A stretch of 64,000 nt of DNA, taken from NCBI RefSeq assembly GCF_000150275.1, contig NW_002060954.1:434001-498000 (forward strand), written 5' to 3'. Shown here one piece after another: positions 1 to 64,000 of this stretch. Under the pieces are notes generated by a model. The model was not told where the DNA came from. It was given only the letters and a program-made list of their open reading frames with translations, and ran no database searches. The position numbers and the translations under genes were made by a program. This DNA comes from Trichoplax adhaerens. Its lineage: Eukaryota; Animalia; Placozoa. The first letter of the stretch is position 1. Each line of letters opens with the position of its first letter.

Positions 1-346
1 AAACAGACATACTGTACTGTATGAACTACGAACGCCTGCAGACGACAGTACTGTACTGTACTGGGTATTTCTTTTAGCCTGCAAAGTACAGTACAGTACG
101 CTTATCTTATACTGTATACTGTACAGTACAGTATTCTTCGAATTAAGATAAAATAAAATAAAATTTAAAATTTATTTGTTACATTAGGGTTGGTATCGTA
201 TCGCGGAAAGTAAAATACGATCGTGGTAAAAGTAGGATATTGTCCATCCATTCTACGTACTCATTATTTCTCTCATTTATGCACTGTATGTACGCGTACA
301 CTTTGATACCACACACGCAAACTACTGTAGTTGCACACTTTGCAGA

Positions 347-1532
347 ATGAACGACGTCCCAATACTTCAGCAACCTCCAAGTTACTATGATCCGCCAAGT
401 TATGGTACCACATCGAATAGCTATCGTGGAAGCAATGGCCTACATCGAAATAGAACCCCTGTATGCGTCGCTCAGATGGACGAAGAAGGCTTATCCGATT
501 TTATGATCTCTCATGCTTGCCTGTGCAGTATTTTACCTCCATTTTCATGTTTGTGTTTGCAGCCTTTACGGGTTTTATGTTGTGCCAAGAGTGAGGGCCT
601 GCGCCAAGCACAAGCTACTCGTTTGGTACTATATACAGATGAGTTGGAGTTGCAGCTGGATAGTTACTGCCAATGCTGTGCATGCGTTGGTGCTGGTCCT
701 GCGCCACGACCAGAGTCTGCGGGTTTGTCTACTGTTCTCGTTAATGTTAGATAATAATTTAGGTTTAATTAGTGTTTATCTAAGATTACTGGTTTAGTTT
801 ACTATTCTGCAGTTGAAATCTGTCTAAGATTTTCGTATTTGTGTGCGTCGGTGGATGATGCAGTACAGACTGTACACAGTTGTGCACTTGTACGTACAGT
901 ACACTGGTCGCGAGTTTACGAGTTGCATACTGTACTGTACGCGCAATAAACGTACGTATAAAAACAGTACACGTACAAAATAAGTTCGAAAAGCATGGCA
1001 TCAAGAAAACTTTATCTTTATAGAGCGTAACATGTCTATGTTAATTTAGTATAGTAGTTTTTTAATTCAGTACTTATCGGACAAGTATAGTTGTGATTCT
1101 CATACGTTGATGCCTATGCAATTATAAATTCCTAGCTTATACTAGCGCTAAGTTATGCGGTACCGTTCCAATATTTAAGATACAGTAATAGAAGTAAAAT
1201 CAAAATCTGCATCTGTCACTGGTGATAATGTATCTTTTAAATAAATGAACTATCATTATGATCAAATGATAGGTCTATGCGGCGAAACTGGAAAGATGAT
1301 CAAGATTTTACCATTAGATCAAATTTCTCAGATTACTGTCTTCAATTACTGGCAACTAAACTCGATTCGTATTGTATCTGCAACCCCTTTATTTACTATG
1401 GGCAAGGATTCTTCCATTGTAACGATAAATGGAATTGTCGATGCAGAAGAATTTGCGGCAGCAATACTGAATCAAATGAAAATTGTAAAAAATTATCGGC
1501 GAAACTATCCAGAACCGTCCGGAAATGTCTAG
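347..1532 (+). CDS. Small two-exon Cys-rich protein with a possible PH-like (bPH_2/YdbS-type) C-terminal domain
   Basis: ORF 347 (preceded by ttgcaga) has Cys clusters (CLCSILPPFSCLCL, CQCCAC). A second exon follows an AG at 1271-1272 (LCGETGKMIKILPLDQISQITV...INGIVDAEEFAAAILNQ, stop 1530-1532). The donor site near 670-700 is not pinned down, and the domain call is pattern recognition only. Confidence 0.55.
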
Positions 1533-2090
1533 AAAACTTTCAATAATAAGTTTAAGTAGTAGTATACGCGTATACCTTTGTAGATAGAAAACGTCCAATT
1601 TACACCTCAAGTATAATACGCGTATATCGCATTCCTATTATTACAATATACGTATACATATACGCGTATCATAGAATATGTTAGATTAACATTTTCTTTC
1701 TTACTTTATTAATGTATACTCAGATGTGATAGCTTTTAGCTTTTACTAGCAACGAATAGAGAAGTGCTCAGTGGTTTTTGTATTCATAGTTTATGATTAT
1801 AGCAACGAAAGTTAGTATTCCGAACAAAGTTAAACTTTGTATCATCGTATTCCAGATGATATTGGTAGTTGATTATAATTATAGCTTACAGAAATTATCG
1901 GACTTATATTTACGATTAGTACCTGCAGTGAAGCCCCAAATAAGCTTGAGACTAAGATTATTGCGGAGAGGGTATGGTGAAAAGGATGTGACTGACAGAG
2001 AGACCAACTTTCGCTTGAGTAATCCATGTCATTGTACAGTACAGTACATACCGTACTTTACTCAGTGTACTGTACAGTAGAGTGTAAACG

Positions 2091-2194
2091 GGCTAATTTA
2101 CAGTATATGATTTTTATGAAAGCAAATATATAAAAAATTTTTTGTTTCTTTAATAAATTTTATATCTAACGAAAGAAAATGAGTTGAACTACAA
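2091..2194. repeat. Dispersed ~100-bp repeat, copy 1
   Basis: ggctaat...gatttttatgaaag...aaaattttttgtttctttaataaattttatatctaacgaaagaaaatgagttgaactacaa aligns by eye with 12745-12841. Confidence 0.8.
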
Positions 2195-2811
2195 TTTATT
2201 TATACGGAATGTCGGTGTACAGTAGCCACAGCACAGTACGTAACAGTATACTGTTAATGGAGTTGAGTGTGCATCGTTTGAAAATAACGACTGTGTGCAC
2301 TATTGTCTGGTTCGGGCACAGATGATTGGTTTTATTTGAACCACGCATACTCGTATACGAGAAATTCGAAGGCTGACTGTTTTGCTATTCATTTCTACAG
2401 CAGCTGCCACTTTTGCAATCTTCTAAGCAAAATAGTTAGATTACAGTATTCTGTATACTGTACAGTACTGCGCAGTTTGACTGCTATCATTGATACCATC
2501 TATGTATGAATCATGGTAATAACTCCTACTTGTATTATTTTTCGTTTACTGACGATGTACTAGTACAGTACAGTACAGTACAGTAAAGTTTTAGAGGTCT
2601 TCAATGACTCTTCATAGTCCGGTCTGCAGAATAGAATGTAAAGATGGACCTACTGTACTGTAGACCATGATCAGTGATCGGCATACAGGTGGGTGGAAAG
2701 TCATTTGAGATTTCTAAGTGTATTATTAGGATATTTTCCACACATTTTTGTTGTAATCATATAGAGTAAAGCTTATCATACTGTACAGTACTGTACAGCG
2801 ATAAGTTTGGT

Positions 2812-3242
2812 CATGGACTACTCTACAGTACTGTACTGTACAGTACTAGTAACTAGTACGGTACAGTACTAGGAAAAATACCTGGACTGGAAACTTTCCT
2901 CGGACAGATGGACTTTTCGTACTAGATAAGGCCGAAAATGTGGAAAAATAGTTACTCAGTACAGATCTTCCGTGTCTGTTTTCTAAATCACTCGTGTTAA
3001 TTTGAATTTGAACAACATTCATGATCTAAAGTTAATGTTTCTAAGCAGAGCTTAGTAACAGGTAATGGTACGCAATCTAATATTACTTAATTTAGAAAAA
3101 ATCAGTCAATTCAGAATCGACTGTTAGCATACTAAAGTAATGTCATAATGAAGTGTTTGACACAATTTATTGACCAAATAAGGCTAAGTGTCTGTCCGTC
3201 CAAACGAATTTCCGGTCCAGGTATTTTATCTACTAGTCCATG
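2812..3242. mobile_element. Non-autonomous TIR element (MITE), P/Galileo-like, 431 bp
   Basis: Ends are CATGGACTA...TAGTCCATG. The inner inverted match AAAATACCTGGAC(T/C)GGAAA is at 2875-2893 and 3209-3227. A perfect 7-bp direct repeat GTTTGGT flanks it at 2805-2811 and 3243-3249. Confidence 0.85.
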
Positions 3243-3296
3243 GTTTGGTACGACATAGTGGCAGTACAGTACAGTACAGTACACGAAATATGGGCT

Positions 3297-8206
<4,910 letters not shown>

Positions 8207-8251
8207 TTGTCGCATCTGAAACCATTGCGTGTGCTTCACCAGATGCGACAA
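8207..8251 (+). promoter_or_regulatory. 12-bp perfect RNA hairpin 6 nt after the Sec UGA (candidate Sec redefinition element)
   Basis: TTGTCGCATCTG (8207-8218) is the exact reverse complement of CAGATGCGACAA (8240-8251), with a 21-nt loop. Function is inferred. Confidence 0.55.
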
Positions 8252-8410
8252 ACTGTTGAACATAAAAGTTCTAAGATTTTAATTGTTTAGATGCAACTAT
8301 TGAATGTCTAAAAAGTTGTGTTTACTTCGACGATAATCATAACGTTAAACGGCTAACTCAATTGACAATCTCTAGTTGTTAAACGAATAATGACTGCAAG
8401 AATTATAATT

Positions 8411-8480
8411 ATATTGCCAAAATGACGATTTTTTTGTAAATTCTCCTTGAGAATAAATTAAATCTGATGCACGGTAGATT
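8411..8480 (+). promoter_or_regulatory. Eukaryotic SECIS element (form 2) of TXNRD2
   Basis: ATGAC at 8422 pairs with TGAT at 8465 (GA/GA quartet). Helix II is GATTT.../...AAATC, with unpaired AAA at 8438-8440 and apical mini-stem TTCTC-CTT-GAGAA. Helix I is ttgcc/ggtag. It lies ~220 nt after the Sec codon. Confidence 0.85.
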
Positions 8481-10027
8481 ATGTATCGCAATACTGTTAT
8501 GCTTCGGAAGAATCACATTAACACATTAAGGGCATGTGATTCCTTTAATTGAGCAATGCTTAATCAAATTTTAAAAATAAAATTCAACTAACTTATCAAT
8601 TTGCAAGACGCAATCGCGTAGTAACTGTTTTATCTTGTATGATTAATGCATTCCTAATCAGTATGATAACGAAGTTATAACAGTCAGTATTACAGACTTT
8701 CCTGTGGATACTGCAGTTGTTCTTTGAGCATGTTAACGTAGTACATGTATATATGCACTTGATACCGTCCTATTATGTGCTTCCGTTATTAATCAATGGT
8801 TTCATTCCTACACATTGCATGTTCTTACGGTCTTAAAAGAATCTAATTTTTACAGGTCTATTACACATTACCGTAGCTTGTAACTAACTTATAATGATTT
8901 TTCGGAAGATTGTAAGAGCGCATAAGCAATTACTGCAATCTTTATACACCCGAACAGGCGTCACCTGTCAATGTTGACAGCTGTTAAAAGTAGTTACTGA
9001 TCTGAAAAATAATATTAGTAGGCATTAACCTTAGATGTATGTATTTACCAATCTATCAAACTATGACGGCTTCATAATACAACTTATACAGTACAATAAG
9101 TAAAATTTCTACTATAGATTTTTCAATTGCTTAGTTGTTGCTAGAGTACAGTATAAACTTTACACCTTAGTTAAGTATTGTACTCCATATCTATATATAC
9201 GTACAAGTAGTAATATCATCTTTATCATATAGTTACAATTGCTGGGGTAGTATTAGATATCTGGAATTTAAAATGAACGCTAATCTAGAAATTAATATAG
9301 GCAGTTTACATATTGATACATCGCTCAATATTCTTTAAAGGTGTTGACAGCTAATATTCAGATTACATCACCTTTTTAATAGTTATCATAATGATTGTAA
9401 ATAATTTATTTACCAATAAACTTACAAAGACCTTATATGGTAGATAATCTAAATTAAAAAATCTATTTCAAGATACGCAAATAACGTAAATATATCATAA
9501 TTACACAAAAAGATATTAAAATCTCAAAATAAATAAGGTACGTACAAATAAACATCCTTTTGATAAAATTTTATATAAACTACCAGGAAAACTACCGTAT
9601 TTAGCAAGAGTTTTCTTCCCTATATACACATGTGACAGCAGCTTCGCTAGCACGCATTTTGAGAAAAAATTTATTTAGAAACAAAGTTTAACTTGATGAC
9701 CATACTAAAATTTAATAGATTCGAATCGTTATGAAGTGTGGGATAATCAATTGACTTACAATTAACTCTGCATGTATGCGAATCTGGGCAGCAGTAATGA
9801 TGCTGTACTTTAATAGCTAAACTTGCTACGTACAGTAATGGTAATATAGTCTTTAAATGCAAATTCGAAACATTGTAACGGTTTAATGTCAATTAATAGA
9901 TTGAATTTCATATGTATCAGGGTTTACATGAAGTTCATATCGTAAATAGCGAATAAGAGTTAATTTAAAGCTATTGTTACTCACTAACTGTAGAAATATT
10001 CTCATTAAAGTTTGAGCGCTGAAGTTC

Positions 10028-12381
10028 CTAGTCTTCCTCAGAGAAAAGCTCAATTCTAACCGAAGCTAAACCTTGTGAAGGTTTTATGCTATTCTTCCCC
10101 TCCATCTTTGTTAAAGTAGACGATCTAGAATATTTTATATCACAATTTTCTTTCTTTGCTGTACTCATTTTATAACCAAACTGCTGACGAAGGTTGTAAT
10201 GTGTAGGTGAGCGAGTCACTCTCTCCGGTGTCGCCTATGAATTACAGTTCAGAAAATTTCTTTTATATCGAATAAATCATCATCTGAACGCATATCACTA
10301 ACCATATCACTTTTATACGTACAGTATAATAAAATTGAAAGGAAGGGATTTAATGTAAACCAATGTATGCTAGAAAATTTTAAAATCAACTGCTGTCTAA
10401 GTAATGGATTACTTTTCCAACCGATAGTTCCGCTATCGTAAGCCAAAAATATTATCAGTATACACGAATTGAAAACTACGGACTTACCACATCATCTGGT
10501 ATTTTTTCAGTATGTTTGACTACAGATTTCGGTTTCGGTATGGTATGTGTTTTCGGACGCGAAATTGCCTTTATTTCAACATCACTTTCACAGTTATCCG
10601 AAAGGCCACTATCGCGTAACTTAGATGAATGCTTAGTTTTAATTCTAGCTGGATGCGGTTGCCTATTGTTTGTCTGTTTATATAAATGCTTATTGAAAAT
10701 CTTGGCAGAAGAATTACTAGCATCTGTGCGAGATAATCTATCTACTTCCTTTGCTAGAACTAATTTGTTATCTAGGAGGACTTTTATTTCCATATTTTGC
10801 TTGGCAATTTTTTCCAGCAAAGCGTTGTTAATTTTCGAATAATCGCGATATTTTATATAAGAAATCACAAGGATCGTGAAAGAGATCCCAATGAAGATTC
10901 TTCTGCATATCCACGTTGTACTATAAATTATTTCCTATAGACGCGAAAGGCAAATAAATATTAGAATCAGAATATAACTGAATGATAAATCGCTACATTG
11001 GGTATATATTCCCTTCCTAACCTTGGCTTTGCTATCCACAGGTACAGAACTGTGTAAAATTGCCCCGAGTAATCGTTCAAATATTACATTAATAGTTAAA
11101 ACTATAAACAACCAAATTCTTGCATTAGCAGTGGACGGAGTAGTAGTAAGTAAATACGCTAATAAGATACTGATTACATAATAAACGCCAGTATAGATGG
11201 TAGAAAATTCTCCAAGAAGTAGCATTTGGAGCGAAGTTAAGTACTGTAAGTTATTTCCAATTCTAGAAAACGCTCCTTGAATTATACGATAATTCTCTAG
11301 GGCGATATTGTTAGTCTTTGCCAATGTATTTGTCATGTCTTCACTAGAATTTCTTATCGATTCTTTTAGAATTCTTTCATTTTGAATTATTAACCTTTGA
11401 TTCTCTAGGGAATTATTTTGCTTTTGTAATACCTATAAAAACATTAAAATAGGTATAGCAAGTATTTTATTAAATCAGTCGATGATTAACTGTGGCGAAT
11501 CTGATTTTTAAATAGCCAAAGTATTTCAGTACATAAAATATTATAAAAATTGTTCTTCATGCTAAAATCGGATCAACATTGATCCCCGAAATCTTTTATA
11601 GCCGTGTTCATTAGAAATAAAAATAATAACGTTTGAGTGTATCAACAATTGTAATTATGAGTATAGAACTGTTGACTAATTGAGCAATAATGATCACATT
11701 ATACATGTTTGCATGCAGAATACTGCTTCAGTTTACTACAGCACTTAACGAGTCATCAGACTCCTCACCGATCATTCGTCAATCGAATAATACGCTTAAT
11801 CTATCATAAATATACAGAAGTTTATTTGTGTGGCTAACCTCTTCATGGTATCGTAACGACTGCTTCAATTTCATAGCTGTTTCAATGGAAGAAACCGATA
11901 GCTGATTGATAATTAATTCAGTATCTTCTTGCCATCTCTGATTTCTGATGAAAAAACAGATACTAATTGCATTTGTGAAGAATTCAGTGTAGATGATAAA
12001 GTCCGCTTTATCCATGGTACGGGTGCATTCTTCGATAGATTGATTGTCGGAGCATGGGAATGTCGGACGCCCAGATCGAGCTAGATGGCAATTAGTCAGA
12101 GCGATAGCTAACCTTGATTGGTCGACTGAAGAAAGATGCTTACAACCACTGTGAAATTGCATCAAGGCTTTATTCCAACATTGCGATGTTTCGCTCCACT
12201 TCTGTAAGCGATTAAGGTGTTTCTGTCCATGGCTGATACTTTCACTAGATACAATTTCGAAGGCTGGCTGTTCATATTTTTTACTCGTAAAATCTGAATT
12301 ACAAATAAGTGACAATCCAAGCAAAATAGTAGCACCTAAAATTACTCTATAACTGTGATAGAGTCTTCCGGCAAGTTCCAT
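10028..12381 (-). CDS. bmb: Brambleberry / GEX1 / Kar5-family nuclear envelope fusion protein
   Basis: Signal peptide, then the Cys-rich domain CWNKAL..GCKHL...QSRLAIALTNCHLARSGRPTFPC....IEECT...YTEFF, a coiled coil, three hydrophobic segments and a basic tail. Exons are about 12381-11839, 11432-11022, 10934-10488 and 10234-10028. Confidence 0.88.
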
Positions 12382-12744
12382 CGTTGTACGTATTAATTAA
12401 GAGGGTTCATAAAAGTTAAGAACGAAGTTGTCGCGCAGCATGTACGAAGAAGAATAAATAATTTGATATAATCAAAACTAATGCCTTAATGAAAGAATTA
12501 TGTACAGTACAGTACAAATAGTGTATGACCATGCACTGTATCTTTCCCGTAGTAAACGTATGGCACAAAGTCGGATTTAAGTGTAAGTAATTGAAGATAT
12601 TTGTACAAAATTTCGGAGTGGAAAAGAATAAAGTTGTAAAAAGCTAATCATGTTTATGACAGCAACTGCACAGTACAGTACAGTACGTTAACTACAATTT
12701 GTGCCCTAATCAGGGATTTTTTCTTAGACGTCCCAGAATGTCCT

Positions 12745-12841
12745 GGCTAATACGTAGGATTTTTGTGAAAGTGTACGCATGAAAATTTTTCTTTCTTTAA
12801 TAAATTTTATACTAAACGAAAGAAAATGAGTTGATTTACAA
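12745..12841. repeat. Dispersed ~100-bp repeat, copy 2
   Basis: ggctaat...gatttttgtgaaag...aaaatttttctttctttaataaattttatactaaacgaaagaaaatgagttgatttacaa, in the same orientation as 2091-2194. Confidence 0.8.
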
Positions 12842-12920
12842 GGATCTGTCGTCAAAATTTCTGTATAACGTTTAATTTTTTCATAATTTAAGTTTAAAGA
12901 TAAACCGTTATTTCGAAAAC

Positions 12921-13221
12921 TACAGTACGCAGTATAGTAAACAGTGATGGTACTGTACAGTACAGTACAGTACTGTATAAACTAGTGTACAGTACAGTAC
13001 TGTATGTTTATTTACACTATTATACTGTACTGTACAGATTATTTACTCTACAGGATAATAATAAAAATGATTTTAAATGAATCAAATTTGAGAAATTAAT
13101 TTTTTAAAATAGCGCTTACATTGCTGTCGAATTTTGATTGGCCTGTGATTTGTACGGAAGACAGTACAGACGCCAACCAAGTCGAATCGAACCTGTTGAA
13201 TTTACTGTACTGTACAGTACT
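12921..13221. repeat. TACTG/CAGTA tracts in the bmb-GNB1L divergent interval
   Basis: Repeated tactgtacagtacagtacagtactg at 12951-13037 and 13203-13221, with more at 13428-13480. Confidence 0.85.
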
Positions 13222-13257
13222 ATAGTTATATAATAAGTCTATAATAATAAGTGTATC

Positions 13258-13391
13258 CAGGGACTACTCAATCAAAATTGTACCCCGTTGCATAAAAATT
13301 GTCACCCATACTCTATAAAGATGAGAGCTCTTTCTAGAGTATGGGTGACAATTTTTATGCAACGGGTACAATTTTGATTGAGTAGTCCCTG
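13258..13391. mobile_element. Foldback (palindromic) MITE, 134 bp, same terminal motif family
   Basis: Arms 13258-13315 and 13335-13391 are reverse complements except for one indel (cccc/ggg). Termini are CAGGGACTACT...AGTAGTCCCTG. The 7-bp flanks GTGTATC / GTGTAAA match at 5 of 7. Confidence 0.85.
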
Positions 13392-13537
13392 GTGTAAAGC
13401 TACAGTGTCATGGTCTATGGACTAGTGTACTGTACTGTACTTATTACAGTACGGTACATACAGTGTATACTGTACGGTGTACAATACTGAATTCAGATTA
13501 CTGACACGGTGCACTACCAGGGGAGGTTTCGTAGAAC

Positions 13538-15636
13538 ATGGAAGGTGCTAAAGGTAGCGACAAGCCGCGACCTCCAGATCCAATTTATGTACTTCGCAGT
13601 ATTAAATCACCTGTAACAGATTTAAATATAGCTCTTTTAAGCAACATGCAGGTTATTTTTTGTGGGTACTGTATACGTATCCATGCTCGATAAGTTTAAG
13701 TTTTAAGTTTATAACAACAATCATGTTGAATCATTACAGCAGAAATAAGCTATAAGCAATCATCTATAGTATTGAACACTGTACTGTATACTGAGTAGCC
13801 CATAGCTATAAAATGGCATTTTTATTCATACTTACAGTCGTTTCGATGGTCAAATAGAACTATGGAACTTGGAAAGCAAGCGCGTTATGTCGTCTATCAA
13901 TGGGCATGGATGTTCTTCGGTTAATGCTATTGGATATCTATACGCTGAATATTTTTATAGGTACAGTACTACCGTACACTATAAACAACGTACATATCCA
14001 CAATATTTCCTACATCTGTAACATTTTTTAATATACTGAACACGTCAGTCATGGAAGGGATGGTAAAGTTAATGTTTGGAATTTATGCGGCGGCGGAATC
14101 GATAAGGTATCTTCATTTGCGTCCGAACTGACTAATTTCTGCAAGGCCTCTACTTTCTCTGATGGTATGTAAAATATTGTAAACGTTATTATACTATATC
14201 TGGCACTAGTTGCTTTTTAGCTATTACGTTATGATATAGCTTGTGATCTTACAAGTGGATTTATCTTAGATAATCTTAACATCATCAAGAGCTGTTGCAA
14301 TGAAATTAAGAATTGGATTGCACTGCCAGGTCCTGATTCTGAGGTAGTCTTGCTTTATTACACTACTCGTATTCTTGTATGTATATTGTGCTATCAATTA
14401 CAAGAGTGTATGAGCCTGCTTTAATTCATGTGAACCAGATTACTATCAAAAATATTTGGAATGGTGAAAATGTGCATAAATTAAATATATCAAATGATGG
14501 TGGGCTTGGTAAGTAAATTAACACCAGAATTGCTATACTCTAATAAATATTAATGTTTCATTTGCTTAAAGTATATAAACATTATATCGTCGCGTGCTGT
14601 ATATGCAGTATGATATAATCAGACAGAGGGTTAAGAACCGTACGATGGTAAGTTCAGCTAATAATTACTACTGATTCTACTATACTATAATATCAAGGCA
14701 TGTGCATGTACAGTAAATGCATAGTAAACGAGCATTATGGTAGACCGTATATCATGGCCGGATACGAATGTGGAGACATAATTCTCTGGGATGTCGCTGA
14801 GCGTAAACCATTATGTCAAAATAAGTGCTTTAATGAACCGGGTTAGTGACGCTACTGCTGCTACTTTTCAATATCGGTTCATTTAACTTCATGTTTAATT
14901 TGAATGAATTATCATTGCAAGAGAAAAAATTAACAGAGTAGTTTACTTCTTATTCAGTAACTTGTTTAGATTTAACTTCAACATATGCACACGGCTTGGT
15001 TGGATCGGTAGAAAGAGCAATTACAACCGTGGAAATAAATAACATGGTTCAGTGTTGTCTATTTATTAATGAAATTTCTTAATAGTATACACTACAAAAA
15101 ACTTACAACGCTAAAAATGATTTGCAAGCGTTAGTGACTAGGATACTTATTTCTATACTACCTCAATAATAATTATAATAGGAAACCTTAAATGTTAAGC
15201 GTTCCGCAATTACCATAAAAAATAGTGGTCTAAATGACATAAAAATTCGACCTGATAATAAACTGGTTGCAACTGCTGGCTGGGATGGAAGGTAATATTT
15301 ATCAACTGTATCTTGGTTATTTATAAGTAGTTGCGTTATCGTTTGCTTTAAATACTTCGATCGCATTCCGTTTTAAAAGTGTCCATAAACTAAGCATCTC
15401 TCAATTATAATTATTTAATGTACACTCATTAATTTTTTCGGTACATATATGTTTCATGGCGAGGTAGGATTCGTTTATTTAGTATGAAATCATTGAAAGC
15501 ACTTGCAGTTTTAACCTACCACACGGAAAGCATATCAAAGCTCGCTTTTTCCTACAATAACGCCATTGGATCGAAGCAGTTGCTAGTAGCTGGTTCAAGA
15601 GATGGCAGAATCAGTTTATGGTCAATTTATAATTGA
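13538..15636 (+). CDS. GNB1L: G protein beta-like WD40 protein GNB1L (Asa1 family), multi-exon
   Basis: N-terminus MEGAKGSDKPRPPDPIYVLR, then [63 protein letters not shown], and LLVAGSRDGRISLWSIYN*. The gene is missed by the ORF track because its exons are short. Confidence 0.9.
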
Positions 15637-16133
15637 TATACTGTAGGTACTTCTCATCAATCGCATGCTAGCTGCCAAATTTATATCTAACACTACTGCC
15701 TTGTTTGGTTCCTTTCATGCTAACTCGGTTTTGTCCATTGAATGTAAATTATACTATGAATTACGTTTATAATATACAAGATATGTCCACTGTACATTCA
15801 CTACTTTCTTATCTACAGTATAATTCAGAAGCCAACGAGCAAGTTTTTTTCCGTGTGAAGTTCTATTATTTATTTGTGCATTTAATAGCTGCAGTAATAT
15901 ACGTACATATCACGGGTTTTAATGACGTATTTTACGCACTAAAGTAGTGGTAAGTAGTACAATGTAATTCGAAAATTTTCGCAATAAAATACTAGAAAAC
16001 AGTCTGCCATTAATTCTTGTGAATGAGGAACGGGCTATGTGATTCTGTTCATTAAAATATATAGTTATCTAACATAATTCTGAATCCACAATACATTAAA
16101 ATAATAAATCTTCACGCACACAAGGGTTGGCGT

Positions 16134-17654
16134 TCATGAAGAATTAGCGGGCAATGATAGTCGCTTCTCTTTAAGTGATTCTACAATATTGAAAAAATAT
16201 CTCATTTTCACCATAGCATCACGAGCAGCTAATAAATTATCTAAAGTTGGATAAATGCAAAGAAGAAATGCAGCATTAGAAATAGAAACAAATAATATCC
16301 TTATCACTATATTTTAGAGACATATCTACTTTTCACTGTTCATTTATCTTACGATCGCGAAAGCTGCTTGCACTCTTTTTGATGCAATCCTGTAATTTTC
16401 CTATGTGCACATGAAAAATGAGCAGTTAATCCGCTACATAAGTGATACAACTACTGCGTACTTAAACCATATATCGTTGTTACACCAATTACCTTGTACT
16501 TCATCTTCGATCTCGTCCAATAGTTTTACATCCTCACAATTTAATACCCTTTCATTGAGATCTAATATCACTGATAAGAATCCTACATCAGCAGTTACGT
16601 CCCTTTCTTCTAAACTAATACCTTCGAGTTCTAGCTGTAGTAATAGCGGTTGACAGCTGTTAATGCTCAACAAAGTAAATTGAAAGGCTTTACAAACGCC
16701 CCTACCATGTAAATACCGCGGCTTAACGGATGAGTTAATGTTTCGTAGGCTTCATTAATCAAAGCAGATTGTTGAGCCGAATAATCCTTTTCTTTCTTAG
16801 CAACAAAAAGATTGCAAGTTATCTACTATCATCGTGTATTACGGAGACAGAATCAATCTGTTTATCGCATTCAATTTAATTTGATTTGACGACGTTAAGA
16901 TTCTGTGATTATAATATGAAATTACGAAGTATCCCACTCTATTCTGAACTTTTACTTGAAAAATATAATCATTACAATGACTAATTTACGTACATCGTAC
17001 CTGAGATTTCTTAATAAACTTATCAGGATGCAACTCTGCTTGCAACTGTAAGAATGATTGCTTCAATTTTCTTAGATCCATGTCATATCTTAATTTACTA
17101 CAACGAATACTTTCATGTTAATACGTTATTAAAATATCACTGATTTAAACTAGAAGAACAGTATAATAGTGAAATTTATAGTTATAATAATACAGAAACA
17201 TGGATTATATATATTAAGCGGTAGTACATAACTATACTACCATTTTTACAGGGAACTGATTATAACTATGATATTAACTAGTACGACAACAAACACAATG
17301 ATAAATACTATATGCATACCTATCAAAATAGCGAAAAAAAGTTACAGCGGTATTAGGGGGTTGAATCGCTACACAAGAATTGCAAAAAAAAATATCCTTT
17401 TGATCGATTTCTGATTGACAACTCCAGCAGGTCTTAACATTTGTTGAAAAATATGTTTGTTGTGCAATCGTTGTGTTTTTGAAGCTGAAATTAATTCGGT
17501 CTGTATTTCTCAGACCGGAAAAAGAAAGGTATCGTAATAATTTCGATTGTTGAAAACGTAGTATAGTGTTACTTTGTATGCCTATCAATTGATTGCTAAT
17601 AGTAGAAATTGTTAAAGACATAGGATAGCGAAATAAAGCGAACCGAAACGTCAT
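16134..17654 (-). CDS. HSCB: Mitochondrial Fe-S cluster co-chaperone HscB/HSC20
   Basis: Transit-peptide-like N-terminus and tetra-Cys CWSC...FFCNSCVAIQPP. J-domain LHPDKF at ~17020, then SALINEAYETLTHPLSRGIYML. C-terminus VKMRYFFNIVESLKEK...SS*, stop 16134-16136. Confidence 0.92.
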
Positions 17655-17823
17655 CGTATAACCAACCGTAGGCGAAAGTGAGCATCAATTATAATTATTA
17701 TACTGTACGTATTAGTATACTGTATATGTTACTGTGAACGTACAGGATAACCGACAAGATGGTGAACGTATAGGCTGACCGGTGATATTATACGATTACC
17801 GGCTTCTTACACTAAGCGTCACA

Positions 17824-18276
17824 TACTGTACAGTATACATGTATACAGTACTGTACTGTACTGTATGTCATATACTGTACTGTATATAACATACAGTACA
17901 GTATACTGTACAGTACAGTACTGTACGGTGCAGTGACATTGTTATCAACTTTCATTGCCTAAATTAATAGTACAGTACAGTACAGTACAGTACTAGTGTA
18001 GTTTTTCACTACTGCTTTGCAAAGCACCGGTGCTGAATGTACAGTACAGTGTACTGTACTGTACAGTACTTTACAGTACAATACAGTATACTGTACTGTA
18101 CTGTACAGTACTGTAGATACAGTAGATCTACAGTACGCACTCCTGTACAGTACTGTACTGTACAGTATTTCCGTTCCGTTCAGCGATACAGTGTACTGTA
18201 CTGTACAGTACAGTACAGTACTGTATAGTACTATACTCGGTAGCCAGACCTGGATACACTTGCGTACTGTAGTACA
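17824..18276. repeat. Largest TACTG/CAGTA tract, between divergent HSCB and AIFM3
   Basis: Near-continuous mixed-orientation pentamers that form TACTGTACAGTA and CAGTACTG palindromes. Confidence 0.9.
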
Positions 18277-18277
18277 G

Positions 18278-18330
18278 TATAATAATAATAATAGTAATAA
18301 TAATAATAATAATAATAATATAATTATAAT
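18278..18330. repeat. (AAT)n microsatellite
   Basis: tataataataataatagtaataataataataataataata... Confidence 0.9.
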
Positions 18331-19257
18331 AACGTTAATATTGAATCACATCTGAGTTAGGTTGTAAACTGAACTGTATTTGTTTCACAGCCGGATATTA
18401 TACTGTAAAGCTAGTAAAATATCACTTGTAAATATGTTACTGTATTATCCGTACCGGTGCGTACCAGGTTACCATGTCAACAATACTGTACATTAACGAT
18501 ATTGCATGAATTTGTTCGCAACTTCATCGCAGTTAGCGTAAATTACTGTACAGTGTAAGTATATGCTGTAGAAGTATCATTTGTATAGTATTACTTTACA
18601 TTTGATACTTTGATACTTACGAGTACATAGTACATAGTACATACTGTACTGTATACGTACAGTACAATAAAATAATTATGTTAATCATTAATTATAATTA
18701 AATATATATTTACAGTAGTTATTGTAACAACATGACACTATAACAACAATAATGAGCTCGCGCATTCTATCTGTATATACGGCATGCCCTAAGTAGTATA
18801 TTTTATGCGATAGGACCTTCTCTGGTAACACTCGAAAGAAAAAAAAGAGGGAAATATTATAAGTGAAGTGGTATCTAGTATCATAGAATAACCTTGTATC
18901 ATTAATTTTGAATGACTCAGTCATTCAAACTGGGATTTCATTGTAACCTGTGTTTTAATTCGTTTTACTATTGTAATGTCATCGTGCTCAAATATACTTA
19001 TTAGCTTTTTCATATTCTTAATACGTTTAATACAGTCATCATAAAGTCTACGATCAGATCTACGAAAGGAACAAGTTTCATTAAGCTGTGCGATCACAAC
19101 TGGCTGATTTCCACTCTCCATTCTAGAAATGTACGTAGTTACCTGCACTACCAAGTGTCTTACACTTATAATTCACAGCCATGCCGTATTGCACTCCGAT
19201 TAAAACTTAAGGGCTTAATAAATTGCTAGAAATAGAAACAGCGACCAGATTAGAGAG

Positions 19258-22200
19258 ATGCAACGAGAATTTTTATCCAGCAATGATGAGATAGAAGTAG
19301 AAGTAGCGAAGATTAATGAATTTGGCTGCGAAGAGTACGTATCCACAATAAAGTATTTAATTATATATTTCTATTATACGAAATCGTTTCAATAGTCATA
19401 TTCTCCGTATCGTATAGCAAGCGCATCCGAATACCAAATTCACAAAAGTCGATATTTTAGCTCCTTGTATCGATATAATTTTCATCATTTCTGTAGACTT
19501 AATATACTGTATAACATTAATATTGTAACATATTTTGAAACAAATATTAAAGTTATAGTAACTCCGAACGAGAACTAGCATTCAGTTTACTCTGTAATTT
19601 AGTGATATTTTCGAATAAAAAACACGTCTACGCTACTAAAATTTAGAATGAGGTATTGCAGTACTTACGTAATTTTCGTTTAAGCACAACAGTCGTAAAT
19701 TTTTCACATATACTACGCGTATAGCATGCTGTAAATACGATTGTTGCATACACCAGCAATAGAACTTTTATTTCGAAAACGCTTAGAGTCATGAATTACC
19801 TTGATGCATTTAAGAACTGCTTACAAGCTTAGTAAAGACTACTATCGGAATGATGAGAATTGTGCATTAAACTGTGTTACTTCATAAAAACTCTTAGCTT
19901 ACTTTGCTGAAACTGTTATACTGATGAATATATAACTATGTCCTACTGCACCCTCTTTAAGCTATCGTACCGATACATCAGTATCGCTGTTTCAATCAAA
20001 TATGGTAAGAATTTATGTTAAATGGCCAGATCTGTCGTGCATTTATACTTTGTTTCTTTACATTTATTTCTTACTTTGCAATACTATAAGTAGTTTGTTT
20101 TTAACAGTCGTAAAAGCCTTATAACAACTAGCTTGATGTCCTGTCGGTACTCTGACAGAGGCACCAAATTTAACTTTTCAACTTCATAGGCAGCTAAATA
20201 TTATAAAATTGTAGTACTATGTATTGTAAAACAATACGTTAATAATGATATACGTATATCCGAGTGATCCTCATTTATCATTTCGAAATTATTTAGTATT
20301 ACTGAAACATAACGTGCGAGGCGCATATCAATTCAACAGTACTGTATTACTGTTATGTATTATTATTATACCGTTCAGAGATCATATATAATCGTTCCTG
20401 GTTTGATGAGTAGTAGTTGTCGAAAACTAATCGCATAATACAGTGTCACAAAACAGCTCTATGCGCACTTATTACTAACTGTAGTACTTGTCTACGATCT
20501 CTGAACCATTTAAGGAATCAACAATAATCATTAGATTCTTCTCCTATAGTTACTGGAGTGCTAGACAACTACCGTTAGGATAAAAATGTACTTTATTGAA
20601 GAGGGAAGCAATATGGCCAAGTGCCTACACACACAAGACACAACAGTAAATGCTTGTAATATAGGTGTAAAATATCCTTACACTGATGCTAGCAAGCTTT
20701 ACTCACGGAGAAAATTACACTTACGTTCAATTAACAATCTTGAGAATAATAAATCAATTTATAATCAGTCCACTTAATCATCAAGTAGAATAATTAACAC
20801 CGATCATGAAGCATGCTCCTTAATGTAACAGTACATACAATTACATTTATTACCGTAGTAATTGCTTGCTTTCCATGTTATTTATCGATCAATTATAACG
20901 AAATATATCCTTATAAGTGACATCGTACTTAAAAAATTATTTTTTATTGGCCCCTATTCTAATGCTTCATACATCTTAATGAAAGATACTAATGTAATTT
21001 GCTATGATGCTGTGCAATACCAATTCTGCTTATTGACACCTTTATACCTACAGTATATAAGTATAATAATGCTACTCAACAAAGTTATAATTCTAGAGTT
21101 ATTAAGCTACCTTAAACATATATATAACAGATTACAATGACAAGTAAATCTATTTAATATACGTGTATTAGTCAGCAAAGTCTAAATTAACAAGCTGCGA
21201 ATAGCTCTATTAGTAAATTAACGAAGTCAACTAGAATCTATTGATGCATTACATCATACAAGTTCATTAAAATCTAAGCTTAAAATTTTAAACAATTAAG
21301 ATGTATGTACCTTTTTACAAAGACAATCAGTAGCAAAAGAAAGAAAGAAATCGACCATATCCTAATTATTATATATTATCAATAGATTGTATTTTTAGTA
21401 AGGACAATTTCAATTATCTACGGCATCTAATCGATTAAGAACTTTAATTCTGAGAGACGTTCACAATACAGCATTCGTTATACCATTAACTTAGCTAATA
21501 AGGAATACCGGAGCTTATATAAATATACTAGGTTAAATTTTAGATTGTACAGAATTTCTTAATTGTGGATTCTTCTGAAAATAATGTAGTTCCGAAAAGT
21601 ATGCTAATTAATTCGTAATTATGCAATATACGTTAATGCGAAGAAAAAAGTAAACATTTATTCTGGTTGCAGTAGTATCTAATTTCATATCAGTAAACTA
21701 CCAATAATAAAATAAAACCCGTAGATTTTTGAAGGCTCGAGTTATAAAATTCATATGCTGACTTTAGATAAACATCAACTTCAATTTGCTTCTTTTCATA
21801 TTCAGAATGAAAGAAGTAAAGGTTGGTGAGTACGGTTCAGTCTTATTGATTAGAGACAAAGCAGGAGATTTTTCGGCCATAGGAAGAAAATGTAGTCATT
21901 ATGGAGCTCCTTTGAGTAAAGGTGCTCTATGTGATAATCACGTGAGATGTCCTTGGCATGGTGCCTGCTTTAACATAAAAACTGGTGATATTGAAGATTT
22001 TCCTGGCTTAGATAGTATACCAGTTTATAAGGTAATATTAATGACGATCCATATACATAGTAATTTGCGCTATGTAAATTCAAGGCATAAATATAGCCCT
22101 AATACTAATGCTTTATTAATGTAACGTATTGTCTAGCCTGATGTATAGATGTTTTGAAGCTACAAAAGTTAGACGTAGACTTATCTGCCAAGATATACGA

Positions 22201-25200
22201 GTATTACAGTACTTTGTACCAGTTGAAATAATTTAATGTACAATATTACACATTATAATGGTACGTTAGGCTTATAGCATGCAATTTGAGCTCAACGAAT
22301 ATAAAATTCTATATTATTAGGTCAAGATTAATAATGGCAGTGTCTACATCAGATGTCGCCGTCAGGTAACTGGATCTATCAAAAATTTGATAATTATGTT
22401 ATCTTTGTTGATCTTGCTTCAATACTTTATCGCTAAATTTGTAAATGATAATAGTATTTAAAATAACTGTTAGCTGTTGCGTTTCCATCCATTTTAATCT
22501 ATATGTAGCACATTGCTAATGACGTATATAAATCAACATTTATTACGATACATTTAATAATGCAATTTTAAATAATTCGTCTATAAAGTATTATTTTTAT
22601 TCCTTGATGAAAGTATAACTGTAACAACTTACTAGGAACTATCGACAGCAAAGAGATTGCCCACTCTTACTAATTATCAACCTAATTTCGATAAACGAGT
22701 ATTCTTTATTATTGGTGGAGGTATGAATTCTTTATACTCGTTTCTATGCACTCATCTTATGTCTGAATTTAAGGTTTATATTGCAACCTTTCATTACGTA
22801 TTCCCTTAAGTTGTAGTAACCGTGGTAATTGATGAATTAACAATGCTGTAGGTCCAGCAGCATTATCATGTGCTGATACTTTAAGAAAGGAAGGTTTTCA
22901 AGGTCGCATCATCATGGCAACTCGTGAACGAAGTCTTCCATATGATCGTCCAAAACTCAGTAAAGCTCTTAGCAGTACTGCTGCATCGTTACAGTTACGT
23001 AGCGCTGAATTCTTTAAAGATACTGCAATTGAAGTCTTAACTGAATCAGAAGTAATAAACCTTATGAAATTGCTACTTTATTCCCCCTATTGAGATGAGT
23101 GACATCTGAACGCATCTTTTATTGACTCTTTTTTTAGGTTATAGGTCTAAATATCAAGACTAAGACCGTAACAATGAAAGATAACAGCATAATAATATAT
23201 GACTCTGTCCTCATTGCGACTGGCAGCAAGTAAGTATTACACGGAGTTAATTAATAATCAATACTGCAGTATCATATGTCAACATTAATGCCAAGTGCAG
23301 TCTATGATTAAGTTCTGCGAACTACGTTAATACAGTACAGGTAATTTAATGTTATAAATACATTATGAAATTATATTATCCAAATTCTTTAGTCCACGTA
23401 TAATGCATATAACTGGTTCACAAGCCAAAGGAATCTTTACTCTGCGAACTCCTGAAGATGGCAATGCCATAGGTAAGTTATGAGGCTACATAATTGAGTT
23501 CTCGTATATTAGTGCATACATGACTTTATCGATTACAGGAACATGCATTATTTAAGCGATGGTTGTCAGTAAGCTGTCGATGCACACATAGTTTGCATCT
23601 GATATCATAATTCAAAACTTTCTTTAATTATTCTTTGTATGTTTTTTTTAATATTAATTAATTTCATCAATGTTTATAAAGCATCGGAATCAAATGGCAA
23701 GAATGTAGTAATTGTTGGCAGTTCATTTATCGGTTTGTTATCAGCAAGCGAGTTAACATTTTAATATATTTATTATAAATTGTCTCCGTTTTTAAACTTT
23801 AGCGCCAAATATTAACTAAGTTAGCGCAGTTAATTGAAAATATTTATGCTATACGATACTTAGGCATGGAGATAGCTGCCTATCTAGCTAATAAAGTGCA
23901 ATCAGTAAGCGTTATAGGTCGCAGTCAAACACCATTTTCAGCCACGTTGGGTCCTAGGATTGGTGCGGCACTGCAAAAAGTAAATAAGTGTATAGTAAAA
24001 TTATAAAATACTTTAATATGAGTGAATCTGGACGAAAACGATACACATAACGAATATTACGGTCTCTGATTATATATTATTATTAATGTTAGCGTTTATT
24101 GTATGAGTTATAAATTGTATTATTTGTTTTTATAGATGCATGAAAGTAAAGGCGTTAAGTTCTTCTCAAAGACGAATGTTAAAAGTTTTCACGCCGATGA
24201 TAACAATAATGTATGAAATATTTTTGTTGTTGACTTACCGAGTTTTTTAATTATCGTAAAGTTTGAATATTTGCTTTCAGCTAACTGGTTTAACTCTATC
24301 TAATGGAATATACATTCCAGCTGATGTTTGCATTTTAGGAATTGGTAAAATTTAAGAATAATTAAGTATTATTATGAGTGTATTTTTGCTACATATAAAT
24401 TATACTGCCAATTTTATTAGTTCAGCTTTAGTAAATTCTAAGATTAGTACATACAAGTATAGCGTGGATTTATATGTATACGAGTACTACGTGCAGGCTA
24501 TCTTAACAATCGGTATGATTGCATATTATCTTACAATGTATAAGGAGTTACCCCAGCGACCGAATTTTTGGCTGGTAGTGGTATTAGCTTGAGCAAGCAT
24601 GGATTTGTTCCTGTAGATGAAGTTAGTTAGCCTTGTATAATTACATCATTTACATAAAAGTAATCTTGGTGTGAATTTTACATGATAAGATATTTACATA
24701 ATGCAAGTATCTATTTCACAATAGAACATGAAAGTAGCAGCAGACGTTTATGCAGCTGGCGATATCGCACAATTTACTATTCAAGCAACGCGAGGATTAC
24801 CAGTCAGCATAGGACATTATCAAATTGCTTTAAAACACGGTAAGAAGGATAGTATCATCAGCTAAATAGGTATTTATGACGATCTTCGATCCAAAATGTA
24901 ACAAAAATCCCTAACAACCTTAAATTTTTACACTATACTAATCAAAAAACTGCTCTTGTCTATACATAATGATTAGTTATGAAACATTATGTATAATTTA
25001 GTATTTACTGGGAAATTTAATAGGCAATATCGCTGCTAAAAATATGTTGGGAAAAAATGTTGCATTAAATACCGTGCCTTACTTCTGGACACAAATGTTT
25101 GGAAAATCATTGCGATATACAGGTTGATATATTATCGTATAATATATTTATAGGATTAATGACTATGTACTCGTATTATATAGCTTTACGATAACAAATC

Positions 25201-25626
25201 AGAAGCATTATATTTAATAAGCAAAATCTGCGTACATGCGTATAGGTTTCGGGGCTGGATTTGATGAAATTACATTCGATGGGGATGTAGAAGGATTAAG
25301 CTTCATCGCTTATTATATCAAGTATATATTTTAGATATCTAATTTTGGGTAGCTAAAACTATGATCGTTACAAGTTTTGGCTATTAGTTCGTATAATTAA
25401 TTAACTGGTATTTCATATTAGATCTAACCGCGTTATTGCAGCTGCAAGTATGGGTCGTGATCCTGCTGTTTCTCGGATTGCAGCTCTCATGCTTTCAAAT
25501 AGTATGCCTTCAGCAGACGAAATTAGGTAATTACAAATGGAATACTTTATTTACAGTTAATGTTGTTTCATGCGTTAATTTATTTGTTACAGGAAAGATT
25601 CCATGGTTTGGCAAACCAGACTTTAG
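19258..25626 (+). CDS. AIFM3: Apoptosis-inducing factor 3-like Rieske [2Fe-2S] / FAD oxidoreductase, multi-exon
   Basis: Rieske motifs CSHYGAPL...RCPWHGACFN (~21890-21975), then IIGGGPAALSCADTLR, PYDRPKLSK, VVIVGSSFIGME, VYAAGDIA and VPYFWTQMFGKSLRY. Stop is TAG 25624-25626. The exon at 19258-19335 splices in phase to 21807, but the true start may lie further upstream. Confidence 0.9.
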
Positions 25627-26806
25627 TTATTTTTCAGGCTATTCCGTAATTTCTACGAGCTAATCAACTGAAATACTGTTAAATTAATTTCATAGGGTAG
25701 TTTCAATGCGTTATGCTAATAACTTAAAATTTAAGTTCACTAAAATATGACCTTCAACTGGTTTTATTACTATCGTAGAAGAATTATTAAACTGTAGTAT
25801 GGCAGATTATATCTTATTCTGTATAAGTTTACTAAATCACAACAAAGTTAGACCTACGAAAACTTAAGATAAAAATCTACTTTTATTACAATATTTAAAA
25901 AGGTCCGTGTAAGCTAGTCTATGTATTCCTAACATACTTTCTGTAGTAGTAGCATGTCTAGAATAACACACTCACACTTCCGTTAGTTAAATATCTGCGT
26001 GCAATTAAAACAGATCTTATGATTTTATGCTCTATCTACGAATGAAACTCCAATATCCTAACATTCAGTATTTTTAGAAATAAAGAAAGCTTTAATATGG
26101 TACATTTTTTAGCTTGAATCACATATCTGTTTGTGAGTAGCCTAGTATCTTACAATTTCTGAAGTACAAAATTTTTATAAAACGATGATGTTAATGTAGC
26201 TTAAAGTATTATGGTTAACTGGAAATACTGTAACAGCGACGGTGGTCAGTAATGTATTTCTCTAGAAGTTCTAGTACGGTACAGTATCGGTTATTATTAG
26301 AAAATCAAAACTTTTGTCAAATAAAGAAGTCATATATTGGGTTTAGCTGTTCTGATCATTTTATATAAGCAATATAGTTCCGCAAGTTTATGGTATTATC
26401 AGTGATATTGAAGGGAACGTTGTTAAAGCTGTGCTATATATGCTTTATAAACGTATACCAGTGTGAAATCTACGAGATTTGCAGTATCGTTCAACTCTTG
26501 ACGTGAAAACAGGAGAATAATTACGCACTACATACAGTGATACAGACATGCACGAGTATTTATCTGCAACTCTTAATCGTTCTATCGCCTTCTACTTTTA
26601 GTAGAAAATTACACATTATTATAAAATAATTGAATGTCTGTAACTCTAACTCCCGTTAGAGACTGAATAACAAGCTTACGCAACGTAATATCAAACTTTA
26701 AAAAAGTTTAATCCACCATAGGTACAATATGTAATTATACAGAATAAAAAGAATGAAATGCGGTATTTTTCGACAAAACTCTTAGTATAGTATTTATATC
26801 GTAACT

Positions 26807-28724
26807 TTATGCTTTAAAGATATGTACAGCTCGAACAACGTATTGACGACATATCGGGCATTCCGCAAGTCGTTTCCCGCACTTTGTGCAGGTAACCATA
26901 TGACCACATTCCAAAAGTACACAGGTTATAGGAGCATCCATGCATATTTTGCATAGATCACTGTCATAGTTATTAGAGGACTTTCTATCTCCTATTATGA
27001 TAAATTCAATAGTGATTATTGAACATTATAAATTATTGAATGACAAAATAATCTTTTCAAGGAATTAATGACTGCCTTAATGAATTCTTACCTATATCTT
27101 GGCTAAACTTATTTTCAGGTATATTTCGTTTGGCTGTAAGTAGGTTACATTCAAAATATTAAGAAAACAAAATTCTAGCAAATTGTCGATCACTATGTTT
27201 TATATAATTGTATTATACTAACTACAAGTTTAACTGCATTACGTCAAAATAGAAAGATTTAATGGCGTGCTTACTTTCAGTATCGACTTTCGAGACGTAT
27301 AGCCGATGCACCCTTTCAATTAATTCCCACTTTTCGACGCATCCTTTATAATCAACAAAGTTGGTTACTAATATTTGTTTAAGTTGCCTTACAGATAATA
27401 ATCGAATATCATTTTCGCTCCTAATATCACTCAGAGAAATACGCCGCTTAATGTCCTATTAACGATCAAGAATTACACATTCAGATAAAATAAATTACCA
27501 TGCGTTAGACAATCTATAACCGGTGATGGTGTATAAGAGTATGCGTTATAAAGATTAACGAAGATTTGATAAAATGTTTGAGAGTTGACTTAGCAGAGAA
27601 AGTCTAGTCTCATAGAGAGAGTATAACACAAATTGACTGGATTAAGGAGGATTACCTTGTTTTTTATTTCTTCAGTTGGCAATGGTTTGTTTACATCTTC
27701 GTTCAAATTACCTTTTACAACGCAGGCAGAAAAATATGCCCTTAGCAAAATGAGCATCGTGAGCAAATTGATAACAAAAAATTACTTGATTGCGATGTAT
27801 CTTGAGTGTTATTGTTTCCAGTCTGGTTCGATAAGTCATTTTCGCTAATAGTAGACGTACCTAAAATATCTCTATTATTATTACTACTAGACCCTTCTAA
27901 TTCATCTTCAAATAAGGGGGTTCGTATAATGCCGAGTTCTGAATTTGATATATCTTGTAAATGGCTGATAACTAATTCTACCATCTCCAATTTTGATTGT
28001 GATGTCCTTGTTGGGATGTTGTTCGTAACTAAAAATTTTCTGAGATCCTTTGCTTTTAGTAACATAACCCGTGACTGATCAATTTGATCTCCACTAATAG
28101 CATGACAACGCAAGCAGCATCGGTGTCCTCGATATGTAGGATTCCGATGCTTCAGCGAACAGCTGCAGCAAAAGTACTTCGTACACTGACAGCATTGATG
28201 CTGTAAAATGAAATGCAAGCATGAGAGAGCTGACCATAAAAAAATCAATACGTTACACATGCAGTAACCCAAATTATTCAATCTTGATTAAAGGCATCAC
28301 TTTAATCTTTATGTGTAATTAGGTAAAAATAAGTTCTACGGATAGGCATCCATGATAATACGTCGTATTTAATTTAATTATCTTGATCAATACACAGTGT
28401 GTTCCTTATTTTGCATAAATATCATAAGAGTACACACAGTATCATCCTCTAGCAATGCGTAAGTGTAAAATACTTATCAATAGCGTAACGTATTTTAGTG
28501 CTATCTTTTTTTTTGTTTTGATCTCGCAGCTTGGCTGGTATTACTGTAAAATCAATAAAGTGATCAAGGCAATCAGGATATGCTATAGCTCCTACCTTAC
28601 GTTTGAAAGTAGAAAAGACGGCCATACAAATTTCACATCCGTATACCCCTTCATTTCTGCTAGAAATTCGGGATGTATTGTCTTCTGCTATTACAGCCGA
28701 AAGACTACTAATACCAGATCCCAT
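26807..28724 (-). CDS. RNF34: FYVE-like/RING E3 ubiquitin ligase, RNF34/RFFL (CARP) family
   Basis: [14 protein letters not shown]|[14 protein letters not shown]...CLRC, then [14 protein letters not shown], and C-terminal [54 protein letters not shown]. Probably a co-orthologue of RNF34 and RFFL. Confidence 0.92.
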
Positions 28725-31316
28725 GGTAAACCCTGTAAGAATGAAGGTAAAGCAAAAATCATTTAATGTATAAAATACTGTAAATGAAATAATACTGTGT
28801 GAGAAACAGCAAGTTTTACTATATAAGACTGCTTAGGTGGATAAACCAATATACCGTGGTGTGCACCAAGATGGATAACAGTACGATGTACTCATAAATT
28901 AAGAATGGGAAGTCACTATTACTTTAATGATGATGCAAATTATATTATTATTTACTTTATTAATATCTATGACCTAAACATTTAAAATTTAGGATACAGG
29001 TTTCACTGTTTATTGCATCGCAATTGATATGCACGGTATTGTAAAAAAAATACGTAATTATAATTATAAGGTAAAATTAGATGATTATACTGAAATTAAA
29101 TCTATCTTAAAATCATTAAATATGCCTATATTACATAATTACAGTATAAAGATTTTATACAGTTAATAAATCAATGAATATTTTTTCTTAAATAATTATA
29201 CGCGTATAATTTAAGTTAATCGCATCAGATAACGAAATTATTTAAACTATTAGTAAATCATTTATTCATAGACGTAGAATCTATAAGCAAATTTTACGAA
29301 GCGACAACATTGATGTGCAGTTCAATAAAGTGGCATAAGTCGATGAATGATATACAGTAATAGTATAGTACTACGCTTATTTGAAATAGAAATATTCTGA
29401 TCCTTTACTTAGATATTGATCGCAATAAATTGGGTTTTCAACCCTAAATCTTATTAAAAGCACAACCATCATTGAGTAATTATTCACAACCAATTAATTA
29501 AAGAGTACAGTACAGTATAGTACTATACTGTACAATGTAACGTACGACTATTTAGCTCGTACTTCATACTATCTATAGTACTGCATTGCTGTACGAAAAT
29601 TTATTTGAGAAACAACAGTCTACGATATGAAATAAGTGTAGATGGTAAAATAAGAAAATAAAACTAATCAGTGGTTGCTTAGAATAGTAAGAAATTGAGC
29701 ATCGTTAGCAACGAAATCCTAGACGTACAGTACTTTACCACTTTTCAAAATTTTATTATTGAAAATGTACACAAAATAATGATCGCTAAACGAAATTAAT
29801 ACGAATACTGTACTAGTAATACTTTCGTAACACAGTCAAGGAGGTTTTAGCCTAAATTTTTAAAAACCAAGTTAGGTTTTTATAGATTTTGTTAATATAT
29901 AATACTAAAGAACAACAAGTCGTTTTCGACGTTAGTACAGTACTTAGTATAGGCGATAGACTAGGGTTTAGTACGAACTGCACATAAATAACGTAGTAAT
30001 ATTTTAGTGATAAAATGGTAATGCTAGCTTAGATAGGCGTTTTTTGTCGCTCAACATCACTTTTTCGTACGACAAATGTTGCAGTAACCTTTTACAGAAA
30101 ACAGATTAAAATTAATTTAACCTACATTTATTTTGGAAAATGTTTCCGATTAGATAAAATTTATGAAACGTAATAAATGCTTAAAACATTTAACCTAACC
30201 TATTCCTTCCCTAAATACAGTATTTCTATCAGAACCTTGCTGCCATAACTGATTATAAATTATAATGTTACTACTACCAAAGAAGTAGAAGAGCATTTCA
30301 TTTCCATCAGTATTAATCCTTGGTAATCCTTGATGACAAAATTTTTAGATAGTAGAATGTACTGTATTGTTCGTATTTTACTTCGGCTATTCGGAGGGTC
30401 CGCAACATTTGTGATATTCATAATTGATCTTGACATATATACGTGTAAACGTCTAATTTACGATAGGTATTTCTACAGTTGTCGTTAGTCTTGCTACATA
30501 TGCCAATTCATTCCGTGTTTAGATTGATTAACGTTAACCCGTTTTACTGTCAGGACAATTTAGTAATAATACTGGATATACGGTACGGAACATATCACAA
30601 ATAACAAGGACAAGATTCAGGTTATAACTGTAAATAAATATTATTATTATATTACCGATATACGCCTTACTTCAAGCGTTAAAACTTCTTTAAAATGCAG
30701 CAGATGTCTTGCTGGATAAAATACGTCAATGAGTGGAGATATACATATACTATTTTCGCTTACTACTTCATATTTAAAAGCATAAGTGAAAAATATTAAA
30801 TGACATGATTCAATAATAAATAAATATGCGATGATGAAGAAAGAAAAAATGTACACTACAGTACTATACTATACTATTTTTATTTATATCAGTGACTTCT
30901 GCTACGGACAGTACGGATCATGAAGGTACGGTATTTATTTATTTTATTTTATTTTATTTTATATGCCTGAGCGCATACAGTACAGTACAGTACAGTACCG
31001 CGTATATTGAACCACGATTTCATGGGCGTGGCAAGCCCTATACTGTACAATGTAAATGTACAGTACACCATATAGTACCACACTGTGCGTACTAGTTGGA
31101 AACTGTCCTGTTCAGCCATAGTGTAGCCGTCAATTAGGTCTTTCAATTTTTTAAACTTACATTGAATTTGGCTAAAATTTCTCGAATAATTACAACCATG
31201 AGCAACTGGCACTTTTTATAAAATTTTTACTGCATTATTGAATTTAATTTATTTCTTTGACATTTCGAATACAAACCATCATCAGTCACTGATGCGTGTA
31301 CGGTCGGTTCAAATAG

Positions 31317-31636
31317 TATACTGTACAATGTACAAGTGATGATGAAATAGTGGTCTACTGTACAGTTAGACTACAGTACTACAGTACGGTACAAGATTGA
31401 GTGCCGAGAATCGGTTCATACTGTTACAGTACTGTACACTGAGTGTACAGTACAGTATAGTGTTCAGTCTGTCCGTTATCATACAGTAAACGTCGTACAG
31501 TACAGTACAGTAGAAAGGAGCAGCGGTTTACTGTACAGTACAGTACAAAGCCAAAAATATACTGTACAGCCTTATACAGTACTGTATACTGTACTGTACT
31601 GTACAGTACGTCAAGTAACATATAGTACACTACAGT
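31317..31636. repeat. TACTG/CAGTA tract in the RNF34-THOC5 divergent interval
   Basis: Dense pentamer repeats, with further blocks at 30850-31070 and 31853-32175. Confidence 0.85.
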
Positions 31637-31954
31637 ATTAATCTAGTAACACCTAGAATCTTGGATAATTCCTAGCCAAAGAAAATACGTTTATGTCTGA
31701 TTATAAATTATCATGTAAATCCAGTCGATCATCATTAGTAATTAATTGGCTTTGGGTATATAAGCAATTTTTTCATACTGGAAATTGCAATAACTTTAGG
31801 ATATTAATATATTCGTTGTAGGACTGCTTAAAACGCGGTAGTTTTGTTTTCCGTACAGTGTACACTGTACCGTACTGTACAAGTTCCTGCTCATCGACAG
31901 CACATGAAAGTACAGCTTAAAATTTTAAACTAAAATACTAGTATAGTACTGTAC

Positions 31955-32021
31955 CATGGACTACTAGAAGAAGGCAGGTTTTCTTCTAGCGTACAGTACA
32001 GTAGATTACTAGTAATCCATG
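31955..32021. mobile_element. Short TIR remnant or excision footprint of the same family
   Basis: CATGGACTACTAGAAGAA ggcagg TTTTCTTCTAG [cagta insert] CTAGTAATCCATG. The 7-bp flanks ACTGTAC / ACTGCAT match at 5 of 7. Confidence 0.7.
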
Positions 32022-32318
32022 ACTGCATGCGTACAGTACATTTGTTTTCCAGTACTGGTTTGACTTCTAGATTTTATGTACTGTATGTACTGTACAGTAC
32101 AGTACGGTACTGTACACTATACTGTAGTTGCTTTGATGTATTGTACTGTACAGTATAATAACGTACACTGTACACAGCAAGCATTTCTTCAACAAAAATT
32201 CTCGACAGTTAACCAAGATTACAAATTAAGAAACAGCCGCATTGACTTACAGTAATAATCCTTCAGCATTTTCATCTACAAAAGCGTGAATAATAAATAA
32301 ATTATTCAGCTTTGCAGA

Positions 32319-35300
32319 ATGAAACGGAGAAAGACAATAAAGGGGCAGCAAGCTAATAAAGAATCTTCGCCTGCATCACCTTCCGTGAAGATTAAGAAAA
32401 GCAGCGATGAAGTTATAAAAGCTGACAACGAAGCTCGAGAGAACAAGGATGACGATGAATTAATTTTGCAGGATCTAATCGACGATCCTTCAGTATTTAT
32501 TGATAAATTTAATCAACATTGCGAAGACATCAAACGATCTATGCAGACAATAAAGAAAGTAAAGCTATATTCGGCTGAGAATTCTGTAAGTTCATGGTAG
32601 TATTTTATCGATAAAGGCTCAAAATCGTAAATACGAATTCATACACGTGTTTGCCTTTCGCTCCGTCCCTATTTAATATACAGTACAGTAGGTCAAACGA
32701 GTAATAATTATAATTATAAGTATTGTAAGTCAAATTTTTAATTTGTTTACAATCTTATCGCAGAACACTGAAGTCAAGGAGGGATGATTACTGTCGTATT
32801 TAAAATTAATATCAACCATGAAAATGCAAACACTAGAAATGAGCTTGCGTTACAACGGAAGAAGCATCATTTTACTCTTACTTGCATAGAAACTATTACC
32901 GTAGTTTTCAGCTTATCATTTTACCAGATCGTCTTATTTGATGACTAAATCGCTGTTTGATACTAGACCAGAGAAGTTGCGAAAATAAAACCTCAAGCCT
33001 TAATGTCAATATTGTCCCTACGAGAAATTAATAGAATCTCTCAGATGTTATGCAAAAATGCTAAAGATTCTACGCAAGAGGTAAGAACATCTCGTCGAAA
33101 TTTAACAATCTGATCCATGAGCGATATGTAATCACTTATTTTATGTTCGCAAAGTCTTAGATTATTTATTACTATTTAATATGCATATCATATATCTTCG
33201 ATAATTATTATCACCAATAGGCCAAGCAAAAATGCGAATCAGTCCAACTGCAATTGGAGAATTTACTATATGAGATTGTTCATTTAAAAGAAGAAATCTC
33301 TAAATGTGGACAATTTAAGTAAATGTTCTTCTCTTATTGTTAATACAACTTTTCTTATCATTAGTAGTCAGTACTTTGCAAACAATTTCATTTCACTTAG
33401 GTCGTGTGGCGATGATATAACATTGCTCGAAGTAGAAGAATTTTATCGAGTAGCTCCTGAAAATATATCTTTACCGGTTAGTACGAGTATTACATTGATC
33501 TATTTCGAATATCTATTAAAGCTAGTTTGAAGTTGTTTAGACTTACGTACTTAGATATTATTTTTATGCTATATTTAAGAATAGTGTTACGAACTGTAAA
33601 ATATATATGTGTGGTATTATAAAATTATTGACATGAGCAATCTGCCAATGAAATAAAGATACACTTATGGTCTCCGTTACTTTCAATTTCATAGGAAAGA
33701 ACCCGTCATGATCCGCATCAATTGAAGTTGGCACAGTTACAGTGGGAGTTGCAAGAACGTGAAAAGTAAGCGTCAAGTTGTCAATGCTAGCTGCATTTTA
33801 AAAATGCGATAATAAATTTTAGTTGTCATACTGTAGCAAGTATAGAGTGACATTCTTAATTATTCTGTTACTTGATTTGTACTTCATCTTTTATTGGTTA
33901 TTACTAGATTAGCTGAGAAATGTAGGCTAGCAAAAGAGGAAAAAGATAGATTGATCAAACGAATCGAAGATAAACGGAAACGAATCAGGAATTTAAATCC
34001 CTTGTTAGATAGTGTGCTTACGGTAATTTTTATATACAGCCTTTAGTTGTATTTATATCTTAATTATACAACGTAGACAAGCATTTACAATTTAACCTTT
34101 CATTATAGCGTTACTTATTCCGTTTGCATTTACGTAATATTTTTACTTTGTAAGAGGATATCAAGTTGTAGTTATATCTTACCCACCTTTCTAACTTTAA
34201 TTTGTTTAAACACTATTAGACCTAGCAGTTTAATAATTATAACATTGCTATAAAAATGATTAATTTGATTCTTATTCACAACTCACAAGGCTACACGGCC
34301 GTTACAAGACTATCTATCTTTAAGCATTAGTCAGGTAGACAGTTCTTCCTCTGCACGATATTTACCTAGGTAAAGCGCTGAATAAATAGTATACTTTTAC
34401 TGATAGTTGATGCTAATTGAAAATCAATTTTTTATGTTAGTACTAGGGTTTAAGATCCTATAAACTAAGCTACTAATTTTTTATGTAGACCATTATACTT
34501 CTTATTTGTACAAGCCAACGCATATCAGGAAGCAAATGGTAAGCAAAACTTACTGCTGTTATAACATAAGAGTTCAATGCACGTCATAGCAAATTACTAC
34601 GCTGTTGTATTAAAATAATTTTTTGCTCCTCCTCCTATATCTTTCTATTACCAAACACGTACCAAATACTAACCTATCATGCATGCCTGCTTCCATGCTA
34701 GTATTCTTTCAACACTTGCGTGTCAGTGAAGCATGCTACATTAATCATACTCAACAGCCAACATCAATAAGGGTCTTAGCACTTTGTTGATAGGTTATTG
34801 ATATCGGTTTTGGCTGTACATTTATTAACTCCTTTTGAATTTATTAATCTTGACCCGTTTCTGACTTTGGTTCGATAATAGACTCTGATATAGGTGTAAC
34901 TATTACTGGTGATCTACACAAGGCAAAACAATTTGATCAAAATGTTGTCGAGGAATCTATTCGAAGAGCCTCCAGCTCTCAATCGGTAATAGCTTGTGAT
35001 GTAATGTGGATAGTTCTATATAGCGTAAGATCTATAACTTAGATAATAATTACCAGGGACAGGGAAATAAGAAGAATCTGGAATTAAAGAACCTATTAAC
35101 GCCACACCCATTAAGCGTTTCTCTTAGGTTAAAAGAGTCAGGTTGTTTGACGTCTTTCATCTCGAATTCCAACATTGGTTATTGTAGTATTAGTATCATT
35201 GATTAACCTCTCTTTTTTACTATATCAGATGGAAATTCAATGGCTTTAAGTGTTTATTATTATCCAATCTTAAATATTTGCGCTGTAAAAGGGGTGAAAA

Positions 35301-37680
35301 TTGAAGTGTCATTTAAATTACCAGATGTCTCTAGCGTAAGGTTAGATCAACTAAATAATAATTTTCCTTAATGTAACTGAACAGTATGGTAATATTTTTA
35401 ATGACCTCTCCAGGCAAACAATTGAAGATTCAAGTCTACTATCTTGCCTCTTTCCGGGTGATACTGGTAAAGATACACCGAATGCTACTAATCATCAGCA
35501 ATTGCAAAGCCTAGGGTACCTCGTGGTCATATATATAATTTACTTTGTCAACTATTACTTTGTTCAAATTTATAAGGACTATGTGCACTGTTATTGATAG
35601 ATTGCCGAGTTTCAATCAATTTGTGAAGGAAATTGGTAATCCTTACATATGGGCTCAGTCAATTACGGGATTGCAATTTTTTTCGCTAGAAAAAGAGGTT
35701 ACTTTTTCCCAAAATCTAATAATTAAAACTGTTTTCAAAGTATAGGCGACATCCTTCAGATGGAAAATTCTAATTGCTGCTATACCTTTAATGCCAGCAT
35801 CCTTATATCGTTAAAAATAGTAGCAGTGTACCTCTAATAATAATTTCGACCATTACTGGTCTAATAACTTATCTCAGTTATTGACATAGTATTCCTAAAA
35901 TTGCTACTATTCGAGATGTTTGTTATATTGAATTTCAGCTTCAATCATCTCCTTTGTAATTACCGGGTATTTTGTTTAATATAGCTTTTAGTAATATGTA
36001 TATGCAATTATTTTACAAGCTTCACTTTCATTAATTACTTTATATTCAGTAGACAGATTAACTGATAGATGCACATCGGTGCGTTTTGATACGACTGGAA
36101 TGCTACAAATTTACTATCAAAACTCTAAATTAGAAAATTTGACTTGAATTATTTCTTAGATTCGCTAGAAAAATCGGATACTTTTATATCGATATTAAGA
36201 ACATGTGTATTTGTTTCTACTTCAACTGTTTAGTATTTGAGAATAGATTAACAGTAATTCTTTATATTATTGTGCAACATTACCGTAGTGGTGTTAGAGT
36301 TATAATGATATCTGGAATTATCCATCTATAAAACAGCGCCAAATTAAGTAAAAGTAGATACACACGTAATAGATATGATGTAGGAATACTGTGTATTTTC
36401 TAAATATCCATAATAATCACTGAGCTATTCATCACTCAGGAATTGCCGATGGAACCTGCTGGTGCAGATTTATTGCCGAATGTGGTAAATGCTATTTTGG
36501 CTAGAACGAAATCGAAAGCCAGCTTACTTAAGCAACTGATTGCTTTAGGTCTGTTGTATTATATATATATAATTATTAATATAGTAGAAGTATTGTCATT
36601 GCGACAAGATAATAACTGAACTATAAAAGCAATTGTTAGAAAGCACTAATGTGCTAATGTAAGCACTAACGTCGTACAAAGATTTATTTCTTTATTACTT
36701 TTTCTTAACAGAAAACTTGCAGATGTTTCCTACAAACTCAGATGGAAAACTATTTCCTATTCATACTTATTCGCAGATCAAAGAATTTAAAGTCGGCACC
36801 GACGTAAATATCGAGGTATTGCAAACATACATATTATTAATGAGGGCGTTGTTTTTGTAGTAATTTTTTGTGTAAAGAATGTCACCTTTCATTGTATACT
36901 TTTCAAAAATATAATTTGTAGTCTATTAAGAAGATGTCTGCCATATTAAATAAAAAATTGCAAAGTGGTAACACTACTGCAGTATCTATTAAGTTTTCGT
37001 ACCGCCGAGGTAAATTGGGCCAAATATTGGAAATTAAAAAATTCGCTACAATGAATTGATTTCTTGATGAGCTATATCTAGGATTTAATGCTTCAATAAT
37101 ATAATATTTCTGTAGTAAAGCTATATGCTGTCGTTCTGCTGGAACCTGATTATCCAGTTCACCCACCGTTGACTAATATTACAATTTCCAGTGATCAAAG
37201 GGAATTGACCGCTAATATCAACGCAGATATTAAGGTGAAATTAGAGGAACATGCTTTTATTTCTTAAAGATTGTATCTATCGACATTTAGCGATTGATCG
37301 CGTAGCTTTTGCGATAAATTTTATCTCTTATTAGTGCATCGAAGCGGAAATCAACGTCTTTTATCAAGAATTGCTGGAATATGATTCTGCTGATTTCATG
37401 CTGACTAATATCCTAAAGCGCTTACAAGTAAGAAATAAATTATCTGTAAATTTATCGTTAACAGATTTTAAATTTGATATTGAGTTTTTTACCTCGTTTT
37501 ATTGTGCAGGTTTGTTTTGAAATTTGTATTGAATCAAGATTAAAAGAATTACGCGATAAGCCTGTTACAGATTTGCCTCAGCGAATGATTCTTCAGTCAT
37601 GTAGAGGTCGTGACCGAGTTAAACCGTATAAATACCTCGAGAATCCTGGTTGTTTTACGACTAGGTCAACAGCTTTATAG
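32319..37680 (+). CDS. THOC5: THO complex subunit 5 (FMIP), multi-exon
   Basis: Basic N-terminus, then [78 protein letters not shown], and the C-terminus [11 protein letters not shown]...GCFTTR. Confidence 0.92.
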
Positions 37681-39840
37681 CATTGTACTTTATAAATTAT
37701 ATTAGTTAATATAAACTATCTTTTGTTGATAATACAATTTAACATTATGACTCCTTGGGTGCAAGTGCCACGAGGCTTTCTGTATAAAGAACTATTACTA
37801 GTGTCGATTCTTACTATTGAATCCTTAATAGCAATTTTAGCTGCTTATCAGCATAACAGGCTAGTCTTCCCGGAAGTTTATAATACAATGCGTAAAATTT
37901 AAACTGTGTTAATAAATATAAATTAAGAAAACGTTATTATATAAAGTTAAAATTTGATCTATAGTATATTTTATCCCGTGAAATGTCTCAATTATCACTT
38001 TCTTGTTATGCATAGTTTGAATCATACCTACGGTAGTGACTTACTACAGCACTCTATCGCTGTTCTTTTTCCGTAGCCGTCCATAAGCCTCCGGATTCCG
38101 AGAATTTGGACGTTTATTGCGTTATTGCGTCCTACTGGAGTGCGAAGTAGTGACATGAACAACTGTATAGGTTATAGTGTTTTCTGTATGAAGCTTGAAT
38201 ACTGCAAAAGTTTCAGTGATGTCTCGCTACAGTGTTAGCCTGTAACTGCAGCTGCATTATTGTGCTATACAAAAACAATAATATCGGAGTTGATATTGCT
38301 CTTCCTAACGAGGAGAAATTCTTACGCAGTGCTAAAGGCAGTTACTTCAGTTATGAGCACAAGACTATAGTTTATTTGTAGTTACGCATAAAAGAATACT
38401 GGCAAGAGACAAGAAGTTGTCTAAGTAATCAAACTTAACATAAAGATGTATAACAACGACATAAAAAACGATCACTTCTGCTTTTATCCACATTATAAAT
38501 TAAAAATGACGTACTGCATACTTATTCTGTAAACTGTAACTGTAACTAAATTACAATTACGAACAATAGTAACGAAGGAATCAACTAAAAGTATTGCCTT
38601 ATAATCTTCAATAGTAAACCACTAACTCATACTCGACGTAATCAATGCGTAGCATCGTATAGAAGTTCCATATCAATGTAAATTCCGCATAATTAAATCA
38701 CGAAATTGTCTGCCTTAAAAAATCATAAACCTTTTGCAAAAGCTCTACGTGTTAATTCTATTGTAACTGGCTGCTATCTGTGTAGCAGGTATTCAAATTA
38801 TTGAAATTAATTTCAATTCTAGCACGAAAATAATATACTATACATATTAACTATACATCATTAATTAGACAGAATAACTTTATTACTCAAATTTAATAAG
38901 AACTGATATCGTATCTGTTCGCTATGAGATTCACATTCGACAAAAAAATTAAAATGTTGAACGTAATAATACATTGTGATTAAATTTATTGATAATCTGC
39001 TTATCGATAAGAGTAACAGCTATCAAATCCAAATTAAGATCTGAGGCGATCATAATTAATTGCGTAAGACTGATATCCGATTTAGGGAACCTTATGAGAT
39101 TATGACCAGCATCAATTTTAGCACATACAGCATTTACTTGAAAGCTACTTCGCATGATCATTTTTTATAAGAAATATTTACATATATCATGATTTTAAAG
39201 ATAAGAGTATCTTATTTTGCACGTACTAATACTGTGAATTAATATTTACGTTCCTTCATTATGCTTAAAGGTAAAATATATCTACATGTATTGGCAATCA
39301 ATCAGGCTGCAATCTATCTTAAGTATTAATACTGATTTTTATCTCTGAGCGAAATCAATGCTAATCATCAAGAAATTAACATAAGTAGGTAGCTATAAAG
39401 AGTACACTTTATCAAAAATATACAATGTACAAGAAATTGTAAAATATTTTTAGAGACAAATTTATAGATAACAGTAATATATTTTACAATAATAATAATA
39501 CCAGTCGGTTCAGACGGAGGTATGAACAACTACAGAAGAACTAATTTAGGTATGGAAGCTAGAATATAATGAGATCTCTTACTGCTAAGTCAGTATAAGG
39601 AAAGCAGGAGTTCAGAATTCATATCGTACTAGAGAGATGTAATGCGATAATAGATACCATAAACATATAGCATTGTATCTAAATTAATTATTAGAGATTC
39701 GAAATGTGTTTAAGATTTCAATTTGTGAATGCACATATTATATGATAATCTTATTATTGATTATGCAAATCAAAGTTAATGTGATTTCTAGAGATAAAAA
39801 TACGAAGATTTAATTCTTTACGTTGATGTTAAAAAATTTT

Positions 39841-42800
39841 TCAAAGTCTTGAACTTTGTAATCTATTAATACTTTCCAATAATTGTGGCGCTTCTTCACA
39901 TATTACAGAAAGGATATTGTTAACATAAACTTGTAAAAACTCCTTTTCTCTTTCCTTTCTTTGCAAATCTTTAATTAATTCATTCTAACAATTGTAAAAA
40001 GACAATTTGGTAATTAATTATAATAGATTGGTATTACTAATAGCATTATCTGAATCGAAAAAACTTAACATAATGCAAAAATTACCTTATTTTTATCGTT
40101 TAACGATGTATGATTAGCTGCATCATCTGAATTGGAAAAAAGAAGGCATACTAATATGAAATAGCTAATATACATACCAATGTATACCTAATATCTATAA
40201 ATAGTTACCTTGAACTTGAATGCCTTGCAAGCGTTCTGTTATATCATTGCCCGTCGCATATTTTTGTAATAATCGCAATGCTCTATCACGTTCACCAGTT
40301 AGAGTTGTTAATTGATCGCCCTGAATAATATTTAGAATTGAAGAATCCCAAGAATATAATTTAAATAACACATTTATCTATTATTCTTGTGTTCTAATAA
40401 ATGTTTTAGTAGAATTGTAAAGGGGCCGTATACGAGTATTAACATACAAAAAGTCTTATAGATCTGCAAACTAAGGGCGATCTATTACGGTCACGCTTGT
40501 ACAATTACTGCGATATGATCGAATCAAATATTAACATAAAATATTCTGGAATCTAATTTCTATAACTTTAGCTACTTAATAAGAGATGATTTCACCTTGA
40601 ATAAATAGTGTAAGCCAATATTAGCTTTTTGCTCTGGAATTTAAATTTTTAATAAAAGGGGTTGTAATAGCTAAGATTTATAACCATTGCATCATTCAAG
40701 GCATTCCGAAAATTTTATTACAATGTAAGATTAACCTGTATCTGAAATTAGCTGCGAAATTTTAGAACTATAGAAGCAAGTAGTATTTTATGACTCCAAT
40801 AAAGAATATGGTAAGAAAAATAAGGGGTGCTAGGTGTAACATTATGATCTTATATAGAAGATGCCTAGTATAGTAATATCCTAATATACGAATACTTATC
40901 ATATACCGTTTAAGTACTGTATTGTATTACATTCATAATGTACGACATCATGACTACATATAGACGACATGCTATACATATAAAGACATTATCTCAATCC
41001 CATCTAAAACCTATAAATACCCTTGTACGCTAACTCGTTAGTCAGTTCCTACATTCCTGCTATCTCAAATACCTTATCTATAACAACCATATCATTGTTA
41101 GCCTGTAACTTGTATCTCAATAAAATCCTTTATACCTTCTATCATCGTCTACCTTAAAATACTTTACGCTACTTAAAGAAGATATCATTACACTAGGTTA
41201 CTTATAAAATTAGAGCTCTTAAGGAAAGTTATATAGCAAATTAGCGTAAAATTTAATTTGGGATTAATACAGTCAAGAAAAGGTACATTATAAGAGTAAA
41301 TTAAATAAGATCATGCTACTGTCAGGATCGATTAATCATGGCTTTAACCAACTGATGAGATTATATTCAATATATTTAACGTTAAGAATTTGCTAGATTT
41401 TCAATGCTAGGCATACAATGGCTATGAAATGAGTACTTATGACCCAGCAGGGATAAATTTTTTCGTTGCTAATAATTTAGTATCCAGAAGAATAGATGAT
41501 AATAACAGTAAGTTGCATTAAACAAGGAATAAAATTACCTTAGACTTGTTACTATTTTGCAGTTGCTGAATTTCTTTATCCTTTAGTGCTATGACAGCTT
41601 TTAATTTATCAATTTGTCCCTAAAAATTATAATATAATTTTAAAGAAACGATTCATGTACATAAATCTAATTATCTTAACAATCTTCATAAACAACGATT
41701 TAAAAGTATTATATACCATAAAGATCAAAATATCATGACTATTGTAGCTCAATTTTCTTCACCTGTTTGTCGTCTAATTCTTGAGAATGAATTTGCTGAG
41801 CATTTTCTAAATCGACCTTAGCGTTGGTACTTATTATACTATTTTCTATTGCCAACGCAGCTCTTTTTTGCAAAGCGGTAACTATGTTTCTTAGCTGATT
41901 GATCTAAATGAAGGGTAGACCTTATTCAGTTTCAAAATAATTTTGTTTTATTTCGAAATTAAAATATGCTGACCAACCTCTGCTAAAAGTTTTTCCAGTG
42001 TTGGGGAATCATTCATTTCTTTTTGTAGTTTTTGGATAAAAGCGATATTACTTTGATTAACAGGGATCGTGATTGGCTAAATTCGAAAGAATTATTTCTA
42101 AAATTAATAGCAGTCAGCTTTATAATCATACTGTAATTCCTTAAAAATTTTTCAATTAGATGAGGAATAATAACTACTAAATTTTTCAAAGTTTACTAAA
42201 CAGAATAGTATAGCCTTACCCTTTCTTGACTATTTGCAGGCGGATAATCATTATTTTTACTGCAAATAATAAAAAACGATAAAGCAATCATGATACTTAT
42301 GTAAATATTCTCTGTACAAACCTTAATATCAACTCCACATCTTCCCCACTTGAAGACAAACTAGAAGAAGTGCTACGTAGTTTAGACCTCTTCAAGAGCA
42401 AAACTTGTACATTTTGATGATGAACGGCATGTAAGCATTCCTCTTCATCGAATATGCGATTTCCTAGAATAAAACAAATATTTTAATTATTAAAGTTTCA
42501 TCTTCACTTCAATTTAAGCAATGTAAAAAATTTACCTCCATGAGTCAATTCGACTAAGCACCAGTCTTGTAGATTATCTATATCTACTTTCCGAGATTTA
42601 AGTTGTTGCTGTGTGATTTCTTTCGCTGTCGTAGAAGTTGATACTTCGTAAGTTGTTAACTGATCGCTTGGTTGATCATTCAACATCATTTGCATCTAGT
42701 GATATTCACAAAACGTTTATAATTTACTTTATTCGCGCCATAGACATTATAGCATGTCTAATTTAATTACCAAAAATTTAAAATTTATAGTGTGCTTAAA

Positions 42801-45800
42801 GTAGAATATAATTAAAAGGATACACTATCCTATCTATTTGAATCTACATGCATTTCAAAGATTTTGTTTGGTCATTGCGAAATGTTAATCGTAATTGAAC
42901 ATATCTTTGACGTGAAACATCGTACCAATTAATCTTACTATAGGTAGAACTCTGAGATGTCATACTATTTTAATTACAATTACCTTTATTATTTATTATA
43001 TAATTTTTGTTTCGTTTGTTACCTGTATTTTAATTATAGGCAATTTGCGCTTTAATTCGAAGAATAACTTGGAATTTTTGGGCCATTTCATTTGTATAGG
43101 CAGAGGATAGTCGTCGAAGTTAAGTTCTACTGCTGGAACTATTCAATAAAGTAAATAAAAGGCTCAAGCTAAATCTGTAAAGAAATAATATGTACGCAGT
43201 TCTATTTCTATGTTCAATAAGTATACGGAGTCGAATATATGATTACTGAACTAATAAAACCATAGAAAGAGGTTGCATGTATACGGTGCTACTAATTGTT
43301 ATATATATTGAAACATACACTCTTGTTATGACCGTGTCCAACTGAAATATGATCGCTAGTACAATTCTACGTACTAATTGCATTATTGATTTATAATTAA
43401 CACAGTGATTTTGTTCTAGATTAAAACTTGTAAACTCTGTACTACAAAATTTTATATGGTATTAGTCAACCTTTCGGGCGCCTATAAATAAGAACGTCAA
43501 GTGGCCATGAATTTCAACAGAAAATATTAGTACTGATCACTTACTGCATTAATAATTAGCAACATGTTTAAATCAAGCTTATTACAGAAAAAATTATTAC
43601 TCCTTTTTAAAAAGTTATCATACGTATACCAGAGAGCCTCTTGTTACTACTTTTATTATGTAAGAGTATATATTCAGTAAGGCTGGTTAGGCTTCATTTG
43701 TGACTACTAGTAGATAGATATCTTTTAATTCTAGTTACTAGTTAAACTACTTACCTGTTTGATCGAGTGATTCTTGCGAAATATAGTAGGTTTTCGGATC
43801 AGTGTGAACTTCATATTTTTCCAGTAAGTTTTCAATAACTTGCAAGCAATTAATCTGTGGTGCTACTTTAAAACCTTTGTAGGAAGGTCCAGGGACAGAT
43901 TGACCACGATGCAAAATACTCGCATCAATCCTAAGTAGGCCATTATCTTCTTCTTGGCTTTGACTACGTACTTTCTTTTTGTCATCATTAGAGCTTTTTG
44001 TACCAGGTTTAAATATCTTACTGATTCTAGTAGTGATCTTCTTTCTGTCACAATCCAAAGTTTGAAGTTACAGTTCTTATTCGTAACGTTTCGAAACATG
44101 TAACTATTATTATTTCTATCAAAGTGTGCATGTGTGACGTATATTATAGGGTACAAATTATAGAGATATGAACGGAATTTGCAGATATGTTTAGTATACA
44201 GAACTATTTTTAATATAAACTAGCTACACCACACGTTCTACCAACGAATTATTCATCCCCTTAAAATCTACAGTGCTGTGCATTTAATACAGTCTAAATC
44301 TACTATTGCAATATTCATATTATATTTAGGCATTACTGAGTGAAATGAGAGTATACATAACATAATGTCTTTAGTAATACTGTATTATCATAATATAGAA
44401 TCATTACAAATATTGAAGGGCTTAGTGATAGAAGAAAATGTAGAGGGAGTGAAATTGCAGCTCAGCTGTTAGAATAGAAGAATTTGAATTGATAATGTAT
44501 AGTAAATAACGTATGATGAAGTACCAAATAAACTGTGATCAATGTTAAATATTGTTTCACGTTTAACAGCAAAATACTGATACTATGAAGATGCTGTGTA
44601 CTCAATTTAAGCAAGAAAATGATATAAATCTATTACTGACTTTTTATTCTTAGCTGATTTATCTTGTTTTTCTCCAAAATTTTGTTGCATGTATAGTGGC
44701 AGATTTGCTCCAGAGCGGATTGGAGGAGACGAAGGTACACCGTGTGACGGAAGATCACTATCATTACCTGTTGAAAACGTCGAACTGTTTAATGTTGCTG
44801 AGTTGTCAGAAATTGTAGTAGTATTAACAATTTCTTGAACAGGTTGCGAACCAAATAAATTATTTTGATTTTCGATATTTTGTTGACTAGGGACAACTTT
44901 GGGCTCGAATTCACTTTGTGTTGGAATAGAATTGTATGGTTGGATACCGCCACTTGTGGGGACTTGACCGATTTCAGCATAAGGTGAAGACCCTCCGTTT
45001 TGGTGTTTTAGATCATCATTGCTTTCTAAAAATGGTGTTTGATTATTTTCGGCAGTGGTAACCGTTCCGTTTGAATAATTTAAGATATTTTTATTATTGA
45101 AATCGATGTCAACATCGACACCATGACACCATGGAGGAGATTTCATAACTTCCAAGATTGCCAGGGCAAGTACTTTATCGGAACCATTAGAATTTTTTGC
45201 AATTTCTACGACAGCGAATAAGCAATTAAGTGCATATGATAAAAATGTAACGGAATAACAAGCATGTTTGTTGTGAATTTAACAAAAAGTGTTGCATACC
45301 TTTTAATGAGTTATGTAATTCTGAATTCTCCCGATCAGGTTTGTTATTCATAAAATAAATTTCAGTAGCTAGGACTTCTCTACGTTCTTCCAGATTTAGC
45401 TCAGGATGCTCTGTTAATACCAGCAAAGAATTTATTCAATGTACATAACTATTATATGAAAATTAATAGGCGAGGCACACTAATCATTCGATCATTATAA
45501 TAAGTATTGACCACCTTTATAGTATCTAATGTAAAAAATCTTACCAAATAATTTAGAACCTAAATTTTGGATATCTTTACCATTTATTGCATTATCTAAT
45601 AAAAAGAATAGCGAATTATGTTTAAAATTCATATTTACAATTTTTAATATCAACTGTGATACGATAACATTATTGTAATCACTTTGTCTCACCGATCATA
45701 CATTCTACAATTTTGAATTGATTATAATTGATTTCCGTAGCATATTAGTGAAATATAATGTAGAATATCTTCGAATGTGATGGCTACGTATTTATAAATC

Positions 45801-48800
45801 ATCTTGCTTCAAGTAGATACATAATGCTAAAGTAACAGCAACGAAAACTTGAAACATACCCATATACATAGTACTAGTTCATCTGAATAATTAATAGGTG
45901 ACTCTTTACCATTAAATCACTTTCTTATGTTAAATATATATTACTATTTATAAGACGACACGCCTCCAAACTATTTTTAGGTTAGCAATTAAAGGATTAA
46001 ATTGCAACTGTAATCAATTAGTATATTATAAATATTTAAAACTATTATTTAAAGAAATTTTTATATACTGTATGTTACATGCAACCATTTACGAAAACGA
46101 TAATAATCTTTTATTATCCAGTACTTCTTTTTATCGATTTTTTTAGCAATATTACCTTCACAAATAGCAGCTATTTCTGGCAATCCAATAGAATTTAACC
46201 ACAAAGAAACATCGTCTGAGTTCATTGATTTGATAGGAATACTAATTTTTCGGTTCATGGATGTATGCAACTATTATGAGCGAACACACTTTATTATATA
46301 TAATCCATTGGACATTTTGATAATATACCTAGCATGACGTTTTTATGTACATTGCGGTGATTTTCTATATTACCTTATCATCTACTTCAGTTGATTCAAG
46401 ATTCAAATCCTTATCGTGATCTTCTGTTATTTGACATATACATAAAAAGAAACAATTATAAATGCAGGCCCATACCATTTATTGATTTACTTAGTAACAA
46501 TTTTAATTATTATGATTGGATTTGTGAGAAACTCAAGATACCGTAAATTAAATTACTCTTTTGACTATTTTAATTCATTGCTGTAATGCGTCATACTATT
46601 CAGTGCACATAAACAAAAAAATTACATTACCATTTTGTATGGATTCTATTTCTTCTTGATAATGGTCATATATACTACCAATAGTAGGTATTTTATGATC
46701 TTGTTGCTCCGATATTGGATTTCTAATTTGACAGTTACTGGCTTCATTGGTAGATAATTGTAATGGATGTTCTTTAATAACTGAATTTTCCAACGGCAAT
46801 TCAGAATTGAAATTTTTTAGCTTGGGCGTAGCTTCGTTAAGTTGGGAATCCTGTTTATTTATTCCATCATCTAACGACTGATTGAAATAATTAGCAAACG
46901 GTTCGTTAGATTGCTGGTATAATAGGTCATTATCTGATCGATCCAATTCCGAGGTAGATATATCAGATGAATGTTGTTGGTACGGCGAAATACTTTGGGA
47001 TATGATGCCATCAAGAGGAATTACTCCACGAGTTGCTTCTGACGAATAACGTGAAAATTTATTAGTTGAATCTATTTCTAAAGAAGGTAGCGTTTTATCT
47101 AATTCGTTTTGGGAAGCTAATTCTGATAGATCTATAGCAAGATCCGGTGGGCTTTGCTGATCATTGTTAATGGTTTTTTTCTCTATAAAGTCATTTACTA
47201 AGTGGGATTTAGGTTCAATAGTTTGAATATCATGATTAGGTTCTGTTGAGCTATCACGATTTGATTGTGACATAGATTTAATATATCGATTCGGCTTAGG
47301 TGGGATCTTGATCAGCGGATCAATGGTTTCATCCGGGACCGGACTGAGTGTTTGATTACTTTCAACATTAGTTTCTTTTGACAGCTCGTTCACAGTAGGG
47401 GACTCAGATTTAGCAGATACTTTATCCCGCACGGGGATGTCTTCCGATGTATTGGTATTAAATGGATCATGAGAAAGTTGATGAGGTGACCGTGGAGATG
47501 ATAGCGGAACATAATAATATTTGTCATCAATCAGCAATAACTGTCCCGCAACTGTAGCATTAGGATGGCGCAGAGCATCGTCGTCGGGCTCTAGAGAAGA
47601 AATAACTTCGTATGATGGATTTTTAACAGCAATATTTCGCGATACACATGTATAATCGTTAGAAACAGGGTCTGGCGCTACTTCACCATTATCTGTTGTT
47701 GTTGTTGCTGATCGTGCATCTTTCTTAGAACTGGAAAAGGATTGATTTTGCTTTTGGGTATTGGATGATAACCTCGCCATTCTTTTTTGATGTCTTTTAT
47801 CTTTAGCGTCATCAACTTTATTAAAGAATAGGCCAAACCTTCTCGCTGCTATAGCTGCTGCTTCCGCTCCGGCTGATGCAGCGACTGTTGCTAAGTCTTT
47901 GCGATTCTCATTGTTAAAACGTAGTATAACATTCTCTAAATGAATAGTGCTCTCCTGAGATACATCGTCTCCTTTAACTTTTTTAGGGATCGTTGGAAAT
48001 GTCTTTTTGGCTCGGCGGCTGCTTTCATCCTTACCTTTAGTATTATTATTGTCATCTACTTTGAAATTACTTTTCTTCTGAGAACTTGGCAATTCACTCT
48101 CTGGAAGAGAAGGTTTCTTTATTACGGATAAGCCTTTGTTATCCTTTACAGGAATAAAATGAAATGATTAAGATCAATTGTGAAACACAGTTATATCATG
48201 CAGGAGTTTGGGTTAATAATATTTAAACGTACTGATATCAGAATACATACCGAATCTAAAGTCTTGTTGTATTCAGAGTTTGGTTTAGTAGCTTGATTGG
48301 ATGTATTTTCATTTGATGTCGGAGACTGGTTAGGTGCAGATTTATCAGATTGTTCGCTAGCAGTCCTCTTAACAGATAAATCTGTTGGAACAGATTTCAT
48401 ATCGGCCTGAGGTGCCTTACTAGGTGGTGGAGTTTCTGGTAACGGAGGGGCTATCTCTGTTTGAGGACTGATTGCTATCGGTTTTCGTTCCTTTTTAGTT
48501 AAATCACTAATAGAGCTCATTTCTGAAGCTTTACTAGCAGGCTTAGGATAGACAAGCGATACCTGAAACAGAAATTGAACTGTAACGTAACAATATTAAG
48601 AAATATTGGTAAAACGGCCGTATCAGTTGATCTACCCGTAAACCCATTCATCCTATGGAGGAACGGTAACAATTTATAGTATTTAGCAAAATTACCTCTT
48701 CTTTCGATTTTTCGACAGGTTTAGGCTTATTTTTTATTAATTCACTTCTTAGTTTCATAATTTTATCCATAATTTTATCTCTTAACATCGCATATCTTAC

Positions 48801-51265
48801 TCCAATTTGTTCTATATAAACAGATGTTCAGGATTGTTTAATTCTGTTAACTAAGCGTTGCTAACGTAGACTAGCATCTATTTATGCGTACTAATTCGGT
48901 AGAAGCTATCCTTTAGTTATTATACTTTGAATTTCAATAATTATAACTAACTATTCGTGATTGTAATCTTGATTTCTTCTAAGTCAAAATCGCGAATTCT
49001 TAATATTAAGAAATGTTTAAAGTTACGAATTACCCAATTTTTCCTTTGTCATTTTCTCAAGCTCCTTTCCATCGATTTTGTTAGCTATATAATATAAAAA
49101 GTACATCAAATTGTTATTGGTTGATCATTTATAAATGAAATTATTAGAAAGCAAGACTTATCATCTTTGAGCTACTTTAGTATGGGAATATGTTTCGTAA
49201 GACCTTCAAATGCGTACATAAAGTCGTTTTGACAATTTCATAGCCAACACAAAAATTTTTAAAAATTTGTTGGAACAATCAGAATTATCATCAGAATATT
49301 ATATAATACACCTATAAAATCTTTAGGTAGCAACAAAATAATAGAATATTTCTATTGTAATAAATAGAATATTTCGTGCTTCATAAAGACTCTCATCGTA
49401 ACTCCTCTCTTAGAAATATCTGATGCAGATATATGCTCGTATGAGGAGAATTTCAGTAGAAAATACGAAGTCATCTTGGTTCGTTATATATTGAGTCTTC
49501 ACTCTTTATAAAGTTTATATCTATGTTTGCTCTTGTGTATGCTGTATATCTATATTTGTTCACGTCTACAGTTAGTGAAGGCGCTATGCAATGCAATTGT
49601 TGTGATAATTTTCCAATTCTACAATAAACTACCTAATTTTTATGAGTATACATACGGACTGACGATGCAACGATAAAATGAAAATGTTTTGCGCTAAGCT
49701 GAAGACATTTGAGAAAATTTATTAAGATAATTTTAAGGTCAAATACTTTCATAGAAGACATAATAGTGGTAATACCAATTAAAATATGTTAAATTAAAAC
49801 TGACGATATGATAATACGTATCGATATAAATATATATACAGTACATGTTTCGCAATTAACAGGGTATCGTACTCACTCGTAAATCGTCGTTTCATAGCAT
49901 CTAAACCCACACTTGTTAACCAGTTTCCTACATCAGAAGGTGTCCATTGAATAAGAGGTTTATCTATATTTAGTTTGGGACACTCTTGAGAAGAATCGCT
50001 AAATGGACTAACAGCCGAACGAAAAGGAGAGTAACTACTAGATTGGCTACCAGAACTTAAAGGACTTCCAATATTACTGCGAACCGAAGCAGTATTTACA
50101 GTAGTATTAGCCTTTATTAGGTCTTGCTTTTCATTAGCAACATTTGCATCGATTTGTTCTGCTTTCTCAACCAATTGAGATGGTATAAGTGGGGGAGGGG
50201 AGGACGGTAATTTAGGTGGTACCATTGGATCATCAACTGAGTCTACAGTTTGATGCGACGGTAGCAACGATGGTACAAGTGATTCTAAGTCCGGCGTCGG
50301 TTTTGACGATACATTATCACCTTCATTGTGAACTGAAGAGAAATTAGCATCCTCATTAGGATCAGCCTTGAATGACGGCTGATAATTGTTTTCCTCTATT
50401 TCAGTAGTTCCTTTGGAATGATGAGTGTCTGTGTTATGTTGTTGATGTATTTCTTCTTGCGGATCTTTCTTATCAAAATGTTGAATATTATTATCTTGCG
50501 TTGTTGTCAAAGACTCCAAAGACGGCGATATAGATACTACTCCTTCGTGCTGCTGCAATTGATATTGATTTTTATTGTTTTCATCACCATTCATGATTAT
50601 ACTTTCATCAGCATTAATTTCATATGGTTGCTGTGAAGGCGAGTTCTCGAGATATATCTCGCTCGCTATCGGAGCTGCTGATTTATCTAAGTCCACGTTC
50701 TCACGATATTGTGCTCGTCTTTGAGACAGTCTCTCTAGTGAACTACCAGAATGAGATCGCGCATGATTTGCTAAATTTTTGTGATTATCATCATCATTAA
50801 AATGATGCTTTTGAGTTGATAATGTGAACGGTTTATAACGTCGTCGTAATTGCTTATTATCAGTACCAAGGTCGGATTGTGTTCGTAAGCGTAACAGATT
50901 ACTAGAATTATTATTTCGTGTATTATCAGCTGAATTTCCTAGAGTCGGATTATCATGATTTGGTAGAGCTCGTAAATGACTGTAATTTCGAGCTAATGAT
51001 AGATCAGTTAATGGTGACGTTCGTAACTTATCTGCGAAAGTAGGCAATTGATTATTAGGGCGAAAATCATTCTTGGATTTATCTTCCTGATATTCATGAC
51101 TTTCTTGGTCTGTCTTTAATCGATGAGATAATCTTAATGAATGCCGACCTATGCTTGATAGTCTAGGTAGATTGCCTGAGACGTTATCGTTGTCGTTGTC
51201 ATGAAGACCGTCACGATCATTCGTAACTTGATAGCCCTTTTTGCTTTGAAACGCCGGGGATGTTT
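39841..51265 (-). CDS. Large uncharacterised adaptor: 2x SAM, 2x Ras-association (RA), coiled coil, C-terminal FIP-RBD-like domain (5' end not located)
   Basis: SAM1 is WTPSDVGNWLTSVGL|NKIDGKELEKMTKEKL|EQIGV..LRDKIMDKI. SAM2 is MNSDDVSLWLNSIGL|NAINGKDIQNL. RA1 is LRIDAS..SYKGFKVAPQINCLQVIENLLEKY..DPKTYYI|LNFDDYPLPIQMKW..FELKRK. RA2 is TYEVSTSTTAKEI..DWCLVE|NRIFDEEEC. The last exon, 39984-39841, reads NELIKDLQRKEREKEFLQVYVNNILSVICEEAPQLLE. Confidence 0.7.
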
Positions 51266-54108
51266 CTAAATCGACATGGTAACATTTCGGAAAATATCAG
51301 TAAAATAATTGTCTTTGCAAGTAAATAAAACGTTATGGTAGAAAGAAGAACAGCTAGCTCAGCTAAAATCATCCTTGTTTATGGGTTATGATGTCACAAA
51401 TTCTTTATGAGATAATTTGGATATACCGTTATACTGTATCTAAATTGTACAGTAAATTCGAGTGAAACTGTTTAGCTGAATCTGAGAACAAACTGGTTTT
51501 AAATGTCATACTGCTTTAGCTGAGTTGCTTGAGCACCACAAAGAAAAACGATGCATGGATGATTAATGTGTTCACGTCAATTCGAGAATTCCATATAACG
51601 AAAAGATTCGATTCATAGTTGTTACATAACTATCAGTAATTTCGTAAAATGCTTACAAAAATTAAAAAGTTGATTTCAGTTGGCCAAATTAACAGTTATA
51701 AATAAGTAATAGCCTCACTGTGGTCCATAATTAATTAATAATAATTAATCGAAATACGTATATTACAGCCCTAAAATACTACAGTACATGCTCTTGATTA
51801 AGAGTATTACTTTTGTCACCTGTTGCATTGCAGCATTTAGTTAATTCGTATATCTTTCTACGATAGATCAATTTTCGTTAAAACAAAACATTGCACTAAA
51901 AATTTGGACTCAATTTAGGACGATTTATTTTTCAAAGATTACATTAATGCCTTTTTATCAATCACGTTAATTATCAGCAGGCTGTTGGCCTGGAAACAAT
52001 CGTTTTTTCAATCTAAACTTCATTTCTTGTACATGTTTATATATTTCACTTAATTTTATTGTGTTTATGGTAAAGTCTATAACTTTTTCTGTGTGTGTCT
52101 GATTGTATAACTTGCAATTAATAAATACCAATATGACTAGTCTTACTATAGGCATGAAAATGAAACGTTTGAGGTATCTTCTAAACACTGGCAGAAATAT
52201 CTCCGTTATTACTAAACATGATTTAAAATGTAATAAATGAAGATCTAAATTATTTAATATTAGGTAAGAAAAATCATATCATTGAGCATTCTCTGGGTAA
52301 TCAATTACTATTTTATTTGCTCTCTCTCATCTCACCTACACGCAAGTATTCACTCTTGACTATATATTTGTAGTGAAGGATTGCAATGTAGCCCATGATG
52401 CATATTTTATAACTGAAATCTTTAAATGCTATAAATATTTTAAAGTTAACTTGTTTTGATACAATCTAATTTAGTTTAATGTAATCAATAAAATAATAAT
52501 TGAAGTCGATGCATATCTTTTAAGTATGTATGAATACTTCTCATAAATACCACGCTGAAAATGTCCTTGGTCTTATTATCTTTCATAAAAAGAGATTATA
52601 CACGGTAAGGAAGTTAGTTAAGGACTCCTTAATTCTAACTTGACACTTTGTTTATAATTATTGCATGGAGTATTTTATTCACTTATTTATTTTACACTAA
52701 AGCTCGTTTTGATTTATATGTGAAAGTAGAATAATTAATTTCAATTCTTAGTAGGATATTACAGTACCACAAATAAAAATATCGATATGTTCATCACTTT
52801 CATAAAATAAAATAACAAAAACCCAGTTAAATTTCCATTGTGTACAATATCTGCTTATTGATGTCGAAAATTTATTCACCGCTTGATATACTGAACTCCT
52901 TATGTTATACTCTGGTAAGTATACAGTATTATCGTTGTTTCAGAAAATTTTAATTTTTATTCGATCATTGTATTGTAATAAAACGGCTACTAATTAGCTA
53001 ATTATCTTAATTGCAATCAAGTGAATTAAATTTTATAATCTTTTTATTGATATTAAATGTATACTGGTACTTCATGATAAATTAATACTAAATTAGAAGA
53101 CCTATTATACACATATATATATGATTACTAATTTCATTAAATTAATAATACTTCAGGTTTTATCTAGAAATCTAAAAAAATCATTAAATTATTCATAAAT
53201 AGAGAACGTTTTATTATTGTGCCTTTGAAAAAATATATGTACCTAGTATAATAACATGTCTTTCTACTTATAGACTGTAGACGAGAGAGATAGCTGTTCA
53301 GAGAAGAGAGCTTTATTACCCTAAGTTAGTCGGGCACAAGATAGAGAGAGATATGCTGCTGCACAGAGAAAGGATTCTAAGTCTAATACGCTAACACACA
53401 TATACATATATGTAATAGATTGTGACCTAGTACGCTTCTAGTTGTATTACGTTATTGTTACGATTCTGCACGCATTATCATCATGATCTGCTGTATACTA
53501 GTGTACATGATTAGTAGATAAATGGGCAATGATATTACACCTAGTAGCTTGCATCAATTTTGTGAAGTATTTATCTACCAGTAGTAAATATAAAGAGGGA
53601 AAGTGACTTACGTATGAGTAATGTAGTATGATGTATACAAAATATATTTGTATGCTGTATAAACTTAGTAGTTGTTTTGAACGAGGCTATCGTTGATTAG
53701 TAGCCTTCAGGGTATATGCGTACAAGTGAATATTATAACCAATGATAGAGTTCTTAATCACTGTAGAGAACGTATTTACATGAACGTTGCTAAAAATATT
53801 ATTTTACTGCATTTGTACGGTATTATATTACAGAGGCTCAAAATTTGACTCGGCCGGATATGCGATGATCAGAATTTAGAACTTAAAAAGTCTTAACTCT
53901 TGTCAGTTACGTTCGATAGGGTCCATTTATGGATCTGATTTCATGCAAAACACGTAAAAAATTTTTAAGACCGGACTCTGTTGAAATAACAACGGACCGT
54001 AAACTGCTACCGGACATTTCGGTCTGGCATCGATTTTCCGGCGACGACTGACTATCCGGACTCATCAGCTACACTTCTCTACAGTATAAAAATTTTGGTA
54101 TAATAATT

Positions 54109-54235
54109 ACAGTACCGTAAGTCTTGTACTGTACAGTGTACAGTACTGTACAGTATTACAGTACTACAGTCTTAAAGACTCTATTCATAGTACAGTACTG
54201 TACAGTACTGTACAGTATACCGTACTGTACTGTAC
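54109..54235. repeat. TACTG/CAGTA tract between the divergent SAM-RA gene and IFT22
   Basis: gtactgtacagtgtacagtactgtacagta... repeated. Confidence 0.85.
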
Positions 54236-54253
54236 GTTGGTGAAACTCTAGAG

Positions 54254-54272
54254 CATGGACTACTAAAAGAAA
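54254..54272 (+). mobile_element. Solo terminal repeat of the CATGGACTA family
   Basis: CATGGACTACTAAAAGAAA is identical over 19 nt to the reverse complement of 63637-63655. No convincing partner end or TSD was found. Confidence 0.55.
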
Positions 54273-54854
54273 ACCTTATTACACATGCACACGCCTCTGT
54301 TACCAAGGTAACTTATGATCAATAGACTTATCAATCTGAATCTACAAGCTATTTGGTTCCAGTACACAGAAAAGACTATTATAATTACTTCTTACTAATG
54401 GATTATTAGCTAGCGTTCTAGCTTCAGATAATGCTTAAATACTGGTGAACACATTGTTAGTTATCAGTACTATGGCAACCGCAATCTGCCTTTCCATTAA
54501 CCCTTAAGTTACTATAACTGTATGAGGACATAGTGAAATGCGATACGAACTGTATGGCATAGGTAGACCGTAGATGTTATTATGTCAAGTTTCTCGTATT
54601 AGGATGAGAGAGTACAATTACTGTAACAGCTGCAATAATGTAATGTAGACTATGAAGCTACTGTGTTAGCGTTTGCACTTTAAGCAGCCCACAAACCATC
54701 GACAATTATAATCGTTCATATAGAAAGGTACAACTATTGCAAGTAACGACACATCACGCAAAATCATAGATATACAATTCAAAAAATTCTAGTAATACTT
54801 TATAATCTGTCACCTTCTCGACTAAACATTGCCACAATTCAACATTACTTGATT

Positions 54855-56322
54855 ATGTTCAAAACCAAAATATTGATGGTTGGACCGTGCGATGTAAGTA
54901 CTAGTACTGTACTTGTACTGATTGTAAAAACAGTAACGAGTAATGAATTTAGATCATACTATGCCATCGTTTCCTTTACGTAAATATCGTATACGTTATA
55001 AAGAAATATTTAAATGACTTGGTTATGGGTTTTAGTTTATAATTCCTTCCCTTTCTTCCCTATAAACTCAACATATGAATTGTTATGTATTTTAGAATCA
55101 CGTTAGGCTCATAATATTACGAGATATACAATCCCATTGATAATTGTTTTTAATCAGGGACTACAGATATACGAGTAATTTAATATAATATATTCAAACG
55201 GTTTGCGACATATAGAGTGGGAAATCGGTCATAGCTAATTCCTTAGCCGAAGCAACAGATCTAACTGGGGGAAACTATCGACCAACGAAAGGCGTAAGGT
55301 CAGTTTGGAAACTACAGTATATTCAACGTCTTGAATGATCGCAAATCATGTAATCTGAGCAATACCTTAATATACGTCATGAAGTACTGACTTATAAAAA
55401 GTTTCTAGATATAATGCGTTTATCACGGTTAGTTATCTATAAGTTTAAAGTAATTTATATATATAGTATACTAAAATGATGAGAATAATCATAAAACATA
55501 AGTAAATGTTCGTGCAGGATATTGGAGTTTGAATGTAATGGCTTAAGAAATAGCTCAAATCGTACCCTTAAAGCTGATGTAGAGTTATGGGATTGTAGCG
55601 GAAATAGCGAGTGAGTCACTATTATTAGTGGTAATAATTCTACGAATATTATGATATTAGCGTGGACAGTTTATTCTGAAAGGTATACATCAACTATTTT
55701 ACTGGTAGTTATGAAAGTTGTTGGCCGGCTATGTGGAAAGATACTCATGGAGTGATTATTGTGTATAATCCCGATAATCTGGATCATAATGGAGAAATCA
55801 GTAAATGGTAACTATATAGGAAATGATAGTAACATCAGACATAGTGTTCCTACTATTTTTTAGTAGACCAATATCATAATTTATATTAGTTCGATACAAA
55901 TGAATCTTTATCCATCTTTGTATTTATCGCTAAGCATGTACAGGCACATAATTGCCATTAAGCGACTGCAGTTTTTATCATCTTGGGTTACTTTTTATCA
56001 GGTATACTCATTTCATTTCTCAGCAAGGCCTTCGCGACAGTCAGTGTATGCTATTCGCTCATCTTAAACCTGATGGGTCTAAACAAGTCGTAGATTTGAG
56101 TAAGTTATGGATTGTTTAATTTAGAAAACTCTTGTATCTGATTTATTACATAATTATTTAACATATATAGCTGGATCTCTGTCAAGATTGAAATGTGTGC
56201 ACACATCGATGGAAGATCGACCGGAGGTAATAAGACAAGAATTTAGGACCTTTTTGACTCATGTCTGGGAGGCATGGGCTGCCAAAAGGGATCAAGAAGA
56301 ACTTAGTATAGTGAATAATTAA
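54855..56322 (+). CDS. IFT22: Intraflagellar transport protein 22 (Rab-like 5)
   Basis: MFKTKILMVGPCD|SGKSVIANSLAE..YRPTKGVR|ILEFE..VELWDCSG..YESCWPAM..HGVIIVYNPD, ending KRDQEELSIVNN*. Absent from the ORF track because its exons are short. Confidence 0.92.
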
Positions 56323-58547
56323 TGGCAAAGATCTTGTTAAAAAATATAACTCAGGATCTACTAAAATATAATATCGAACTGTATTTTATGCAAAGAACTA
56401 TCAAAATACAGACTATAACTACCAAATGTGCTAAAATATGCAATTGTGGCTGCAACCACAGCGTTTACATAAAAATACCGATAAATTTAGCATATAGCAG
56501 TTGATATAAACGTTACGACCTCTTTACTATTTAAACCTTTATAGATTTATCTTCGTATGCTATTGTAAATCTAATCGCGTTACAAATGGTGGTAACTAAT
56601 TATAGCTGTAGATTAATAACATCTTAATTTAGTACTGCTGATGCGCTGATGAGTACTTGATAAATATAGTTCATGCTGCTTGATCTTATCAACAGTAAAA
56701 GTGGCCTAACAAAGATGTTATCTATGAAATATATGTCAGAAAATGGAGTAAATTTTGCGCATTAGATACAAATGTACTCGTACAAACGCTTCCTCTCATG
56801 ACTTATAGCCTTCTGCATAGAGCGTCTTAATATTTTGGAATAGAAATCATCACACCTATTCATATGTACGAATGCACAGAATAAAATACATAATATACAG
56901 TACGTGTATGTGATGGATATGAATTCTTCTCGTCAGACTTTTATTTACGATTAATATCATTTTAAAATGAGATTCTTATTAATAAATAAAAATTTGTAAC
57001 ACTTCATGTGTATACGTATTCTATATAGTACTAGGATCAGCTTATGATGTTTTAAAGTTATCACTGTTTAAATGAGCAATATTGAGTTAGTGTCTGAGGT
57101 GTAGCACGGTATTAGTAGTTGTCTACCTTTGGCTTTCAATTACTGAAAAAGCTAAATACAATGCATTTATAAAGATGTGGTGTCTTTTCAGAACATGTGG
57201 CCAGCTCCGGTGTGCAGATTCTGATACCACATTAAAACATGTTCATTTATGCATTGTTTTGTATTTACTGTAAATCCTTATCCACTCTAGATTTTGTATT
57301 GCTCTTTTATTGTACTGTCAGTAAAGTGTGCCTTGCCTAATGTTATTTTGTACCTGATTTTTTAATTTCCAAGGAAGTTCCGAGTCTGAAATATTGAACG
57401 ATAGTAGGTATTAATAGCTAAGTATGTATATTGATTAACGGCTAAATGAATGTCAGCACAGGATTAGACTTCATTTCATTTATTAGTACTCTATGCAGTA
57501 CTTGTTAATACCTATATATTTAAATTGCTGATGTTAAAACGTTACGCATAATTTAATACACTTGCGTATTAAAGATTCATTTTTTAATAGTCCGTGATAA
57601 ATTCATAATAACATTTTTAACACTTTCATGGTATTACACGGGTAAATAAAAATTCCCTAGTTGATTGTCGGCCATAAAACCAAAAGGATTCAGCAGTTAA
57701 TAGTTATTAGAGGAACGATCGATTTGATCATGAATGTACATATCTGTAGTAAATACTTAATTCTTTATACTTAAAACCTGCTTTTGTGAGGTTCGTACAG
57801 TTTAAACCTTTAAGTTTCTATTGTACTGTAGGTGATTAATATTTAAAGAGCGAGTAAATCAAACCGAACCGGTCAAGGTCTATATCTATATACAATAACA
57901 TTGCTATCTAACAGGTCAGAAACATCGTTAAATTTGTAATCAAATCTTAAAAGCATCTTAAGGAATTCAAATAACTATTTGATAATTAAGTTAAAAAAAT
58001 ACAATTTAAGAATGAAAAATTATAAAAAATATTATGAAGGATGGTTTCTGATCGGAAAGACATCAACAAATTATGTCATTCATTACAATATGCAAGTTAA
58101 ATAACCACTACTATACGTTACTGGTGATTTTAAGATGATGTTGCTTCGACTGCGTGATTAGCTTTGCAAATTTCGTACAACTGCGTATGAAGTCGGAATA
58201 ATTACTATACGATCCAATAATAACTCAGCAATATTCTTTACTTCTAATAACAGAAATGGCTTATTTTACGAAGGTACGACTAACATTTCTCATGATACCG
58301 TAAGTATCTGTATAAATTGCGCTTTATCAAATTAGTAATCATTGTAGCCAAGTAGCGACTTAATTGACAAGTCAACTTAAGTATAGAATACCACTAACAA
58401 TCATGAAGTAATGTGAGTTTTACTTTCCAATAAGAACTGAGTATCATGTAGAAGTTTACAAGAACCATTAAGCTCTCAGACAGATACTACAAATGTATAA
58501 AAGGACGAATAAAATACTATAATTTGAATAATATTTATTTTCAACTT

Positions 58548-61500
58548 CTAGTATTCATGCGCGCTTTCCTTCTTATTCATAAAAGATTGAGACTTTCCGA
58601 AATTCCGAATGCCTGATGATGTTGAACTAGATTTATATAAATGCGATAGACTAGCATCCAAGGACTCTTTGAAAAAATTTAACTCATACTGGTGTCTCTG
58701 CTGCAATTCTTGTTGTCTTTCTAGCCTTAGCTGCTGCAAAGCCATACTTTCTTCCATTTTCTATAATTGTGATATTTATATTACAAAAATTAATCGCAAC
58801 ATTTCTTAAAATAGTATAGCATAAATGAGACTGACTCTGCTATCCATTTCTTTGCGTCTATTCGTAATTTTTTCTTCGCACTCCGTTCGTTCTTTTTCAT
58901 TTTGTGTCTTCATTTGAATCATCATTCGACTCTGATAAGCGCTCAGCATTTCCTTTTCCTGTTGTAACATCCTTTCTAATGCTTGCTGCTCAATTGTTTG
59001 AGATTCAGTTAACCTCGACTATTATCGAGAAATTAATTCTTATCAGGATATTGAATAATGACTTATCACATAAATACAATCAACAGCCTATATATAATTC
59101 TCAAAATACGAGGCCATACCGCTTGCTCTTCTACAAGGTCTACAATAGTCTTATCGTACTGTTCCTCCAATGCCGCCATTTTCCGATTTCTTTCTTCCTT
59201 AAGTTGTTTACTTATTTCTCTATGCTTCTCTCTCGGCTCCCTTTGTAATAGTTGTTTTTCGTACGATTTAAATTGGCGATTCTGCGTCTTGACCATATCA
59301 GCAAACTGTCTTTTTATGCGATCTTTTTGTGTCTGAGGATTTAATAGTAATGTTAGAATTAATTTCAAGAAAGAGAAGGAAATTCACAAAAAGTCCTCCT
59401 ACTTTTAAATTTCTAGGTTGTTGTCGCTGAGCTATTAACTGTTTCTTTCGTTGTTCATTTCTTCTTTGCCGTTCATATTCATTTTCATTATCCCATTCTA
59501 TTCTATGCTGTTTTTGCTGCTGTGCTAATCGTAAATCCTGAATTACTTTCATATGTTTCGACTCTGTATCATTTATAATTTCAAGATGACGTTGCAACGT
59601 CTCATGAGACTGATCTTTTCTCTGCTGCATAAAATTAAGTTCCTAATGTTGCAAGTTTAGCGCTTTAGTACTTATTAGTATATAAATCCTTACATACATA
59701 TGATAATAATGTAAATAAGATTACTTTCATTCGTAAAATGAATCTCGCTTTGATTCTTACTACCTGCTGCAAGAGCTGCTTTTCTAGGTTGTGGTGGCAC
59801 AATAATTGTTCCTTTCTGAATTGTCTAAGTTTGAGATCTGCACCATTTCGTAATTCTTGTAATTTACGTCTTTCGTCCTCGGATTGACGTTGCAAAACCT
59901 CATCTAATTTTTTGCGTTTCATAGTTTCTCTATCTTTACTACTACAGCTCATTTCATCCAATTCCTATCAAAAATAACATCTTTTTCAGTATGATCTTAA
60001 GCTATAAAGAAATGACTTATAACAGCGATTGTCTTGTGAAATATATAATACGAATGAATTAATTATTACCTTTTTTATTGAAGTTTTTATTATCTTAAAA
60101 TCCGCTTTTTGTTGGCTATTAAACTGCTTCATTTCTTGTTCGTTCTTATCACGAACTGTTTTCCAATATTTCTTTTCTTCTGTTACACAAGCACGCAGCT
60201 GAATTGTTAAAAACATTAAATTTTGTTACTGTGAAATATGTAATATCGATGAATGTTAAGTATCAAACTATTACATTTTGTTCCAAGTCTCCTTTGTGTT
60301 TATTTCTTATTCTTTCAAGTTCTCTTTCCGTTCCGTGTAAGAAGCTCTCATGATCCTTATCCAATTGCTTGATTTGTTCATGTAATTCAGATGTTAACTT
60401 CGCATTTAATGATTGCAGTTGATGTTGGTGTTGTTGTCTCATACGAGTATATATTAATAGCTGTTCTCTATAGTTGTTGTGCGATGCATGCTCACGCCTT
60501 TCTCGTGATACAAAACTAATAGGTCTTATGGTAGCAAACCGATCTTGTCCAAGCAAATCTCGATCTTCACTACTCTCATTCTCTCTAACAGGTTCATTCT
60601 ACGTAATGAAATCATTATTGATAGTCAAATACTTTCAGCTAACGGCATTTTTAGTCAAATACGTTAACAAATATTTAGTATAACTACGAACTAACCATAG
60701 ATCTATCACTAATTTCTGCTATATTGCTTGATGATTGCGATGAATTATCGTCATCGCTATCATGGTCTATGTGAGGCTAGAACATACAGGTTAAACAGAA
60801 TTAATAATACTAAAATGAAAAAAACTCAAAGAAGTTCTATATCATTCAGGCTAATCTGTAATCGTTACCATAGTTGGTCCATTTCTCTGTTGTTCCGTAG
60901 CGGGTTGAGAATTTATATTCGTCTGTTCGGATTCTTCTATGACAATCTTTTTTAGTCTTTTGTAGCTCAGACTATCCATTGTTCTAACAGCTTCTTTTGT
61001 TCTTTGAATTAGGTTAAACAGGATATGTGCAGGCCTGTCTTGTGTTACAAATTCATGCTAATTTTCGTTTGTAATAAACATCTATTAATTGCTGATAATT
61101 ACAAATATTAATTCAATGAGTGTTGAGCGTTTTCGAAATTACTTACCAGCATTAAATCCTCAGTCGATGGTCTATCTTTAGCGTCTTTGTTAAGGCATTT
61201 TGCAACAAAAGATACGAAAGCTACAGACCTGGTATATTACATCATTCAAAATGAAACGGCATCATCTTTTACGGCGTAGTTATATTATTAGTAGTTTACC
61301 TTATTATGAAAAGTAAATAACAGCGAAAACTAACCATCTAGGGGATTCCTTCAGAGTTGGAGGATCATTCTGGGCTATATGATATAAAGCACTCATAGCA
61401 TTCATATTTATCAGAGGGGGCTTTCTTTCAGCTAGAAAACATTTACCAAATTAAAGAGTATTTAATAATATTTAAGACAGATATTATTATAATAATCTTG

Positions 61501-63140
61501 TATATTCTAACCTAATTCGATACAAGTTATCCCAAGAGACCAGACGTCGGCCTATTTAATAAATTTAAGCTTGTAATTCAAAATTATATGATGGATATAA
61601 ACCTGTACTAAATTTATAATATGGATGTAACAAAATCACCTTTCCATCATAAGGGCCTTCATCCATCGAAAGTATAACTTCAGGCGCCATCCTGGAATTG
61701 AATAGTGTGATGGAATTGTCTTAAAATGATGTAACGATCGCACTATACCTTAATATACTGTGTATGCTTTAACATAAACTATAAGACTTTTTCAGTAATT
61801 ATGGCAGCATGATAAACCATCAGTATATTTTCCAGTATAACAAATATATACGAAACAAAAGTACATATCACATGATAGGTATCTTACCAATAAGGCGATC
61901 CAACGAATGTTGTTGCAGGACATTTTAAAGAAGCTGACCCAAAGTCGCCTATATAGCATAACCGATAGAGACGTTAGATCTTTATTGATATGTTTATTAC
62001 ACCAGCGCATGAAAGATGTTTGCATCAGCCTTTACCTAGCTTTACTACTCCTTCGGATGTTAGTAATACGTTACCAGCTGAAAAATGTAATAAAATCATT
62101 AGGATTCTGTCTTAGATTGAGCTTTTAGTCTTCTATATACCTTTTACGTCTCTATGTATTCTGTTCGTACTGTGCAGATAACGCAAACCCTATGTGTATA
62201 TATGATACATTGTTAAGATAGGACGCATACTGGAAGATAGTTATCCTTCTTAAATTGCTTATTTTCGGTTTTAAGATGTTAGATTATAGAAGGCTTACCT
62301 CTAATGTTCCTATGCAAATGGCTGCAACCTCATTCTCATGTAGTAAGTCTTTGTGGACTTTAATGGTATAAAAATCAAGAAATTACAATTTTTAATACAA
62401 TTTAAATTCCACGAAAATAATTGCGTTCTGAGTGCGTATGTCACAATACCTTCTACGATATCTGCGGCTGATCCTATGCAGTATTCCATTGAAAGCTAGA
62501 TAAAGTAAGCAAGAATCGTTTAAGTTTGCCGATTGCAATAGTTCGTTTAGAGTACGGGTGTGTCTCAGAGCGTCATTGAATCATTCATGCCTCGAGATAG
62601 TGTATAATTTAATTAAGTTTACGTGAGCTACAACAAAATTTTGTAACATACCCAAACGTAATCATCCACTAAATAGCAACCATAATATTCAATAATATTC
62701 TTGTGACTACATGACCGTAGGAAGCTTATTTCTTTAATAATTTCTTGCCATTTCTACGAAGTCCGAATTAGTTGCTTTTAAATAAATAATATTACTGTAT
62801 ATTACCTAGGGCTCACATAATGATTCTTTCTTTACCTCTTCGGAATTTTTACCATTGAATGACATCTTCTTGATAGCCATGGCTTGGCTATTACTTTTAT
62901 TACGTGCCTAATAGAAATATTTGATACTTTTATAATTTGCAACATTCAAATCAGATTTAACTTAAAATCTGTAGAAAATAAGTATTATATTAATTATAAT
63001 TAGGTTGGCTTCCTTACAAAGTAGACAGCTCCGAAGCTGCCATGGCCAATTTCTCTTAAGATATTAAATTTCTTATTTGGATTTTCATGCGAAAAATATT
63101 CACCTACATTAGGGTCATTCCAACCCGTTGTAGAAGGCAT
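58548..63140 (-). CDS. TAOK: TAO (STE20 family) Ser/Thr kinase, multi-exon
   Basis: [91 protein letters not shown] and FATIRP, followed by a long coiled-coil C-terminus. Confidence 0.95.
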
Positions 63141-63617
63141 TCTATGAAATGAGAAGGAGTGGGTACGTTCGCTTAGAGTCAAGATCAGGATTTATATCAC
63201 GTAATCGTGAAGAAGAGCTTTTATGTCTTTACTAATTTCCTGTAGGTTAACGTAGTGAAACGTATACATAACTAAATCTTCTTTAGCTGTAGCTAACAGC
63301 CTCAAATTGTTTTAAATTTAGTATATACTCGTATGGCAATAGTTCTATCGGTACTGTAATGCTGCGCTTCGTTTTGGAAAGATTAAAATCAATTAATCAG
63401 GGTTATGGCCGCACCTCCAACAGATGTGTTTATTGAATAATGTAGAATAAGAGGAGTCACTAGGCTAGTGTTCTGTACGTGTTCGTACGTTTAGTTCAGA
63501 GTACTGAACTTCTTGCAAGACTCACTCACTTTAGTTTAATTTCGAGGATGAGGTTTTATACATATACAAGAGTTAAGCTAACTATAGAAGTCTTTCAGGT
63601 TCTCCACTGTACACTGT

Positions 63618-63655
63618 CGACGACTACTACAGTAGATTTCTTTTAGTAGTCCATG
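63618..63655. mobile_element. 38-bp TIR remnant or excision footprint with perfect 7-bp TSD
   Basis: ACACTGT (63611-63617) | cgacGACTACTAcagtagatttctttTAGTAGTCCATG | ACACTGT (63656-63662). The left end is degenerate. Confidence 0.7.
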
Positions 63656-63727
63656 ACACTGTAAACGATGCAGCACAGCATAAATAGTACAGAAATTTGT
63701 AGTTTGATAAGGGTTGTCGAATCATCT

Positions 63728-63880
63728 CACTGTACTGTACAGTCATGGACTAGTACTGTACGATGGTGTACTGTAGGTACTGTAGTGTACAATGTACACT
63801 GTACAGTACAGTATACGGTATGCAGTACGGTAGTAGTGTTTTTTCGTTTAGTTGTCCTACTACTGTACTGTACACTAGTG
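63728..63880. repeat. TACTG/CAGTA tract upstream of TAOK, containing another CATGGACTAGTA end at 63744
   Basis: Repeated actgtac/cagtac units, with CATGGACTAGTA at 63744-63755. Confidence 0.75.
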
Positions 63881-64000
63881 CTCGTATAAATATAGTACAA
63901 ATATTATAATAATAATAATAATAATATATAATTAATTAATTAATTTGTATACTGTATTATTATTATTATTACACTACCTGAAATTGGCAAATATAACAGA

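Follow-up and report, generated by a model that had tools for sequence, protein, structure and literature searches.

A family of short elements with 7-bp target duplications in promoter regions of Trichoplax adhaerens, very probably old and immobile MITEs

We have studied a window of 64,000 nt from Trichoplax adhaerens (the whole stretch of DNA analysed, positions 434,001 to 498,000 of contig NW_002060954.1), together with related sequences in the rest of the genome. The elements found in it very probably belong to a family of non-autonomous DNA transposons of the cut-and-paste type (MITEs), old and no longer mobile, located in tract-rich promoter regions of this species. They have the features which define MITEs: terminal inverted repeats, a flanking duplication, no coding capacity and many dispersed copies. 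An earlier note on this DNA had proposed a transposon family with foldback and very short copies; the dispersed homologues and the ends which they share show that the family is real. There are three size classes of elements: copies of ~400 bp with inverted repeats of ~55 bp, foldbacks of ~134 bp, and many copies of 28–70 bp with little beyond the two ends. All of them share a terminus of 11–14 nt, CAKGGACTACTNR, and target duplications of 7 bp at sites of the palindromic form RYNNNRY. The association with promoters is already published, under the name of 'Mutator' (Kim et al. 2025, PMC12221973). The new features reported here are the length of the duplication and the form of the target, the terminus common to the three size classes, and the decay of the ends as compared with a nearly invariant GGACGGAC block.

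The element placed upstream of the thioredoxin-reductase gene is a 431-bp member of the ~400-bp class (family A). It lies on the + strand in positions 2812–3242 and has been recognised from its genomic homologues and from an alignment of 21 copies. It is flanked by two identical heptamers GTTTGGT, in positions 2805–2811 and 3243–3249, which can be read directly. Its left end (2812–2822, + strand) is the 11-mer CATGGACTACT, a motif found in excess in the genome; its right end (3232–3242, − strand) has one mismatch and reads CATGGACTAGT. Between the left 11-mer and TAGGAAAAATACC there is a tract of TACWG pentamers of ~47 nt (2823–2869), which breaks up the left inverted repeat, as it is apparent on comparison with copies in which this repeat is uninterrupted (loci L005, L011 and L014). 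Two subterminal blocks are found further inside. The left one (2902–2913, + strand) is a GGAC repeat which is degenerate in this copy, GGACAGATGGAC; the family consensus is TGGACGGACTTT, with a conservation of 0.92. The right one (3190–3201, − strand) is GTCTGTCCGTCC, reverse complement GGACGGACAGAC; no other part of the family is so well conserved (column conservation 0.98). The element ends 54 nt before the ATG in position 3297, where the sequence MAASRRLA... starts, followed by a thioredoxin-reductase exon, as judged from motifs read in the translated exons. This is the same distance to the start of TXNRD2 that had been claimed before. According to the earlier note the copy may supply promoter sequence to this gene. 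With its conserved block intact and its position next to TXNRD2, it is a good test locus.

The other members found in the window are shorter. A near-perfect foldback of 134 bp (family B) with CAGGGACTACTC ends occupies positions 13258–13391, between two divergent genes, with a first exon on each side of it. The heptamers which flank it, GTGTATC and GTGTAAA, coincide in five of seven positions. In positions 31955–32021 there is a short member of 67 bp, related to tiny copies elsewhere, with a left arm CATGGACTACTAGAAGAAGG which matches a variant of the family-A repeat. It has one mismatch in its right end and its flanks, ACTGTAC and ACTGCAT, also coincide in five of seven positions. A solo left end, CATGGACTACTAAAAGAAAACC, is found on the + strand in positions 54254–54275, without a convincing partner. 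A tiny member of 38 bp (63618–63655) has a degenerate left end and is enclosed by two perfect heptamers ACACTGT, so that element and duplications extend over positions 63611–63662. Finally, a solo end with one mismatch, again CATGGACTAGT, is found in positions 63744–63754 (+ strand) and continues directly into a pentamer tract.

The other four of the five real sites precede the first coding exons by ~150, 300, 640 and 480 nt. Translation shows a first exon M...KRRK at ~32319 and another one, MFKTKILMVGPC, at ~54890; the member in 63618–63655 is close to a kinase exon (GHGSFGAVY), which starts at ~63140 on the minus strand. The identities of the neighbouring genes rest on motifs read in their first coding exons, and a Pfam search of these single exons gave no domain match. 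All the positions listed in the earlier note hold when the sequence is read again, and so do the distances upstream of start codons, which go from 54 to ~640 nt for the five real sites. A further exact match to CAGGGACTA, absent from that list, is found in positions 55155–55163, inside a gene body and downstream of an IFT22-like start. In the window sequence it has no partner and no further resemblance to the repeat ends; since ~0.6 such matches are expected per window, it is probably due to chance.

The terminal motif is much more abundant than expected by chance. In the window CAKGGACTA has nine matches, with 0.58 expected, and none of 100 shuffled sequences reaches nine. In the complete assembly (105.63 Mb, 1414 contigs) we found 912 matches of CATGGACTACT versus 48 for the reversed control, a large excess for the motif which the earlier note had suggested should be searched. 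Independent insertions are slightly fewer than these raw counts, given the presence of pairs of nearly identical loci on small contigs (L025/L026 and L029/L036). In each pair the element and its flanks are nearly identical, as would be the case for haplotypes which were not collapsed or for segments duplicated recently.

The size classes have different features. Starting from 282 first-look candidates, at least 40 scored relatives of the 431-bp copy have an identity of 72–83% with it. The alignment of 21 copies shows that the inverted repeats of this ~400-bp class measure ~55 nt and consist of the terminal CATGGACTACTAG, then AAAAATACCTGGAC and then the GGATGGACGGAC block. For the 134-bp foldback we found at least 12 further copies in the genome, 72–78% identical, each of them matching both strands. 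Tiny members were searched for as two perfect 11-nt ends at most 30 nt apart; at least 45 elements of 28–48 nt were found, with a median of 39, while the control gave none. The arms of the tiny elements match differing variants of the repeats of the longer elements. Tiny copies are either what is left after excision or derivatives with extreme internal deletions. The genome search for the motif and the fetched loci gave no autonomous copy. An inverted pair of ~1.9 kb in L021 was considered as an autonomous copy and rejected: it is formed by two separate short elements which flank a run of N. The motif search also gave a second long inverted pair of ends, ~1.5 kb apart, which is a candidate for an autonomous copy.

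The length of the target duplication was determined on 49 pairs of ends, matched loosely and taken from the window and from 40 fetched loci, by comparing their flanks at lengths from 3 to 12 nt. As claimed before, 7 bp is the only length which gives a signal: the mean flank identity is 0.43, versus 0.21–0.29 elsewhere, with 0.35 at length 12 because of the 5-nt period of the tracts. Four duplications are perfect at length 7 and another three differ in a single position. In these 49 pairs perfect duplications were seen at no other length, and one of 8 bp fits a single pair. When a looser pairing rule is used, other perfect cases of 7 bp are added, such as GTTATAC (L034) and ACACTGT in the window. 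The 12 convincing duplications have the form RYNNNRY, with R in position 1 in 11 of 12, Y in position 2 in all of them, R in position 6 in ten and Y in position 7 in 11; this pattern comes from 12 sites only, many of them within tracts. A (TACWG)n tract also satisfies RYNNNRY, in two of its five registers.

Pentamer tracts of ACAGT/ACTGT are very abundant in this genome. We have found 57 of them in the window, and their seven larger clusters occupy 8% of it. Five of these clusters contain a member of the family (2036–3674, 12504–13787, 30977–32154, 54128–54233 and 63729–63871); the other two, in positions 11–132 and 17825–18652, have none. All five real sites in the window are inside or beside clusters of (ACAGT/ACTGT)n tracts (P ~4e-6). 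The same is found in the genome for the ~400-bp class: 17 of 20 sampled copies are at 100 bp or less from a promoter-type tract, versus 11% of random positions (P=5e-14), in a sample which is small (about 220 kb and 20 copies). The 100 nt strictly beyond the right end contain a tract in 7 of 21 copies, versus a background of 5% (P=5e-5). A weaker association, which is nevertheless significant, was found for 26 end sites of small contigs: their median distance to a tract is 401 nt versus 1455 nt (MWU p=5e-4), and only 35% of them are within 100 bp, so that the link with tracts is looser in tiny copies and solo ends.

ACAGT tracts are the dominant microsatellite of Trichoplax adhaerens, and 54% of their loci are found within 1 kb upstream of a gene (PMC2871265). 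Since copies of the ~400-bp class are linked to such tracts, their promoter bias is real. The location in promoter regions proposed in the earlier note thus holds for the five sites in the window and for the sampled ~400-bp copies. Its statement that the elements are found only at gene 5' ends is correct for all five real sites in the window, but may not extend to the tiny copies in the whole genome. The promoter location may come from a transposase directed to promoters or from a survival of insertions there. The elements would have landed in promoter regions rich in (ACAGT/ACTGT)n tracts, which are themselves full of RYNNNRY sites; the density of this target in the tracts offers a concrete reason for the promoter bias. 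The (ACAGT)n microsatellite described by Wang et al. (2010, PMC2871265) is a separate and far more numerous feature, in or beside which the elements of the family are found; the 2010 paper made no link between MITEs and tracts. A similar concentration of insertions in one kind of microsatellite is found in MuTAnT, a MULE family of Medicago which targets TA microsatellites (PMC4486113). It belongs to a different superfamily and has another target and another duplication length, so that it is a precedent for microsatellite homing only.

The relation between tracts and elements might also be the opposite one: if the elements create the pentamer tracts, the association would say nothing about the landing site. 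It is true that in most 400-bp copies a tract is found inside the outer left inverted repeat. However its position varies between copies: in L010 it is further inward than in the window copy, and in L005, L009, L011, L012 and L014 there is no tract. The variable positions indicate a further growth of tracts within elements already inserted. As most of the tract signal of the 400-bp class is inside the left inverted repeat, where it is secondary, part of the association may have arisen after insertion. Against a general creation of tracts by elements we have their enrichment strictly outside the element, already mentioned, and the number of tract loci, in the thousands (PMC2871265), which far exceeds the hundreds of elements. 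Furthermore, several duplications are themselves tract sequence (ACAGTAT in L035, AGTACAG in L030, GTACAGT in L001 and ACACTGT at window position 63618), so that the tract was there before the element. An origin of the tracts from the elements is thus improbable. From the duplications made of tract sequence and from the difference in numbers we infer that tracts are mainly landing zones, with a secondary growth of tracts inside the elements. Tracts which have grown inside the outer inverted repeat are seen in the window copy (2823–2869) and in the left repeats of L001, L002, L004, L010 and L015–L020. The core of the elements also shows a few copy-specific gains of 5 nt at TA, such as TACGG (L018) and TACAG(G) (L004); they are a minority of the core indels.

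The copies are old. The divergence of the core from the consensus is ~18%, and the best non-self match of the window copy is 83% identical. In the family alignment the outer repeats are the least conserved part, with 0.4–0.8 per column, and the subterminal blocks the most conserved one (TCTGTCCGTCCA 0.98 and TGGACGGACTTT 0.92 per column). The GTCTGTCCGTCC sequence has 179 matches in the genome versus 3 in the control, including the window site in positions 3190–3201. Outer repeats are needed for transposition. Decaying ends, together with an inner motif which is kept, are the pattern to be expected if the family is dead and the host retains its inner motif. After insertion the outer ends would have decayed, while the subterminal GGACGGAC block (98% conserved) would have stayed almost invariant, in agreement with a use by the host. 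The recent activity which the earlier note had attributed to the system does not agree with these features: the copies have diverged by ~20% and their ends are decaying, which indicates an ancient system, now dead.

It might also be thought that the motif does not derive from a transposon at all and is a palindromic site for a transcription factor or an architectural protein, conserved at promoters. The terminal 11-mer is indeed often perfectly kept in very short palindromes, and loop anchors have been reported to carry a motif from within the repeat (PMC12221973). Nevertheless such a site would not explain why separate loci have perfect flanking duplications of 7 bp which are unrelated in sequence, nor the ~400 bp of dispersed homology with 72–83% identity, nor a terminal motif which is less conserved than the interior. 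We consider this explanation extremely unlikely.

A transposon origin leaves the question of the superfamily, which the earlier note had identified as P/Galileo. The structure supports it better than any other superfamily: the ends are CA..TG, the duplication measures 7 bp and the target has, in the 12 sites used, the palindromic form RYNNNRY. Duplications in the P superfamily have 7–8 bp; here the signal is at 7, with one pair at 8. P elements favour promoters. Galileo, 1360 and BuT5, of the P superfamily of Drosophila, share with the Trichoplax family the duplications of 7 bp with an odd case of 8 bp and the CA...TG termini. Galileo, 1360 and P-superfamily MITEs likewise have foldback and internally deleted copies, and ends which are reused in different non-autonomous copies. 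Galileo has duplications of 7 bp, rarely 8, and a target GTANTAC (PMC4168063), with the same palindromic shape as the RYNNNRY found in our 12 sites, many of them in tracts. On the other hand, the Drosophila ends have no sequence similarity with those of Trichoplax beyond CATG, and the Trichoplax family is an ancient one, now dead. No element of the P superfamily is listed in the census published for the transposons of Trichoplax (PMC2871265). In our own search of the genome with the Pfam profiles PF21787, PF12017 and PF21789 there was no candidate for a P transposase of the THAP/RNase-H type, an enzyme characterised also by a GTP-binding insertion; this is a weak negative, as the search was done exon by exon with no working positive control. 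Profile searches of the genome for P, MULE and hAT transposases gave none linked to the ends of the family. Thus the structural part of the P/Galileo proposal (CA..TG ends, 7-bp duplication, foldbacks) stands, while neither a P-type transposase nor an autonomous partner has been found in the genome, and an assignment to the P superfamily, which comes from structure, is tentative. 

P-type cleavage is staggered by 17 nt and leaves remnants of the inverted repeats at excision sites. The tiny copies of 28–48 bp, in which 14 nt or more of each end are preserved, are compatible with P-type excision remnants; abortive gap repair explains them equally well, and some arms have at least 22 nt, a length above 17. 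The possibility that they are pure P-type footprints of 17+17 nt was rejected as unproven: their lengths vary from 28 to 48 nt, some arms are longer than 17 nt, and one sequence of 33 nt is found at two loci.

A competing assignment is to the MITEs of Mutator-like elements (MULEs), which also favour gene 5' ends; the enzyme would then be a MULE transposase (DDE, often SWIM). This is how the elements of Kim et al. (2025) are labelled by EDTA (PMC12221973). MULEs are known to insert near genes (PMC6446971), the inverted repeat of ~55 bp is within their range, and the genome contains MULE transposase remnants in four PF10551 loci. None of these four loci has the termini of the family in the flanks which we fetched (up to 1.5 kb, partly N). 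MULE duplications measure 8–11 bp (PMC6446971), versus 7 here, with no signal at 8–11. Taking into account that the EDTA call derives from structure and not from a transposase, a MULE origin appears unlikely. A hAT-type MITE has even less probability, and we consider it very unlikely. Elements of the hAT type have duplications of 8 bp and YARNG termini. The CAGGG ends of the foldback subfamily fit YARNG, and the genome has intact hAT-derived genes, with five matches of the hAT dimerisation domain (PF05699), some of them in long open frames. However the dominant and commoner terminus CATGG violates YARNG, only one of the 49 pairs fits the duplication of 8 bp which is the hallmark of hAT, the inverted repeats are longer than it is usual in hAT, and all five hAT loci are without family termini in the fetched flanks.

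The nature of the superfamily is relevant for the interpretation of published data on placozoan genomes. Kim et al. (2025) reported in Nature that housekeeping (GP1) promoters of placozoans frequently contain 'Mutator' DNA transposons, with an inverted repeat which carries a motif enriched in loop anchors; the family is common to four placozoan species, and either domestication of the motif or targeted integration in promoters was proposed (PMC12221973). Their repeat annotation was made with EDTA only (PMC12221973). According to a later preprint, the insulation motif of Trichoplax is the ACGG repeat of that transposon, alongside ACAGT (10.1101/2024.11.14.623548). The repeat (ACGG)n is the same as (GGAC)n, the most conserved block of our family. 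Judging from the descriptions, and in particular from the wording on the ACGG repeat as compared with the GGACGGAC block, our family is probably the 'Mutator' family of Kim et al.; they coincide in organism, promoter position, conserved repeat motif and old age (PMC12221973). The GGACGGAC block would then most likely be the transposon-borne loop-anchor motif of the placozoan promoter hubs which is ascribed to 'Mutator' (Kim et al. 2025). That paper gives no description of the 11-nt terminus common to the members, of the classes of foldbacks and tiny copies, or of the link with ACAGT tracts (PMC12221973). The duplication of 7 bp which we have measured is unlike those of MULEs and contradicts its EDTA label (PMC12221973). 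In earlier work Wang et al. (2010) had described MITEs in Trichoplax as 'quite rare', with one family of about 20 copies, and cited five non-autonomous Repbase entries (PMC2871265).

It should be noted that the placozoan promoter hubs are currently ascribed to 'Mutator' by means of an automatic structural label. EDTA assigns the class of an element from its structure. The superfamily decides which mechanism placed a loop-anchor motif at hundreds of housekeeping promoters; it also points to the domesticated DNA-binding architectural factor which should be looked for, either of the THAP type or of the MULE/FAR1 type. The measured duplication of 7 bp and the RYNNNRY target argue for a P-like origin. 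The complete proposal is that these are true P-superfamily MITEs, that a lost transposase homed to the RYNNNRY palindromes of the tracts, and that the GGACGGAC block was later co-opted as an anchor of promoter hubs; as a whole it is possible but doubtful. If true, a P-type system would be recognised in Placozoa for the first time, and the three-dimensional architecture of promoters would have been seeded by a promoter-homing P-like transposon and not by Mutator.

Some loci have particular features. An identical tiny element of 33 nt is found at two loci, G000:C1412:2349151-2349183 and G000:C1414:5493695-5493727, with a 2-nt variant at C1411:4872932; it suggests that elements of this size either were mobile themselves or were generated several times from a single parent. 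In L001:239-919 (G000:C1406:1963671-1964351) there is a copy of 255 bp with CAGAGACTACTCGA ends and another one of 400 bp, only 7 nt apart. The spacer between them, GTACAGT, is also duplicated in the 7 nt beyond the far side of the 255-bp copy; the pair looks like a repeated insertion at one hotspot inside a tract. In other cases parts of the elements have been amplified as tandem arrays, with a copy of the terminal 11-mer or of the GTCTGTCCGTCC block every ~105–395 bp. These arrays, which are minisatellites born from the ends of MITEs, are found in G000:C1012:1439-3045, C1381:56309-57305, C1009:2008-3118, C1402:915466-916435 and C1404:1132015-1132732, and also in L019 and L010.
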